From assembly GCA_963780165.1 (NCBI GenBank), contig CAWABB010000001.1:2219591-2283590 (forward strand): a stretch of 64,000 nucleotides of DNA, written 5' to 3'. Position 1 is the first letter of the stretch. The number at the start of each line of letters is the position of its first letter. Origin of the DNA: an uncultured Ignavibacteria bacterium. Lineage in GTDB: Bacteria; Bacteroidota; Ignavibacteria; UBA10030; UBA6906. Positions 1 to 64,000 of this stretch are shown piece after piece. Under the pieces are notes generated by a model. It saw nothing but the letters and a program-made list of their open reading frames with translations. It was not told the origin of the DNA and searched no databases. The translations under genes were made by a program, and so were the position numbers.

Positions 1-996
1 ACGGTCGAGGAGCAGCTGCGGGGGGCGCTCCTGCTGATCCCAAACATCCCGCATGCCGACGTTCCCGACGGGAGAACCCCGGCCGACAACAAGGTCATCG
101 CCGAATGGGGGAGCGATCCGGTGATCGACTTCACGCCGAAGCCGCATTGGGAGCTTCTCGAGACATTGCATCTTGTCGACTTCGCGCGGGGAACCAAAGT
201 AACGGGAGCCGGGTTCCCGATATATACGGGCCGCGGCGCGAGACTGGAACGCGCGCTGATCAATTTTTTCCTGGACACGGCGAGCGCCTCCGGCTATACC
301 GAAATGTTTCCGCCGATCGTCGTGAACGAGGACAGCGCGAGAGGGACGGGGCAGCTGCCGGACAAGGAAGACCAGATGTACGTCGTGACGCGCGACAATC
401 TGTATCTGGTTCCGACGGCCGAAGTGCCCGTGACCAATTTCCATCGCGACGAAATCCTCCGCGAGGAGGAGCTGCCGGTGAAGATCTGCGCGTACACGCC
501 GTGCTTCCGACGGGAAGCCGGATCGTACGGCAAGGACGTGCGGGGTCTCAACCGGGTACATCAGTTCAATAAAGTGGAGCTGGTCAATCTCGTCCATCCC
601 GGGACATCGTATCAGGAACTCGAGGCGATGCGCGGGCAGGCCGAACGCTTGCTGCGGCAACTGGGGCTCCGGTACCGCGTGCTGCTCATGTGCTCCGGTG
701 ATCTCGGCTTCACGCAGGCGAAGAAGTACGACCTCGAGGTATGGTCCATCGCGCAACAGCGCTGGCTCGAAGTGTCGTCGGTCAGCAACTTCGAGGCATA
801 CCAGGCCCGCCGCATGAACATCCGTTTCCGTCCCCGCGCCGGCGGCAAGCCCGAAATCGTCCATACGCTCAACGGCTCCGCCCTCGCGCTCCCGCGCACC
901 ATGGCTGCGCTTCTCGAGGCGTACCAGACGCCAGAGGGGAAAGTCCTGATCCCGAAGGTTCTTCATCGTTACACCGGTTTCGAAGTTCTGGGCTGA
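1..996 (+). CDS. serS: Seryl-tRNA synthetase, C-terminal catalytic core (5' end lies outside the window)
   Basis: Frame-1 translation from base 1 continues into ORF 121..996. Class-II aaRS motifs are visible (…FRREAGSYGKDVRGLNRVHQFNKVELV…, …SNFEAYQARRMNIRFR…) and the C-terminus is typical of SerS. Confidence 0.9.
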   Translation, partial: TVEEQLRGALLLIPNIPHADVPDGRTPADNKVIAEWGSDPVIDFTPKPHWELLETLHLVDFARGTKVTGAGFPIYTGRGARLERALINFFLDTASASGYTEMFPPIVVNEDSARGTGQLPDKEDQMYVVTRDNLYLVPTAEVPVTNFHRDEILREEELPVKICAYTPCFRREAGSYGKDVRGLNRVHQFNKVELVNLVHPGTSYQELEAMRGQAERLLRQLGLRYRVLLMCSGDLGFTQAKKYDLEVWSIAQQRWLEVSSVSNFEAYQARRMNIRFRPRAGGKPEIVHTLNGSALALPRTMAALLEAYQTPEGKVLIPKVLHRYTGFEVLG

Positions 997-1001
997 GCCG
1001 C

Positions 1002-2762
1002 ATGAAACCGCTGCTCCGTCTCCGACCGTACCTCGCGCGGTACCGCCGCACCGTCATTCTCGGCATTCTGACGGTCGTGGCCAGCAACCTGTTTACGGTG
1101 GGGCAGCCCCTGGTGGTCGGCCGCGCGATCGACACGCTCAAGACCGGCCTCGAAACGCACTCGCTCGCGGGGGGCGATCTGCTGCTCTATGCCCTGCTCG
1201 TCGTGGGGCTCTCGCTCGTGGCGGGCGTCTTCACGTTCCTGACCCGCCAGACCATCATTGTCATGTCGCGCAAGATCGAGTTCGATCTGCGCAACGACTT
1301 CCTCGCCCATCTCCAGCGCCTTCCGCTCTCGTTCTACCAGAACACGCCGACCGGGGACCTGATGGCGCACGCGACGAACGATATCGGTGCCGTGCGGAAC
1401 ACGCTGGGGCCCGGCGTCATGTATCCCACCGACACGCTGATGACGTTCACGATGGTCCTTGCGATCATGTTCACCACGGACTGGCAGCTGACACTGCTGG
1501 CGCTGGTGCCGATGCCTTTTGTTTCGCTCGCTGTCTACCGTCTGGGGAAGCTGGTGCACAAGAAGTTCGAAGAGCGGCAGGCGAAGTATTCGGAGTTGAC
1601 CACGCGGGCGCAGGAGAATCTCTCGGGCATCCGGGTCGTGCGGGCGTACGTGCGGGAAAGCTTCGAAATCCTCCGCTTCCGGACGCTGAGCCGGGAGTAT
1701 CTCGAGAAGAACCTCGTCCTCGCGCGCGTGCAGTCCATCATGTGGCCGCTGATGTTCATGCTGGTGGGCTTCTCGCTGGTCATCACCCTCTATGGCGGAG
1801 GCCTCAAGGTCATCGAGGGCCGGATGACCATCGGAACGCTGACCGCATTCTTCGGATACCTCGTGATGCTCATCTGGCCGATGATCGCGTTCGGATGGGT
1901 GATTAATCTGCTCCAGCAGGGCTCCGCCTCGATGGGACGGCTGGCGAAGATCTTCGATACGGTGCCCGAGGTCGCGGACGGCCCGAACACGGACACGGCC
2001 ATCACGACGCTGCATGGCGACATCGAGTTCCGGGACGTCACGTTCACCCATACGGGGGCGAATCGTCAGACGCTCTCCGGGGTCAACCTGAGGATCCCGT
2101 CCGGGACGTCGCTTGCGATCGTCGGGTACACGGGCTCAGGGAAGAGCACGATGGTAAACCTGATCCCGCGGCTGTACGACGTTACCTCCGGGGCGGTGCT
2201 GATCGACGGGCGCGATGTCCGCACAATCCCGCTTGCCGTGCTGCGGCAGCACATCGGATGCGTCCCGCAGGAGACGTTCCTGTTCTCTCAGACGCTCGCT
2301 CAGAACATCGCGTACGGGCGCGACAGCGTCCCGCATGACGAGATTCTGGAATCGGCGCACATCTCGAGGATTGCGCGCGATGTTGAGGAGTTCCCATCGG
2401 GCTACGATACGATGCTGGGGGAGCGCGGCATCACCCTTTCGGGCGGACAGAAGCAGCGTACCAGCCTTGCGCGGGCCCTCATGCGGAAGCCGAGCATCCT
2501 GATCCTGGACGACGCGCTCTCGGCGGTGGACACCGTGACCGAGGAGGAGATCCTCTCCGGGCTCAGGGTTGTGATGAAGGAACGGACCAGTATCCTGATC
2601 AGCCACCGCATTTCCACGGTGAAGGATGCCGACCAGATCGTCGTGCTGCACGAAGGGAATATCGCAGAGCGCGGCAACCATGATGAGCTCGTGGAGCACG
2701 GGGGGATCTATGCGGATCTCTTCCGGAAACAGCAGCTTGAAGAGGAGCTGGAGCACCTGTAG
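1002..2762 (+). CDS. ABC exporter, fused permease + ATPase (MsbA/MdlA-like), first of a pair
   Basis: ATG at 1002 lies 5 nt after the serS stop, in the same frame as ORF 741..2762. The N-terminal half has 6 hydrophobic helices. Walker A GYTGSGKST, signature LSGGQKQR, Walker B ILILDDALSAVD. Confidence 0.9.
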   Translation: MKPLLRLRPYLARYRRTVILGILTVVASNLFTVGQPLVVGRAIDTLKTGLETHSLAGGDLLLYALLVVGLSLVAGVFTFLTRQTIIVMSRKIEFDLRNDFLAHLQRLPLSFYQNTPTGDLMAHATNDIGAVRNTLGPGVMYPTDTLMTFTMVLAIMFTTDWQLTLLALVPMPFVSLAVYRLGKLVHKKFEERQAKYSELTTRAQENLSGIRVVRAYVRESFEILRFRTLSREYLEKNLVLARVQSIMWPLMFMLVGFSLVITLYGGGLKVIEGRMTIGTLTAFFGYLVMLIWPMIAFGWVINLLQQGSASMGRLAKIFDTVPEVADGPNTDTAITTLHGDIEFRDVTFTHTGANRQTLSGVNLRIPSGTSLAIVGYTGSGKSTMVNLIPRLYDVTSGAVLIDGRDVRTIPLAVLRQHIGCVPQETFLFSQTLAQNIAYGRDSVPHDEILESAHISRIARDVEEFPSGYDTMLGERGITLSGGQKQRTSLARALMRKPSILILDDALSAVDTVTEEEILSGLRVVMKERTSILISHRISTVKDADQIVVLHEGNIAERGNHDELVEHGGIYADLFRKQQLEEELEHL

Positions 2763-2779
2763 GCGCTCCGGGCAGGACC

Positions 2780-4588
2780 ATGCACGAAGAAGAAGTTCTC
2801 GGCAAAGCCTACGACGGGGCGCTCATGCGGCGCCTGCTAACGTACCTCCGGCCCTACCGGTGGCACGTGGCGCTCGGCGTTCTCCTGAGCGTCCTCGTAT
2901 CCGCCATGGAGGCGGTTCGCCCGTACTTCACGAAGGTGGCCGTGGACGAGAACATCGCGAGCGGCGACACTCACGGGCTGCTTCTTACGAGCGTCTACTT
3001 TCTGGTCATCCTGATTGCGCGCGGCGTCCTGCAGTACTTCAATGCCTATCTCACACAGTGGATCGGCCAGCAAACGATCTTCGACCTGCGGATGCAGGTG
3101 TTCGAGCACCTGCAGCGCCTGAGCACGAAGTTCTTCGACCGGAATCCCATCGGGCGGCTGATCACCCGCGTGACGAGCGATGTCGAGGTCCTGAACGAGA
3201 TGTTCTCCTCGGGGATCGTGATGGTGTTCAGCGACGTCTTCACGATCATCGGAATCCTGTGGTTCATGTTCTCCATGAACTGGACGCTGGCGATCGTCTC
3301 CCTGAGCGTGCTGCCGCTGCTGTTCTACGGGACGTTCCTGTTCCGCAGGCATGCGCGCGACGCGTACCGGGAGGTGCGCCTCCAGGTCGCCCGGATCAAC
3401 ACGTTCATGCAGGAGCACATTACCGGGATGACGGTGGACCAGCTGTTCAACAAGGAGCAGGAGGCCTACCGCCGGTTCAGCGGGATCAACGGGGCGCACC
3501 GGGACGCGAACATCCGGTCGATCTTCTACTATGCGCTCTTCTATCCCGGGGTGGAGCTGATCGGCGCGATCGCCGTGGGGCTGATCCTCTGGTATGCGGG
3601 CGTGGGGGCGCTGGAGGGGACGGTGACGATCGGGACGGTGATGGCCTTTTTTCAGTTCAACGAAATGTTCTGGCGTCCGATCCGTGACCTGTCCGAAAAG
3701 TACAACATCATGCAGACGGCCATGGCGTCGTCCGAGAGGGTCTTTAAGCTCCTGGACGACACCACGCTCGTGCGGGATCCCGAAACCCCCGTCCCACTGA
3801 GGGATGTGAGGGGGGATATCGAGTTCCGGAACGTGTGGTTTTCGTACACCACCACGGCGAACGGCGAGGAACCGGCCCAGTGGGTGCTGAGGGACGTGTC
3901 GTTCACGATCAAGGCGGGGGAGGCTGTCGCGATCGTTGGGCACACCGGCGCGGGGAAGACAACCATCATCAGCCTGCTCACCCGCTTCTACGACATCCAG
4001 CGCGGCGAGATCCTCATGGACGGCGTGAACATTGCGCATGTCCGCCAGGCCGACCTCCGCCGGCAGATGGCGGTCGTGCTGCAGGACGTCTTCCTGTTCT
4101 CGGGCGACATCACCGGGAACATCGCCCTCGGGGACGAACACATTTCCGACGACCGCGTCCGCGCCGCGTCGCGCGTGGTGGGCGCCAATGTGTTCATCGA
4201 AAAGCTGCACGGCGGATATCTGGCAGAAGTCAAGGAGCGGGGAGCGACGCTCTCCGTGGGCCAGAAGCAGCTCATCTCGTTCGCTCGCGCGCTCGCGTAT
4301 CATCCGAAGATTCTGATCCTGGACGAAGCGACCTCAAGCGTGGACACCGAGACGGAGCTGCTCATCCAGGGAGCGATCAGGAAGCTGCTCCGCGGCCACA
4401 CCTCCATCGTGATCGCCCATCGCCTCTCTACCATCCAGTCGGCCTCGAAGATCATCGTGATGCACAAGGGGGAGATCAGGGAGATGGGGACGCATCAGGA
4501 GCTCCTCGGGCGGGGCGGGATCTATTCGAAGCTCTACCAGCTGCAGTACAAAGATCAGGAACAGGCAGTGCCTGGCGTGCCGCGCTGA
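2780..4588 (+). CDS. ABC exporter, fused permease + ATPase (MdlB-like), second of the heterodimeric pair
   Basis: Walker A GHTGAGKTT, signature LSVGQKQ, Walker B ILILDEATSSVD. Starts 18 nt after the preceding ABC gene. Confidence 0.9.
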   Translation: MHEEEVLGKAYDGALMRRLLTYLRPYRWHVALGVLLSVLVSAMEAVRPYFTKVAVDENIASGDTHGLLLTSVYFLVILIARGVLQYFNAYLTQWIGQQTIFDLRMQVFEHLQRLSTKFFDRNPIGRLITRVTSDVEVLNEMFSSGIVMVFSDVFTIIGILWFMFSMNWTLAIVSLSVLPLLFYGTFLFRRHARDAYREVRLQVARINTFMQEHITGMTVDQLFNKEQEAYRRFSGINGAHRDANIRSIFYYALFYPGVELIGAIAVGLILWYAGVGALEGTVTIGTVMAFFQFNEMFWRPIRDLSEKYNIMQTAMASSERVFKLLDDTTLVRDPETPVPLRDVRGDIEFRNVWFSYTTTANGEEPAQWVLRDVSFTIKAGEAVAIVGHTGAGKTTIISLLTRFYDIQRGEILMDGVNIAHVRQADLRRQMAVVLQDVFLFSGDITGNIALGDEHISDDRVRAASRVVGANVFIEKLHGGYLAEVKERGATLSVGQKQLISFARALAYHPKILILDEATSSVDTETELLIQGAIRKLLRGHTSIVIAHRLSTIQSASKIIVMHKGEIREMGTHQELLGRGGIYSKLYQLQYKDQEQAVPGVPR

Positions 4589-4730
4589 GCCTGTGTTCCA
4601 TGTCACGATCCGGCGGACCTGCCTTGCAACTCCCGGGTCGATTGCGTAGCATGCCTGTACCCCCTCCCGAGTGCGAATCCAACGCGGAGATCGTGCGATG
4701 ACCTCACGAGTGCCGAGTGCCTCCAAGTTC

Positions 4731-5711
4731 ATGACCCTCGAGCGCCACATTCTGGAGGGCGGCCGCATGCACCCTCATGCGACAGGGCAATTCTCCGGGC
4801 TGCTGCACGACCTCTCCCTCGCGGCGAAGCTTGTGTGGCGCGAAGTGACCAAGGCCGGCCTGGTGAACATCCTGGGGGCGACGGACCGCATGAACATCAG
4901 CGGCGACATCGTCAAGAAGCTGGACGAGTTCGCCGACCAGACGATCTTCCGGATGATGGACCACGGCGGCCACCTGTGTGTCATGGCCTCCGAGGAGAAC
5001 GAGGACCTGCTGCACATCCCTGAGGATTATCCGCACGGCAAATACGTGCTTCTGTACGATCCGCTGGACGGGTCAGGGAACATCGACGCGAATGTGACGA
5101 TCGGATCGATCTTCTCGATCTATCAGCGCACCTCGATCTCAGGCAAGGGGACGATGGAAGATGTGCTGCAGCCGGGGGTCCGACAGGTGGGGGCGGGATA
5201 TGTGCTGTTCGGGTCGAGCATGATGTTTGTCTATTCGACCGGTCACGGCGTGCACGGGTTCACGCTCGATCCAAGCGTGGGCGAATTCCTCCTGTCGCAC
5301 GAGAACATCAGAATTCCGAAACGCGGGAGCATTTACAGCGCGAACGAGGGGAACTTCAACCGCTGGAGCCCGGCGGTGCAACGGTACGTTCGGCACCTGA
5401 AAGAGGAATCCGCCGCTGACGGGCGCCCGTACTCGCAACGGTACGTCGGGTCGCTGGTGGCCGACATTCACCGGACGCTGCTGTACGGCGGAATCTATTT
5501 CTATCCCGGGGACACGAAGAACCCTGACGGAAAGCTGCGGCTTGTGTACGAATGCAATCCGCTGTCGTATCTCGTTGAGCAGGCCGGAGGGGCGGCCTCG
5601 GATGGGCGGGTCAGGATCATGGAGAAGACGCCGCTCACGCTGCATGAGCGCACGCCGATATTCATCGGGAGCACTGAGGATGTGGAGGGGGCGGTGACGT
5701 TTCTCGCGTGA
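4731..5711 (+). CDS. fbp: Fructose-1,6-bisphosphatase class 1
   Basis: MTLERHILEG…ATGQFSGLL…LYDPLDGSGNIDANVTIGSIFSIY… aligns with the E. coli Fbp N-terminus and metal-binding loop. Start chosen by that alignment (internal Met of ORF 4671). Confidence 0.88.
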   Translation: MTLERHILEGGRMHPHATGQFSGLLHDLSLAAKLVWREVTKAGLVNILGATDRMNISGDIVKKLDEFADQTIFRMMDHGGHLCVMASEENEDLLHIPEDYPHGKYVLLYDPLDGSGNIDANVTIGSIFSIYQRTSISGKGTMEDVLQPGVRQVGAGYVLFGSSMMFVYSTGHGVHGFTLDPSVGEFLLSHENIRIPKRGSIYSANEGNFNRWSPAVQRYVRHLKEESAADGRPYSQRYVGSLVADIHRTLLYGGIYFYPGDTKNPDGKLRLVYECNPLSYLVEQAGGAASDGRVRIMEKTPLTLHERTPIFIGSTEDVEGAVTFLA

Positions 5712-5810
5712 GCGGGTGAGAACCATGAGCCGGGTGCGCACCACCGGGCCCGAAGGGCAATCAGGTCAGGACGTCACCAGGCGAATGTGCGGGCAGGCAC
5801 GAGAGGTGTG

Positions 5811-5860
5811 GCACACACACAACACCCCCGTCGGCATTCCGGCGGGGGTGTTGTGTGTGC
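5811..5860. terminator. Intergenic GC-rich stem-loop between convergent fbp and cpoB-like genes
   Basis: GCACACACACAACACCCCCG–12 nt loop–CGGGGGTGTTGTGTGTGC forms a nearly perfect ~18-bp inverted repeat. There is no U-tract. Confidence 0.45.
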
Positions 5861-5875
5861 GGCGGCACGCGAAGG

Positions 5876-6606
5876 TCAGTACAGGCGCGACAGTTTCGCC
5901 TGGGCCTTCGGCACGAGCGGGCTGGTGGGATACGACGACACAACCGCGTTGAACGCGTCGCGAGCGGCGTCGCGGTTGCCGAGCGCCAGCTGTGAGTTGC
6001 CGATCATGTACTGGGCATACGGCTTCTTCCCTGACGACGCGTACTCCAGCACGCGGCCGAACTGGCGCGTCGCTTCGCTGTAGTTTTTCAACGCGTAGTA
6101 CGATTCGCCAATCCAGTACGTGCAGTTGTCCGCGAGCTCCGTCCGGGGATTCGCCTGCAGGATGGCCTCGAATTGCTGGATGGCTGGCTGATAATTCCGC
6201 TTCATGTATTGATCCAGCGCTTCCGCGTAGGCCGCCTTGAGGTCGGACGATGGGTTGACATACGCGGCTGCAGGCGTCGCGGGCGCAGGACCCTGTCCCG
6301 CGCGCAGCTTCGTTTCGAGCTCGGCGATCCGTCCGCGCATGGTCCTGTTCTCAACCGTCAGTGCATCCACCTGTCCCTGGAGCATCAGGTTCGCCTTCAT
6401 CAGGCTGTCGGCTCTGGAAGACAGGGCGGCAGTGGAGGGGTCGGCCGTCGTCGGAGGGAGCACCGGCGCGGGAGACATCACGGGCGCGTCTGATGGCGGC
6501 GGTGTGGAGGTCGTCTCCCACTCCTCGTCTTCGAAGGCCTCTTCCGTCGGTCCGCATCCGGTCACGCAGACTGCTGCGCCGAGCAGCAAGACCGCGGCCA
6601 GCATCG
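5876..6606 (-). CDS. CpoB/YbgF-like lipoprotein (coiled-coil + C-terminal TPR, Tol-Pal-associated)
   Basis: Signal MLAAVLLLGAAVCVTGC (lipobox). C-terminal …YWIGESYYALKNYSEATRQFGRVLEYASSGKKPYAQYMIGNSQLALGNRDAARDAFNAVVSSYPTSPLVPKAQAKL matches the CpoB TPR domain. Start taken at the internal Met of ORF 5876..6760. Confidence 0.6.
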
Positions 6607-6790
6607 GCACTGTGGAGCGCCCTGCGTCGGGGGAGAGAGTGACCATTATGGGACTCCTTGTGACCGTTTGTGATGAGCCAATGTATCGAACCATGCTCCG
6701 AATGTCAAGGGAACGCGGCCCCGGAGCGGTGCGCAGCTGGCGCGAGCAGAGGTTTGTCATTCAGAGGGTGAAGTGGTATATTTATTTTCT

Positions 6791-8518
6791 ATGGACATGC
6801 ACAGAGTGCGGATCACGCTTGTCGCTGGCGTGACGGCGATGATGATCAGTGGGTGCGGGAGCGGTCAGGCGGTTGCACCGCAGTCTCCGCCAGGCGCCGA
6901 GCGCACGCGGGCGCAGCAGGAGGCGATGTCGGAGGCGGCTCTCGGGCACCTCGTCGACGGATCGGTCTATGAACTTCAGGGCGACTGCGCGCGCGCGGTC
7001 CTGGAGTATCAGGACGCGCTCCGGTACGCCGCCGACCCTGCCGTCTACTTCGCGCTCGCGAAGTGCTACACCGCGCTCGGCAAGTACTCGCTCGCAATCG
7101 GGGCAGGCCGCGAAGCGGTGGACCGCGCGCCCGACCGCCTCGAGTACCGGCGGATCCTCGCGCAGGCACAGGTCGCGGCGTTCGATATCGACGGCGCGAT
7201 CGCCCAGTATAACGAGATCGTCACACGAGACTCGAGCGCGGCGGACGCATGGTTCGCCCTTGCGCGGCTCTACCAGGCCCGCAAACCCCTGCAGGCGCTC
7301 GAGATCTACGAGGAGATCCTCCATCGGTTCGGACCGGAATGGGAAGTCCTCCTCCAGATCGCCGAGCTCCGGTCACGCATGGGCCAGCATGAGCAGGCGG
7401 CCGAAGCCCTGGCGGAACTGTCCAGCCTCGATCCAGCAAACCAGTCCCTCCGCAAGAGTCTCGCGCAGGCATATGTCCGCGCCGGACAGCTCGACTCCGC
7501 GTACGCGCTGTATACGGAGTTGCTCGAGCGCGATCCGGGCAACCTGGAGTACACGACGGAACGCGCCGGTGTCCTGCTCCTGCAGCACGACTATGTGGGC
7601 GCATCCCGCGCGTTCGACGACGTGCTGTCGCGCGACAGCGTCACCGTCGACCTCAAGGTGCATATCGGCGAGCTGTATTTTGCGCAGCTGGACAAGGATT
7701 CCACGCTCGTGCCCCTGACGCGTTCGCTCTTCGAGCGGATCCGGGAGAAGCATCCCGACGATTGGCGGGCGTACTTCTATCTTGGCGCGATCGGATCGAT
7801 GTCCGGCCAGGACAGCACTGCGGTCAGCAATTTCAGGCGCGTCACCGAGCTGGCAGCGTGGAACGCCGACGCCTGGGTCTACCTGTCGACCGCGTATCTC
7901 GGGAAGAACAAATTCGACGAAGCGGTGCGCGTGCTGGAACCGGCCGTGAAGGCGGTGCCCGACGACTTCCGGGTGAACTTCTTCCTGGGGGTTGCCTACA
8001 ACCGGCTGAACAGGCAGACCGACGCCGTGCGCGTGCTGGAACGCGCCAGGAGTATCGATCCGACGAACATCGATGCCGCCGCGCAGCTTGCCATGGTGTA
8101 CGACGGCCTCAAGATGTATGAGGAATCTGACAGTCTCTACGAGATCGCGCTGCGGCTCCGCCCCGACTACCCGCTGGTGCTGAACAACTTCGCCTACAGT
8201 CTGGCCGTGCGCGACATGCAGCTCGAACGGGCCCTCGGGATGTCCCAGAAGGCTGTGGGCATCGAACCGGAAAATGCGTCATATCTGGACACGATCGGCT
8301 GGATCTATTTCCGCCTCGGCCGCTATCCCGAGGCGGAGGAGAACATTGCCCGCGCGCTCGCAAAGGGCGAGGCGAACGCCGAAGTGCTGGAGCATATGGG
8401 GGATGTGCAGTACAAGTTGAACCGGCCGGACCAGGCCATGGAGTACTGGCGCCGTGCGCTCGAGCTGACCCCCGAGAACGCGACGCTCAAAGAGAAGGTG
8501 TCGCGCGGAACACTATGA
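6791..8518 (+). CDS. TPR-repeat lipoprotein (first gene of the TPR–DUF4292–M23 cluster)
   Basis: Signal/lipobox MHRVRITLVAGVTAMMISGC, followed by more than 10 TPR-like helical repeats. The stop overlaps the next start (8515/8518). Confidence 0.75.
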   Translation: MDMHRVRITLVAGVTAMMISGCGSGQAVAPQSPPGAERTRAQQEAMSEAALGHLVDGSVYELQGDCARAVLEYQDALRYAADPAVYFALAKCYTALGKYSLAIGAGREAVDRAPDRLEYRRILAQAQVAAFDIDGAIAQYNEIVTRDSSAADAWFALARLYQARKPLQALEIYEEILHRFGPEWEVLLQIAELRSRMGQHEQAAEALAELSSLDPANQSLRKSLAQAYVRAGQLDSAYALYTELLERDPGNLEYTTERAGVLLLQHDYVGASRAFDDVLSRDSVTVDLKVHIGELYFAQLDKDSTLVPLTRSLFERIREKHPDDWRAYFYLGAIGSMSGQDSTAVSNFRRVTELAAWNADAWVYLSTAYLGKNKFDEAVRVLEPAVKAVPDDFRVNFFLGVAYNRLNRQTDAVRVLERARSIDPTNIDAAAQLAMVYDGLKMYEESDSLYEIALRLRPDYPLVLNNFAYSLAVRDMQLERALGMSQKAVGIEPENASYLDTIGWIYFRLGRYPEAEENIARALAKGEANAEVLEHMGDVQYKLNRPDQAMEYWRRALELTPENATLKEKVSRGTL

Positions 8519-9303
8519 CCTGGCGGATGGCGTTGCGGGCGGCATGGCTGGCGCTGCCACTCCTGGTGACTGCCTGCGGCACAACCCGCGAGGGGCTCGT
8601 CCTTGATACCGGGCGCGTGCCCGCCGATGAACTGATCGAGCGTGTCCGCGAAGCATCGGAGAGGGTGCGGACGATCGCCGGCTCCGGGACGCTGGTCTTT
8701 GACAGCCCGCGGGTGAGCGGCTCGGCGGAGTTTACGCTCGCACTGCACAAGCCCGACTCCTTGCTCGTCAGGCTGGAGGGGCCGTTCGGGATGGACGTGG
8801 GATTGCTGTTCATGGACGGCGAAAGCTACGTCGCGTACAACAGCCTGGAGAACGAAGTGATCGTCGGGGCGTCCGACAGCGCTGCCTTGCGCGCGCTGAT
8901 CCCGGTCCCTCTCTCTCCAGCCCAGATCGTCAATGCGTTCTCCGGACGGTATCCGATCGATCCCGACGCGCGCGTTCTCCGGTACGGCATCGACGATGAC
9001 CGCTTCCTCCTGACGGCGCTGTGCGGAACGGACACCTGCCGGTACTGGGTCGATCCCGAGGCGCTCGTTGTGACGTCATACCGGCGCACGGGGCCCGACG
9101 GCCGCGTGGTCCTCGAGGGGGAGCTGACGAAGTTGACGACCATCGACGACATCCAGCTTCCGCGCAGCATTGTCCTGCGTGCACCGTCGCGCCGATCCAC
9201 CCTGCACATCCTCTTTGCGGACCTTGATGTCAACGGGGACGCGCCCGACTTCTCCTACACGGTCCCGGCGAACGCACGCCACAGAACCCGCCCGCGTCCA
9301 TGA
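8515..9303 (+). CDS. DUF4292-like (LolB-fold) outer-membrane lipoprotein
   Basis: Lipobox LLVTACG. Size, position between a TPR protein and an M23 peptidase, and sequence character all match the conserved DUF4292 gene of this cluster. Overlaps neighbours by 4 nt on both sides. Confidence 0.6.
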   Translation: MTWRMALRAAWLALPLLVTACGTTREGLVLDTGRVPADELIERVREASERVRTIAGSGTLVFDSPRVSGSAEFTLALHKPDSLLVRLEGPFGMDVGLLFMDGESYVAYNSLENEVIVGASDSAALRALIPVPLSPAQIVNAFSGRYPIDPDARVLRYGIDDDRFLLTALCGTDTCRYWVDPEALVVTSYRRTGPDGRVVLEGELTKLTTIDDIQLPRSIVLRAPSRRSTLHILFADLDVNGDAPDFSYTVPANARHRTRPRP

Positions 9304-10493
9304 GGCTCGCACTGATACTGCTGCTGTCGACACTGGTTGTCCGGCCGGGCACGGCGGGCGAACAGGGCAACGACGACGAGATCAAGAAGCGCCAGGCCGA
9401 GCTGGAAACGCTCCGGGACCAGATCAAGACGTACGAAGAGCGCATCGCCCGACAGACAACGACCGAGTCCACGACCCTGGAGCTGCTTGACTCGTACGAT
9501 AAGAAAGGGACGCTGCTCCGGCGGTTGCTGTCCCAGCTCCGGCGCGAGGAGGTGGAGTTGCAGAAGACTATCGGGACGACGCGCGAGGAGCTGGAGTCGC
9601 TCGGGAGGGAGCTGCAGTTCCTGCGCGACCAATACGCCCGCTACGTCGTGTCAGTGTACGCCGGCGGCCCGGAGCGCGACATGGAGCTGCTACTCGCCTC
9701 ACGCTCCCTGAACCAGGCGTCGATCAGGAACGAGTATCTGAAGCGCTTCGCTGCGCAGCGCAAGGCCGATGTCGGACGCATCCTTGCCAAGCGGAGCGAG
9801 ATCGAGGAAGTCGAGGCACGGGCGCAGCAGGAACTGACCGAGGAGCGGCGGTTGATCGCCGAAAAGGGGGCGGAGGAAGAGCGCCTCGCGTCCCTGGCGG
9901 AAGACCGCCGGACCCTCCTGAACCGCATCCGGCGCGACAAATCGCAGCTGCAGCGCGAAATCGAGCGGAAGAACCGCGCCGCCCGCGACCTGGAGGGCAT
10001 GATCACCCGGCTGATCGAGAGCGAACGCGCCCGCGAAGAGCGGGCGCTGGGGCAAGCGAAGACGCCTCCTACCATCCCTCCCGGCACAGGGTTCGACGCG
10101 CGCAAAGGCAGGTTGCGATGGCCGGTGAGTGAAGGAAGAGTCGTGGCGCGCTTCGGGAATCAACGGCACCCGACGTTGAAGACCGTCACGCAGAATACTG
10201 GGATCGACATCGCGGTCAGGTCCGGCTCCCCCGTGATGGCCGTTGCACGCGGCGAGGTGGCGACAATCTGGTGGCTCCCCTCGTTCGGCAACCTCGTCAT
10301 CCTCAATCATTACGGCGGTTACCGTACGGTGTACTCCCACCTCGAGGAAATTCATGTGGCGGAAGGTCAGGAAGTCGCGGAGGGTGAGGTGATCGGCGAG
10401 AGCGGCGAGTCGGTGGACGGCCCACGACTCCACTTCGAGATCTGGAAGGGGAAAGAGAAACAGAACCCCGAAACATGGCTGAGCGATCGATGA
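9300..10493 (+). CDS. M23/LytM-domain protein with long N-terminal coiled-coil, EnvC-like (degenerate metal site)
   Basis: N-terminal signal plus ~230 aa of heptad-rich coiled-coil. The C-terminal LytM domain reads …TGIDIAV…[13 protein letters not shown]…RLHFEIW. The HxxxD His is replaced (N-T-G-I-D) and the first His of HxH is Arg (RLH). Confidence 0.8.
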
Positions 10494-13168
10494 CGCCCTC
10501 CTGGAAAGCGGTCGCCCTCCCGGCGCTTGTAGCCGTGGCTGCGGGGCTGCTTCTCGTCGCGAGCCTGCCCGCGCTCGAAGACGGCGTGACGCGCGGGAAG
10601 TACGCGGTCCGCGGTCCGATCCCCGCAGACACCAACATCGTTCTCGTGTACATCGACGATCAGGCCGTACAGACACTCGGCTGGCCGGTCCGGCGGAACT
10701 TCTACGCTCTCATGGTCACCGTGCTGCGCGAGCTCAAGGTCCGCGCGATCGGGCTTGAGCCGGTATTCGAGGCCCGCCAGCATGAGTATCTGGAGTACGA
10801 TGACCTCCTTGCGACCGTCAGCGCATCGGCCGGCAATGTCGTCGCGACCTCATACTTCGACAGGGTGTCGATGGAAGGGGCCGAGCTCGAGGCTGACAGC
10901 GTCGGCGGCGGCAGGATGCAGGCCAACGTCCGGCTCGTCGCGATGCGGGGGAAAGGGTATCACGGACCGTTCGACGCGCTGCGCGGGTCCGTCGCTGGCG
11001 TGGGTCACGTCAACTTCACCGAGCGCGGCGACGTTCCGGTGTTCATTCAGACAGGGCTCGACCTGGAGCCGTCGTTCGGCCTCGAGATGCTGAGGGTTGC
11101 GAGCGGCGGGCAGGTGAAGTTTCTCGGGTCGGGGGAGGATGGCCGTCCCGGGATCGATGACGGCCGCGTCATCGTGAGCGGGGACTCCGGCGATCGAGCG
11201 TTTGACGCGCCGGGCGGGATCGTGCGGCTCTCGTATCCGGGCCCCCTGACGTCGTTCACGCGATATCCCTTTCTCGAGGTCCTCAGGTCCTACGACGCCC
11301 TGCGCGCGGACAGGGAACCCGTCCTTCCCGTCGCACGCCTGAAGGACAAGATCGTCCTGGTCGGCCTCCTGGCTGAAGGACGCGGGCAATTTTTTCCCAC
11401 TCCTGTTGATCCGCGAATGCCATCGCTGGCCGTGCACGCGTCGTTTGTCGACAACGCTCTGAACGGACGGCTTCCCACGCCGATCCCATTCTGGCTGCTC
11501 GCGCTCGCGTTGCTGGCGTTTGCCGTCCTCTGCATGCTGGCCGCGACCCGATGTCGTCCGTTGCCGGGCGCCGGACTGATCGCTCTTGCGCTCCTCTCGT
11601 GGGCGGGGCTGTCGCAGGCTCTCTTTGCGGCCGTCTCGATCGTGCTGCCAGTGGTCCCGGCCCTGGTGATTGCCCTCGTGGCCGGCGGGTGGATGCTCGC
11701 ACGGGGTCACAGGGAAACCAGGACCACGGTGACGGCGTTGACAGAAGAGAAGGGCCGGATCCTCGAACAGTTGCGGGATCGCGAGGCGAGAGTCGCAATG
11801 CTCGAGCGCGAACTGGCGGGGGCGGAGAGCTCCGGGGCCGCCGAGCGCACCAGGGAGTTGCTTGAGGAAATCAGGGCGTACAAGTCCGAGATCCGGACCC
11901 TTGCCTCGCGCGCCGACGATATGGAGCCGTACGCCGCAGGCCCCTCCGCGGCAGCCGGCCCTCCTGCCGTGTTCGAAGGGATGGTGTACGCGCAGCACGG
12001 AGCGTTGCGGCAGGTTGTTGAGTTTGTCGGCAAGATCGCGGATAGTACGGCACCCGTCTTGATCCTTGGCGAGAGCGGTACCGGGAAGGAGATGATCGCC
12101 AGGGCGATCCACGCACGGAGCGGCAGGAAGTCCGGCCCGTTCGTTGCGGTCAACTGCGGGGCACTCTCGGAGGGGCTTCTGGAGAGCGAGCTCTTCGGGC
12201 ACGAAAAAGGAGCCTTCACGGGTGCGGTCAAGGACCGGATGGGGCGGTTTGAGCTGGCCCATCAGGGCACCATCCTTCTCGACGAGATCGGGGAGACCAC
12301 CGACGGATTCCAGGTGAAGCTGTTGCGCATCCTGCAGCGCGGCGAGTTCGAGCGCGTCGGCGGAGCGCAGACGCTGCACGCAGATGTTCGCGTCGTCGCC
12401 GCGACGAATCGGAACCTCAAGGAGCTCGTCCGCACAGGGGGATTCCGGGAGGACCTCTTCTACCGGCTGAACGTCCTCACGGTGGAGATCGCTCCCCTGC
12501 GGGAGCGGAGAGAAGACATCCCGTTGCTTGTGCAGCACTTCCTCCGGAGCGAGGGCGATGGGTTGAGCATCTCGCGGAACGTCATGGAAGCGCTCGAAGC
12601 GTACAGCTGGCCCGGGAACATTCGCGAGCTCGAGAGCGCAATCCGGCGGGCCGCGCTGCTTGCGCGCGCGGATCAGCGGTCGATGATCAGCGTGAAGGAC
12701 CTCACGGACGAAGTCGCTGCCGTCGTTCGGGGAAGGGTCCCTCTTGAAGAGCAGATCCTCACAAGCCTGCGTGAGAAAGAGTTTTCGCGCAGCGCCATCA
12801 CGGCCACGGCCACGGAGGTGGGCGGACTCAACCGGGGCACCGTCGCCGAGTATCTCCGCGGCGAAGCAATCCGTGCGTTTGTTGAACACCGGTTCGATGT
12901 GGAGAAGGCCGTCCGTGCGGTGTCGCTTTCGGCTGAGGTGAAGGTCAACGACCGCATCAGGAAACGGCTGATCGACTACCTGGCGAACCTGGTCGAGGCA
13001 CTCGATCGTGGTCGTCCCTGGAACGAGGTGCGTGAGGGATTGAAACCGAAGATGAAGAATCTCCCGCAGCGGTATCACAAGCATCTTGAAGAGGCTGCAG
13101 AGGCGTATTTTCGAGGGCTCTGGCAGCTCCCCGCAGAGCCTTCTGGCGGCCCCGGGGGTTCACTCTGA
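10475..13168 (+). CDS. σ54-dependent enhancer-binding protein with periplasmic CHASE2 sensor domain and transmembrane segments
   Basis: N-terminus is CHASE2-like (…[31 protein letters not shown]…). Three hydrophobic helices ([19 protein letters not shown]…[12 protein letters not shown]…[20 protein letters not shown]), then a coiled-coil. AAA+ σ54 activator core: GESGTGKE, the GAFTGA motif, …[12 protein letters not shown]…[11 protein letters not shown]…, arginine finger. A weak helix-turn-helix-like C-terminus. Overlaps the M23 gene by 19 nt. Confidence 0.85.
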
Positions 13169-13261
13169 AACACGGTAAACCTTTCCATGTCGCGGCGTGT
13201 CCAATATGATAGCGGGAATGAAGAGTCAACTTTTGTGACATTTCTCCAGAGGCCTCTGACC

Positions 13262-13651
13262 ATGCGTACAACCACCTCTTTTCTTAGCGCGCTCGTCCTG
13301 ATTCTTGTCGCTTCCACCCTTGCAGATGCGCAGCCTTCCGGCCCCACCGCGCCACCCGATAGCGCACGGATTGAGCAGACGATTGCCGACATGAAAGCAA
13401 AGGTAAAGATTTCCGACGCTCAGGCGACGAAGATCCGCCCCATTCTCCAGGACAACATGGCTGCCATGCAGAGGGACCGGGCTTCGGGTCAGATGAACCG
13501 CGAGGCGGCCCGGGAGCGGATGCTCGCCATGGACGAGAAGATCAAAGCGGTGCTGACCGCCGAGCAGTTGCCGTTGTACGACAAATACCGCGAGGAGCGG
13601 CGCCAGATGATGCGAGACCGGATGCGTGAGACGCAGGAGAGACCGCAGTGA
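13262..13651 (+). CDS. Small periplasmic Spy/CpxP-family-like protein (LTXXQ motif)
   Basis: Signal MRTTTSFLSALVLILVASTLADA. A helical, charged protein with LTAEQLPLY (LTXXQ) and a similar …ISDAQATKIRPIL… element. Start taken at an internal Met of ORF 13187. Confidence 0.5.
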   Translation: MRTTTSFLSALVLILVASTLADAQPSGPTAPPDSARIEQTIADMKAKVKISDAQATKIRPILQDNMAAMQRDRASGQMNREAARERMLAMDEKIKAVLTAEQLPLYDKYREERRQMMRDRMRETQERPQ

Positions 13652-15096
13652 AGAGAGCAGTGATTGTCGCCGCCGCGGTCGTCGTTGTTGCGGTCGGAGC
13701 CTGGGTTGTCTTCGGGGTCGGGCGAAATGACGCTGAGCCGACCTCGCCGGCCAGCCAGCTGCAACGGGAGGCAAGGCTCGTTCGGGGGGATCTCGAGTTG
13801 ACCGTCTCTGCCGACGGCGTCGTGCAGCCGATCAACAAGGTCGAAGTGAAATCAAAAGCGAGCGGCCAGATTCTGGAACTGAACTTCGTCGAAGGGCAGG
13901 AGGTCACGAAAGACGAGCTGCTGATCGCCCTCGATCAAAGGACGGCGCTCAACGATTATGAGCAGGCGAAGGCGGATCTCGAGCTCGCTCAGGCGAACGC
14001 CGCCCAGCAGGAGAACAACTACCGGCGCTCCGGTGAGCTGTTCGAAAAGCACATGATCTCCCAGCAAGAGCTGGATCTGGCGAACGTCGAGTTCGTGCGG
14101 GCCAAGTCGTCGCTCGTCAAGGCCCGCGCGGCGCTGTCGTCGGCCGACGAGCGCCTGCGCGACACGCGGATCCGCGCGCCCATCACGGGGATCATCCTCA
14201 CGAAGAATGTGGAGATCGGGCAGATCATCTCTTCGGGTGTGTCGAACGTGGGCGGGGGATCGTTGCTTGCGACCCTTGCCGACATGACGCAGGTGTACGT
14301 CGAGACGAATGTGGACGAAGTGGACATCGGCCGGGTTGCCGTAGGGCAGACTGCAAAGGTCGTGGCGGACGCGTATCCGGACGATGCATTCACGGGCGAA
14401 GTGATCCGGATCGCGCCCCTCGGCAAAACTGCGCAGAATGTGACGGTGTTCAGCGTCATCATCCTGGTGAAGAACCGCGGCGGGCGGCTCAAGGCCGGGA
14501 TGAGCGCGTCGGTGGACATCGAGATCTTCCGACGTCAGAATGTGCTCCTGGCTCCCAATGAAGCTCTCATCGATCCGAAAAGCGAGCAGGGACGCGAGCT
14601 GATAGCCTCACACGCGGAAGGGAATGGCGGTAGTGTCGATTCGGCCGGCGGGCTGCAGGCGCCACCCGCGGGCATGATGCCGGATCCGGGATCGTTCAGG
14701 GAGCGGATGCAGTCGATGTCGCCCGAGGAGCGTGAGAAGATGCGTGAGGAATTCCGGAAGCGGGTGGAGCAGATGTCGCCGGAGGAGCGCGAGCGCTTCC
14801 GCGCCATGCGCGGAGGTGGAGGAGGCGAGGGCGGAAGCCCCGGCCGCAGATCGGGCCAGGCTCCACGGCAGGAGGAAGCGCGGCGCAGGCTCGTGCTGGT
14901 CCGCGACTCGAGCGGGTTTTCCCCCAGGATGGTCAGGGTTGGCGTGGCCAACTACGACTACAGCGAAGTACTCGAGGGCCTGCGCGAAGGCGACGAAGTC
15001 CAGATCACGACAGTCTCGCGCGCGAAACAGGATGCCGAAGCCTTCAATGAACGCATGAGAAGCAGGCAGGGTATGGGAGGAGTCCGCGTCCGGTGA
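13648..15096 (+). CDS. Efflux periplasmic adaptor subunit (HlyD/MacA family) with C-proximal SPEERE-repeat insert
   Basis: GTG start overlapping the upstream stop. TM anchor, coiled-coil hairpin (…DLELAQANAAQQENNYRRSGELFEKHMISQQELDLANVEFVRAKSSL…), β-barrel and MP domains. An insert repeats MSPEEREKMREEFRKRVEQMSPEERERFRAMRG. Confidence 0.85.
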   Translation: MKRAVIVAAAVVVVAVGAWVVFGVGRNDAEPTSPASQLQREARLVRGDLELTVSADGVVQPINKVEVKSKASGQILELNFVEGQEVTKDELLIALDQRTALNDYEQAKADLELAQANAAQQENNYRRSGELFEKHMISQQELDLANVEFVRAKSSLVKARAALSSADERLRDTRIRAPITGIILTKNVEIGQIISSGVSNVGGGSLLATLADMTQVYVETNVDEVDIGRVAVGQTAKVVADAYPDDAFTGEVIRIAPLGKTAQNVTVFSVIILVKNRGGRLKAGMSASVDIEIFRRQNVLLAPNEALIDPKSEQGRELIASHAEGNGGSVDSAGGLQAPPAGMMPDPGSFRERMQSMSPEEREKMREEFRKRVEQMSPEERERFRAMRGGGGGEGGSPGRRSGQAPRQEEARRRLVLVRDSSGFSPRMVRVGVANYDYSEVLEGLREGDEVQITTVSRAKQDAEAFNERMRSRQGMGGVRVR

Positions 15097-16310
15097 AAGC
15101 AGGAGAGAGCTTCGCTACCGCCTTCCGGGCCATCCTGGCGAACAAATTCCGGGCGCTCCTGACGATGCTGGGGATCATCATCGGCGTTGCCGCCGTGATC
15201 ACAATGATCGGCATCGGGGAGGGAGCTCAGCAGGCCGTGGTGGAGCGCATTCAGTCGCTCGGGTCGAACCTCCTCTTCATCTCGCCCGGAGTGCACCGGG
15301 AAGGCGGTTCTCCCGTCACGCAGGCGGGCTCAAGCGTTCGCCTGAAGGTGAAGGATGCCGACGCCATCCGGGAGCAATCCACGTACGTGGATGCGGTCGT
15401 TCCGGAGCTCTCCCGACAGGCCCAGGTGAAGTACGAGAATCGAAACTGGGGCACCAGAATCATCGGTACTGTCCCGGAGTACGAATCCGTCCGCAGCTTC
15501 CGGGCCGTCCGCGGCAGGTTCTTCAGCCATTCGGAAGAGCGTGGGGTCGCGAAGGTCTGCCTTCTCGGGGCGACCGTCGCCGAAACCCTCTTCCCCGAGA
15601 GCGACCCCCTCGGCGCGCAGATTCGTATCCAGGGACAGACCTTCACCGTCATCGGACTCCTGGAAAGCAAGGGGCAAAGCGGGTGGCAGAATCCGGACGA
15701 CCAGATCATCGTTCCCCTCTCGACGGCCCAGCGCCGTCTCTTCGGTCTCGACTATCTCTCCCAGATCACTGTTCGCGCGCCGAGCGACAAGATGATGGAC
15801 AAGGCGTTCCTGGACATCGAGCGGATCCTCCGGAGGGAACACAGGCTCCGCCCGGAGTGGGACAACGATTTCACCATCAGGAACCAGGCGGATATCATTC
15901 AGACGTTCCAGGAAACGCAGGAAACGTTCACGCTGCTGCTCGCGGGAATCGCCGCCGTGTCGCTGGTCGTCGGCGGCATCGGCATCATGAACATTATGCT
16001 GATTTCGGTCACCGAACGCACGCGTGAGATCGGGATCAGGAAGGCCGTCGGTGCACGGAAGCGGGACATCATGCTCCAGTTTCTGATCGAGTCCGTCGTG
16101 CTGAGCGTGGCCGGAGGAATTATCGGCATCGGGGTCGGCATCGCCGCGTCGTTTGTGATCACCAGGTACGGCGAATGGAATCCGATTATCTCTCCGAACT
16201 CCATTGTGCTCAGCTTCCTCTTTGCCTCGTTCGTCGGGATTTTTTTCGGACTGTACCCCGCATGGAAAGCTGCGATGTCCGACACCATCGAGGCGCTGCG
16301 CTATGAATAG
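15093..16310 (+). CDS. ABC transporter permease, MacB/FtsX family (permease only, no fused ATPase)
   Basis: TM1 LLTMLGIIIGVAAVITMIG, a large periplasmic domain, then 3 C-terminal TMs containing the FtsX motif region …ERTREIGIRKAVGARKRDI…. Confidence 0.85.
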   Translation: MKAGESFATAFRAILANKFRALLTMLGIIIGVAAVITMIGIGEGAQQAVVERIQSLGSNLLFISPGVHREGGSPVTQAGSSVRLKVKDADAIREQSTYVDAVVPELSRQAQVKYENRNWGTRIIGTVPEYESVRSFRAVRGRFFSHSEERGVAKVCLLGATVAETLFPESDPLGAQIRIQGQTFTVIGLLESKGQSGWQNPDDQIIVPLSTAQRRLFGLDYLSQITVRAPSDKMMDKAFLDIERILRREHRLRPEWDNDFTIRNQADIIQTFQETQETFTLLLAGIAAVSLVVGGIGIMNIMLISVTERTREIGIRKAVGARKRDIMLQFLIESVVLSVAGGIIGIGVGIAASFVITRYGEWNPIISPNSIVLSFLFASFVGIFFGLYPAWKAAMSDTIEALRYE

Positions 16311-17091
16311 TGCAACCGGCGCATCAGGCACGACGCCCTCGCGGCAACCGGTCAGCGCGGTCATCATCACGATGAATGAGGGGGTGAACATCGAGCGCTG
16401 CCTCGACTCCGTCCGGTGGTGCGACGAGATCGTTGTGGTCGACTCCGGTAGCTCGGACGCCACCGTCGGGATCGCACGGCGGTACGGGTGCCTCGTGTCG
16501 ATTCGACCGTTTACCGGCTACGGTGACCAGAAGCAGTTCGCCGTCGACCAGGCGTCGCACGATTGGATCCTCAGCATCGATGCCGATGAAGTGATCACTC
16601 CCGGACTTCGCGATGAGCTGCTCGCGTTTCTGGGGATGGGGAGCGCGGATGCCGCGGGCGTGGAGATTCCGCGCACGATGGTGTTTCTCGGCCGGGAATT
16701 CAAGCGCGGCGCGGAACATGCTTCCCCGCTGCTCAGGATGTTCCGGCGTTCGCTGGGGGGGTTCACGTCGGCCGCGGTTCACGAGCGGATCGATGTGCGG
16801 GGAAAGGTGACGCGCTGCGGCGGGGAGATGCTTCACTACAGCTATGTCTCGATCGAACAGTATCTTCAGAAGTTCAACGCTTACACAACGGCGGCCGCGC
16901 GGATGCAGCATGCGCAGGGCAATCGCGCCTCCGTGGCCTCGATCGCGCTGGCGTTTCCTCTCGGCTTCGTCAGGCAGTATTTCCTCAAGGGCAACTTCCT
17001 GAACGGCTATCCCGGGTTTCTCTGGGCGTTCCTCTCGGCCGTCTATCCGGTCGTGAAGTACGCGAAGCTCCGGCAACTCTCCCGCACGTAA
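16303..17091 (+). CDS. Glycosyltransferase family 2
   Basis: VSAVIITMNEGVNIERCLDSV…VVDSGSSDAT…DADE (DxD). ATG at 16303 overlaps the MacB stop. Confidence 0.8.
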   Translation: MNSATGASGTTPSRQPVSAVIITMNEGVNIERCLDSVRWCDEIVVVDSGSSDATVGIARRYGCLVSIRPFTGYGDQKQFAVDQASHDWILSIDADEVITPGLRDELLAFLGMGSADAAGVEIPRTMVFLGREFKRGAEHASPLLRMFRRSLGGFTSAAVHERIDVRGKVTRCGGEMLHYSYVSIEQYLQKFNAYTTAAARMQHAQGNRASVASIALAFPLGFVRQYFLKGNFLNGYPGFLWAFLSAVYPVVKYAKLRQLSRT

Positions 17092-17342
17092 GGCCCCGCC
17101 CGGGGGCGTGTCTTCTCTACCGACATTGTTCGGTCATCGGTCTCCGGCCTTCAGGGGATGAGGGTGCCCTGTCACCTCTCTCGGGCATCCCATCGCTTCC
17201 GCGGGGTTTTTGGGCGTCCCGCACTTCGTCTGCCACTTCCCGCAGTTCGCCGGGCCTCCAGTGACCCCCCGCGCAACGCAAAACGGCTGTAACTCATTTA
17301 CCGGAAAAGGGTTGTCCGGGTCACGCCACCGGTCCACATCTC

Positions 17343-17358
17343 TGGCACGGCCATTGAA
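17343..17358 (+). promoter_or_regulatory. Candidate σ54 −24/−12 element (TGGCACG-N4-TTGA)
   Basis: TGGCACGgccaTTGAa has correct spacing, a perfect −24 box and a GA instead of GC at −12. It lies ~80 nt upstream of the ATG at 17440. Confidence 0.3.
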
Positions 17359-17439
17359 AGAACTATGGGCGCTGGCGCGTTCGAATTCGAACTGCCGTTG
17401 CACATTCCAATCACCATTCAGTATGCGGGGGAGACAGTC

Positions 17440-18438
17440 ATGAGCAAGCGCGGAGAGCTGTGGACGCTGGCAGGTCTGGCCGTGATGGGCCTTCTGATTG
17501 CCGGCTGTTCTGACAACCAGACCGGGCCTGGGGACGGCGGTGCGGCTCCGCTGGGGGTGACCACCGAAAAGCAGGCAATCGAGTATTACGCGGTGAACGA
17601 CGGCTTTGTCGCGAACGATGAAGAGACCTTCGCAGACCGCGAAGTGACACCTGTCGACGCCGGCTCGTTTGGAAAGATTGATGCCGCGGTAACGCCGATC
17701 CGGTTCGCCAGGGTCATCACGGGCATCACGAAGACTGTGGAGACCACGTTCGAGCCCGGCGATGAGGTCGCGATCGCGCATATCACGAAGGACATCACGG
17801 GCATCTTCAAGATTCTCGTCGTGACGGCGGAGAACGAAACGCTGATGGTGGAAAAACCGTTCAACGACGTGTCCGAACGCAACGTGGTGTTCAAGCGTCT
17901 CGCACGCAACCCGAACCGCTTCTGGCAGAACTGGATGCCGGTCTCGTCGTCGCTCGTGAGAGGCGAAACGATGCCCCCGAACAATTCCATCACGATCAAG
18001 CAGCTGGAGTTGATCACGGGGGACACCACGATCGTGATCACCGACCCGCTCGAGCATTACCTGTACTACGGTTGGATGGGGCAGCACCAGCTTCGCGCCG
18101 GCTTGAGGAAGTGTATGGTCCCAGAGCTGGTTGGCGGCCAGGAGGTGCGTATCCGCGTGACACTTGAGAGCACGTCGCCTGATACCGACTTCGTTGCGGT
18201 CCGATATGGCTTCAAGAACCTGAATTGGAAGAGGTTCCCGATGACCATGGTGGAGCAGCTGCAGAGCGGCGACGTGTACACGCGTGTCTACGAAACGGTC
18301 CGGGATCATCCGCTCTTCATGCACTACCACCGCGGCTGGTTCAACCTTGGGATCGACGCGGTGACGCATGAAACCCTGTTCGACGATCAGGCTCCGTATT
18401 CCGCGAGCTGGTGGGGGGTCCCGTACAGGGTTCTCTAG
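17440..18438 (+). CDS. Hypothetical lipoprotein (first gene of the uncharacterised envelope cluster)
   Basis: MSKRGELWTLAGLAVMGLLIAGCSDN (lipobox). High GC3 on this strand. The long opposite-strand ORF 17134..18555 is judged spurious. Confidence 0.7.
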   Translation: MSKRGELWTLAGLAVMGLLIAGCSDNQTGPGDGGAAPLGVTTEKQAIEYYAVNDGFVANDEETFADREVTPVDAGSFGKIDAAVTPIRFARVITGITKTVETTFEPGDEVAIAHITKDITGIFKILVVTAENETLMVEKPFNDVSERNVVFKRLARNPNRFWQNWMPVSSSLVRGETMPPNNSITIKQLELITGDTTIVITDPLEHYLYYGWMGQHQLRAGLRKCMVPELVGGQEVRIRVTLESTSPDTDFVAVRYGFKNLNWKRFPMTMVEQLQSGDVYTRVYETVRDHPLFMHYHRGWFNLGIDAVTHETLFDDQAPYSASWWGVPYRVL

Positions 18439-18460
18439 AGTCGCCGCCGGTCTGCGCAAC

Positions 18461-18489
18461 GACCCCGGGCTGGAATCCAGTCCGGGGTC
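18461..18489 (+). terminator. Strong GC hairpin between cluster genes 1 and 2
   Basis: GACCCCGGGCTGGAaTCCAGTCCGGGGTC: ~12–14 bp stem with one G·U. No U-tract. Followed by a σ70-like TTGAAT-N18-TATCTT. Confidence 0.4.
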
Positions 18490-18555
18490 GCGCGTTGTCC
18501 GGCGCGGTTGAATATCATACGGTGAATCGTGTATCTTGACAGCACAGGCGGACAC

Positions 18556-19443
18556 ATGAAACGCGCGCGCGACATTCTATCGACCCTCACCATCGTTCTC
18601 CTGACGGGATGCCAGCAGCCATCCGACATCGTGGTGGCCCCTGCATCGGCCGACCAGGCCAGCGTGGAAATTGTCCCGGTCGTCGTTCCGGACACCGCCT
18701 CGTCAGGCGCGTGGTCCGATTCGACTGCTCTCTTGCCGCAGGAACAGTCGCTGCGAGGCGGATCGTTCCTGCTGAATCGGGTGACCCACGATACCGGAAC
18801 GGGCAGCGTGAAATTCGCGTTTGCGCACGCCTTCTTTGCCGACAGCGCCGTGCAGATGTGGGGCAAGAACTGCGGGTTCAGCGGGCGCGATCTCGGGGCG
18901 ATCGCCTTCGACGGGGGGCTGATGCTCCGATACCCTCACGTACTCCACGCCAGGACGAACCTCGGCATCGATACCGCCCTGGCACGCGGCGTTGCCTATA
19001 TCTCCAATGGGACCCAGACGTACGCGCCAAACCGCGAGTTCTCCTGGGTGCTCAATCCTGCGGGCAATCATTTCGTGACGGTGTCGGTCAGGACGCCCGA
19101 CGACCTGGTGGTGCGTGCGCCGCTCGGGGGGACTCGTGTGTCCAGAACCCAGGACCTCGAGCTGCGGTGGACAGGGGCGAACGGCAGGATGGACATCGTG
19201 ATCAGCACCTATGAGCCGATGCGGCGTAAGAGCCGCCCGATTCTCACGCTGAATCCGCCTGCAAGCGCGGGACGTGTTGTGCTTCCAGCGCGGCTTCTCT
19301 CGGGCCTGCCTGCGACAGCCCGGTTCTATATCATCACGTTCATCCTCTCGAATCGCACGGAATCGATCTCTGTGCCGCAGTATCCGGCGCGGGTGTTCGC
19401 CCGGGCGGCCGACGTCTACAACAGCTACGTCGAGATCCGGTGA
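18556..19443 (+). CDS. Hypothetical lipoprotein
   Basis: MKRARDILSTLTIVLLTGCQQ (lipobox). Its stop overlaps the next start (ATGA at 19440–19443). Confidence 0.65.
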   Translation: MKRARDILSTLTIVLLTGCQQPSDIVVAPASADQASVEIVPVVVPDTASSGAWSDSTALLPQEQSLRGGSFLLNRVTHDTGTGSVKFAFAHAFFADSAVQMWGKNCGFSGRDLGAIAFDGGLMLRYPHVLHARTNLGIDTALARGVAYISNGTQTYAPNREFSWVLNPAGNHFVTVSVRTPDDLVVRAPLGGTRVSRTQDLELRWTGANGRMDIVISTYEPMRRKSRPILTLNPPASAGRVVLPARLLSGLPATARFYIITFILSNRTESISVPQYPARVFARAADVYNSYVEIR

Positions 19444-21449
19444 GAGTAGCGGCAGCGATCATCCTGACGGGGTGTGTGATGGGAATCCGAGGGGAGGTCC
19501 TGAGCCAGTCGTTGTCAGATGCGCGCGCCGTCGGTGTGGGCGCATACGCGCCGCTGGCCAGCGACAGCCGGGCTTTCTCGATCAATCCCGCGGGGCTTGC
19601 GGGAGTCCGCGACTGGGAGACCGCGTTCGGCACGTACTTGACGACGACCAGCTCAGACGCCGGTTTTGTCTTTCATGGATTGACGCTCGCCAAGCGCTTC
19701 GGCGACTTCTCCGCCGCCTTTCAGTACTCCCCGGGGACCTCGGTGCGGTTCGTCGTCCCCCCGACGCTGGTGATCGGCCAGTCTGACAACCCCTCCAGGA
19801 ACGACCAGACCATCGAGTACTCCGAACCATTTGCGCTCGGTCTATCATACCGGTTGAGTGATCGCATTGTGGTCGCGCTCGGTGGCCGCAACCGGCGCGA
19901 GATCGTTGACGATACGCGGTATGAGATTGTGCTGAATGACACCGTGGCGATTCCGGTCATCTACCAGACGACGTCGGAGGCACGCTACTGGAACGTCGAT
20001 GCCGCGCTTGCATGGACGCCATCGCAGGCCGTTTCTGTGTCGCTCCTCGGACGGAATATCATCGCTTCGCTGGGCAGTGATCTCCCTGAGGCCATCGACA
20101 GCCTTGCCCTGAGCACCCATGCAATCGGGGAGCTTGGACTTGCGGTCCGACCTGCAAGGAAGATTGCGCTCGCGGCGGCGATCACCACCGACGTGACAGG
20201 GGGAGCAGGCGCGGAGTGGACGCCCGGTCTCGGCCTCGCGTTCCGTGGAGGGCTCTACTTCGATGACGACGGCGCCCCATTCGTGAATGCCGTGGCTGTG
20301 GGAGTGGGTTGGTCCTACGAATTTGTGGAGATCGGGGCCGGGTATCTGCACTTCCTTGACCAGACCGGCAGGCAGGGCTCGACGGAGGGGACCGCGTTCG
20401 ATCCGTCCGGGATTTCGACCATTGATATGAACCCATATTCAAGTGACCGGATTGCGATCTCCGTGAAGGCCATGTTCGGGCAGATCCGTGAAAGCCTTGC
20501 CCGGATTGAGGGAGTGAAGGTGACCAGCGTGGTGTATCCGGCCTCGGCGGCGACGCTCGCCTTCAAGCCCATAGGTACGGCCCAGATACGCAACGTCAGT
20601 GACCGGCAGATTCAGGCGAAGGCGTCGTTCTACGTCGAACGATACATGGATGAGCCGACTGAAACACTGCCTGTCACGCTCCAGCCCGGGCAGGTGGTGG
20701 AAGTGCCCCTGACCGCGCTCTTCAACGACCAGGTCCGCCGCGTCTCAAGTCAGGCGCTTCGGGACGCAACGGTTACCGTGATTGCCACGCCGTCCGGAGA
20801 GCAGGATGACACATTCCAAACGCGCATCCTGATTCAGGGAAAGAATGCATGGGACGGCGACGTGCTCTCTCTCAGGTACTTCGTGACGCCGGACGATCCC
20901 GCTGTCATCAAGTACACGAGGGATGTGCTTGTTCAATCCCGTGATTCGCTCGCGAATGTGAACCGCTCGCTCGAGCAGTTCGTGAAGGCGCGCGTGCTGA
21001 TCGACACGTTCGGCGGCGGGCTGACATATATCGGGGATCCGCGGCAGAGTGCGGACCATGTGCAGTATCCGTCGGAAACGCTCGCGCTCAGGAGCGGCGA
21101 CTGCGACGACATGACGGTCTGCTTTGCGTCCCTGCTGACGAGCATCGGCATCCCGGTGGCGTTTGTGGATGTTATTCCCCCGGGACGGCCCGAGGAGAGC
21201 CACATCTATCTGCTCTTCGATACCGGCGTGGAGCCGAGGTTCGGATCCAGTATTGCTGACAATCCAAAACGCTATGTCGTCCGCGCCACGCGGGAAGGGA
21301 AGGAGACCGTCTGGGTTCCGATCGAGACGACGGTCATTGCCGAGGGATTCAAGGAGGCATGGGACCGCGGAGCACAGGAATATTATGAACACGTCGAGGT
21401 CGGCCTCGGGCTTGTGAAGGGCTGGGTCCGGATCGTGGACGTCTATTGA
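19440..21449 (+). CDS. Fusion protein: N-terminal FadL/PorV-like outer-membrane β-barrel region + C-terminal transglutaminase-like cysteine-protease domain
   Basis: Signal MRVAAAIILTGC. N-terminus …AYAPLASDSRAFSINPAGLAGV… carries an NPA motif and alternating amphipathic β-strands. C-terminus …LRSGDCDDMTVCFASLLTSIGIPVAFVDV…ESHIYLLFDTG… is a transglutaminase-core-like Cys…His arrangement. Stop overlaps the next start. Confidence 0.55.
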   Translation: MRVAAAIILTGCVMGIRGEVLSQSLSDARAVGVGAYAPLASDSRAFSINPAGLAGVRDWETAFGTYLTTTSSDAGFVFHGLTLAKRFGDFSAAFQYSPGTSVRFVVPPTLVIGQSDNPSRNDQTIEYSEPFALGLSYRLSDRIVVALGGRNRREIVDDTRYEIVLNDTVAIPVIYQTTSEARYWNVDAALAWTPSQAVSVSLLGRNIIASLGSDLPEAIDSLALSTHAIGELGLAVRPARKIALAAAITTDVTGGAGAEWTPGLGLAFRGGLYFDDDGAPFVNAVAVGVGWSYEFVEIGAGYLHFLDQTGRQGSTEGTAFDPSGISTIDMNPYSSDRIAISVKAMFGQIRESLARIEGVKVTSVVYPASAATLAFKPIGTAQIRNVSDRQIQAKASFYVERYMDEPTETLPVTLQPGQVVEVPLTALFNDQVRRVSSQALRDATVTVIATPSGEQDDTFQTRILIQGKNAWDGDVLSLRYFVTPDDPAVIKYTRDVLVQSRDSLANVNRSLEQFVKARVLIDTFGGGLTYIGDPRQSADHVQYPSETLALRSGDCDDMTVCFASLLTSIGIPVAFVDVIPPGRPEESHIYLLFDTGVEPRFGSSIADNPKRYVVRATREGKETVWVPIETTVIAEGFKEAWDRGAQEYYEHVEVGLGLVKGWVRIVDVY

Positions 21450-22162
21450 AGAGGGAGCAGCCAATGAAACGACTTGCGATCTTCGTTGTATCCGCATTCC
21501 TGACGGCGCAAGCCTCGGGCGAGGGTATCACCGTGCAGAGCGCCAGGGGGGAGGTCAGCGTGCGCCACGGCGTCACAGAATCCTGGATGCCCGTCGGAGC
21601 CGGCGATCTCCTGCGGTCGCACGACAGCATGAAAACCGGCGGGAGCGGTGCGGCCGTGCTCTCGGTAGCAACGGCGTCCGGCGCGAAAACCATCACGCTT
21701 CCGTCTGAAGTCATCGTCGACATATCGGATATCCGGGACCTCTCGCAGGAGGAGCTGATGCTGAAGCTCACGATGGAGAAGGTGCGCGGATCGGGCTATC
21801 AATGGGACGAATCGGACCCCTCGATTCCGAATGCCGGCGTAATTCACGGAACGAACAAAGGGGCGGCTCGCGAGCTGACCGAAAACAAGCTCCGGACAGG
21901 GCGGATGCAGCTGAACGGTGCGCGGGTGCTGTTCGAGAACGGGTTCTTTTCCACGTGTGTCCTGCGGTCGATGGAAGTCTTCCGACTCTACCCGGATCTC
22001 AGCAGGTCGTTCGAGGACCGGCTCATGGTGGCCCGGGCACTTGAGCGTGCGAAGTTGACCGGGGAGGCCCTCTCGGAATACGGCGCAATGGCGGGCTTTG
22101 AAGGCCTTACGGCCCAGCAGCAGGCGCTCGTCCGGGAGCAGATGCAGGCTCTGCGCAAGTAG
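21446..22162 (+). CDS. Secreted FecR-domain-like protein
   Basis: Signal MKRLAIFVVSAFLTAQA. …GEVSVRHGVTESWMPVGAGDLLRSHDSMKTGGSGAAVLSVATASGAKTITLPSEVIV… resembles the FecR β-sandwich. Confidence 0.45.
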   Translation: MKREQPMKRLAIFVVSAFLTAQASGEGITVQSARGEVSVRHGVTESWMPVGAGDLLRSHDSMKTGGSGAAVLSVATASGAKTITLPSEVIVDISDIRDLSQEELMLKLTMEKVRGSGYQWDESDPSIPNAGVIHGTNKGAARELTENKLRTGRMQLNGARVLFENGFFSTCVLRSMEVFRLYPDLSRSFEDRLMVARALERAKLTGEALSEYGAMAGFEGLTAQQQALVREQMQALRK

Positions 22163-22334
22163 CGATCGTGGGCGCGACACCCCGGAAGGACAGAAGCTCC
22201 AACCGCTTCACCCCGTGGGGATTGGCCGCCCTGGTGTGGGAAAGTTCGAGAGGCGGAAACTCCGCACGCTGTGATGGGGTTGTGTCAGGTGTGGCGCAGC
22301 GATCTGTCTGTTCTTACATTTCAGGAGTGCAAGC

Positions 22335-23786
22335 ATGAGGCATCTCCGACACATTCTCGTTGTGTTTCTGGCGTTCTGTGTCGGACACGGGCGCGCGCAG
22401 TATGCGCTACAGGATGCATTCCCCGCACTTCCTGCGTTCTCTCTCCCCGTTGAGCTCGTCGGTGCCGGGGACGGCGCCGACCGGCTGTTCGTGGTCGAAC
22501 AGCGAGGCCGCATCTATGTCTTCGACAACACCGCATCTGTTACCACCCGCCGGTTGTTTTTGAATCTGAGCGATGTCGTCTCCGCGAGCGGCGGTGAGAC
22601 CGGTCTGCTCGGTCTTGCATTTCATCCCTCGCATGCGTCCAACGGCTCTTTTTATGTGTACTACACCAGCTCGCGCTCGGGGTCGCTGAAGAGTTACGTC
22701 TCACGATTCAGCGTGAGTGCGACAGATCCGGATTCCGCGGTCACGTCGAGTGAGGTCATTCTCCTCACGGCGGACCAGCCGTTTGAAAACCACAACGGCG
22801 GGAAGATCGGGTTCGGTCCGGACGGATATATGTACGTGTCTCTCGGCGACGGCGGTTCCGGGAACGACCCGCTGAACAACGGGCAATCACTCACCACGCT
22901 GCTTGGCAAGATTCTCCGGATCGATGTTGATGCGCAGGAGCGCCCGCTTTCCTACGGCATTCCCTCCACCAACCCGTTCGCAGGCAATACGCAGGGGTTC
23001 CGTCGGGAGATCTACGCGTACGGACTGAGAAACCCGTGGAAGTTCAGCTTTGATTCCGAGACCGGGACGCTCTGGGCCGGGGACGTGGGGCAGGGCGCGC
23101 GCGAGGAGATTGACACAATCGTGCCCGGAGGCAACTACGGCTGGCGGCTTATGGAGGGGATGATCTGCACGCCGGGCGTGAACCCGACATGCCAGGACAC
23201 GGCAGGGCTCCTGCGGCCTGTGTGGGATTACAATCGCTCTGCCGGCGACGCCTCAGTAACGGGAGGCTCTGTGTATCGCGGGGCTGCCATGTCGGAGCTC
23301 ACAGGCAAATATGTGTATGGCGACTTCGCCAGCGGGCGCATCTGGGCGCTGACCTCGGACGGCGTCAACCCTGCGACGAACGAGCTGCTGCTTGACACGC
23401 CTCATCAGATCTCGACGTTCGGCATCGACCGACAGAAGGAAATGTATGTCGTGGCATACGGCTCCGGGAAGATCTACCGCCTGACCGGGCCGGCCACATC
23501 GGTCGAGCCCCGGGCTGTGCCGGCGGCGTACGGACTCGAACAGAACTATCCGAATCCATTCAATCCGTCAACGCAGATCGAATACCGGATTGCAGAATCC
23601 GGGCCCGTGCGATTGAGCGTACACGATCTGCTCGGACGGGAGGTGGCACTGTTGGTGGACCAGGCGAAGCCGGCGGGGAGTTACAGGGTGAGGTTGGAGG
23701 CACACGACCTCCCCAGCGGGGTGTACGTATGCCGCCTGACTTCTGGGAAGTTCGTGGAGGCCCGCAGGATGCTCCTTCTGAAGTAG
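22335..23786 (+). CDS. PQQ-dependent soluble sugar (glucose/sorbosone) dehydrogenase with T9SS C-terminal sorting domain
   Basis: …GLAFHP…NHNGG…GDGGSGNDP…LRNPWKFSFD… are GSDH β-propeller motifs. C-terminus …NYPNPFNPSTQIEY…VYVCRLTSGKFVEARRMLLLK. Confidence 0.8.
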   Translation: MRHLRHILVVFLAFCVGHGRAQYALQDAFPALPAFSLPVELVGAGDGADRLFVVEQRGRIYVFDNTASVTTRRLFLNLSDVVSASGGETGLLGLAFHPSHASNGSFYVYYTSSRSGSLKSYVSRFSVSATDPDSAVTSSEVILLTADQPFENHNGGKIGFGPDGYMYVSLGDGGSGNDPLNNGQSLTTLLGKILRIDVDAQERPLSYGIPSTNPFAGNTQGFRREIYAYGLRNPWKFSFDSETGTLWAGDVGQGAREEIDTIVPGGNYGWRLMEGMICTPGVNPTCQDTAGLLRPVWDYNRSAGDASVTGGSVYRGAAMSELTGKYVYGDFASGRIWALTSDGVNPATNELLLDTPHQISTFGIDRQKEMYVVAYGSGKIYRLTGPATSVEPRAVPAAYGLEQNYPNPFNPSTQIEYRIAESGPVRLSVHDLLGREVALLVDQAKPAGSYRVRLEAHDLPSGVYVCRLTSGKFVEARRMLLLK

Positions 23787-23983
23787 TCCTGGCAAGGTTG
23801 CCCGCGAGGTCAGTTCCCGGTGCCGGACTGACCAGCGGCGTGTGCCTCTACAAGCTTTGCGCGAACGATCATGTCCAGGCCAGGCAGATGATCGTTATGA
23901 GGTAGGTCGCCGGGTCTTGGGCCGCGTCCCGGGGCTGCAGTGCTTGTGAAGCTTTTTCCATCTTCGATGCGTATCTTGTCTGC

Positions 23984-25321
23984 ATGAGATACGCATTGTT
24001 GTTTCTTGCCGGCGCGGTGGCGGTTGCCTCGGCACCCGATGCCACCGTGGCCGGTGGAGCCTCCCGCTCCCGCACCCTGGCTATGATCGACTCCGTGTCG
24101 CTGGTCCGCATGAGCGCCGACATCCGATGGCTCGAAGCGCCGGGGGGACACAACAGCCGCGTGACGCTTACGCCGGGGAACGACAGTGCAGTCGCCTACA
24201 TCTATCGTGCCTTCCTCGCAATCCCCGGCCTCACGTCGGTCAGGCTTGACACGTTCTTCATCGACGCCGATCCTCCATACACGGCACGGCCCCACGTCAA
24301 TGTCGTGGCGACGCTTGCGGGCAACACAGATCCGGCACGAAGTATCGTCATCGGTGGCCACTATGACGCCTCGGCCAGCCGCGTTCAGGGCATGTCCTGG
24401 AATTCACTCTGGAGCACGATTCGTGCACCGGGGGCGGACGACAACGCGTCCGGGATTGCCGCCATCCTTGAGGCGTCCCGGCTGATGAGCGATCCCGCGT
24501 TCGGGATTGCCAACGACTACACGATCACGTTCGTGGCGTTCGGGTCCGAGGAATCCGGGCCGGTCCACCGCGGCGGGCACGGCGGGAGCAAGCACTTTGC
24601 CGCTCAGGCACGCGCCCGCAACGACCAGATCCTGGGCATGATATCGGTCGACATGATAGCGCACAACAGGGTCTTCAGCACGACCGATGTCGTCTCCAAC
24701 GCCGCATCCCAGTGGCTCGGGCAGGCCTTCGTGGACGCAAGGGATTCTCTCGCGATCCCGCTGATCACGAACCCCTCACCGTTTGCATACGGCACATACA
24801 GCGATCACGCTTCGTTCTGGGACGAAGGATACGATGCAATCCTGTTGATCGAGCATGCACCGCCATGGAACAGCACGGATCAATACATTGCCAACCCGTA
24901 CTATCACACGCCCGCCGACACGATCGAGACGCTGAACTATTCCCTGCTGAAGAGAGCGACGCAGGTCCTGACCGGAACTCTTGTATCTCTCTCTACGGTG
25001 CCGACTGGAGTTGCCGGCGAGCGGACTCCTGCGGTCGCGCAGCTCGAGCAGAACTATCCGAACCCGTTTAATCCCGTAACGCGCATCCGGTATGCGGTTG
25101 CCGGAGATCGTGGGAGCGAGTCAGGCGGCCACGTGCGTCAGACCACCCTTGCAGTTTATGATCTGCTCGGGAGGGAGGTCGCGGTGCTGCTGGACGAGAA
25201 GAAGCCGGCGGGGACCTATGAAGTGATTTTTGACGGGGGGGATCTCCCGAGCGGCGTGTATGTGTACCGGTTGACTTCCGGGACGCTTGTCGAAACGCGT
25301 CGGATGCTGCTGCTGAAGTAG
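23984..25321 (+). CDS. M28-family aminopeptidase with T9SS C-terminal domain
   Basis: …GGHYDASA…GADDNASGIAAILEASR…GSEESG… are M28 metal ligands. C-terminus NYPNPFNPVTRIRY…VYVYRLTSGTLVETRRMLLLK. Confidence 0.8.
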   Translation: MRYALLFLAGAVAVASAPDATVAGGASRSRTLAMIDSVSLVRMSADIRWLEAPGGHNSRVTLTPGNDSAVAYIYRAFLAIPGLTSVRLDTFFIDADPPYTARPHVNVVATLAGNTDPARSIVIGGHYDASASRVQGMSWNSLWSTIRAPGADDNASGIAAILEASRLMSDPAFGIANDYTITFVAFGSEESGPVHRGGHGGSKHFAAQARARNDQILGMISVDMIAHNRVFSTTDVVSNAASQWLGQAFVDARDSLAIPLITNPSPFAYGTYSDHASFWDEGYDAILLIEHAPPWNSTDQYIANPYYHTPADTIETLNYSLLKRATQVLTGTLVSLSTVPTGVAGERTPAVAQLEQNYPNPFNPVTRIRYAVAGDRGSESGGHVRQTTLAVYDLLGREVAVLLDEKKPAGTYEVIFDGGDLPSGVYVYRLTSGTLVETRRMLLLK

Positions 25322-25677
25322 TATGGAAACGGCTGGAAGGGGGCCGGTGTGATGCGATCCCGCTCTTCCTGTGCGAAAATGGGGCCCCGGCGGGGGTTTG
25401 CCATGCAGAGAAACCCCTGGCCAGCCGGAACTTTCCGGTTGACTTCGTGCAGGGATTTCGTTTCTTTTTGAGTCACTGTTTCAGAGTAGTCTGTTCTTGC
25501 CATTCGCGAAGGGATCGCTGTGACGGACCGTGTCCACCTGCCATCCGTTGCCATGTACGGCGTCGCTGGCTATGCCCCTTCGTGGACACCTCCCGCTGCA
25601 CAACCTGCGCACCTGTCCCGATCATCCAATCGCGCGCTTTCCCTCTGTTCCACATACTTCCGGAGCTGCACCCTTTC

Positions 25678-28600
25678 ATGAACGCATCATGGTTGTTCAG
25701 GGGCCCGCGTGCGGGTACCTCTGTTCTATTGCTGCTCGTCCTGTGTCTCGCCGGGACGATCGGTTTCGCCCAGCGCAAGTCGATCAAACAATACGTACAT
25801 GACAATTGGAACACCGACAGGGGCCTCCCGCAGAACTCGGCCTCCGATATGGTCCAGACTCGCGATGGCTACCTCTGGCTGGCGACACAGGAGGGGCTCG
25901 CGCGGTTCGATGGTGTGGAATTCACCGTGTTCGACCGCGCGAACACGCCCGCGATCAGCAACTCACACATCGTTCGATTGCTGGAGGATTCTGACGGTGG
26001 GCTGTGGATCAGGCCCACGGGTCCGACCCCGCCGCTCGTGAGGTACATCGGCGGGACGTTCGAATCGTTCGACACGACGACAGGGATTGCAAGTCTCCGG
26101 ACAAACTCCTGGATTGCGGATTCTTCGGGCGGGATCTGGGTCGGCTCGCTCGGCGGGCTTGCTCGTTTCAAGGATGGTGCCTTCAAGACCTACACGACCA
26201 ACGACGGCCTGCCATCCGACACCGTCTTTGCCATGATGATGGACACCAGGAAGACGCTCTGGGTGAGCACGCGGGCGGGGTTTGCACGAATGGTGAACGG
26301 TACCATCGAGCGGCTCACCGGCCGGGCCGATTTTCCCGACACGATCATCGCCCGTATCAACGGTTTTGAAAACGTCTTTGAAGACAGCCGGGGCATGCTC
26401 TGGATGGCCGGCCCCAGGCACCTCATCACGTATGACGGGAAGACGTTCACCCGCGTCCAGATGCCGGCCGCTCTGGCAGACGCGGCGATCAACAGGATCT
26501 TCGAGGATGCGAAGCGGAACATCTGGTTCGCTACCGGTCGTGGCCTCGTGCGGTACTCTGACGGGAGGTTCACACGCCTCACGCCATCGTCGGATCCTGA
26601 CGAGAATACCATTCTGGAGGTTCACCAGGACAGGGAGGGAAGCCTCTGGCTCTCGACCGGGAAAGGCATCGCGCGGTACGCCAACGGATCGTTTGAGAAG
26701 TATCAGGGGTCTGACGGCCTTTCGGATGACGCGGTACAGCGGATGCTCCTCGATGCGGAAGGCAATATCTGGGTCAGCACCTTCGGCGGCGGACTGGACC
26801 GATTCCGCGATGAGAAGTTCGTGACCTATTCGTCCAAAGTCGGCCTCAGCTATGACAACGTGAACACCGTGATGGGCGACCATACGGGCACGATGGTGGT
26901 CGGCACGACTTTCGGAGGGGTCAACCTGATCAAGGACGGCAAGGTGACCGTGATCGATGCTCGCAAGGGCCTGCCTTCCAGTGAGGTTGGCTCGCTTGCG
27001 GAGGACCGCGAGGGCCGCATCTGGATCGGTACGCGACGGGGGGTGGTGACCTACCAGAACGGAACCGTGACCCCGCGGTTCACCATGCAGGACAACGAGC
27101 CGTATCCGCTTGGGAATGCGCTCCTGGCGCGCTCTTCCGGGGAAGTCCTGGTGGCGTCCAACAACGCCGTGCTTTCGTTTCGGAACGGCCGGTACTCGCC
27201 GCTCGTCACTCCGGAGCCGGTCAGAAACTTCAACTCGTACATCACCCATCTGTTCGAAGCCCGCGATGGGACGCTCTGGATCTCCACCCGCTCCATGCTG
27301 TACTGGTATAAGGATGGCACGCTCACCCGCGTGTCCGGCAAGGAGGGATTCCCGGAGCGCTGGTACATGGCGTTCTACCAGGACCCGGAGGGCACGATCT
27401 GGCTGGGCGTCGCAGACGTCGGGCTGATCCGCTACAAGGACGGGAAAGCGCGGTCGATTTCGGTGGAGCAGGGGCTATTCGACTACGTCGCGTACGTCGT
27501 GCTCGAAGACTCCTCGGGTTACTTCTGGATGAGCTCGAACAAGGGGGTCTACCGGGTAAAGAAATCGGAGCTGAACGATGTTGCGGATGGCAAAGCCACA
27601 CGAGTGACGTCCGTCGCCTACGGTCGATCGGACGGCATGGAAACGTTTGAGACGAACGGCGGAACGTGGCCCTCTGGCTGGCGGTTCCAGGATGGACGCC
27701 TTGCGTTCTGTACGTTGAAAGGAGTCGCCGTCGTCAACCCTGCCGATATCCGGATTAACCAGATCCCGCCTCCGGTGGTGATCGATCGGTTCGTCGTCGA
27801 AGGGGAGCGAAAGGATATCCGCAAGCATCTCACCATTCCGCCGGGTGCAAGCCGGTTTGAGTTCCATTACGCCGGTATCAACTTCGCCGGCGCAAAGGAC
27901 GTTCGCTACAAGTATCAGCTGGTCGGGATCGATGAAGACTGGATCGATGCGGGCTCCCGTCGGAGCGCCTACTACACGCATCTTGACCCGGGCACGTACA
28001 CGTTCCGCGTGAAGGCCGCAAACAGCGACGGCATCTGGAACGAGGAAGGGGCTTCGATGTCGTTTCAGCTCGAGCCGCGCTTCTATCAGACCGCCTGGTT
28101 TGTCGGTCTGGCTATCTTCGCCTTCCTGACAGTGGGCCCGTCATTCTATTTCTACCGCATGCGCGCGATGAAGAAGCGGCGGGAGGAACTTGAGCGGACC
28201 GTCCGCGAGCGGACCTCCGAACTTCAGAAAACCGTGAGTGACCTGAAAGAGACGCAGAACCAGTTGATCCTGTCAGAGAAGATGGCCTCGCTCGGACAGC
28301 TGACCGCCGGTATCGCGCACGAGATCAAGAACCCGCTCAACTTCATCACAAACTTCGCGGTCTTGTCCCAGGATCTGACACAGGATCTCCGGCAGGAACT
28401 CCATGCGGAGCGCGACAGGGTGGACCCCGCGCGCGCGAAAGAGATCGCGGGCCTGTTGGACGACCTGCAGCAAAACGTCACGAAGATCAATGAGCACGGG
28501 AAGCGCGCCGACAGCATCGTACGCGGGATGCTCCTGCACTCGCGGGGGAAAGCGGGCGAGCGTCAGGACACCGATCTCAACGCGTTACTCTCCGAGTACA

Positions 28601-29079
28601 CCAACCTGGCGTACCACGGGATGCGGGCGCAGGATCAGTCGTTCAACGTGAAGATCGAAACGGATTTCGATCCGACTGTTGGGAAGATGAGCGTGGTGCC
28701 GCAGGACCTGAGCCGTGCGTTCCTGAACATCGTCAACAACGCCTGCTATGCGGCCTTCGACAAGCGGCGATCGGGCGGCGCGAACGGGTTCATGCCCACC
28801 GTGCGTGTCAGCGCGAAAAGCCTCCCCGGAGGTGTGGAGATACGCATCCGGGACAACGGGAACGGCATCCCGAAATCGATCCGTGACAAGATCTTCAACC
28901 CCTTCTTCACGACGAAACCCGCCGGGGTCGGGACGGGTCTCGGGCTTTCTCTGTCGTATGACATCATCACACAGGTGCACAAAGGGACCATCGCGATAGA
29001 CACGAAGGAAGGCGAGTTTACGGAGTTCATCATCACGTTGCCACGTGGTTCAGGAAAGGACGAGAGGACTGCCGCATGA
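25678..29079 (+). CDS. Sensor histidine kinase with periplasmic two-component-regulator β-propeller repeats and Y_Y_Y domain
   Basis: Signal MNASWLF…LLLVLCLAGTIGFA. About 14 repeats of the …DG.LW..T..GL..F… type. TM FVGLAIFAFLTVGPSFYFY. HisKA: SEKMASLGQLTAGIAHEIKNPL. HATPase: N-, G1- and G2-boxes (…GTGLGLSLS…). There is no REC or HTH, so this is not a hybrid kinase. Confidence 0.85.
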   Translation: MNASWLFRGPRAGTSVLLLLVLCLAGTIGFAQRKSIKQYVHDNWNTDRGLPQNSASDMVQTRDGYLWLATQEGLARFDGVEFTVFDRANTPAISNSHIVRLLEDSDGGLWIRPTGPTPPLVRYIGGTFESFDTTTGIASLRTNSWIADSSGGIWVGSLGGLARFKDGAFKTYTTNDGLPSDTVFAMMMDTRKTLWVSTRAGFARMVNGTIERLTGRADFPDTIIARINGFENVFEDSRGMLWMAGPRHLITYDGKTFTRVQMPAALADAAINRIFEDAKRNIWFATGRGLVRYSDGRFTRLTPSSDPDENTILEVHQDREGSLWLSTGKGIARYANGSFEKYQGSDGLSDDAVQRMLLDAEGNIWVSTFGGGLDRFRDEKFVTYSSKVGLSYDNVNTVMGDHTGTMVVGTTFGGVNLIKDGKVTVIDARKGLPSSEVGSLAEDREGRIWIGTRRGVVTYQNGTVTPRFTMQDNEPYPLGNALLARSSGEVLVASNNAVLSFRNGRYSPLVTPEPVRNFNSYITHLFEARDGTLWISTRSMLYWYKDGTLTRVSGKEGFPERWYMAFYQDPEGTIWLGVADVGLIRYKDGKARSISVEQGLFDYVAYVVLEDSSGYFWMSSNKGVYRVKKSELNDVADGKATRVTSVAYGRSDGMETFETNGGTWPSGWRFQDGRLAFCTLKGVAVVNPADIRINQIPPPVVIDRFVVEGERKDIRKHLTIPPGASRFEFHYAGINFAGAKDVRYKYQLVGIDEDWIDAGSRRSAYYTHLDPGTYTFRVKAANSDGIWNEEGASMSFQLEPRFYQTAWFVGLAIFAFLTVGPSFYFYRMRAMKKRREELERTVRERTSELQKTVSDLKETQNQLILSEKMASLGQLTAGIAHEIKNPLNFITNFAVLSQDLTQDLRQELHAERDRVDPARAKEIAGLLDDLQQNVTKINEHGKRADSIVRGMLLHSRGKAGERQDTDLNALLSEYTNLAYHGMRAQDQSFNVKIETDFDPTVGKMSVVPQDLSRAFLNIVNNACYAAFDKRRSGGANGFMPTVRVSAKSLPGGVEIRIRDNGNGIPKSIRDKIFNPFFTTKPAGVGTGLGLSLSYDIITQVHKGTIAIDTKEGEFTEFIITLPRGSGKDERTAA

Positions 29080-29447
29080 AGATCATGATTGTCGATGATG
29101 AGCGCGACGTCGAAATCCTCTTCCGCCAACAGTTCCGCAAGGAGGTAAGGGATGGACGGGTCGAGTTGTGTTATGCGTTTTCGGGGGAGGAGGCCCTCAA
29201 CTACCTGCAGACGTTCAATCCTCCCGACGTGGTCTGCATTCTATCGGACATCAACATGCCGGGGATCACGGGGCTGGACCTCCTGAGAGCAGTGAAGGAA
29301 AAGTACCCCAGTATTCGGGTCTCGATGATCACTGCGTACGGTGACGACCACAATTTCAAGACCGCCATGTCGACCGGCGCCGAGCACTACTTCACGAAGC
29401 CGATCGACTTCGATGCGGTCAAGCGCGACGTTCTCAATAACGGCTAG
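29076..29447 (+). CDS. Single-domain response regulator (CheY-like receiver)
   Basis: MKIMIVDDE…ILSDINMPGITG…TAYGD…K; overlaps the HK stop. Confidence 0.85.
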   Translation: MKIMIVDDERDVEILFRQQFRKEVRDGRVELCYAFSGEEALNYLQTFNPPDVVCILSDINMPGITGLDLLRAVKEKYPSIRVSMITAYGDDHNFKTAMSTGAEHYFTKPIDFDAVKRDVLNNG

Positions 29448-29464
29448 CAGGCCGCAGACAGACC

Positions 29465-30646
29465 ATGATGAAGGCGCCGAAAATACTCGTCGTGGATGAC
29501 GAGCCGGATCTGGAGGTCCTGATCAAGCAGCGGTTCCGGAAGCAGATCCGGGACGACGAGCTCCGGTTCGAATTCGCTCAGAACGGCGTCCAGGCGCTGC
29601 AGAAGCTGGAAGAACACCGGGACATCACGATGATCCTTTCGGACATCAACATGCCTGAAATGGACGGCCTGACGCTCCTGGAGCGCGTAGCGGAGCGTAA
29701 CAACCCGGCGCTCAAGTCGGTCATTATTTCGGCGTATGGCGACATGGAAAATATCCGGACCGCGATGAACCGGGGGGCGTTCGATTTTCTCACCAAGCCG
29801 ATCGACTTCGGTGATCTCGAGTTGACCATGCGAAAGACCATGCAGCAGCTTGAGGTCATCGCAAGTGCGCTCACGGTGCGGGACGAGCTCGTCGCAGTGC
29901 AGCGCGACCTGACGACCGCATCACGGATTCAACAGCAGTTGCTGCCGAAGACATTTCCACCATTCCCTGAGCGGCCCGAGGTGGATCTGTTTGCCCGGAT
30001 GCTGACCGCGAAGGAAGTCGGGGGAGACTTCTATGACTTCTACTTCGTGGACGACGACCACCTGGCGTTTGCCGTAGGCGACGTCTCCGGCAAGGGGATC
30101 CCGGCAGCAATCTACATGGCGGTGAGCCGGACGCTTCTGAAGGCGATCGCGCATCAGGTCGCTGATCCCGGAGAGGTCCTGCAACGCCTGAACACGCTGC
30201 TGATCCCCGAGAGCGATGCCCACACGTTTGTGACGGTTTTCTTCGGGATCCTGAACGTGCGCACGGGCGAAGTGCAATACGGCAGCGGCGGGCACAATCC
30301 GCCGTACGTGGTCCGGTCGGGGGGAGCGGTGGAGCAGGTGCCGATGTGCGATGGCGCCCTGCTGGGAAAGATCATGAGGGTCAAGTTTGAAACGAAGCGC
30401 CTGCAGCTCCAGCCGGGGGATTCGATGTTTCTCTACACCGACGGCGTGAGCGAGGCGATGGACCCGGAGATGAACATGTACGATGAGTCGCGCCTGGAGG
30501 CGTACCTGCGGACTGCGACAGGCGCCTCGATCGAGAACCTTGTGCAGGGGAGCATCGCGGACCTGAAGAAACACACGCGCGACGCGTCACAATCGGACGA
30601 CATCACCGTGCTGACGCTGCGGTACGCGGGCCAGAATGGCCGGTAA
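29465..30646 (+). CDS. Response regulator with PP2C/SpoIIE-type phosphatase output (RsbU-like)
   Basis: REC (ILVVDDEPD…ILSDINMPEMDG…) followed by PP2C motifs (…EVGGDFYDF…AVGDVSGKG…YTDGVSEA…). Confidence 0.85.
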   Translation: MMKAPKILVVDDEPDLEVLIKQRFRKQIRDDELRFEFAQNGVQALQKLEEHRDITMILSDINMPEMDGLTLLERVAERNNPALKSVIISAYGDMENIRTAMNRGAFDFLTKPIDFGDLELTMRKTMQQLEVIASALTVRDELVAVQRDLTTASRIQQQLLPKTFPPFPERPEVDLFARMLTAKEVGGDFYDFYFVDDDHLAFAVGDVSGKGIPAAIYMAVSRTLLKAIAHQVADPGEVLQRLNTLLIPESDAHTFVTVFFGILNVRTGEVQYGSGGHNPPYVVRSGGAVEQVPMCDGALLGKIMRVKFETKRLQLQPGDSMFLYTDGVSEAMDPEMNMYDESRLEAYLRTATGASIENLVQGSIADLKKHTRDASQSDDITVLTLRYAGQNGR

Positions 30647-30707
30647 GATTCCATGTGCGTCACCTAGGTGACGCACGTGGGGGTCGTTATGTAAACTCCG
30701 GGGGCCG

Positions 30708-32373
<1,666 letters not shown>

Positions 32374-32381
<8 letters not shown>

Positions 32382-33159
32382 GCGGAATCATTACGATAGA
32401 ATGAGTGGTATCAATGAACGGTTCTCCCTCGTAGTACACATGCTCGAGGAACAGTCCTGATGGGGGGGCGGTGTGTTCTGCAGGACCGTCCGAGGGCTTG
32501 GACAACCACGCCTGCAATTGCTCGGTGCTGATTGATCCGCGGCCGATGCCTGCCAGTGTCCCGACCATGCGGCGCACCATCTTCCAGAGGAAGTGCGACC
32601 CGCGCACATGAACCAGAAGGAGAGCTCCATCTTCGAGAACGGCGCATCGGTCGAGCTGGACGATCGTGCTCTTCTCCTCGGGGTCGTCGTCGGTGAACGA
32701 ACGGAAGTTGTGTCGCCCGAGGAACACCCGCGCGGCCGCCTGCATGGCCGGGGCGTCCAGGGGGTCCTTGATCCACCATACGTACTTCTTTCCGAATGCC
32801 GTCCGTCGGCGCGAGATCTGATAGAGATAGCTTCGGGCAACCGCATGATGCCTGGCGTGGAAGCGGGCATGCACCGGCTCCACGCGTCTGATGTGGATGT
32901 CCGCCGGGAGGCCGTCGTTCAATTTCAGCCGCAGGACCTCAGGCGGCATCATGGTTGTGAAGTCGAGGTGCGCCACCTGACCCAGCGCGTGCACGCCGGC
33001 GTCGGTTCGTCCGGACCCCTGGAGCTCGAACGTGGTGGCTCCCAACGCCCGGGAGAGCGCCTGCTGGATCTCGCCCTGGACGGTCCGGGATGTCTTCTGG
33101 ACCTGCCAGCCGCTGTAGCGGGTTCCGTCGTATTCGATCGTGAGCTTGAGGCGCGGCAC
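32374..33159 (-). CDS. truA: tRNA pseudouridine(38-40) synthase
   Basis: …EYDGTRYSGWQVQ…RTDAGVHALGQVAHLD…; 8-nt overlap with ettA. Confidence 0.88.
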
Positions 33160-33200
33160 CGGGGGTCTTGGGAGTCGGGGTTGTTCAGGATGACAGTGGG

Positions 33201-33226
33201 AAAAAAAAGCCCCGCCTCAGCGGGGC
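33201..33226 (-). terminator. Rho-independent terminator (minus strand) after the lipoprotein gene 33248..33736
   Basis: Minus-strand read GCCCCGCtgagGCGGGGC followed by TTTTTTTT. Confidence 0.75.
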
Positions 33227-33247
33227 CTGGCATCTCGTCTCGCGGGG

Positions 33248-33736
33248 TTACTTCTTCTTCTTGTCGAACTTCGCCATGACCTCCTCAGCGGCCTTCGCGT
33301 GGCTGGTGATGACGTCGCTCGCGCCCTTCATCGCGGCAGCGAGCTGGGTCTGTGTTCCCATCAGCCCTTCCATGTCCTTGTTAAGCTGTGCCATGACCTG
33401 CTCGTGCGGGAGGCCCTCGTCATACGGCTTGTACGCTTTCATCCAGCCGTCCATGGCCGATTTCGCGCCGGCGATCTGCTCTTTCGCGGCGGCAATATCA
33501 TCGGCCGAATGGCCCTCGAGGGCCTTCGGAAACTTCGCCGCGAGCTCTGTGTGCTTTGCCATGGCTGCATCCAGCGCCGCCGTCAGGCTGTCGAGCACCT
33601 TCATCGACGCCATCTGCGTCTCGTGGGCCTTCTGGACCTCAGCGTTCAGGTCCGCTTCGAGCTTCTTCATGTCCGCCGACTTTCCGCACCCGACAAGCGC
33701 GGCGGCGACAACCAGTAATAGCCAACGGGATTTCAT
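33248..33736 (-). CDS. Hypothetical helical lipoprotein
   Basis: MKSRWLLLVVAAALVGCG (lipobox). Ala/Lys-rich helical; ends KKKK. Confidence 0.6.
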   Translation of the reverse strand: MKSRWLLLVVAAALVGCGKSADMKKLEADLNAEVQKAHETQMASMKVLDSLTAALDAAMAKHTELAAKFPKALEGHSADDIAAAKEQIAGAKSAMDGWMKAYKPYDEGLPHEQVMAQLNKDMEGLMGTQTQLAAAMKGASDVITSHAKAAEEVMAKFDKKKK

Positions 33737-33920
33737 GATCCCTCCTATGTGTGAACATCACTCGTGGGACTACGTCCGTGAATATACCAGAAATCCGAAC
33801 CGAATGAAAGGCCAGCCATGCAGCCCACATTGGGCGATTTCCTTACATCCACGTGCAATTTCCCGGCATTGAAGTTGCTGAGACTTGGAGCACTGTACCA
33901 CACCTCTCCAGGAAGCACGC

Positions 33921-35645
33921 ATGGATCGGCACAAAGTCCTCGCTCTCGTCACGGGTCGGGCGGATCAAGAAGTGGAAGTCGCGGGTGCAGCTGCGGTCCC
34001 GGACGCTGCGAACAAGACGCTCCCGAAGGTTCTTCGGACGACGGCGGGTGTTGAGCCGTACGCGGGACCCTGGGGACCTCTGCAGATCGGGCACCTCCTC
34101 CGGCGCACCACATTTGGAGCGTCGCGAGCAGACCGCGAGAATCTAACCGCGTTGTCGATCGACCAGGCCATTGACCGCGTCCTTGACGATGCGGTGCCCG
34201 ACACAACCCTTCCGCTCAACGCTGACACCCGGGACCTGGTCCCGGTTGGAGTCACGTGGGTCAATGCGATTGCCAGGGATCCTGCGTCGACGTTCAGCCC
34301 AACCGGTGTGCGGATGAACTCGTTGCGCTCCTGGTGGATGCAGCGGATGATTCAGCAACAGGCATCGGTCCGGGAGAAGATGGTCCTCTTCTGGCACAGC
34401 CATTTCGTCACGGAAATACCGGATGTTGGCGACCCGAGATTCTCATACCGCTATGTTGACCTGATCCGCCGGAATGCCCTCGGCAATTTTCGTGCGTTCG
34501 CCCGCGACATGACGTTCGAAGGAGCGATGTTGCTCTACCTGAACGGCAACACCAACACGCGCACCAACCCGAACGAGAACTATGCCCGTGAGCTGCAGGA
34601 GCTATTCACGATCGGGAAGGGGCCGGAGGTCGCGCCCGGAGATTACACCAACTACACAGAGGTCGACGTCAGGGCGGCGGCGCGTGTGCTGACCGGCTGG
34701 AGGACGCAGACGAATACCGACGGGACGGTGGGCGCGGTGACCTGGAGGTTCGACTCGACACGACACGATCCCACCGACAAGCAGTTCTCCCATCGATACC
34801 AGGACCGGGTCGTCACCGGCCGGAGCGGCGAGGCGGGGGCGCAAGAGTTGGACGACCTGATCGCGATGATCTTCGATCAGCCTGAGACGGCCCGCTACCT
34901 GTGCCGGAAGCTGTACCGCTGGTTCGTGTACTACGTGATCGACGACCAGGTGGAAGACACGGTCATCGCTCCGATGGCGGACCTGCTCCGAGCCTCACAC
35001 TACGAAGTGAAGCCGGTGCTGCGCCTCCTCTTCCGTAGCGCGCACTTCTTCGATCCCGTGAACACGGGATGTGTCATCAAGAGTCCGCTGGATCTGACTG
35101 TGGGGATGGTGCGGGAGTTCGAGATGGCGATCCCCGCCGCCGATCTGGCGCAGGAATACACGTTCCTCCTCTACCTCGTCAATCAGGCATCAGCGATGCA
35201 GCAGTCTCTCGGGCAGCCGCCCGATGTGGCCGGGTGGTCCGCGTACTATCAGTCGCCCCAGTACTATGAACTGTGGATCAACTCTGACACGCTGCCGCGG
35301 AGGACGAGGCTGAGCAACACGTTCGCGCGCACAGGGTATACGACGGGAGGGTCCACACTCATCATCGATCCGCTCGCGTTTGCGGCGGGGCTGACCATGC
35401 CGGAGGAGCCGGATCGCCTGATCGATGAGCTGTGCGAGTATCTGTATGCGCTTCCGCTCACGGCGGGACAGAGAGCATTCCTGAAGAACACGCTGATCCC
35501 CGGGCTGCCGGATTACGAATGGACGGTAGAGTGGATGGACTACGTCAACGACCCGACGAACCCGCTGAAGGCCACGCCGGTCAAGACCAAGCTGCAGACA
35601 TTGCTCTCGACAATGATGCAGATGCCCGAATATCAGTTGCACTGA
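33921..35645 (+). CDS. DUF1800-family protein
   Basis: …IGHLLRRTTFGAS…WHSHFVT…NENYARELQELFTIGKG… is characteristic of DUF1800. Paired with the downstream DUF1501 gene. Start uncertain (ORF 33885). Confidence 0.65.
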   Translation: MDRHKVLALVTGRADQEVEVAGAAAVPDAANKTLPKVLRTTAGVEPYAGPWGPLQIGHLLRRTTFGASRADRENLTALSIDQAIDRVLDDAVPDTTLPLNADTRDLVPVGVTWVNAIARDPASTFSPTGVRMNSLRSWWMQRMIQQQASVREKMVLFWHSHFVTEIPDVGDPRFSYRYVDLIRRNALGNFRAFARDMTFEGAMLLYLNGNTNTRTNPNENYARELQELFTIGKGPEVAPGDYTNYTEVDVRAAARVLTGWRTQTNTDGTVGAVTWRFDSTRHDPTDKQFSHRYQDRVVTGRSGEAGAQELDDLIAMIFDQPETARYLCRKLYRWFVYYVIDDQVEDTVIAPMADLLRASHYEVKPVLRLLFRSAHFFDPVNTGCVIKSPLDLTVGMVREFEMAIPAADLAQEYTFLLYLVNQASAMQQSLGQPPDVAGWSAYYQSPQYYELWINSDTLPRRTRLSNTFARTGYTTGGSTLIIDPLAFAAGLTMPEEPDRLIDELCEYLYALPLTAGQRAFLKNTLIPGLPDYEWTVEWMDYVNDPTNPLKATPVKTKLQTLLSTMMQMPEYQLH

Positions 35646-35656
35646 GGACGTTTCGT

Positions 35657-37234
35657 ATGGATCGAAGAGGATTTCTTGCCCGTGCAGTGCCGGTAACGAC
35701 AATCCCGTTCCTGGTCGGCGGGTTCAGGCTGCGCGCCTATGCACGGGGACCCCTGCTGAAGGCTCTGTCGGCCTCGTCCGTCGAGGACCGGGTCCTCGTG
35801 ATCGTTCAGATGAACGGCGGGAACGACGGCTTGAACACTGTCATACCGCTGGATCAGTACTCAGCGTTGAGTGCGGTCCGGGGGAACATCCTGATCCGGG
35901 AGGACAAGGTGCTTCGGTTGTCGAGCGCAACCGGGCTGCACCCGGCGATGTCCGGCATGCACCGGCTGTACGGTGACGGAAAGCTCGGGATCGTCCAGGG
36001 GGTGGGGTATCCGAGCCCGAATTTCTCGCACTTCCGTGCAACGGACATCTGGCTCACGGCGGCGGATTCCGGGCAGGTGCTGTCGACGGGATGGATGGGA
36101 CGATACGTCTCTGAGGAATACCCCGGCTATCCCGCCGCCTATCCGACCACCGGAATGCCCGACCCGCCCGCGATACAGATCGGCTCCGTTGTGTCGCCAG
36201 GGCTTGTCGGCCATGATGGCCCTGGCGGAATTGCTGTCTCAAACACAAGTTCGACATTCACGCTTCCGGGCGGGTTCGACATCCCGCCTGATTCACCGGC
36301 CGGCCACGAGCTTACGTATATCAGGACGGTAGCGGAGCAGACGGAGCAGTATTCGGCGGTGATACGATCCGCCGCCGGGCGTGCGCGTAATCTCTCGGCC
36401 CTCTATCCCAACCCCGGCCGGAACCCGCTGGCCGATCAGCTCAAGATCGTGGCGCAGCTGGTTGCCGGCGGATTGAAGACACGAATCTTTGTCGTGAACA
36501 TAGGGGGGTTCGACACACATTCGGGGCAGGTCGCGTCGGGCGCGACAGAGACGGGGGCGCATGCCACGCTCCTGGACCGGCTGTCGGTTGCCATCACAGC
36601 GTTCATGGACGACCTGCGTTTGCTCGGCATCGATCATCGGGTGGTGGGGATGACATTCTCGGAGTTCGGGCGGCGCATCACATCAAACGCGAGCCTGGGC
36701 ACCGATCACGGCACATCGGCGCCGATGTTCCTCTTCGGCACGCCCGTGAGTCCACGGATCTTCGGATCGAACCCGGAGATTCCCCCAACGGCGACGAGCA
36801 GGGACAACCTTGGGATGCAGCACGACTTCCGTTCGGTCTACGCGTCGATTCTGAAGGACTGGCTCGGGGCCTCAAGCGCTGAAACGGAGTCTGTGCTGTT
36901 GAAGAACGACCTCGCGACGCTGCCGCTGATCGACTACGCTGCCCGCGCATCGGGGATGGACGTGGTTCCGGCATCATACGCCCTGATGCAGAATTATCCC
37001 AATCCGTTCAATCCGCTCACGACGATCGTGTACGAGCTTCCGGAGCCTGCGCACGTGCGGATTGCGGTATACGACAGTGCGGGCGAGGAGGTGGCTGTAC
37101 TTGTGGATGGCGGGATAGCGGCGGGGAGGAAGTCCGTGGACTTCAACGGGTTCAATCTGGCGAGCGGCGTGTACTTCTACCGCATGACAGCGGGGAGCTT
37201 CAGCGAATCGAAGAGGATGGTGCTGGTTCGGTAA
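35657..37234 (+). CDS. DUF1501-family protein with twin-arginine signal and T9SS C-terminal domain
   Basis: MDRRGFLARAV (RRxFL). …VIVQMNGGNDGLNTV…FDTH…GTDHG… is the DUF1501 core. C-terminus …NYPNPFNPLTTIVY…VYFYRMTAGSFSESKRMVLVR. Confidence 0.7.
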   Translation: MDRRGFLARAVPVTTIPFLVGGFRLRAYARGPLLKALSASSVEDRVLVIVQMNGGNDGLNTVIPLDQYSALSAVRGNILIREDKVLRLSSATGLHPAMSGMHRLYGDGKLGIVQGVGYPSPNFSHFRATDIWLTAADSGQVLSTGWMGRYVSEEYPGYPAAYPTTGMPDPPAIQIGSVVSPGLVGHDGPGGIAVSNTSSTFTLPGGFDIPPDSPAGHELTYIRTVAEQTEQYSAVIRSAAGRARNLSALYPNPGRNPLADQLKIVAQLVAGGLKTRIFVVNIGGFDTHSGQVASGATETGAHATLLDRLSVAITAFMDDLRLLGIDHRVVGMTFSEFGRRITSNASLGTDHGTSAPMFLFGTPVSPRIFGSNPEIPPTATSRDNLGMQHDFRSVYASILKDWLGASSAETESVLLKNDLATLPLIDYAARASGMDVVPASYALMQNYPNPFNPLTTIVYELPEPAHVRIAVYDSAGEEVAVLVDGGIAAGRKSVDFNGFNLASGVYFYRMTAGSFSESKRMVLVR

Positions 37235-37327
37235 GCGCGTGCAGGCCAACACGCTCATCGCCCATCCGCGCGAGGGAACGGCAGGTGATGAGGTCCCCGC
37301 GTTGGACGTGAGTGGTTCTCCGGATCT

Positions 37328-38617
37328 CTAGACGCCTCCCGGCGGCGAGACCAGGATGGTTCCCCCTTCACCCACCGCGACGTACTGGAAGTCGTGCCAG
37401 ATGACGTCCCGGAGCCGTTGCGGCACCTGCGTGGTGGTGCGGTTCCAGGTGCGGCCATCCTGTGAGGTGAGAATATTCCACCCGACCGTGACGAGCGGCC
37501 CCTCGCCGGACGCGACGCCATATTGCGTGGTCGCATCCAGGGTGTAGCGCTGCCAGTCCGTCCCATTGCCGGAGACGAATGACACGCCCCCCGTGCCTGC
37601 CGTGATAAATGCGCTGCCCGCCCATGTGATGTCGAAAATACTGTAGTCCGTTCCTGGCAGCGTGACCGGCACCCAGGTGAGCCCGTCCGGCGAGGTCAGA
37701 ACGATCACGTCCGCCGGGAAGCTCTCCTGCATAGCAGCTGCGACGAACCGGGTCCCCGACCACACAACCGACTGCAGGCTCCGGTACTGCAGCGAGGGAC
37801 CGCGCTCGGTCCACGCGAGGCCATCCGGGGACGTGAGAATCACCGTGGTATCAGTGCTCCCGCCAGGCAGCATGGGGGAGCTGCCCACGGCAACAATCAA
37901 TCCTCCTCCCGCGGTCACGCCGTAAAGGGCGCCCTCCGCCCGAGGCGCGCTGGCGGGCGTCCACGATATCCCGTCCGGCGACACAAGAATCGCTATGTTA
38001 TCGCCCACGGCGATAAACTGCTGTCCGGACCAGGCGATCGCCCGCAGGTGTGCGCCGATTCCGGAGGCCCTGGGTGCCCATGCCCGACCGTCAGGGGACG
38101 TCACGATTGTCCCGCCTGTTCCGACCGCGACAATCATCGACTCACTGGCTGCAACACCGAGGAGTCCAGCGGTGGTACCAGAGGGGCGGTATCCCCATGA
38201 GGCTCCGGACCGGTCGCGCGCGACGCGGAAGATCTTCGACGTCGGATTGGATCGGTTTCCTTTGCTGTCGATCAGCGTGACGGTCACGTTGAACGATCCC
38301 ACGGCGCCTGTTGCCACGCGGAGTTCTCCGATCAACGTGCCGGCCGTCATGCCTGCTGCACTGGTGGCCGCGATGGTATCTGAGCCGCCCGGCGTAATGG
38401 ACAGGAGGAGTGTCGCGAGGTCGCCGTCGATATCCGAGAACGTGACTGATCCGCGCACGGTCACAATATCCCCCCATGGATAGTAGGCCGCAGAATCCGG
38501 GGAAAACGTAAAGTTCGTGATCACGGGAGCGTTGCCGCGAGAGCTGTCGGGCCCTGTGCTGTCATCGCATCCGGCAACCACAACGGCCATCAGAAGGAGG
38601 GAAGCGAATGATCTCAT
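37328..38617 (-). CDS. β-propeller lipoprotein with BNR/Ycf48-like SxDGxxW repeats
   Basis: MRSFASLLLMAVVVAGC (lipobox). Repeats I[VL]TSPDG[RLI][AST]W…. Confidence 0.6.
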   Translation of the reverse strand: MRSFASLLLMAVVVAGCDDSTGPDSSRGNAPVITNFTFSPDSAAYYPWGDIVTVRGSVTFSDIDGDLATLLLSITPGGSDTIAATSAAGMTAGTLIGELRVATGAVGSFNVTVTLIDSKGNRSNPTSKIFRVARDRSGASWGYRPSGTTAGLLGVAASESMIVAVGTGGTIVTSPDGRAWAPRASGIGAHLRAIAWSGQQFIAVGDNIAILVSPDGISWTPASAPRAEGALYGVTAGGGLIVAVGSSPMLPGGSTDTTVILTSPDGLAWTERGPSLQYRSLQSVVWSGTRFVAAAMQESFPADVIVLTSPDGLTWVPVTLPGTDYSIFDITWAGSAFITAGTGGVSFVSGNGTDWQRYTLDATTQYGVASGEGPLVTVGWNILTSQDGRTWNRTTTQVPQRLRDVIWHDFQYVAVGEGGTILVSPPGGV

Positions 38618-39006
38618 CGAGGTATGACCTGTAAGGCAGAGCGCGGGTACACGGGATATTCCATGCGCAAATGTAGGGATTTCGGAAGGGAAAGTCGAGG
38701 CAGCCAGCCCGTTGCAACTGTCACTGCGCCGCGTGCCTGCACGGCCCGGACCTGGAAACACCCGGCAGAAGGATCTCGCACGCCTCTCAGTTTCACCTCA
38801 GCCGGTTCACATCGGCTGGCGATCAACGGAACGGAACTTGCATTTGTTGATCTCGGCGAAGTACATTGCTATCAGAGACTCCATCGCGCCCGAGGCCCCG
38901 CATACACGGGCCGCCGCTCCTGACCCCGATCCGGATCCCTCCGCTCTCGAGCCCGCCCCGACGACCCATAGGCGCCTGCACTGTTGTGAAACAGTCAAGG
39001 GAGGCA

Positions 39007-39119
39007 CCATGCGTACGCTCATGCCGGCGTCCCTGGCTGCGTTGCTCTCTGTCCCCATCGCAGCCCAGGTCGACACGATCACGATATTTTATGTCAACGA
39101 CTCCCACTCCAGCGCTTGA
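39007..39119 (+). pseudogene. Remnant of a 5'-nucleotidase/metallophosphoesterase gene (signal peptide + first motif only)
   Basis: AAGGGAGG-N6-ATG MRTLMPASLAALLSVPIAAQVDTITIFYVNDSHSSA* is a signal peptide plus the ITI..NDxH metallophosphoesterase motif I, then a stop after 36 codons. No continuation in any frame. Confidence 0.45.
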
Positions 39120-39198
39120 GGGCGGGGGACTTCACTGAGACAAAGAAGCTTGTGGTCGCGAAGTAAGCCGGGGTGTTTGGGAAACTGCAAAGTGCATA

Positions 39199-39675
39199 TT
39201 GCGAAAGGCCTTCCGTCCCATGACATACTCTCATACGCAGGTTGGCGCGCCCATGATAGCGGGGCTGGTGACCATGACCGTGGCGGCGTTCGTCGTAACG
39301 GCGGTTGCTCCCCCACCCGGCGGTCCCCTGACGGGCGTGATCGTGCTGCTCGGAGCGCTCGTGATGGCCTCCTTCGTATCGCTGACCGTCGAGATCCACG
39401 GGGGATCACTCACCTGCCGTTTCGGTCCCGGCTTCATCAAGAAAGACATTCCTCTCGTGGAGATCGCGAACGCGACGGCGGTCAAGAATCCCTGGTTTGT
39501 TGGTTGGGGAATCCGCTGGTATCCAGGCCGCTGCTGGATCTGGAACGTCTCCGGTCTCCAGGCGGTCGAGCTCGAGTACAGGAATGGCCGCAGGTTCCGG
39601 ATCGGCACGGATGAGCCGGAAGCACTTGTGCGGGCCATTCAATCGCTTATTGGTCCGGGCAACCCTGCAGGGTAA
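39199..39675 (+). CDS. Small hypothetical membrane protein (2 TM + C-terminal soluble domain)
   Basis: …MIAGLVTMTVAAFVVTAV…GVIVLLGALVMASFVSL…; followed by a terminator. Start could be the Met at 39220. Confidence 0.5.
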   Translation: MRKAFRPMTYSHTQVGAPMIAGLVTMTVAAFVVTAVAPPPGGPLTGVIVLLGALVMASFVSLTVEIHGGSLTCRFGPGFIKKDIPLVEIANATAVKNPWFVGWGIRWYPGRCWIWNVSGLQAVELEYRNGRRFRIGTDEPEALVRAIQSLIGPGNPAG

Positions 39676-39747
39676 CCCTGCCTCTTCTTCCGCCTCGAGT
39701 GTGACTCAAGTGTGTCACCTCACTGACACACCTGGATGAAGTCCAGA

Positions 39748-39777
39748 GGGCCCCTTTCCGCGGGGCCTTGCTTTTGT
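39748..39777 (+). terminator. Rho-independent terminator
   Basis: GGGCCCCtttccgcGGGGCC followed by TTGCTTTTGT. Confidence 0.65.
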
Positions 39778-40035
39778 CGGTGGCCGCAGCGTACATTCTG
39801 GCGACACACCGTTTGGCGCCTGACGGTTTCCCCGGCCGGATGGCCGCCGAAGCTGGACCCTGATCCAGTACCTCTGTCGTAGAGCCCACCTCCGACGACC
39901 ACCGGTTGTACATGTGGATGAAGAACGTCCCTGGGGGGACATACGAGCGAACAGGCGCGATTGACGACTCGGCAACGAACCGACGTCTGCACACATCGAC
40001 CTCCTCGGTCCGGTGTGCGCATTAAGGTGGGAACA

Positions 40036-42243
40036 ATGAAAGGACATCTCCTCTGCCTCGTGGTTGCCGGCGTGCTGCTCCGCGCTGTTGCCTCCGGTCA
40101 ATGGGTACAAACCAGCGGACCCTCGGGCGCGTTCGTCCAGGCGCTCGCCATCAACGGCACGGACCTCTATGCGGGGACGTACCGCGGAGGCGTCTTTCTT
40201 TCCACCAACAACGGGGAGAGCTGGACCGCGGTCAACCGGGGACTGTCCGACAGAGATGTAAATTGTCTGGCCGTCCGTGGCGAGAATCTCTTTGCCGGCA
40301 CCAATAGTGGCATCTTCCTCTCCACCAACAGCGGAGCAATCTGGAATCCCGTCAATGCGGGAATGTCCAATGCGATCGTGAACTGTCTTGCCTTCAGCGG
40401 GTCGGATGTCTTTGCCGGGACGTGGAACAACGGCGTCTTCCGTTCGACGGATGACGGTGCGCACTGGACAAAGGTGGCGAACGGCCTGACGAACATGGAC
40501 GTCCAGGCGCTCGCCGTTGTGGATACGATGCTTCTTGCCGGCACAAACAACGGTGTGTTCGTGTCCTCCAACAACGGTGCCGACTGGACGGAGGTCAACG
40601 ATGGCCTTGCGAGCAAGGTCGTCAAATGCCTCACTGCCAGCCGTGCCGGTGACGGGACGGGTGGGACCCATCTCTTCGTCGGGACGCGAGGTGGCGTCTT
40701 CCTCTCAACGGACAACGGCGCACACTGGGCCCCGGCCAGCGAAGGACTTAAGCACAGGGATGTCCAGTGTCTGGCCGTTGTCCCTGACGATAGCGGGGCC
40801 GGTGGCACGAGGCTCCTTGCCGGGACCCTGGGTGGACTCTTTGTTTCTGGCGATGACGGTGGTGGTTGGACTGAAGTCGCTTCGAGTCTCGTGAATGCGG
40901 ATGTCTATTCCATCGTGTCAAATGGCGTGAACCTGTTCGTGGGCACGTCCAGCGGGGTGTTTCTCTCGACTGATGGAGCGATGAATTGGGATCCGGCGAA
41001 TGCCGGCTTGACGGGGACAAGCGTGCTCTGTTTTGCCGTGAGTGGTACGGAACTGTTTGCGGGAACGATGTACGGCGGCGTGTTCTCTTCCACCAACAGC
41101 GGGATGACCTGGATCGGCGGCTGGGTGGACATGAGAAACACATCGGTTGTGTCGCTCGCGGTGAGTCCTGCCGGTGGAGCGGCAGGCGGGATAGACCTTC
41201 TTGCTGGAACCTCAAGCGCAGGCGTCTTCCTTTCCGCGGATAGCGGGCGAACCTGGAAGACCGTTAACGCAGGTCTGACGAATATCCGGATACTGTCGCT
41301 CGTCGTGAGCCCCGGCGGTGGCGGGACGGGCGGGACAAAGCTCTTTGCCGGCATCGCCGACAATGGAGTGTTTGTCTCGTCTGACCATGGCGCACACTGG
41401 GTTGCTTCGAATGAAGGTTTTCCCCTGGATCAGTACGGCCGATATCCCAGTGTCACATGCCTGGCCGCATCGGGGACGACTCTCTTTGCAGGCACCAAGG
41501 GTTCCGGAGTCTTTGTATCCACCGACAGGGGCACAACCTGGAGCCAGCCGGGTTCGGGTCCGTATCCATACATCCTGTCGCTAGCGGTCAGCGGCTCGAA
41601 TCTCTACGCCGGCACAAGCGGCGCCCGCGTGTTTGTGTCCACAGACAAGGGCGCAAGTTGGCGCTCGGTCAGCAGCGGACTCACCGAATTCGTAATCAGG
41701 TCGCTCGTTGTGAGCGGGACGAGCCTCTTTGCGGGCACAACGGGGGGAATCTTCGTGACCAGCAACAAGGGGGCGAGCTGGACGAGAGTCAATGAGGGTC
41801 TCGCGAATGTGAATATCCTGTCGCTCGCGGTCATAGGGGTAGATCTCTTCGCGGGAACGTTCGGCGCCGGTGTGTGGCAGCGGACTCTCTCGGAAATGGT
41901 CACCTCGGCGCAGCCTTCTGAAGACCGGCTCCCCGATGCATTTGAGTTATTCCAGAACTACCCGAATCCCTTCAACCCGAGCACGACGATCGAGTACGCG
42001 CTGCCGGAGCGTTCGTACGTGACGCTGACCGTCTTCGACGCACTCGGACAGTGCGTTGTGACGCTTGTTCAGGATGAGAAGGAGGCCGGATATCATCGGG
42101 CCATCTTTGATGCCGCCGGACTCGCCAGCGGTGTCTACCTGTACCGGTTACAGGTCCGCACCAGGGACGCTGCAACCGGCCGCGAATCCGGGGGCGGACC
42201 TAGAGAGTCCGTGCGGACGCGGAAGCTCGTTTTGGTTCGATGA
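40036..42243 (+). CDS. BNR/Asp-box repeat β-propeller protein with T9SS C-terminal domain
   Basis: Signal MKGHLLCLVVAGVLLRAVASG. At least 12 tandem ~45-aa units …LFAGT..GVF.ST[ND].G..W…GL…V..LAV… each with an Asp-box S-x-D-x-G-x-[TS]-W. C-terminus NYPNPFNPSTTIEY…VYLYRLQV…. Confidence 0.8.
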   Translation: MKGHLLCLVVAGVLLRAVASGQWVQTSGPSGAFVQALAINGTDLYAGTYRGGVFLSTNNGESWTAVNRGLSDRDVNCLAVRGENLFAGTNSGIFLSTNSGAIWNPVNAGMSNAIVNCLAFSGSDVFAGTWNNGVFRSTDDGAHWTKVANGLTNMDVQALAVVDTMLLAGTNNGVFVSSNNGADWTEVNDGLASKVVKCLTASRAGDGTGGTHLFVGTRGGVFLSTDNGAHWAPASEGLKHRDVQCLAVVPDDSGAGGTRLLAGTLGGLFVSGDDGGGWTEVASSLVNADVYSIVSNGVNLFVGTSSGVFLSTDGAMNWDPANAGLTGTSVLCFAVSGTELFAGTMYGGVFSSTNSGMTWIGGWVDMRNTSVVSLAVSPAGGAAGGIDLLAGTSSAGVFLSADSGRTWKTVNAGLTNIRILSLVVSPGGGGTGGTKLFAGIADNGVFVSSDHGAHWVASNEGFPLDQYGRYPSVTCLAASGTTLFAGTKGSGVFVSTDRGTTWSQPGSGPYPYILSLAVSGSNLYAGTSGARVFVSTDKGASWRSVSSGLTEFVIRSLVVSGTSLFAGTTGGIFVTSNKGASWTRVNEGLANVNILSLAVIGVDLFAGTFGAGVWQRTLSEMVTSAQPSEDRLPDAFELFQNYPNPFNPSTTIEYALPERSYVTLTVFDALGQCVVTLVQDEKEAGYHRAIFDAAGLASGVYLYRLQVRTRDAATGRESGGGPRESVRTRKLVLVR

Positions 42244-42512
42244 TTCGCTGTGATGTGGCCGTTGTCAGTGTCGGCGGGCCGCCGTTGCTGGACCCTGAAC
42301 CAGCACCTACGTTCAAGGGCCCCCTTCGACGACCCGTCGGGACGTGTCGTTGACAAATCTGTGACAGTCGCTCGCTTCCCTGTGTGTATACTGGACCTAG
42401 AAGGCTATTGGGAGCACGGAGCCGACTTCTTGTGTCATCTCTTGCGGCGACTTTAGCGTACAATGAGAACCAGACTCATCTCAGAAGACGCAATGAAAAG
42501 GAACTCAACCTC

Positions 42513-44024
42513 ATGGCTACCGCGCGGCCTAGCTTGTTGCATTTCGGGGCGACACTCCTTGTGATTCTCCTGTCGTCCCCGTTTGCCTGGTCCCACAAGC
42601 AGCCGGTTCATCAATACCTTGTTCGTGAAGGGTACACCCTGCTTGTGAAGACATACGGAAACGATATCCCGCAGCTCTCGCGGTTCATAGGATCAGCGGA
42701 CCAATCCACGATCGGAGACTCCGCGTGGCAACAAGGCTATGTCACGACGGGGGCATGGCGGGAGGACGAGGAAGACGTCGTCTACCATTACGATATCCTT
42801 CCCGGCGTGAACTATGCGCTCACCAGCATTACGCATTTCTGGTCTGCCGATCGTGGCGATGGCGCCGACAATATGTTCAGACTGGTTATCGAGCAGCCGC
42901 CGTTGCCTCCGATCAACACCGATATCGGACCCTTCCCGAATGCATATGCCAGACTCAGGAGGTTTGCTGAGGGCGGGTGGGTGCTGAACTACCCCCGGCT
43001 CTTCGTCTGCCGCAACACGGCGAACAACCACTGGCTGGTCATCACTCCACTTGTTTCGGATGCCGGCTTTGGGGTTCCACTGTCGTACGACGGACTGGTC
43101 GACTTTTATTCAAGCGCAAGGCTCACGGTGCGAGCGGACCAGCCAAATGTCTGCACGGTCCTTGATGTCACAGACCTGAAGACTATCGAGCTGAGTGACC
43201 TGACGGAGATCGAGGTCGCTGACGACGTCCGGAATATCGTGGCCTGGGAAGTGCTTGGGAGGATGTGTCACTTGCTGGCCGACATGAGTGTTCCTGCTCA
43301 TGCGCATCTGGACGAGCATGGTCTGCTGGCGGATAGCTACGAAGACTATGTTGGCGGGGCTGGCGATCCCTACACAGCCTGGAGTGCTGACAATGTTGAT
43401 TCAGCGATTGTGCTGAACGGCCCGACAGACGAAGTGCTTCACACCCTGATGTACACCACACAGCAGCAGGCCGACCATTTTGGCAGCAACGGACCCGCCA
43501 ATGGGGACGGCAACGACGTCATCGGGGGAGATGCTGCGGCGGCGGAGCGGGAGATCCTGAATGCCATCGACCTGGGATCCCTCGGCGGGCCGACCACCAA
43601 TGCCGGGCCCTGGTCGTCCGGGGATCTGGACATCATCAGGGACAAAACCCTCCCGTATGCGATCAGGGCGACGGCTGGATTGCTGTACTGGTTCTCTGTT
43701 TCCACCGGACTGATGTCTCCAATCGTTTCGGTCGCGTCGGGTCAGGACCAGAATGGGCCGGCTGCGACACACCTCGCGCAGAACTACCCGAACCCATTCA
43801 ATCCGGCGACGACAATCGCATACGCGGTGCCGGAGAGATCGCACGTAACGCTCACGGTGTATAATACGCTCGGAGAGAGAGTTGAAGAACTGGTGAACTG
43901 TGAGCTGGAGGCTGGCTATCATGAGGTCCTGTTTGATGCCAGTGGCCTGGCGGGCGGAGTCTATCTGTACCGTCTGCAAGCGGGAGACGTCGTACAATCA
44001 CGGCGATTGCTGTTCCTGAAGTAG
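42513..44024 (+). CDS. Secreted zinc-dependent phospholipase C / S1-P1 nuclease-like protein with T9SS C-terminal domain
   Basis: The predicted signal peptide ends …SSPFA|WSHKQPVH, so the mature N-terminus is Trp followed by His, as in Zn-PLC/S1-P1 enzymes. Later …THFWSAD… and …PAHAHLDEHG… are His/Asp clusters. C-terminus NYPNPFNPATTIAY…VYLYRLQAGDVVQSRRLLFLK. Confidence 0.45.
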   Translation: MATARPSLLHFGATLLVILLSSPFAWSHKQPVHQYLVREGYTLLVKTYGNDIPQLSRFIGSADQSTIGDSAWQQGYVTTGAWREDEEDVVYHYDILPGVNYALTSITHFWSADRGDGADNMFRLVIEQPPLPPINTDIGPFPNAYARLRRFAEGGWVLNYPRLFVCRNTANNHWLVITPLVSDAGFGVPLSYDGLVDFYSSARLTVRADQPNVCTVLDVTDLKTIELSDLTEIEVADDVRNIVAWEVLGRMCHLLADMSVPAHAHLDEHGLLADSYEDYVGGAGDPYTAWSADNVDSAIVLNGPTDEVLHTLMYTTQQQADHFGSNGPANGDGNDVIGGDAAAAEREILNAIDLGSLGGPTTNAGPWSSGDLDIIRDKTLPYAIRATAGLLYWFSVSTGLMSPIVSVASGQDQNGPAATHLAQNYPNPFNPATTIAYAVPERSHVTLTVYNTLGERVEELVNCELEAGYHEVLFDASGLAGGVYLYRLQAGDVVQSRRLLFLK

Positions 44025-44257
44025 CTGTTTCAACTCCTGGCGCGCTCTGACCACTTCCAAGTGTCGGCGCGCTGCTGAGCGCTTCTGAGGCACCGTTCCA
44101 CCCGACGACCCAACGACTCTTCCGGAAGGAGGGTTGGCATATCTGGGCTGTGCGGGAGCATCTCCCTGCCACACGCAGAACAACGGTGCCCGATGGTAAT
44201 CCATCCTCTGGGCCGCCGCCCTGGAGAGCGCTCGATCAGTTCGCCATAGCTGAAAGG

Positions 44258-45145
44258 GGCATGCCTCACAGCGTAGAGGTCCTCGGAGCCAAGACCGCGG
44301 TTGCATCGGTCGACGGGCGATGGGAAGATGCGTTGGAAAGCGTGTGCGAAGCTGTTGAACTCAGTCCGCGAGACGGGTCGCTGATGGTCGATCAGGCTGA
44401 GGTGTACTGGGTGCTCCGGCGATATGAGGAGGCTGTCAGGACCTGCGATCTGGCCATCGAGCTCGCGCCGGATGACGCCTGGCCCTATCTCATGAAGACG
44501 TTCTCGCTCTGGAGCTGGAGAGGCGCATTTGCTGAGACGCGGACAATTCTACAGGCCGTCCCGGTCTCTCACGACTGGGCGGCCTGGGTGTGGTACTGGC
44601 AGACCATGTTTGAAAGAGACTATGGTGCGGCCATCGAAGGACTTTCTACAGACCCCAATGGCTGGGTTCGCACCAAGTGCTGGGCGATGCCGAAATCGCT
44701 TCTGGCCGGCTACGCCTGGAGGCTCTCGGGAGACCGGGAGAAAGCTCTGAAGGCGTACGAATCGGCTCGATCTCTTCTCGAAGCCGAGGCCAAGCGATGG
44801 CCGGACGATCCACGTTACCACAGCTCACTTGGCATTGCCTACGCCGCTCTTGGCAGGAAGGCTGATGCGGTTCGTGAGGGGAGGAGCGCGGTGGAGCTCC
44901 TTCCGGTCGCCACGGACTCCTTCTACGGTCTCCCGTACGTGCAGGACCTGGCCTTCATCTACACGCTGAACGGGGATACCGAAGCCGCGGTGCAGCAGCT
45001 TGAGTATCTCCTTTCCATTCCGTCATGGATGTCCGTGTCATGGCTCCGAATGGACCCGGAGTGGGACCTGCTACGCGACAGGCCGGCGTTCAACCGAATC
45101 CTGGTGCGTACCACAGAAGCAGGGACAGGCAGATCATGGCGTTGA
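44258..45145 (+). CDS. Hypothetical TPR-like protein
   Basis: Helical-repeat character (…ALKAYESARSLLEAEAKRWPDDPRYHSSLGIAYAALGRKADAVREGRSAVELLP…). Start uncertain (ORF 44150). Confidence 0.45.
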   Translation, partial: GMPHSVEVLGAKTAVASVDGRWEDALESVCEAVELSPRDGSLMVDQAEVYWVLRRYEEAVRTCDLAIELAPDDAWPYLMKTFSLWSWRGAFAETRTILQAVPVSHDWAAWVWYWQTMFERDYGAAIEGLSTDPNGWVRTKCWAMPKSLLAGYAWRLSGDREKALKAYESARSLLEAEAKRWPDDPRYHSSLGIAYAALGRKADAVREGRSAVELLPVATDSFYGLPYVQDLAFIYTLNGDTEAAVQQLEYLLSIPSWMSVSWLRMDPEWDLLRDRPAFNRILVRTTEAGTGRSWR

Positions 45146-45189
45146 CTTCCCTTCCCTGAGTACGTATCTTGACGTGTTGATGCTGTTAG

Positions 45190-45264
45190 CAACGGATCTC
45201 GGGGTGTAGCTCAGCCCGGTTAGAGCGCTTGCTTTGGGAGCAAGAAGTCGCTGGTTCGAATCCA
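45190..45264 (+). tRNA. tRNA-Pro (anticodon TGG)
   Basis: CGGGGTG acceptor pairs with CACCCCG. D-arm GCTC/GAGC. Anticodon stem CTTGC/GCAAG with loop TTTGGGA. TΨC loop TTCGAAT. Discriminator A. Confidence 0.85.
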
Positions 45265-45300
45265 GTCACCCCGACTCACACTCGACTGTTGTTGCCCTCC

Positions 45301-46002
45301 TCAGAAGGCCGTGTAGAGGTAATACACGCCGCCAAGTATCACCATCACGCCGGCGACCCGTTTCATCCACAGCGCCCCATCCGAGCGGTCGGTCCAGTGA
45401 AGGTACCGCTGCACGGCTCCGACGGAACCCCCGGCTCCGGCAATCACGGTGCAGTGCCCGATGCCAAACGCCGCAATGAGCCCCAGCGCCTCGAGGGGAT
45501 TCGCCGACGCCACGCTGAACACCACTCCAAGCACCGGTGCCATGTATGCAAACGTGCACGGTCCCAGACCGATGCCGAAGATCAACCCGAGCAGCAGCGC
45601 ACCCCTCCACCCCCGGGCGAGCGACGTCCGAGGTACGGCGCCTCGCCACGATACATGGATGACATCCAGGAAGTAGAGCCCGACGATGAAGAACACCCCG
45701 GCCACGATGAGATTGCCCCAGACGCCGACATCGCCCATCATCCTGCCCGCGGAAGCCGTGATCACTCCAATGAGCCCGATGGTGACCAGAATCCCCGTGG
45801 CGAAGATCAACGAGAGGAGGTACGGCCGCACCGTGCCGTTCTGTTCCTGACTGCTGATGTAGCCGACAACAAGGGGGATGCTGGAGAGATGACAGGGACT
45901 GAGAAGGATGCTCAAGACACCCCAACCTGCTGCGGCAAGGAGAGCGATGCCGAAGCTGTCACTCATGGCCATCGTCAGCCATGTGAAGAGTTCATTGAGC
46001 AT
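45301..46002 (-). CDS. ccdA: Cytochrome c-type biogenesis / thiol-disulfide electron transporter CcdA (DsbD-β family)
   Basis: 6 TM with …LLSPCHLSSIPL… and …LGPCTFAYMAPVL… conserved Cys pairs. Confidence 0.85.
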   Translation of the reverse strand: MLNELFTWLTMAMSDSFGIALLAAAGWGVLSILLSPCHLSSIPLVVGYISSQEQNGTVRPYLLSLIFATGILVTIGLIGVITASAGRMMGDVGVWGNLIVAGVFFIVGLYFLDVIHVSWRGAVPRTSLARGWRGALLLGLIFGIGLGPCTFAYMAPVLGVVFSVASANPLEALGLIAAFGIGHCTVIAGAGGSVGAVQRYLHWTDRSDGALWMKRVAGVMVILGGVYYLYTAF

Positions 46003-46005
46003 GAG

Positions 46006-46416
46006 TCATCCCGCAGTGCGGATTTTCAGGCCGCGCTTCTGCAGAAGGCTGTCGATTGCCGGTTCGGGATAGAATCCCTCGTGTCGGAAGAACTCCCTCC
46101 CGTCCTTGTCGAGAAATACCTGCGTGGGGATGACCCGTATGCCATACGTCTCGGCGTATTCATGCTGGTCGGGCTTCCAGACGTCGTAGAATACGACGGC
46201 GATCTGGTTACCATACTTCTTCTCGATGGCCGCCATGACAGGCTGCATCTGCCTGCACGGAACGCATTTGACGGATCCGAGTTCGACGAATGTCACAAGC
46301 GGCTTCCTGGCTTCGCCGGTCTTTGCCGGCGACGTCTCGTGCTTTTCTTGAGACAGGACCATGCCTCCGCCCATGATGAACGCCATAAGAATCAGGAGTG
46401 TCCTTTGAGTTGTCAT
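46006..46416 (-). CDS. Periplasmic thioredoxin-fold thiol:disulfide oxidoreductase (TlpA/ResA-like)
   Basis: Signal MTTQRTLLILMAFIMGGGMVL. Active-site motif CVPC in …FVELGSVKCVPCRQM…. Confidence 0.8.
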   Translation of the reverse strand: MTTQRTLLILMAFIMGGGMVLSQEKHETSPAKTGEARKPLVTFVELGSVKCVPCRQMQPVMAAIEKKYGNQIAVVFYDVWKPDQHEYAETYGIRVIPTQVFLDKDGREFFRHEGFYPEPAIDSLLQKRGLKIRTAG

Positions 46417-46482
46417 GGAATCCTTCCACCCGTGAGTGTGATGCGTGCCTGGCCGCACAGGGCCTGCAGCATTGCTGCAGGT

Positions 46483-47601
46483 TCACGAAAACTCGCCGAA
46501 CAGCCATCCGGCGATCACGGAAAGCGTGATGATGGTCAGGATGTATACTGGGGCCTGTCTTCTCCCCATGATCTTGAAAAGGACGATCATGCTCGGAAGG
46601 CTCAGAGCGTTTCCCGTCAGGAACAGCGTGAGTGCCGGCCCCCGCCCCATGCCCAGCCCCATCAGCTTTTGGATGATCGGCACTTCCGTCAGCGTGGCGA
46701 AGTACATGAATGCGCCGAAGGTTGAGGCAACAAGATTGGCGAGGAGCGTGTTCTCCCCGACGAGCCCGACCACGAAGTCCCTTGGAATGGCAACTTCGAT
46801 AATGCCGGCGATGAACACGCCCACAAAGAGGTAGGGGAGGATCTTCTTGGTCAGCTCCCACGTCTCGCGCAGCCATTCCAGGTTGTGTTCTCTCCGGAAT
46901 TTGAAGAACACGATGCCCAGCACAGCCCCCACCATCACGATGATGAGCACCGCCTTGAGGGTTTGGTCAAGCGATAGCCCGAACACCACCAGGGTGGCAA
47001 GTTGAAGCAGGAAGAACGTGAGGATGGTGGAATTCGAATAGGGCACGTCCCCACTCATCCCTGCGGCGAATGGTTCCTGGGAGTTCTTTTTGTCGTGCCC
47101 GCGGAAGAGCGCAGCCATCAGGAGTCCGGCGAGCCCCGAGATGACGAGTGCGGCAACAAGCCGCCCCACGGCAAAATCCCAGCCGAGCACGCTACCGGTC
47201 AGCAGTATTGCAGTAACGTTGATGGCGGGGCCTGTGAAGAGAAATGCGACGGCGGGGCCGATACCCGCTCCGCGTCTGTAGATGCCGGTGAAGAGGGGAA
47301 GGATCGTGCAGGAGCAGACGGCAAGGATTCCTCCTGAAACACTGGCGATCGGATAGGCAATCCACTTGTTGGTTTTCGGGCCCAGAAGCCGCACGATGGC
47401 ATCCTTCTTCACGTACACCGCAATCGTGCCGGCGATGAAAAAGGCCGGCACAAGACACGTGAGCACATGAAGCCGTGCGTATTCATGGAGAAGGGAAAGC
47501 CCGGCGGAGATCGACTGCAGCACGATGGGCGCATCGATGGGTGCGAAGTAGAAGAAGACAAACACTGCCGCAAGCAGTGTGACTTTTCCCCACTCCTTCA
47601 T
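46483..47601 (-). CDS. Permease of the DUF318 (YraQ-like) family
   Basis: ~10 TM, with …LAVCSCTILPLFTGIYRRGAGIGPAVAFLFTGPAIN… typical of DUF318 permeases that pair with ArsR and small thioredoxins. Confidence 0.75.
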   Translation of the reverse strand: MKEWGKVTLLAAVFVFFYFAPIDAPIVLQSISAGLSLLHEYARLHVLTCLVPAFFIAGTIAVYVKKDAIVRLLGPKTNKWIAYPIASVSGGILAVCSCTILPLFTGIYRRGAGIGPAVAFLFTGPAINVTAILLTGSVLGWDFAVGRLVAALVISGLAGLLMAALFRGHDKKNSQEPFAAGMSGDVPYSNSTILTFFLLQLATLVVFGLSLDQTLKAVLIIVMVGAVLGIVFFKFRREHNLEWLRETWELTKKILPYLFVGVFIAGIIEVAIPRDFVVGLVGENTLLANLVASTFGAFMYFATLTEVPIIQKLMGLGMGRGPALTLFLTGNALSLPSMIVLFKIMGRRQAPVYILTIITLSVIAGWLFGEFS

Positions 47602-47867
47602 TGGACTGCCCGGACGTTTGCGGTTATCAGTTCTTTGATCTTGTCGATGGACGGCACGCCTCCCTGCCAGACGAGCTTCTCATCGATGACCAGTCCAGGT
47701 GTTCGCATCACGCCGTAGGACGCAATGCCCTCAAGGTCGCTGACCTTCGACACGGTGGCCTGAAGATTCATCTCTGCCACAGCGTCCAGCGTCCGCCGCT
47801 CCAGTGTGCGGCAGTTCATGCAACCTGGTCCAAGTACTTTGATGGTCATGGTTCCTCCTGCTGTCAT
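47598..47867 (-). CDS. Small thioredoxin-fold 'redox-active disulfide protein 2'-like protein
   Basis: MTIKVLGPGCMNCRTLE… (CxxC: CMNC), ~80 aa. Likely start at Met 47849. Confidence 0.75.
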   Translation of the reverse strand: MTAGGTMTIKVLGPGCMNCRTLERRTLDAVAEMNLQATVSKVSDLEGIASYGVMRTPGLVIDEKLVWQGGVPSIDKIKELITANVRAVQ

Positions 47868-48181
47868 GGTTCCTGTAATGCTTCGGCTCGCTTTTCGATG
47901 TCCCGACGTACAAGCGCTGTGGCAATGTCCAGCAGCCTGAACGTTCGGGCGTCCACGACCTTGAAGTTGACCCGCAATCCGTCTTTCCAGGAGAACAGGA
48001 TGCCCGCCTGCACGAGAATCTTCAGGTGGCGCGAGAGATTGGACTGCTCCATGCCGAGCTCAGGCGCAATCTCGCAGTTGCACCGTGGACCCTGGCGGAG
48101 GAACTCCAGAATGCGGATCCGGTTCGGGTGTGCCAGCGCCTCGAAGATATCGCTCTTGAGCTCGGCGGCGGTCGTTACCAT
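47864..48181 (-). CDS. ArsR/SmtB-family transcriptional regulator
   Basis: …ALAHPNRIRILEFLRQGPRCNCEIAPELGMEQSNLSRHLKILVQAGIL… is a winged HTH with a CNC metal-site-like motif. Confidence 0.85.
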   Translation of the reverse strand: MVTTAAELKSDIFEALAHPNRIRILEFLRQGPRCNCEIAPELGMEQSNLSRHLKILVQAGILFSWKDGLRVNFKVVDARTFRLLDIATALVRRDIEKRAEALQEP

Positions 48182-48204
48182 CAGGAGGCCCTATGATTGT
48201 TGAA

Positions 48205-48228
48205 CTATATGAGTATATATGCATATAG
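48205..48228. promoter_or_regulatory. AT-rich palindromic candidate ArsR operator / arsR promoter
   Basis: CTATATGagtaTATATGCATATAG: outer 7-bp inverted repeat plus an inner perfect palindrome TATATGCATATA, 24–47 nt upstream of the arsR start. Confidence 0.45.
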
Positions 48229-48614
48229 TGTGCCCGCGAGGAGGGTGCGCCTGCAGCCGGGAAATGCCGATTCTCCGGCCGTTCTTTCTCGGAATCCGTA
48301 GGCCATTGTCGTTTTCAAGAGAGGCCGAACGCCGGGGAACGTCTGCAGAGGGGATGAATAGCCGCGTATGAAAAGGGGCAATCGCAGGTGCGATTTCACG
48401 GCATCGAAGCGATCGTACCGGTGGAACCCTGTCTCTACGCGTCTGTTGATCGCCTCGTCTGTATCAGCGAAGATCAGGGAATATCGTGGCAGAGCACCGA
48501 CCCCATCAGGGCCAGGAGGCTCCGATCACATCGCTCTTAAAGTTCCCGTCGGGCACCATCGTGCACCGGCTCACCTTCGGCTTGCGCACTGAAAGCCTGA
48601 GGATGCTCCTCCTG

Positions 48615-48644
48615 AAACGAAAAGCCCCGGCGCATGGCCGGGGC
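48615..48644 (-). terminator. Rho-independent terminator of the methyltransferase gene (minus strand)
   Basis: Minus-strand read GCCCCGGCcatgcGCCGGGGC followed by TTTTCGTTT, ~28 nt after the stop at 48672. Confidence 0.7.
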
Positions 48645-48671
48645 TCCGCCGCGCAACCTGCGATGTGTCAG

Positions 48672-49787
48672 TCACTTCTTCTGAAACGTCAGCATCTCGC
48701 GACACTCGGATGCCATCCACTTCACGCCGTCGGTTCTGAGTCGCTGCCTCCCGCTGTCGGCACGCTTCGGCAGATAGACCTTCCCGATCACCTCCATTCC
48801 GAGCTCCTTCGCGACGCCGGTCACGTCTGACGGGTAATCCAGCAGGCCGAACGGTCCGCCGACCGCCTCAGTAATCACCGAGACCCGACCGCCCGGCTTC
48901 AGAATCCGAGCGCTCTCGCGCATCAACGACTTCAACTTCATCATCGTCTCCGACCGCGCCGCGGCAGGGGAGAAATCAGTGTCCTCGCCGTGCGCGAAAA
49001 ACTCGGCCGGCGGGTCAAGCAGTACATAATCCACAGACAAGCTCTGCTCCGGAATTCCCGTCTGCAGGACGTTGGCCCTGTTGATCCTGCCGTCGGCGGG
49101 ATCAACATCGTACATGCGCACCGAACGGTCCTTGAAATAGGGGAGGGTCTCGATCACATCTCCTGTCGTGCCGCTGCCGGCCATCGGGTCCACGACGACG
49201 CCTCCCGGCGGGCAGTAATAATAGAGGGCGTTGGCCACGATCTGACCCGCCAACCGACCTTTGTACCCCGGCTTTCCGAACCGCGGATCGGGCGAATCGA
49301 TCGACCAGATATTTTTTTCCTTCAGATCAAACCCATACTTCGTGCGTTCATCCTCTCTCTTTGCCAGCTCATCTTCGCGGATCTTCTTCTGCAGATCGGA
49401 GATGGTCCACTTTGCGTGAATTGCCATCTTCTCGTAGTGATCGCGGCGCTTGCTCTCGTCCACCTTCGTGCCCAGCTCGAAGTAGAAGATGTCGGGCAGC
49501 GGACGCTTTTCGACGTCAGGGTAATATGTGTAGAACTGCTGGCACTGTTTCAGCATGTGGTACGGGAACTTGAAGCCTGGCATCTCGGAGAGTTTCTTGA
49601 GAATCTGGTCGGCGAAGATGCCTTCCTTGAGGGCCGCCGGAATGACACGGTCAACGAGGAATTTCCCGAGGTCCCAGTAGTTGTCCGCCGAAAACGTGCT
49701 CAACTTCTCGATGAGAGGTTCGAGCGACGACACATGAGTGGGACGGGGTGCCGGACGGGGTGCGGGTTTGCGCGCGGTTTTCTTCAT
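48672..49787 (-). CDS. Atypical SAM-dependent methyltransferase (motif I DPMAGSGTT, motif IV DPPA) with Lys/Pro-rich N-terminal extension; apparent orphan
   Basis: …GGVVVDPMAGSGTTGDV… (FxGxG-type SAM loop) and ~55 aa later …VLLDPPAEFFAHGED… (a (D/N)PP(Y/F) variant). N-terminal ~170 aa is KPAPRPAPRP-containing and helical. No restriction enzyme or second MTase adjacent. Confidence 0.55.
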   Translation of the reverse strand: MKKTARKPAPRPAPRPTHVSSLEPLIEKLSTFSADNYWDLGKFLVDRVIPAALKEGIFADQILKKLSEMPGFKFPYHMLKQCQQFYTYYPDVEKRPLPDIFYFELGTKVDESKRRDHYEKMAIHAKWTISDLQKKIREDELAKREDERTKYGFDLKEKNIWSIDSPDPRFGKPGYKGRLAGQIVANALYYYCPPGGVVVDPMAGSGTTGDVIETLPYFKDRSVRMYDVDPADGRINRANVLQTGIPEQSLSVDYVLLDPPAEFFAHGEDTDFSPAAARSETMMKLKSLMRESARILKPGGRVSVITEAVGGPFGLLDYPSDVTGVAKELGMEVIGKVYLPKRADSGRQRLRTDGVKWMASECREMLTFQKK

Positions 49788-49955
49788 GGCATCCTCGCGA
49801 AGAGTAGAGGAGAAAGATTGACAAAACAGGAGAGATTAAACCTATATACGCGAATTGTGAGTCTGACGCAAGAGGAAATGCCCCACTCGGGGTCGGGACA
49901 CCATGATCACAGGTGGCGTCGTGCTCCGCGAATTCCGCCAGCCGGGGACGGTGCG

Positions 49956-49984
49956 GTTTGAAAGGAACCGTCAGAAATGGTATA
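49956..49984 (+). promoter_or_regulatory. σ70-type promoter for the tRNA-Arg/tRNA-Glu pair
   Basis: TTGAAA-17 nt-TATATT, 12 nt upstream of the tRNA-Arg 5' end. Confidence 0.6.
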
Positions 49985-49996
49985 TTTAAATTCTTG

Positions 49997-50069
49997 GGGC
50001 CCGTAGCTCAACGGATAGAGCAACAGCCTTCTAAGCTGTAGGTTGCGCGTTCGATTCGCGCCGGGCCTA
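49997..50069 (+). tRNA. tRNA-Arg (anticodon TCT)
   Basis: Acceptor GGGCCCG/CGGGCCT (G1·U72). Anticodon stem ACAGC/GCTGT with loop CTTCTAA. T-arm GCGCG-TTCGATT-CGCGC. Confidence 0.85.
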
Positions 50070-50125
50070 CACGGCGTCACAGCGATTTCCTTTGTCCGTA
50101 CCCCACAGCGCGTCGTTGCTTTCCC

Positions 50126-50198
50126 GCCCCCATCGTCTAGAGGCCTAGGACACGAGCTTTTCAAGCTTGGAACACCGGTTCGAATCCGGTTGGGGGCA
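50126..50198 (+). tRNA. tRNA-Glu (anticodon TTC)
   Basis: Acceptor GCCCCCA/TGGGGGC. D-region TCTAGAGGCCTAGGAC is typical of tRNA-Glu. Anticodon loop TTTTCAA. T-loop TTCGAAT. Confidence 0.85.
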
Positions 50199-50208
50199 CA
50201 TCGCTTTC

Positions 50209-51750
50209 TCACCCACGAGGCTTGACAGACGCATCCTCACGAGCCTCATCCAACACCCGCCTGGTCCCGGCACTCCACAGAATCACGGCGGGCACACCTA
50301 TGGCCAGCGCCTGTGCTGGGAGGAAACCGGCTGCCTGTACCAGGAACGGCGCATCACGCGAGATCAGAAACGGCAGACAGACCATCAGCCAGATGGCAAC
50401 CGCTGCGGCGGGGCGGAATAGCTCCCGGTTCATGCACACTATTGCCACCAGCGACACCAGGATGTAGTTCCCGGGCGCAAACGGACTCGCCAGCGTCCCG
50501 AGGCTCACGAGCGAAAGCCAGACAGAGACTGCTTCTGTACCAGAACGTGGCTGGCGCTGCCCTGCCCAGATGGCCAGCGCAATGATTCCCGCAAGATAGA
50601 CCATCGAAACCACCCGCCCGACCTCGGGCGTCATTCCGGGAATCCCCAGCATACCGAGTTTGAGCGGAATCCCGAAGGGCGCCATATTCCTGGCAACTCC
50701 AAAACTCCGGGAGAGCGGGCGAGCAAATGCCTCCCCGCTGGAGAGGCGGGGGAGCTCGTATTCGAAGAATGCCTTGAAGGATGCCGGCCCCGCGACCAGG
50801 AATGCGATTACGGTCAGGAGAATCCCGGCCGCGGTGGTCCATGCCACCTCGCGCCACTGCCGGCGGGCAAGCAAATAGAGGAAGAGCATTCCAGGGAAGA
50901 TCTTTGCAACCATGGTGATGGCCAGCGCCAGTCCGCCGGCCGGGACGCGAAGGGAGAAAAGCACGAGCGCGATGGCGGAAGTCGCGAAGACGAGGATCTG
51001 GACGTTTGACATTTGCAGACCGACCAGCACCGGCATCGAGCACCACAGAAGCGGGGCCATGCCGATCACGCGGAGCCTGCCTTCGGGTTCCAGGCGGAAG
51101 GCAATCAAGCCTATTGCGAGCATAAGGGTGAGCGCACCCGCCGAAAACCAGACGGCACGCACCGCGAGAAACTCGCCACCGGTAATCGCCCGTATCGCGA
51201 TGGGGAGAAGAAGGAAGGTCGGGGGATAGTGGTAGAGGTCGACGTCGAACCCCTCCAGCTTCCTGTCGACGTAGTGTTCCTCCCTGTACACGTTCGGCTC
51301 GCCTTCAACGGCGAGTCGCGCGCTTTCAGTGTATGCAGTCAGGCAGCAGTGGTGAACGAGCCACTGGTCGCCCGGGAAGATGGAATGCTGATGCGCGCCG
51401 GTGTCGAGCATGAACATCGAGAGTCGTGCGGTCTGCACGACAGCTACCGCTGCAAGCACTACCCATGCGGCGCTGAGCGCGGGCTTCGTCTTCCGGACCC
51501 CGTCCAGTGTCCGGGGCAGTCGCCGTGCGAGCCAGAAGATTCCGATCACGACAATGGCAAGCACTAGGGGGATGGCCGCAAACGAGGGAAGGCCCGCACC
51601 CTGCAGGCCGACGTACCCGGGGAGGCCGGCACATGCGCCCACGACAGACGCGACCATGAAGCGCTCGATTCCAGGATGAACCCTCGGCGAGGGAGAGGCC
51701 GTCACATCGGCAGAGAGACCAGGCAGGATCTGGGAGGGATGATTGTCCAT
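50209..51750 (-). CDS. Polytopic membrane glycosyltransferase, GT87/DUF2029-like
   Basis: About 12 TM with DUF2029-like loops (…YHYPPTFLLLP…, …KIFPGMLFLYLLARRQW…). Start taken at the Met giving a sensible N-terminus (ORF 50209..52116). Confidence 0.6.
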   Translation of the reverse strand: MDNHPSQILPGLSADVTASPSPRVHPGIERFMVASVVGACAGLPGYVGLQGAGLPSFAAIPLVLAIVVIGIFWLARRLPRTLDGVRKTKPALSAAWVVLAAVAVVQTARLSMFMLDTGAHQHSIFPGDQWLVHHCCLTAYTESARLAVEGEPNVYREEHYVDRKLEGFDVDLYHYPPTFLLLPIAIRAITGGEFLAVRAVWFSAGALTLMLAIGLIAFRLEPEGRLRVIGMAPLLWCSMPVLVGLQMSNVQILVFATSAIALVLFSLRVPAGGLALAITMVAKIFPGMLFLYLLARRQWREVAWTTAAGILLTVIAFLVAGPASFKAFFEYELPRLSSGEAFARPLSRSFGVARNMAPFGIPLKLGMLGIPGMTPEVGRVVSMVYLAGIIALAIWAGQRQPRSGTEAVSVWLSLVSLGTLASPFAPGNYILVSLVAIVCMNRELFRPAAAVAIWLMVCLPFLISRDAPFLVQAAGFLPAQALAIGVPAVILWSAGTRRVLDEAREDASVKPRG

Positions 51751-51958
51751 GCGAATACTCCTCCACCTCAGGTGGAACGATCGGTGCGGGATCAAGGGCG
51801 GAAATCGTGCCCCCGCGCGCACCCTTGCACCGTGGATTTTCAAAGGACAGACTGTGAAGGGGCCAAGGAAGGAAAATAGACTGTAAAACACAAATCCTGG
51901 ATTGCTTCTCAGAGGTCCAGGCTGGATATTATGTGCAAACTCCAAGGAGGGTATCCCC

Positions 51959-52633
51959 ATGTTCATTGGACACGCCGCAGTTGCGTTCGCAGCCAAGAAA
52001 GCGGCGCCGAAGGCGTCGCTCGGATCCCTCATGATGGCCGCCCAGTTCATCGATCTCCTCTGGCCCGTCTTCCTCCTCTTTGGCCTGGAACATGTCCGCA
52101 TTGATCCCGGCAACACGGCGCTGACACCGCTTGACTTCTACGACTACCCGTTCTCGCACAGCCTTCTTGCGGTCGTTGTATGGGGATTCGTGTTCGGCGG
52201 GGCGTACTTCGCCGCACGACGCTACCGCACCGGCGCTATCGTGCTCGGCCTGCTCGTCATCAGTCACTGGGTGCTGGACTTCCTGACGCACCGTCCGGAC
52301 CTCCCGCTCGCACCCGGCAGCGAGACGCATGTCGGGCTCGGACTGTGGAACTCCGTTGCTGCGACATTGATCGTCGAAGGTTTGCTGTTCGCTGGATGCG
52401 TTGCCCTGTACGTACGAACGACGAAGGCGATCGACCGGATCGGAACCTATGCCCTCTGGGGATTGGTGGCGTTCCTTGTGGTGATCTACTCGATGAATGT
52501 CTTTGGGCCCCCCCCGCCCGACACCGGCGTCATCGCATACGCGGGGAACGCAAGCTGGCTCTTCGTTCTCTGGGGGTACTGGATCGACAGGCATCGTGCT
52601 GTGCGTGTGCAGGTTCTCTCCCCGGCATCATAA
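51959..52633 (+). CDS. Membrane-bound metal-dependent hydrolase, DUF457 (YbcI-like)
   Basis: AGGAGG-N8-ATG. MFIGHAAVAF…HSLL…HWVLDFLTH… is a DUF457-type His-rich motif in a 4–5 TM protein. Confidence 0.5.
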   Translation: MFIGHAAVAFAAKKAAPKASLGSLMMAAQFIDLLWPVFLLFGLEHVRIDPGNTALTPLDFYDYPFSHSLLAVVVWGFVFGGAYFAARRYRTGAIVLGLLVISHWVLDFLTHRPDLPLAPGSETHVGLGLWNSVAATLIVEGLLFAGCVALYVRTTKAIDRIGTYALWGLVAFLVVIYSMNVFGPPPPDTGVIAYAGNASWLFVLWGYWIDRHRAVRVQVLSPAS

Positions 52634-52659
52634 TACCACGAATCTATCCGATTCGAGCA

Positions 52660-53022
52660 ATGACACTCCATCGCAGCATTGCATGGGCGCTCGTAGCCCT
52701 TGGCATCTCCCAGCTCATCCTCGGGATCTCCTGGTCGTGGGAAGTCTGGGTGCGCGTCGCGCACGACGGATTCTTCGACGCGATTGACCCATGGATGGAC
52801 CGGAACGCCGCGTTCTGGTTCGCGTACCTGGGTCTGCCGATCATCTTCAGCGGCGCCCTCTGCCTGCGGCTGTTGAAGGATACCGGCAGGCCGCTCCCGC
52901 GCGGCGTGGGGATCTGGATGCTCTGCCTCGGCGCGATTGGCACGCTCTTCTTACCGGCTTCGGGGCTCATCTTCCTTGCCGTCCTCGGGGCGCTGGTTCT
53001 CCTCCCCGTGAAAACACGATGA
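52660..53022 (+). CDS. Small hypothetical membrane protein (4 TM)
   Basis: MTLHRSIAWALVALGISQLILGISW…; overlaps the next start by 4 nt. Confidence 0.5.
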   Translation: MTLHRSIAWALVALGISQLILGISWSWEVWVRVAHDGFFDAIDPWMDRNAAFWFAYLGLPIIFSGALCLRLLKDTGRPLPRGVGIWMLCLGAIGTLFLPASGLIFLAVLGALVLLPVKTR

Positions 53023-54182
53023 CACGCCCTCCGGGCATCCTCCTTCTGGCCGCCGTCGCTGCATTGGCGCTCGCGGCGTGTTCGCGCGACGTCCCGGCGC
53101 TCGTCGAAGAAGTGGAGACCGATTCAACGCAGCACAACCTGCGGGGTGTCTGGCGGGAGGAGGATCTCGCGGGAGGGGTGGACAGCATTATGGCGGAGTA
53201 CGCCGCCCTGGACGGTCCGGGCGCCGCGGTGCTCGTGGCACGTCAGGGGGAACCCCTGGTGATGAAGGGGTACGGCCTTGCTGAACTCGAGACGGCAAGA
53301 GCCGTCACGCCGACCACCAACTTTCGTCTCGCCTCTCTCACAAAGCAGTTCACTGCGACCGCCATCCTTATCTTGCGCGGGGAGGGGTTGCTGTCGCTGG
53401 ACGACCCAATTGTCAGGTACCTTCCCGAGCTCCCCGCCTACGCCAACAACGTAACGGTACAGCAGCTTCTTCAGCACATCTCCGGCCTGCCTGACTACGA
53501 AGATTATCTGAGGATCACTCACCTCGTCCCCGTCCGGGAACGTGAGGTCCCGTTCATGATCGCCGACGCGGAGTCGCTTCTGGCTCGGGAGGGGACGACC
53601 TACCACTACAGCAACACCGGGTACGCGCTGCTTGGCGTGATCGCCGAACGTGCCGCGGGATTGCCGTTCCCGGAGGTCCTTCGGACCCGGATCTTCGCGC
53701 CCGCGGGGATGGACGGATCGATTGCCTATGTAGCCGAGGGTCCGCCCGTGCGCGAGCGGGCGTACGGGTACTCACGCGCTCAGGTCTTGCGAAAGTGGAA
53801 GCGCACTGATCAGAGCATGACGAGCGCCGTGCTGGGCGACGGGGGGATTTATTCTTCGGTGCGCGACGTACTTCAGTGGGACAGGGCGTGGAATAGCTGT
53901 CTGCTTCTCGATTCGCTTACGCAGGAAGAGGCATACACTCCTGGGACGCTCGTGGACGGCTCACGGACGAAGTACGGATACGGCTGGATGATCGAGCACT
54001 ATCGCGGGCTGCGCGCTGTAGCGCACAGCGGCGGGACGATGGGGTTCACGCACTTCATGGTCAGGTTCCCGGAAGACCAGTTCACAGTCGTGATCCTGTC
54101 AAACCGCGACCAAACGAGCGTCGTCCCACTGGTCTTCCGGATCGTGGACCTGTATCTTGCCGGGACGACACCACCGGCATGA
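53019..54182 (+). CDS. Serine hydrolase of the β-lactamase/esterase family (lipoprotein)
   Basis: LALAAC lipobox. …FRLASLTKQFTA… (SxxK). …YSNTGY… (YxN-like). Confidence 0.8.
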   Translation: MTRPPGILLLAAVAALALAACSRDVPALVEEVETDSTQHNLRGVWREEDLAGGVDSIMAEYAALDGPGAAVLVARQGEPLVMKGYGLAELETARAVTPTTNFRLASLTKQFTATAILILRGEGLLSLDDPIVRYLPELPAYANNVTVQQLLQHISGLPDYEDYLRITHLVPVREREVPFMIADAESLLAREGTTYHYSNTGYALLGVIAERAAGLPFPEVLRTRIFAPAGMDGSIAYVAEGPPVRERAYGYSRAQVLRKWKRTDQSMTSAVLGDGGIYSSVRDVLQWDRAWNSCLLLDSLTQEEAYTPGTLVDGSRTKYGYGWMIEHYRGLRAVAHSGGTMGFTHFMVRFPEDQFTVVILSNRDQTSVVPLVFRIVDLYLAGTTPPA

Positions 54183-54240
54183 TGCCGCCACGGGGCACGT
54201 CCTCTCTCCGGCAAACGCCGGTGGCCCGATCCTCGTACCC

Positions 54241-55110
54241 ATGAGTACCGCCCACAGCGCAAAGACCCACCCCCGCCAGGATTCAATCCTCATCCGGGGC
54301 TGCAGTCTTGTGTGTCGGGAGCTGGGGGATGGTGCGCCCATCATCTTCATCCACGGGACGCTTGCGGGGATGGATACGTTCCGGCGGCAACTGCTCTGGT
54401 TCGGGCAGCGGGCCCGGGCAATCGCCTACTCGCGCCGGTTCCATCCGCCAAGCGGACCTAACGGTCCGGCCGGGCCGTACATGCTTGACGATCACGCCGC
54501 CGATCTGATCGCGCTCGTCCGGGCTCTCCGCCTCACCACACCCCATCTGGTCGGTTCGTCCTACGGTGCGTACGTCGCCATCCGGGCGTGCCTCATGGAG
54601 CCCGCCCTTGCCTCGTCGCTCGTTGCCGCCGAACCGCCGATGCTGCGCCTGCTCGGGCTGACACCCGAGGGTCGTGCTGCGCTCAGGGTCTTTCGCGAGA
54701 GGGGACTCGAACCTGCGCGGGAAGCGTTCGGCCGCGGGGATGATGACGGCGGCGTCGCGCATTTCTTCGACGGGATCCGCGGAGAGAGGGGGGCGTTTAG
54801 GGCACTGTCGAATCTGCAGCGTGCGGACCTTCTGCGGTTCGGACCGGAGCTAAGGATGGAACTGGCCTCCGACTTCGATCTCTATATGCCTCCGATCTCG
54901 CTCGAGGAGATGAAAGCGCTGAAGGTCCCGACGTTGCTCCTCTCAGGGGAAAAGAGCCCGAGGCTCTTTCACATCATCACGGACATGGTGCGCACCGCCA
55001 TCCCCGGGTCGGAGATGCGGTCGATCCCCTCTGCGGACCACAGCATCCACACCTCTGCCCCTGCCGCGTACAGCGACGCGGTGTGGGAGTTCATCTCCGC
55101 CCGAGTGTGA
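54241..55110 (+). CDS. α/β-hydrolase fold protein
   Basis: …IIFIHGTLAG…HLVGSSYGAYVA… (GxSxG nucleophile elbow) …SADHSIH…. Confidence 0.75.
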   Translation: MSTAHSAKTHPRQDSILIRGCSLVCRELGDGAPIIFIHGTLAGMDTFRRQLLWFGQRARAIAYSRRFHPPSGPNGPAGPYMLDDHAADLIALVRALRLTTPHLVGSSYGAYVAIRACLMEPALASSLVAAEPPMLRLLGLTPEGRAALRVFRERGLEPAREAFGRGDDDGGVAHFFDGIRGERGAFRALSNLQRADLLRFGPELRMELASDFDLYMPPISLEEMKALKVPTLLLSGEKSPRLFHIITDMVRTAIPGSEMRSIPSADHSIHTSAPAAYSDAVWEFISARV

Positions 55111-55242
55111 GTGGCAGTATCCCCGAGTCCTGCCCTGGACGCAGGGACCCCGAAGTCGTCTCCGGGCGACATCAGCCGGACGCCACAGCCTGGGGCGAGG
55201 CAACCCGGAGCATCGTGGTCCGATCCGAAGAGTTCCGAATCC

Positions 55243-57744
55243 TCAACCCCTGGCTCGAAACGCCCCGAAACCGTACCCCCTCGACCGCAAGGCGCGAATC
55301 AGATCCCCGAGGCGCGCGTAGAGTTTGTCGGTCCGTCGCGGATCGGTTCCAATATGCAGAAGCAACAACGCTCCGTTCAATCCCCTGCTTGAGGATTCCT
55401 CCACTCGCATCATTCGAGCCATGATCGAGTCGCTGCTTGCGTACTGCGCGCCCATCTCCGGGTGCGTGTAGTCCGCATTCGTGTACGTGCCCGGCGTGAG
55501 GTTCACGAGGGTGACCCCTACCGAATCGCACCATCGCGCCACCTCCAAATTGTACCATTCGTACGGCGGCAGGAAATACGGAGCCCGCTCCTTCGTAAGC
55601 CCGAACGGCGTCATGGCGCTGTAGTTTGCAGCCAGGTCCGCGAGGAATTCCCCCCTGGTCACCAGCAAGGAATCGCGTCGCGACCAGTCGGCATACAATA
55701 GATGCCGATCGGAGTGGGGGCCAAGATAGTGGCCGTCTGCCGCAAGCGAGCGGATGAGCGGGGCGAAGGCGGGATTTCTGTAGAAGTCTCCGGTAAAGAA
55801 GAATGACGCACGGACGGATTCCTCCTGAAGAGTCTTCCGTATGCTCTCTCCGCCGTCGGCGTATTCGTGCCCCGAGAACATCAGGTATACCACCCTGGAA
55901 ATTGTGTCCATCCTGACAATGCCGCCCTGATCGACGCGCGACGTTTGCAGCAATCGCTGTCCGTTTCCGTCCTGTTCCAGGAGTGCGAACGGGAGCGTGA
56001 GGCTCGCAGTCCCGTCCATTGTCGGTTCGTTCGTAGAGTAGTCGCCCCAGTCGTCGTGGTAGACCGCGAGATCAGACTGGAACGCACCAAACACGTCCGG
56101 CTTGCTGAGATGGATGCCGATGAGACCGTTGAATGTCGATCCGTAGACGGGTCCGTCCACCAACCCGCCGTCGATCGGGTACCCATACACATGGGAGAGG
56201 GCCGAATGGGGATCCTTCGGGGCCGTGCCCCACGGGGGGAGTCCGACGATCATGCTGGTCCCCCATGGATTGCACCCCAGGAGCCAGTCGCGCAACGAAC
56301 CCTGCATGGCCATATACGTGGAATCGATCGAGAGTTGCCCGTACAGCATGCTTTGGGCAAGCAACGCGCTCACGAGGTTGTTCGAGCACCAGATGAACGG
56401 GACTCCGAAGAGGAACGGGTTCGCGCGACCGCGGGCATACACAGTGTCGATGCCCCGTCGGAGTGACGCGATTGTGGAATCAGTTGTGCCGGGAGCGGAT
56501 GTCCGGCTATTGGCACGAGCGCGGAGAACGCGACCGTGATTCATGAATGGATACCACTGGTAGTGCCGCGCGCGGTCGGCCCCCATCCACGGCGTGAGCG
56601 GCTCGATCGCTGCATACGTCATCGCCTTCGCCTGGTAGCTGGTATCGCCCGTGAGCTCCCAGAGGGCTGCGGCGGCGAGCTCCATGTCGTCTGCCCAGCT
56701 GTCCTCCTCGTAGAAGTACGGTGCCTTGCAGGGGGCTGTCTGGCACACGCCGGGATGCTCTTCGCCGAACGCGAAAGCTGTCACCGCGCGTTCGTGGAGG
56801 AGGCGTGCGGCATCCGGATCCGACCCGGCGAACACGAGCGCGGCGAGGGCGAATGCGGAAGCGAACTTTCCTGCAGTCGAGGCGACCCCGGTGGTGCGGT
56901 TCTTGAACTCGAAGATCCCCTGCGGCTCGCCGTTGACAAAGTACACGGGGCGTTCCCGCCCGCGGCCGTAGTCGACGGTATCCTCGGTGGGAAGGCGAAA
57001 GCCCCGATGGTCCCGGTCGTCGGCAATCTGGTTGTACATCTCGCGCGGCGCGGGGTTCATCTTCAGGAGCCACGCGATTCCCCAGCCGGCCTCGTCAAGG
57101 ATGTCGGGGACGCCGTTCGCTCCGGGTCTGCCCGACGCGTCGAATGCATCCCGAAAAACTCCGGGCGCGACCCGGTAGGCGATCAGCATCGAGACGACGG
57201 CCGTGGCCGAGGTCGTCACATACTGCAGGTAGTCCGATGCATCATGCCATCCGCCAACGACGTCGATGAACGCGGAGTCGAATCCCGGGCGGTACACGAT
57301 GTATCCGTCTCGCGTATGACAGGAGTCGTTCAGGAAGGGGTTATAGCCGCACCTCTGCTGGCGCATGTAGCGAAGCAGGAAGTCCGCCGCCCCGTCGTAC
57401 ACATGGGGCCCGATGCGAAACGAGGGCGAGACCTCCCCGCCGGCGCGGATATAGTACGCTCCGTCGCTCGTGAACCGGGAGAAGTCAAGTCGATACGATG
57501 CGCGGAACGGTCCGTACGCTCCGCACGAGGCGATGGCGGTCGATCGCCAGACCGGATCGTGCGTGAGGGCATCGTGCAGGGCAAACTCCCCGACGTGCAG
57601 CGAGGTGTCCGACGTTCCGAGCACGGCCACTTTCGTCGAGACAGGCAGATAGCCGAGTTGATTGACGCGAATCCACGTGCCGCTCTGTGCGGTGGTGACG
57701 AGTGCCAGCGTGAGAAGCGTCGCGAGGCTGTTGGCCCTGGGCAT
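55243..57744 (-). CDS. Glycoside hydrolase family 9 endoglucanase (with N-terminal Ig-like CelD_N domain) fused to a C-terminal CE4-like polysaccharide deacetylase domain
   Basis: Signal MPRANSLATLLTLALVTTAQS. Ig-like N-domain. …DVVGGWHDASDYLQYV… is the GH9 DAGD-motif region with G→S. (α/α)6 barrel body. The C-terminal ~230 aa include …HSDRHL…, an H-S-x-x-H deacetylase-type motif. Confidence 0.7.
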   Translation of the reverse strand: MPRANSLATLLTLALVTTAQSGTWIRVNQLGYLPVSTKVAVLGTSDTSLHVGEFALHDALTHDPVWRSTAIASCGAYGPFRASYRLDFSRFTSDGAYYIRAGGEVSPSFRIGPHVYDGAADFLLRYMRQQRCGYNPFLNDSCHTRDGYIVYRPGFDSAFIDVVGGWHDASDYLQYVTTSATAVVSMLIAYRVAPGVFRDAFDASGRPGANGVPDILDEAGWGIAWLLKMNPAPREMYNQIADDRDHRGFRLPTEDTVDYGRGRERPVYFVNGEPQGIFEFKNRTTGVASTAGKFASAFALAALVFAGSDPDAARLLHERAVTAFAFGEEHPGVCQTAPCKAPYFYEEDSWADDMELAAAALWELTGDTSYQAKAMTYAAIEPLTPWMGADRARHYQWYPFMNHGRVLRARANSRTSAPGTTDSTIASLRRGIDTVYARGRANPFLFGVPFIWCSNNLVSALLAQSMLYGQLSIDSTYMAMQGSLRDWLLGCNPWGTSMIVGLPPWGTAPKDPHSALSHVYGYPIDGGLVDGPVYGSTFNGLIGIHLSKPDVFGAFQSDLAVYHDDWGDYSTNEPTMDGTASLTLPFALLEQDGNGQRLLQTSRVDQGGIVRMDTISRVVYLMFSGHEYADGGESIRKTLQEESVRASFFFTGDFYRNPAFAPLIRSLAADGHYLGPHSDRHLLYADWSRRDSLLVTRGEFLADLAANYSAMTPFGLTKERAPYFLPPYEWYNLEVARWCDSVGVTLVNLTPGTYTNADYTHPEMGAQYASSDSIMARMMRVEESSSRGLNGALLLLHIGTDPRRTDKLYARLGDLIRALRSRGYGFGAFRARG

Positions 57745-58037
57745 GAGAATCCTCCGTTGAGGGACAGTCTACAGGAGTGGCGCAAGAAAGGCAAGACGGG
57801 ATCGCAGTATGGGCGAGGAGACGGGGACGTTGGGTCGATGCCGCACCCCCGGGGTGCATTCTCCGAAGCAGTTAATTTCCCCCGACGCGCCGTGCTGGCC
57901 CATCCTGCGGGCAAAAACCAGCAGGAGGCGGGTTGCCGGCGAGTTTGAGCGGCAGGAGCGCGCCGTGCGGGGTGGCGCTTGACTCACACTCCCCGGATTG
58001 GTATCATAAACCCTGTTCTTTTGAAAGGACCCATTGT

Positions 58038-58610
58038 ATGCGTCATGGTAGCGTCGTGTTCGCCGCGACAGTCGCGGCGCTAATTGTGCTTGCAGGATGT
58101 CAGTCCAAGAAATCAGACGCGTCGGGTTCCGGCGCGGATCTGCTGGGAAAGACCACGGGCACGGTTGCGGGCGTGAAGTGGACGGTGCCGGGTCGCTGGA
58201 CCGCGCAGGCGGAACGACCGATGCGCGTTGCCACGTACACGATTCCCGCGACCGAAGGGGATCAGGAAGGTGCGGAGTGCGTCGTGTCGTTCTTCGGTTC
58301 AGGTCAGGGTGGCCCCGTGGAGATGAACATCGATCGCTGGAAAGGGCAGTTTGAGAAGCCCGAAGAGGTGGCAAGAAACTCCGCAGACGTGAACGGCGTA
58401 CCGGTCACGACCGTCGAGCTTGCCGGAACGTATCTCGCTCCCGGGGGACCGATGATGCAGTCCACCGGGAAGAAGGAGGGCGCGCGGCTCCTCGGGGCGG
58501 TCATCACCGCACCGGAAGGGATGGTGTTCTTCAAGATGACCGGGCCGTCGAAGACGGTCGACGCGGGACGGAAGGAATTCCACGCGATGGTGAATTCGCT
58601 CAGCAAGTAG
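58038..58610 (+). CDS. Hypothetical lipoprotein
   Basis: MRHGSVVFAATVAALIVLAGCQSKK (lipobox). Confidence 0.6.
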   Translation: MRHGSVVFAATVAALIVLAGCQSKKSDASGSGADLLGKTTGTVAGVKWTVPGRWTAQAERPMRVATYTIPATEGDQEGAECVVSFFGSGQGGPVEMNIDRWKGQFEKPEEVARNSADVNGVPVTTVELAGTYLAPGGPMMQSTGKKEGARLLGAVITAPEGMVFFKMTGPSKTVDAGRKEFHAMVNSLSK

Positions 58611-58688
58611 CAGAAACAGCATCTGGGCATCTGAACGCCTCGTCCCCGGTCAGCGCGGGACGGGGCGTTCGTGTTTTGCCGCTCGTGG

Positions 58689-59000
58689 CTACGTCACGGC
58701 CTGAGGTCGCTGCCCGGCCGCGGTGCTCGTCCGGCGCGCGAACTCGACATCCAGCGCGGTGAGCCCCCCGGCGTCGTGCGTCATGAGTTCAATCCGGACT
58801 CTGTTGTAGACGTTCGACCACTCCGGATGATGGTTCATGGACTCCGCGATCAGCGCGACGCTCGTCATGAACCCGAACGCCTGCACGAAATCCTGGAACA
58901 CAAAATCCTTGCGCAGTTTCCCTTCGACCAGCTCCCATCCGGGGATCGAGGGAAGGGTGGCGTAGATCTGATCAGGGGTGAGTTGAGTGCGGGCGGGCAT
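58689..59000 (-). CDS. phhB: Pterin-4a-carbinolamine dehydratase
   Basis: …[28 protein letters not shown]… is the canonical PCD motif. Confidence 0.85.
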
Positions 59001-59141
59001 GGCAGTCTCCTCGAGTCGTGATGATGATCTATACAGACGGCGTCGAACAATGTCAAGGCACCGTGGCGCCCCGGGTCCGGTGCATCTCACATCAGGGTTT
59101 GCTATATTGCCCCATTCTCGCACCACGTCGCGGATCCGACC

Positions 59142-60137
59142 ATGTCTTCCCCTCTGATTCTCTCAGGCGATATCGGCGGGACCAAAACCCATCTTGCGGC
59201 CTATGCCAGCAACGGCGACGATCTCATCCCGGTGTTCGAACGCACGTACCGCAGCCGTGATTTCAACGGACTTCCGGCGGTTCTCAAGGCATTGCTCGAT
59301 GAGCGGCCGATGGAGGTCACCGCCGCGGCGTTCGGAATCGCCGGTCCGATCGTCGAATACAGGAGCAAGCTGACCAACCTCGGGTGGGACGTGGACGGGC
59401 AGGAGGTGGCGGACTGCCTCAAGGTGAAGCACGTCGGCCTCCTGAATGACCTCGAGGCGATGGCGTATGGGACGCTCAGGCTGCGAGAGAACGAGCGGGT
59501 CGTACTGCAAAAAGGGAAGCGCCAGGACGGACGGACGATCGCGGTCATCGCCGCGGGCACGGGGCTCGGCGAGGCGGGCTTGCTCTGGGACGGACGCCGC
59601 TATCTTTCGATCCCGACGGAGGGCGGACACAGCGACTTCGGTCCGCGGAACGAACTGGAGATCGAGTTGCTGCGCTTTCTGCTCGGGCGACACAAACGCG
59701 TGAGCTACGAGCGGATTGTGTGCGGACCCGGCCTGAAAAACACCTACGACTTCTTCCGCCACCGGTCGGGTCTACCGGAGCCCGACTGGCTCACCTCCGA
59801 GTTCTCCACCGGTGATCCTGCCGCGGTCATCGCGCGTGCGGGAAGCAACGGCAAGGATGCGGTCTGCAAGGAAACGCTTGACCTCTTTGTTTCGCTCTAC
59901 GGAGCAGAGGCAGGAAACCTGGCGCTCAAGTTATGTTCGACGGGCGGCGTCTTCGTCGGAGGCGGTATTGCCCCGAAGCTCCTCCCGCTCATCCAGCAGG
60001 GCTCTTTCATGCATTCGTTCGTGTTCAAGGGACGCTACCAGCCGCTGCTGGAACAGATGCCTGTGGAGGTGATCTTGAATGAGAAGGCCGGGCTCATCGG
60101 AGCGGCACATTACGCGCAGGTCTTCGAGATGCAGTGA
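59142..60137 (+). CDS. glk: Glucokinase (Glk family)
   Basis: [21 protein letters not shown]… N-terminus like E. coli Glk; ~330 aa. Confidence 0.8.
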
Positions 60138-60159
60138 CCCCCCGGAGGAGTCCCCCCCC

Positions 60160-61671
60160 ATGCCTACACTCGCGGCCATCGATGTTGGTTCGAACGCCAT
60201 CCGGCTCGCCATCGCCGAGGTGGATGGTAACCAGCTCATCACTGTCGTCAACCTCGTGCGGGAATCTGTCCGACTGGGGCAGGATGTCTTTACCACCTCG
60301 ATGATTTCGGAAGAGACGATCGACAAGGCGGTTCAGTCGTTCAAGAACTTCCGGGAGGCGATTGACCAGGCCGGCGTACGGTGGACACGAGCCGTGGCGA
60401 CGAGCGCGATGCGGGAAGCGCTCAACCGTGACATCTTTGTCGACCGCATTGCCCAGGCATCGGGCATCGATGTCGCCACCATCACCAGCGAGGAGGAAGC
60501 GCGGTTGATCCACCTTGCCGTGGCGCAGCGGATCAGCATGCGGAACAAGGCCGCGCTGCTGGTGGATATCGGCGGCGGCAGCACGGAAGTGACGCTCGCG
60601 ACCGGAGGGAACATCCTCTCCACGGAAAGCTTCAAGATGGGCGCGGTACGGATGCTGCAGCAGCTGGAGGGGAAGAAACACGGCGAGCGACACTTCAATC
60701 AGCTCGTGCAGGAGTACGTGGACGCCACGCAGAAGCGGATCAAGCGGGAGGTCGGCAATCGCACCATCGACCTGTGCGTTGGGACGGGAGGCAACGTGGA
60801 CACGATTGGGGAGCTGCGGAAGCAGATCCTTGGTAAGGATCGGGATACGGTCGTCACGCTCTCCGACCTTGACTCCCTGATCAAGCGCCTGCAGGCCCTC
60901 ACGTACGAGGAGCGGGTCTCGCAGCTGCGCCTACGGCCGGACCGGGCCGACGTGATCGTGCCGGCGGCGGTGATCCTGCAGCAGATCATGAAGCAGGCGC
61001 GGGTCGACGAGGCACAGATTCCGCACGTGGGGCTGAAGGACGGGCTCCTCATCGACATGGTGCAGGAGCTGTACGGCGACAAGCGCGCCCTCAACCGCGA
61101 ACAGGTGATCGCCTCCGCGACACAGCTGGGGCGGAAGTACCTGTTCGACGAGCAGCACGGGACCACCGTGGCGCGGCACGCCGTGGAGCTCTTCGATAGA
61201 ACCCGCAACCTCCACAACCTCTCGCTTGAATACCGGCCTCTGCTGGAAGTGGCGGCACTTCTGCACGACATCGGCAACTTTGTGAACTCCACCGACCATC
61301 ACAAGCACACGCAGTACCTGCTGATGTCGTCGCCGATCGTGGGGCTGACCGAGGATCAGATGTCGCTCGTGTCCAATGTCGCGCGCTACCACCGGAAGTC
61401 GATGCCCAAGCCCCAGCACGACCTGTACCGGATGCTGTCGTCGAAGGACCGGGTGGTAGTGTCGAAGCTGGCGGCAATCCTCAGACTGGCCGACGCGATG
61501 GACAATGAGCACGCGTCAAAGGTCAGCGCTTTCGAGGTGGACTACAGGCGTCCGAAATTCATGGTCCGGCTCCGGGGCGAGGGGGACCTCCTGCTCGAAA
61601 AGTGGTCGCTGATGAAGAAAGCCCAGATGTTTGAAGAAGTATTCAGCGTCCGGTTGGTGCTGGAGGAGTAG
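60160..61671 (+). CDS. ppx: Exopolyphosphatase / guanosine pentaphosphate phosphohydrolase (Ppx/GppA)
   Basis: GGAGGA-N10-ATG. …LAAIDVGSNAIRLAIAEV…VDIGGGSTEV… (ASKHA fold) plus a C-terminal HD-like domain. Confidence 0.88.
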   Translation: MPTLAAIDVGSNAIRLAIAEVDGNQLITVVNLVRESVRLGQDVFTTSMISEETIDKAVQSFKNFREAIDQAGVRWTRAVATSAMREALNRDIFVDRIAQASGIDVATITSEEEARLIHLAVAQRISMRNKAALLVDIGGGSTEVTLATGGNILSTESFKMGAVRMLQQLEGKKHGERHFNQLVQEYVDATQKRIKREVGNRTIDLCVGTGGNVDTIGELRKQILGKDRDTVVTLSDLDSLIKRLQALTYEERVSQLRLRPDRADVIVPAAVILQQIMKQARVDEAQIPHVGLKDGLLIDMVQELYGDKRALNREQVIASATQLGRKYLFDEQHGTTVARHAVELFDRTRNLHNLSLEYRPLLEVAALLHDIGNFVNSTDHHKHTQYLLMSSPIVGLTEDQMSLVSNVARYHRKSMPKPQHDLYRMLSSKDRVVVSKLAAILRLADAMDNEHASKVSAFEVDYRRPKFMVRLRGEGDLLLEKWSLMKKAQMFEEVFSVRLVLEE

Positions 61672-62736
61672 ATGAGGCGCGCCTCATCATCGGGTCGGCG
61701 GTCGGCACCGGGATCCCGGGTCAGGGTGGTGGCTCCGGGACCGCCTGACATCGGGGCTATCCTGATCGCGTCGCTCGAGGAGCGGTGGCACACGTTTCAG
61801 ATGCAGCTCCGCCGCACGCGCCGCAGGAGTACCGAGGCCTCGGTGCACGGCCTGAGAGTGTCAATGCGCCGGCTGATGGCGACCGCTGACATGATCCGCA
61901 CGCTCATTCCGGACGAGGGGCTTGAGAGGACACGGCGGTCGTTGCGGAAGCACCTCAAGGCGTTCAATCGGCTGCGCGATACGCACATCCAGATCCTCGC
62001 GTTGCGCGCACTCGCGCGGGAGTATCCACCGCTTCGTCAGCTTGGTGCGGAATTGCGCACGCGCGAGGCGAAGCTGATCCGCGCGGCGCGCGGGACCATC
62101 GCCTCGATCAAGCCGACGCAGCTGGAGCGCTCGCTGGCAGACGTGTCGGTGCGACTTGGCACGCTCCTGCATCTTCCCGGGATGGAGGGTGTTGCGACGG
62201 CGACTGTCGTCGGAGCGATGGGCGCCGCGTTTGCGCGGGCGTTTGAGTTGCGCCAGCAGGTGAACCCAGGCGACCCTTCGAGCATCCACCGTCTGAGGGT
62301 TGTGTTCAAGAGGTGCCGCTACATGATGGAGGTGCTGCAGCCGATCCTGCCCGGCGTCGACAAGCGCTTCCTGAAATCGCTGAACGCTTATCAGACGCGG
62401 ATGGGTAACATCCAGGATATGCAGGTGATCACGGCGTGCGTGAACAGCTTCACACTGAACAGCCGATACGCGCCGACGCTCTCACTCGTGCCCGTCCAGC
62501 AGCGCCTCGCAGAAATGCGGAAGCTGAGAGTCGACGAGTTCCTCGCCCGTGCGGACGAGCTGTACGCTCTCTGGGGGACGGCGGGAGTCGAGCCGCACAT
62601 CCCCGCATCCCCGGTGGCCAGGCCACGCAGGACGTCACGCGCAGAGAGTGGTCCCGGCGTCGTGCGCAAAGCGCGCACGGCCGTCGCGCGGCGTCCTGCG
62701 CGTCGCAGGATCAGGCGGCGTCCCGCGCGCCACTGA
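61672..62736 (+). CDS. CHAD-domain protein
   Basis: …HGLRVSMRRLMATADM… and …HRLRVVFKRCRYMMEVL… are the conserved-His α-helical motifs. Basic Arg-rich tail. Starts at the ppx stop. Confidence 0.75.
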   Translation: MRRASSSGRRSAPGSRVRVVAPGPPDIGAILIASLEERWHTFQMQLRRTRRRSTEASVHGLRVSMRRLMATADMIRTLIPDEGLERTRRSLRKHLKAFNRLRDTHIQILALRALAREYPPLRQLGAELRTREAKLIRAARGTIASIKPTQLERSLADVSVRLGTLLHLPGMEGVATATVVGAMGAAFARAFELRQQVNPGDPSSIHRLRVVFKRCRYMMEVLQPILPGVDKRFLKSLNAYQTRMGNIQDMQVITACVNSFTLNSRYAPTLSLVPVQQRLAEMRKLRVDEFLARADELYALWGTAGVEPHIPASPVARPRRTSRAESGPGVVRKARTAVARRPARRRIRRRPARH

Positions 62737-62760
62737 CGCACCTTCACCTCAAGGGCTGCA

Positions 62761-63264
62761 ATGGAACTCTACATTCTTCGGCATGGGATTGCCGCCGAGC
62801 GCGGATCCGGGGAGTTTCCGTCGGACAGCCAGCGCCCTCTGACGCCCGATGGCATCAAGAAGTTCAGGCGGATTGTCGGCGCGATGCAATCGCTTGATCT
62901 CACGTTCGATCTGATCCTCTCCAGCCCGTACGCACGCGCGCGGCAAACGGCGGACATCGTGGCCAAGGGCCTCGGCCTGGAGCGCGGGCTCGCGCTCTCA
63001 GCGCTGCTGGAGCCGGGGGCGGACCTGGAGGCGTTGATTGCCGATCTCGCATCACGAAGGAAGGACGCCGAACGTGTCCTCCTCGTGGGCCACGAGCCGA
63101 TGCTGAGCTCGTTGATCTCATTGCTGGTGTCAGGCGAAGCCGACCTCGAGATCACGCTCAAGAAGGGCGGGCTCTGTAAGCTCGCGATCCGCACCATGTC
63201 ACCGGGTCGGTGCGCCACGCTCGAGTGGCTCCTCACGCCCAAGCATCTTGCAGCCATCCGGTAG
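62761..63264 (+). CDS. sixA: Phosphohistidine phosphatase SixA
   Basis: MELYILRHGIAAE… (RHG catalytic motif) …LLVGHEPML…. Confidence 0.85.
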   Translation: MELYILRHGIAAERGSGEFPSDSQRPLTPDGIKKFRRIVGAMQSLDLTFDLILSSPYARARQTADIVAKGLGLERGLALSALLEPGADLEALIADLASRRKDAERVLLVGHEPMLSSLISLLVSGEADLEITLKKGGLCKLAIRTMSPGRCATLEWLLTPKHLAAIR

Positions 63265-63446
63265 GGTCGCGACGTCTGCGCCAGGTCGCCGCGTTGCATC
63301 CCGACCCTTCGCCTGGCCCCATACAACCCCCGCTTCAGTCGCGCGCCTGCACCCCAGCTCACGTCCGGTTTCATTGATTTTCCTGGCCAACTTTCGTACT
63401 ATACAAATCAAGCAAATTTTCGCGATTCCACTTCGAACTGACGCGC

Positions 63447-64000
<554 letters not shown>

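What the first reader, a model, noticed from the sequence alone, without database searches (positions are those of the whole stretch)
48672..49787. Atypical orphan SAM methyltransferase (DPM-AGSGTT…DPPA) with basic Pro/Lys-rich N-terminal domain, next to tRNA genes
Motif I is followed ~55 aa later by motif IV, a γ-like order also seen in UPF0020/RlmL-type RNA N2-G methyltransferases. Motif IV reads DPPA–EFF instead of (D/N/S)PP(Y/F/W). The ~170-aa N-terminal region (KPAPRPAPRP…, helical, charged) matches nothing I recognise. No restriction endonuclease, specificity subunit or second MTase is adjacent. It could be an orphan DNA MTase, an RNA methyltransferase, or part of an unrecognised modification system.
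Basis: partly seen in the sequence, partly recalled or inferred. Interest (0 to 1): 0.5.

Follow-up and report, generated by a model that had tools for sequence, protein, structure and literature searches.

The report
Solitary rearranged DNA-methylase relative in Ignavibacteria
This is a real, very strongly conserved stand-alone gene of uncultured Ignavibacteria that encodes a rearranged relative of DNA amino-methyltransferases with an altered catalytic motif; it most likely descends from the methylase of a phage-defence operon and now does a housekeeping job whose target is unknown.

Summary
The ORF 48672-49787(-), 371 aa, is a real gene. There is no nuclease, specificity subunit or second methylase nearby.

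The N-terminus is not unrecognisable. After a 20-aa basic tail it is a helical domain weakly like DUF1016_N (YhcG family).

The catalytic domain is a circularly permuted relative of the beta-class DNA amino-methyltransferases (Pfam PF01555), not of UPF0020 (PF01170). More distant relatives carry ParB or helix-turn-helix N-termini and canonical DPPY.

The sister clade, mostly Chloroflexota, keeps DPPY. In all 7 independent loci checked it sits in a NurA-like/HerA/methylase operon, several of them beside defence genes.

The Ignavibacteria clade differs in four ways:
- It is solitary.
- It sits among housekeeping genes in two stable syntenies.
- It is about as conserved as GlmS.
- Its motif IV is DPP-x-[DE]-[FY], with position 4 unconstrained.

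tRNA adjacency is not consistent: Arg/Glu upstream here, Phe downstream in one subclade, none in another.

The parts
48672..49787 (-). Complete CDS, 371 aa: basic tail, DUF1016_N-like helical domain and permuted class-I SAM methyltransferase domain
   Evidence: ORF list. More than 380 full-length homologs. AlphaFold2 model pLDDT 89.7, pTM 0.77.
49728..49787 (-). aa 1-20: Lys/Arg/Pro/Ala-rich basic tail. It is variable in sequence but present throughout the Ignavibacteria clade (22-33 aa) and absent from the Chloroflexota sister clade
   Evidence: Alignment A1, N-termini listed, low pLDDT of 57-58.
49335..49724 (-). aa 22-151: all-helical domain of seven helices, ending in a W-T-I-S-D-L helix and a long linker helix. 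It is DUF1016_N-like and is the presumed nucleic-acid-binding or target-recognition domain
   Evidence: PF17761 at E 1.1e-6, below cut-off; 38 of 48 members match; PADLOC PDC-S02 at E 5.9e-9; secondary structure. No solved homolog by sequence.
48675..49325 (-). aa 155-371: SAM-dependent methyltransferase domain, a circular permutation of the PF01555 beta-class amino-methyltransferase core (order X-I-II-III-IV...VIII)
49164..49190 (-). Motif I, DPMAGSGTT (aa 200-208), the SAM-binding loop. D200, P201, G204, G206 and T207 are invariant or nearly so
49107..49109 (-). D227 (motif II acidic residue, presumed contact to the SAM ribose), invariant across the whole wider family
   Evidence: Invariant column in A2, A3 and A6. 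The contact itself is inferred from general methyltransferase knowledge.
48996..49016 (-). Motif IV variant, DPPAEFF (aa 258-264). The clade consensus is DPP-x-[DE]-[FY], with x = A/S/H/T/E/K/G/Q/V/M. The canonical aromatic at position 4 is lost and an aromatic is fixed two residues later
   Evidence: Motif survey of 71 orthologous ORFs, conservation profile of the 67 full-length ones, comparison with DPPY relatives.
49792..49796 (-). GAGGA Shine-Dalgarno-like element 5 nt upstream of the ATG
   Evidence: Sequence. GGAG-like elements sit at the same place in most orthologous loci.
48615..48644 (-). Intrinsic-terminator-like hairpin (8 G+C pairs, 5-nt loop) followed by UUUUCGUUU, so the gene is monocistronic at its 3' end
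   Evidence: Sequence and fold at -24.9 kcal/mol, z -2.17. The consensus scan did not list it.
49997..50199 (+). tRNA-Arg(TCT) and tRNA-Glu(TTC), transcribed divergently from the methylase gene. They are neighbours only and I do not count them as part of the feature
   Evidence: ARAGORN and Rfam. This adjacency is absent from all other loci.

Best explanation
The gene encodes a solitary ('orphan') SAM-dependent amino-methyltransferase that most likely acts on DNA.

Proposed mechanism, with each step marked:
1. The basic N-terminal tail and the DUF1016_N-like helical domain bind nucleic acid. (Inferred. In homologs this position holds ParB or HTH DNA-binding domains.)
2. A long helix (aa 129-151) links that domain to a class-I methyltransferase domain. 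(Shown by the model.)
3. The methyltransferase domain binds SAM through motif I (aa 200-208) and D227. (Inferred from invariance.)
4. It presents a flipped base to the D258-P-P loop, with F263/F264 substituting for the lost motif-IV tyrosine as the stacking residue. (Inferred.)
5. It transfers a methyl group to an exocyclic amino group, giving m6A or m4C. (Inferred from family ancestry.)

Evolutionary reading: the domain is a circularly permuted offshoot of beta-class PF01555 methylases. The closest sister clade is the methylase of a NurA-like/HerA/methylase operon, often found in defence islands. At the base of the Ignavibacteria clade the methylase lost those partners, gained a basic tail, remodelled motif IV and became a slowly evolving core gene. 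This resembles Dam or CcrM, which are lineage-wide orphan methylases with housekeeping roles in replication, repair or regulation. The recognition sequence and the physiological role are unknown.
For: - **Family assignment.** PF01555 is the only methyltransferase family with consistent hits: 48 of 48 members (best E 1e-23) and 117 of 118 distant relatives.
- **Permutation.** Relatives match PF01555 profile positions 110-220 first and 2-85 second. The artificially re-permuted ortholog P0122 matches profile 2-200 of 221 contiguously at 41.3 bits, above the 26.7-bit cut-off.
- **N-terminal domains of relatives.** Every N-terminal domain listed in the top 25 Pfam families for the 118 distant relatives is DNA-binding or DNA-associated: ParB_N 20, HTH_23 19, HTH_3 10, HTH_28 9, HTH_ParB 8, Sigma70_r4 8, plus MarR, the small terminase subunit, RepB and DUF559. 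No THUMP, PUA, S4 or KH domain appears in that list.
- **Sister clade.** It has DPPY[GA] and sits in a NurA-like/HerA/methylase operon at 7 independent loci, five of which have defence genes (Cas1, AIPR, an MmeI-like enzyme, TIR domains) or toxin-antitoxin genes (HepT/MNT, ParE) next to the operon. A neighbour-joining tree places the Ignavibacteria clade as a monophyletic sister to it.
- **Orphan status and domestication.** tblastn finds no HerA or NurA-like gene in the window or in the other fetched loci L001-L080 apart from L074 and L075. The flanks are housekeeping genes, in two stable syntenies: S8 peptidase / methylase / Pterin_4a, and HisK-YfiH-GlmS-enoyl reductase(-acyl-CoA dehydrogenase) / methylase / tRNA-Phe.
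- **Conservation.** In the same genome pairs, methylase identity is 75.7% against 78.9% for GlmS. It is higher than for the enoyl reductase, YfiH, HisK, Pterin_4a and the peptidase.
- **Catalytic residues.** The SAM-binding residues and D-P-P are invariant.
Against: - The window protein itself scores below Pfam's cut-off for PF01555 (23.6 against 26.7 bits).
- The defining aromatic of (D/N/S)PP(Y/F/W) is missing, and position 4 is evolutionarily unconstrained. Canonical catalysis is therefore not assured.
- Conservation at the level of GlmS over the full length is more typical of enzymes that act on an invariant cellular substrate than of DNA methylases.
- No methylome data and no characterised member exist. 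All homologs come from uncultured organisms.
Confidence: 0.5

Rival explanations
1. After losing its defence partners the enzyme changed substrate. It now methylates a conserved cellular RNA (tRNA or rRNA, for example an exocyclic amine such as m2G or m6A) or another macromolecule. That would explain both the housekeeping-level conservation and the remodelled motif IV.
For: - The profile against PDB sequences gives weak hits to a THUMP/UPF0020 'putative methylase', 3ldu (E 4.8e-5), and to the RlmKL K-domain with its DPPT motif (E 0.004).
- Weak hits to Cons_hypoth95 (RsmD family) occur in 28 of 48 members (best E 3e-4).
- Identity is about equal to GlmS.
- Position 4 of motif IV is free, as in some non-DNA enzymes.
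- tRNA genes are adjacent in this window and in one subclade (tRNA-Phe 25-300 bp downstream on the same strand in about 28 loci).
- A basic N-terminal tail was acquired only in this clade.
Against: - No RNA-binding domain is present (no THUMP, PUA or S4). The N-terminal domain is DUF1016_N-like, and relatives have DNA-binding domains there.
- UPF0020 does not hit the window protein and never beats E 0.021 in the family.
- tRNA adjacency is inconsistent: different tRNAs, different sides, and none in subclade A. tRNA-modification genes are not normally linked to tRNA genes (general knowledge).
- m2G enzymes keep an aromatic or His at motif IV position 4 (recalled, not tested here).
- The distribution is restricted to one lineage.
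Confidence: 0.25
2. The protein is catalytically weak or dead. It would be a SAM-binding, nucleic-acid-binding protein, for example a SAM-sensing regulator or a structural DNA-binding factor, retained for binding rather than for methyl transfer.
For: - The canonical stacking tyrosine of motif IV is lost and position 4 is unconstrained.
- The window protein fails the PF01555 cut-off, and after re-permutation only the motif I half still matches.
- The N-terminal domain is at least as conserved as the catalytic domain.
Against: - D-P-P, the following [DE]-[FY], motif I, D227 and many other methyltransferase-domain residues are invariant over a clade that diverges to about 52% identity. That pattern argues for selection on an intact active site.
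- Changes at motif IV position 4 are tolerated in some active methyltransferases (general knowledge, not tested here).
Confidence: 0.12
3. It is still the modification half of a restriction-like or defence system whose other components are encoded elsewhere in the genome.
For: - The sister clade is always in a NurA-like/HerA/methylase operon.
- Its N-terminal domain is shared with DUF1016/YhcG nucleases, which are frequently embedded in R-M loci (PMC3424549, PMC9881135).
- PADLOC gives a weak mad2-like hit (E 6e-6).
Against: - tblastn found HerA and NurA-like genes only in the two Chloroflexota loci L074 and L075, and in neither the 64-kb window nor any of the other loci fetched by then, which hold up to 6-8 kb of flank on each side.
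- The neighbourhoods are stable, housekeeping and lineage-specific.
- Conservation far exceeds what is usual for R-M methylases, and there is no sign of mobility. Only 1 of 50,697 phage records and none of 72,556 plasmid records match.
Confidence: 0.08

Closest known systems
Beta-class N6-adenine/N4-cytosine DNA methyltransferases (Pfam PF01555 N6_N4_Mtase; e.g. M.RsrI, M.PvuII, CcrM, M.EcoGII, TTHA0409)
   Same: - The SAM loop has the same form, 'DPxxGSGTT', preceded by a conserved W and a helix.
- D-P-P is present in motif IV.
- PF01555 is the only methyltransferase family with consistent HMM hits.
   Different: - The order is circularly permuted: X-I-II-III-IV...VIII instead of IV...VIII-TRD-X-I-III.
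- There is no inserted target-recognition domain. A separate N-terminal helical domain is present instead.
- The motif IV aromatic is lost (DPP-x-[DE]-[FY]).
- The window protein is below the Pfam cut-off.
Permuted PF01555 methylases with N-terminal ParB_N or HTH domains (uncharacterised, mostly metagenomic; one phage example, MW202554 'parB')
   Same: The methyltransferase core and motif order are the same, including the signature N-x-W-x-F...DPRFG...PGR-x-PGQ before motif I. E-values to the query are 1e-24 to 1e-12.
   Different: They carry canonical DPPY (at least 90%) and different N-terminal domains. They share 22-28% identity in alignments A2 and A3. No evidence shows they are core genes.
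Methylase of the NurA-like/HerA/methylase operon (sister clade, mostly Chloroflexota/Dehalococcoidia; apparently undescribed)
   Same: It has the same two-domain architecture (DUF1016_N-like domain plus permuted methylase), the same length (360-375 aa) and 39-41% identity over the full length. It is the sister group in the tree.
   Different: It has DPPY[GA] and no basic tail. It is always the third gene of an operon with a HerA ATPase and a ~345-aa NurA-like protein, and defence or toxin-antitoxin genes flank five of the seven loci checked.
UPF0020/THUMP-family RNA m2G methyltransferases (PF01170: Trm11, Trm14/TrmN, RlmL)
   Different: There is no THUMP domain. The Pfam match is insignificant (best E 0.021 in the family, none for the window protein). 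Motif IV is not (D/N)PP(Y/F/H)G.
DUF1016 / YhcG PD-(D/E)XK nucleases (PF17761 + PF06250; PADLOC PDC-S02)
   Same: They share the N-terminal helical domain (E 1e-6 Pfam, 5.9e-9 PADLOC).
   Different: The C-terminal nuclease domain is replaced here by a methyltransferase. The N-domain match is below Pfam's cut-off.
Dam and CcrM (lineage-wide orphan DNA methyltransferases)
   Same: This is a functional analogy only. They too are solitary, vertically inherited, strongly conserved across a lineage and set in housekeeping neighbourhoods.
   Different: They are not orthologous. The NCBIfam CcrM model hits at E 0.43 over 23 residues. Dam-type PF02086 hits appear only sporadically and weakly in relatives. 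No methylome or phenotype is known for this family.

Membership tests
PF01555 N6_N4_Mtase (beta-class DNA amino-methyltransferases) | Pfam HMM score at or above the gathering cut-off (26.7 bits) | tested here: not met
   The window protein scores 23.6 bits, E 5.8e-5, over the motif X/I half only. The ortholog P0122 scores 39.5 bits, or 41.3 after re-permutation. 48 of 48 family members hit at E 1 or better.
PF01555 N6_N4_Mtase (beta-class DNA amino-methyltransferases) | SAM-binding motif I (FxGxG-type, 'DPFxGSGTT') | tested here: met
   DPMAGSGTT at aa 200-208. D, P, G, G and T are invariant or nearly so.
PF01555 N6_N4_Mtase (beta-class DNA amino-methyltransferases) | Catalytic motif IV (D/N/S)PP(Y/F/W) | tested here: not met
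   The window has DPPA. Position 4 is A/S/H/T/E/K/G/Q/V/M across the clade, and an aromatic is fixed at position 6.
PF01555 N6_N4_Mtase (beta-class DNA amino-methyltransferases) | Beta motif order (IV-VIII, TRD, X, I-III) | tested here: not met
   The order here is X-I-II-III-IV-VIII, which is a circular permutation.
PF01555 N6_N4_Mtase (beta-class DNA amino-methyltransferases) | Methylates N6 of adenine or N4 of cytosine in DNA | not testable with these tools
   No characterised member and no methylome. All homologs come from MAGs or metagenomes.
UPF0020 / Trm11-Trm14-RlmL RNA m2G methyltransferases (PF01170) | Pfam HMM match | tested here: not met
   No hit at E 1 or better for the window protein. 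19 of 48 members hit, best E 0.021.
UPF0020 / Trm11-Trm14-RlmL RNA m2G methyltransferases (PF01170) | N-terminal THUMP (plus NFLD) RNA-binding module | tested here: not met
   The N-terminus is seven helices, DUF1016_N-like. No THUMP hit appears in the Pfam results shown for the family or its relatives.
UPF0020 / Trm11-Trm14-RlmL RNA m2G methyltransferases (PF01170) | Fold and motif order I before IV shared with the catalytic domain | tested here: met
DUF1016 / YhcG family | DUF1016_N domain (PF17761) above cut-off | tested here: inconclusive
   29.2 bits against a 32.8-bit cut-off, E 1.1e-6. 38 of 48 members match, best E 8e-9. PADLOC PDC-S02 hits at E 5.9e-9.
DUF1016 / YhcG family | C-terminal PD-(D/E)XK nuclease domain (PF06250) | tested here: not met
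   The C-terminal 215 aa are a methyltransferase domain.
Restriction-modification or NurA-like/HerA/methylase defence module | Adjacent nuclease, ATPase or specificity partner genes | tested here: not met
   Pfam scans of the window neighbours. tblastn with the HerA and NurA-like proteins finds nothing in the window or in the other fetched loci L001-L080 apart from L074 and L075. The sister clade has these partners at 7 of 7 loci.
Lineage-conserved orphan DNA methyltransferases (functional class of Dam and CcrM) | Solitary, vertically inherited, conserved in sequence and synteny across a lineage | tested here: met
   Two stable syntenies. Identity is about equal to GlmS in the same genome pairs. 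The clade is monophyletic.
Lineage-conserved orphan DNA methyltransferases (functional class of Dam and CcrM) | Demonstrated genome-wide methylation motif and regulatory or replication role | not testable with these tools
   No methylome or genetics is available. Literature searches found nothing for this family.

The most novel reading that the evidence does not exclude
When the methylase of a NurA-like/HerA/methylase defence operon was orphaned in an ancestor of these Ignavibacteria, it was not merely retained as an epigenetic DNA methylase. It was re-tooled: the motif IV tyrosine was lost, an aromatic shifted by two residues and a basic tail was added. On this reading it now modifies a different, invariant cellular target, such as an RNA, a different base or atom, or a protein, and has become a near-essential housekeeping enzyme. 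That would be a documented case of a defence-system methylase changing substrate class.
Probability: 0.2. Interest if true: 0.7.

Novelty: new variant of a known kind. Interest (0 to 1): 0.42.

Why it matters
- It would add an example from a whole uncultured lineage, outside Proteobacteria, to the short list of lineage-wide orphan methyltransferases (Dam, CcrM). Unlike those, its origin is traceable to a specific defence operon.
- It shows an active-site motif (DPP-x-[DE]-[FY]) and a permuted topology that standard Pfam and REBASE-type rules miss or score below threshold. Such genes are therefore annotated inconsistently as 'hypothetical', 'DNA methyltransferase', 'RsmD' or 'ParB'.
- The carrier genomes include Nanopore MAGs, as their names suggest. 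The DNA-versus-RNA question might therefore be answered from raw signal data, if those are available.
- The sister NurA-like/HerA/methylase operon is a candidate new restriction-like defence system and is worth its own follow-up.

Tried and rejected
- **Solved structures by sequence.** Only weak, partial matches appeared: 3ldu, M.BceJIV-type chains and RlmKL. The N-domain profile found nothing significant; the best was the Ku70 SAP region at E 0.16.
- **Foldseek against PDB.** It gave only generic class-I methyltransferase hits. The afdb50 library was not available.
- **tRNA linkage as a functional clue.** Rejected. The adjacency differs between subclades and is absent in one.
- **Mobile-element or genomic-island origin next to the tRNAs.** Rejected. 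There is no integrase, no repeats were looked for beyond the gene content, the composition is unremarkable (GC 0.53-0.63 against about 0.60), and the gene lies on the 5' side of the tRNAs.
- **Phage or plasmid origin.** One phage hit and no plasmid hits.
- **Names of distant relatives.** None of the cluster members carries a name.
- **Conserved upstream motif suggesting autoregulation.** Nothing beyond a Shine-Dalgarno-like GGAG was evident by eye. No formal motif search was run.
- **Rfam.** Nothing in the flanks apart from the tRNAs.
- **Literature.** Searches for DUF1016-methylase fusions, Ignavibacteria methylomes, NurA/HerA/methylase systems and Nanomotif found no description of this family.
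- **Pfam scan of 140 relatives.** The first attempt exceeded the size limit. It was repeated with 118.
Full report
**1. The observation**

The ORF 48672..49787(-) exists as described: 371 aa with an ATG start. A GAGGA lies 5 nt upstream of the ATG. The same GGAG-like element sits before the start codon in most orthologous loci. Twenty-eight nucleotides after the stop there is an 8-bp G+C hairpin followed by UUUUCGUUU (dG -24.9 kcal/mol, z -2.2), so the gene looks monocistronic.

Motif I (DPMAGSGTT) is at aa 200-208 and DPPAEFF at aa 258-264, 58 aa downstream.

The gene is not a chance ORF. Two database searches each return about 380 protein clusters, with 65-77% and 52-61% identity over the full length. 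A scan of one genome per GTDB species finds 74 loci. One of them, L006 (99% identity), comes from the MAG 'uncultured Ignavibacteria bacterium MFD00032.bin.1.149' and is evidently the source organism. Every homolog comes from a MAG or metagenome; none comes from a cultured strain.

**2. Anatomy**

With a diverse alignment, AlphaFold2 gives a confident model (pLDDT 89.7, pTM 0.77). It has three parts:
- a disordered basic tail (aa 1-20);
- seven helices (aa 23-151), the last of them long;
- a class-I Rossmann methyltransferase domain (aa ~155-371).

The helical domain matches DUF1016_N (PF17761) at E 1.1e-6, which is below Pfam's cut-off. It also matches PADLOC's PDC-S02 (DUF1016/YhcG) models at E 5.9e-9, and 38 of 48 family members scanned hit PF17761. 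Those nucleases are often embedded in R-M loci (PMC3424549, PMC9881135). No solved structure matches the domain by sequence.

**3. Which methyltransferase family?**

By sequence the answer is PF01555.

| Test | PF01555 | UPF0020 (PF01170) |
|---|---|---|
| Window protein | E 5.8e-5, 23.6 bits, below the 26.7 cut-off, motif X/I half only | no hit |
| 48 family members | 48 of 48, best E 1e-23 | 19 of 48, best E 0.021 |
| 118 distant relatives | 117 of 118 | not among the 25 families listed |

The I-before-IV order is a circular permutation of the beta-class arrangement. Relatives match PF01555 profile positions ~110-220 first and ~2-85 second. I then cut the Chloroflexota ortholog P0122 before motif III and moved its C-terminal part to the front. 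The result aligned to profile positions 2-200 of 221 in one stretch at 41.3 bits. The same operation on the window protein recovers only the motif I half (22.5 bits), because its motif IV region has diverged.

**4. The wider family**

An exhaustive HMMER search of 1.84 billion representatives finds 672 proteins at E 1e-3 or better, but only 8 at E 1e-30 or better. At 50% clustering, therefore, the orthologous group collapses to very few representatives.

The more distant relatives (E 1e-24 to 1e-12) share the permuted core, including the signature N-x-W-x-F...DPRFG...PGR-x-PGQ before motif I. At least 90% of them have canonical DPPY.

Their N-termini, where Pfam recognises them and within the 25 families the output listed, are all DNA-binding or DNA-associated:
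- ParB_N, 20
- HTH_23, 19
- HTH_3, 10
- HTH_28, 9
- HTH_ParB, 8
- Sigma70_r4, 8
- also MarR, the small terminase subunit, RepB and DUF559.

No RNA-binding domain appears in that list. This is the main argument that the ancestral substrate is DNA. The family is rare in sequenced phages (1 of 50,697 records, a ParB fusion annotated 'parB') and absent from 72,556 plasmids.

**5. Sister clade and origin**

About 40 clusters have the same two-domain architecture and length but carry DPPY[GA] and lack the basic tail. Those whose source is named are Chloroflexota or Dehalococcoidia. They share 39-41% identity with the window protein.

At all seven independent loci examined (L074, L075, L081, L082/83, L084/85, L086, L087/88) the methylase is the last gene of a same-strand cluster. 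Directly upstream lies a HerA-type ATPase (DUF87/HerA_C; PADLOC HerA E 2e-30). Wherever the contig reaches that far, a conserved ~345-aa protein lies upstream of the ATPase. That protein has no confident family, although 3 of 6 members hit NurA (PF09376) weakly (best E 0.003).

Genes flanking these clusters in five of the seven loci include Cas1, AIPR, an MmeI-like type IIG enzyme, TIR-domain proteins, HepT/MNT and ParE/PhD. That gene content is typical of defence islands. I found no description of a NurA/HerA/methylase system in the searchable literature.

A neighbour-joining tree (no bootstrap) places the Ignavibacteria proteins as one monophyletic clade, sister to this operon-borne clade. 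Both sit inside the DPPY family.

**6. What changed in the Ignavibacteria clade**

- **Partners lost.** tblastn with the HerA and NurA-like proteins finds nothing in the 64-kb window or in any of the other loci fetched up to that point, L001-L080.
- **Housekeeping neighbourhoods.** Subclade A (63-77% identity to the window protein) has unknown-240aa / S8 peptidase / methylase / Pterin_4a. Subclade B (52-61%) has HisK / YfiH / GlmS / enoyl reductase (/ acyl-CoA dehydrogenase) / methylase / tRNA-Phe(GAA), all on one strand. The window genome has a third context: an ArsR/thioredoxin/ArsP/DsbD cluster on one side and divergent tRNA-Arg and tRNA-Glu plus a GT87 glycosyltransferase on the other.
- **Very strong purifying selection over the whole length.** In the same genome pairs, mean identity is 75.7% for the methylase against 78.9% for GlmS. 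It exceeds the enoyl reductase (71.6 against 68.5), YfiH (75.6 against 49.5), HisK (76.3 against 53.2), Pterin_4a (73.9 against 62.7) and the peptidase (74.5 against 58.3).
- **Motif IV remodelled.** In 71 orthologous ORFs surveyed (67 of them full-length) D-P-P is kept, with two ORFs the scan could not read. Position 4 is A/S/H/T/E/K/G/Q/V/M, that is, unconstrained. Positions 5-6 are fixed as [DE]-[FY].
- **Basic tail added.** A Lys/Arg/Pro-rich tail of 20-35 aa is present.
- **SAM-binding residues kept.** Motif I residues and D227 stay invariant.

**7. Interpretation**

The most economical reading is a domesticated orphan DNA amino-methyltransferase. The N-terminal tail and helical domain would bind DNA. 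The permuted PF01555-type core would bind SAM and methylate a flipped adenine (N6) or cytosine (N4), with F263 or F264 replacing the lost tyrosine as the stacking residue.

What is shown: the gene, its domain composition, the permutation, the phylogenetic position, the orphan status, the conservation and the motif change. What is inferred: DNA binding, base flipping, the role of F263/F264 and the chemistry. I give this reading about 0.5.

A catalytically dead SAM-binding protein (about 0.12) is disfavoured by the invariance of the active-site residues. A hidden defence partner elsewhere in the genome (about 0.08) is disfavoured by the stable housekeeping contexts and the absence of mobility.

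**8. Novelty and verdict**

The kind is known: a class-I amino-methyltransferase related to PF01555, solitary in the genome. The variant is new in four respects:
- the permuted topology combined with a DUF1016_N-like domain;
- the non-canonical motif IV, fixed across a lineage;
- core-gene behaviour in uncultured Ignavibacteria;
- a traceable origin from an apparently undescribed NurA-like/HerA/methylase operon.

Databases label members inconsistently as hypothetical, 'DNA methyltransferase', 'RsmD' or 'ParB family'. Interest is moderate at 0.42. Nothing here overturns current understanding. The substrate question might be tested with Nanopore data from the source samples, if the raw signal data are accessible, and the sister operon deserves separate attention.

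Noticed in passing
L074:949-4803, L075:3342-7071, L081:440-3284, L082:3130-7119, L084:2078-5929, L086:276-2502, L087:3291-7098: A conserved three-gene, same-strand module, found mostly in Chloroflexota/Dehalococcoidia MAGs and metagenome contigs. It consists of a ~345-aa protein (weak NurA hits only), a HerA-type ATPase (550-610 aa) and a DUF1016_N-permuted methylase with DPPY. It often lies next to Cas1, AIPR, an MmeI-like enzyme, TIR domains, HepT/MNT or ParE. It looks like an undescribed restriction-like defence system, and a literature search found no match.
   Followed up: partly
L037-L064, L076, L078 (e.g. L045:7187-7260): In subclade B of the family a tRNA-Phe(GAA) gene lies 25-300 bp downstream of the methylase on the same strand, in about 28 species-level loci. 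Co-transcription is possible. I treated this as conserved synteny, not as functional evidence.
   Followed up: partly
window:45301-48181 (-): A same-strand cluster of ArsR-family regulator, Thioredoxin_3 protein, ArsP_1 permease, thioredoxin and DsbD_TM protein. It ends beside tRNA-Pro(TGG) at 45200-45275 and is probably a redox or metalloid-handling operon.
   Followed up: partly
window:48182-48614: About 430 bp of apparently non-coding sequence lies between the methylase terminator and the arsR-like gene. Rfam finds nothing there at E 0.1 or better, only short ORFs are present, and the function is unknown.
   Followed up: partly
window:48990-49961 (+): A 323-aa ORF on the opposite strand overlaps most of the methylase gene. 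It is probably a shadow ORF of a G+C-rich coding region. I did not search it on its own.
   Followed up: no
L075:4308-5967 and L075:7343-8707: In this Chloroflexia MAG the HerA gene of the module is split into two overlapping ORFs (302 and 272 aa). This could be a frameshift, a sequencing error or a pseudogene. A Cas1 with a C-terminal double zinc-ribbon lies immediately downstream on the other strand.
   Followed up: no
window:42384-44024 (+) and window:50209-52116 (-): A secreted protein with a T9SS C-terminal sorting domain (Por_Secre_tail) and a GT87-family membrane glycosyltransferase flank the region. This is consistent with an origin in the Bacteroidota/Ignavibacteria group.
   Followed up: no
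L080 (MW202554.1:573-1853): The only phage-database relative is annotated 'chromosome partitioning protein parB'. It is in fact a ParB_N-permuted-methylase fusion located next to DNA polymerase genes, so the permuted methylase half is missed by the annotation.
   Followed up: partly
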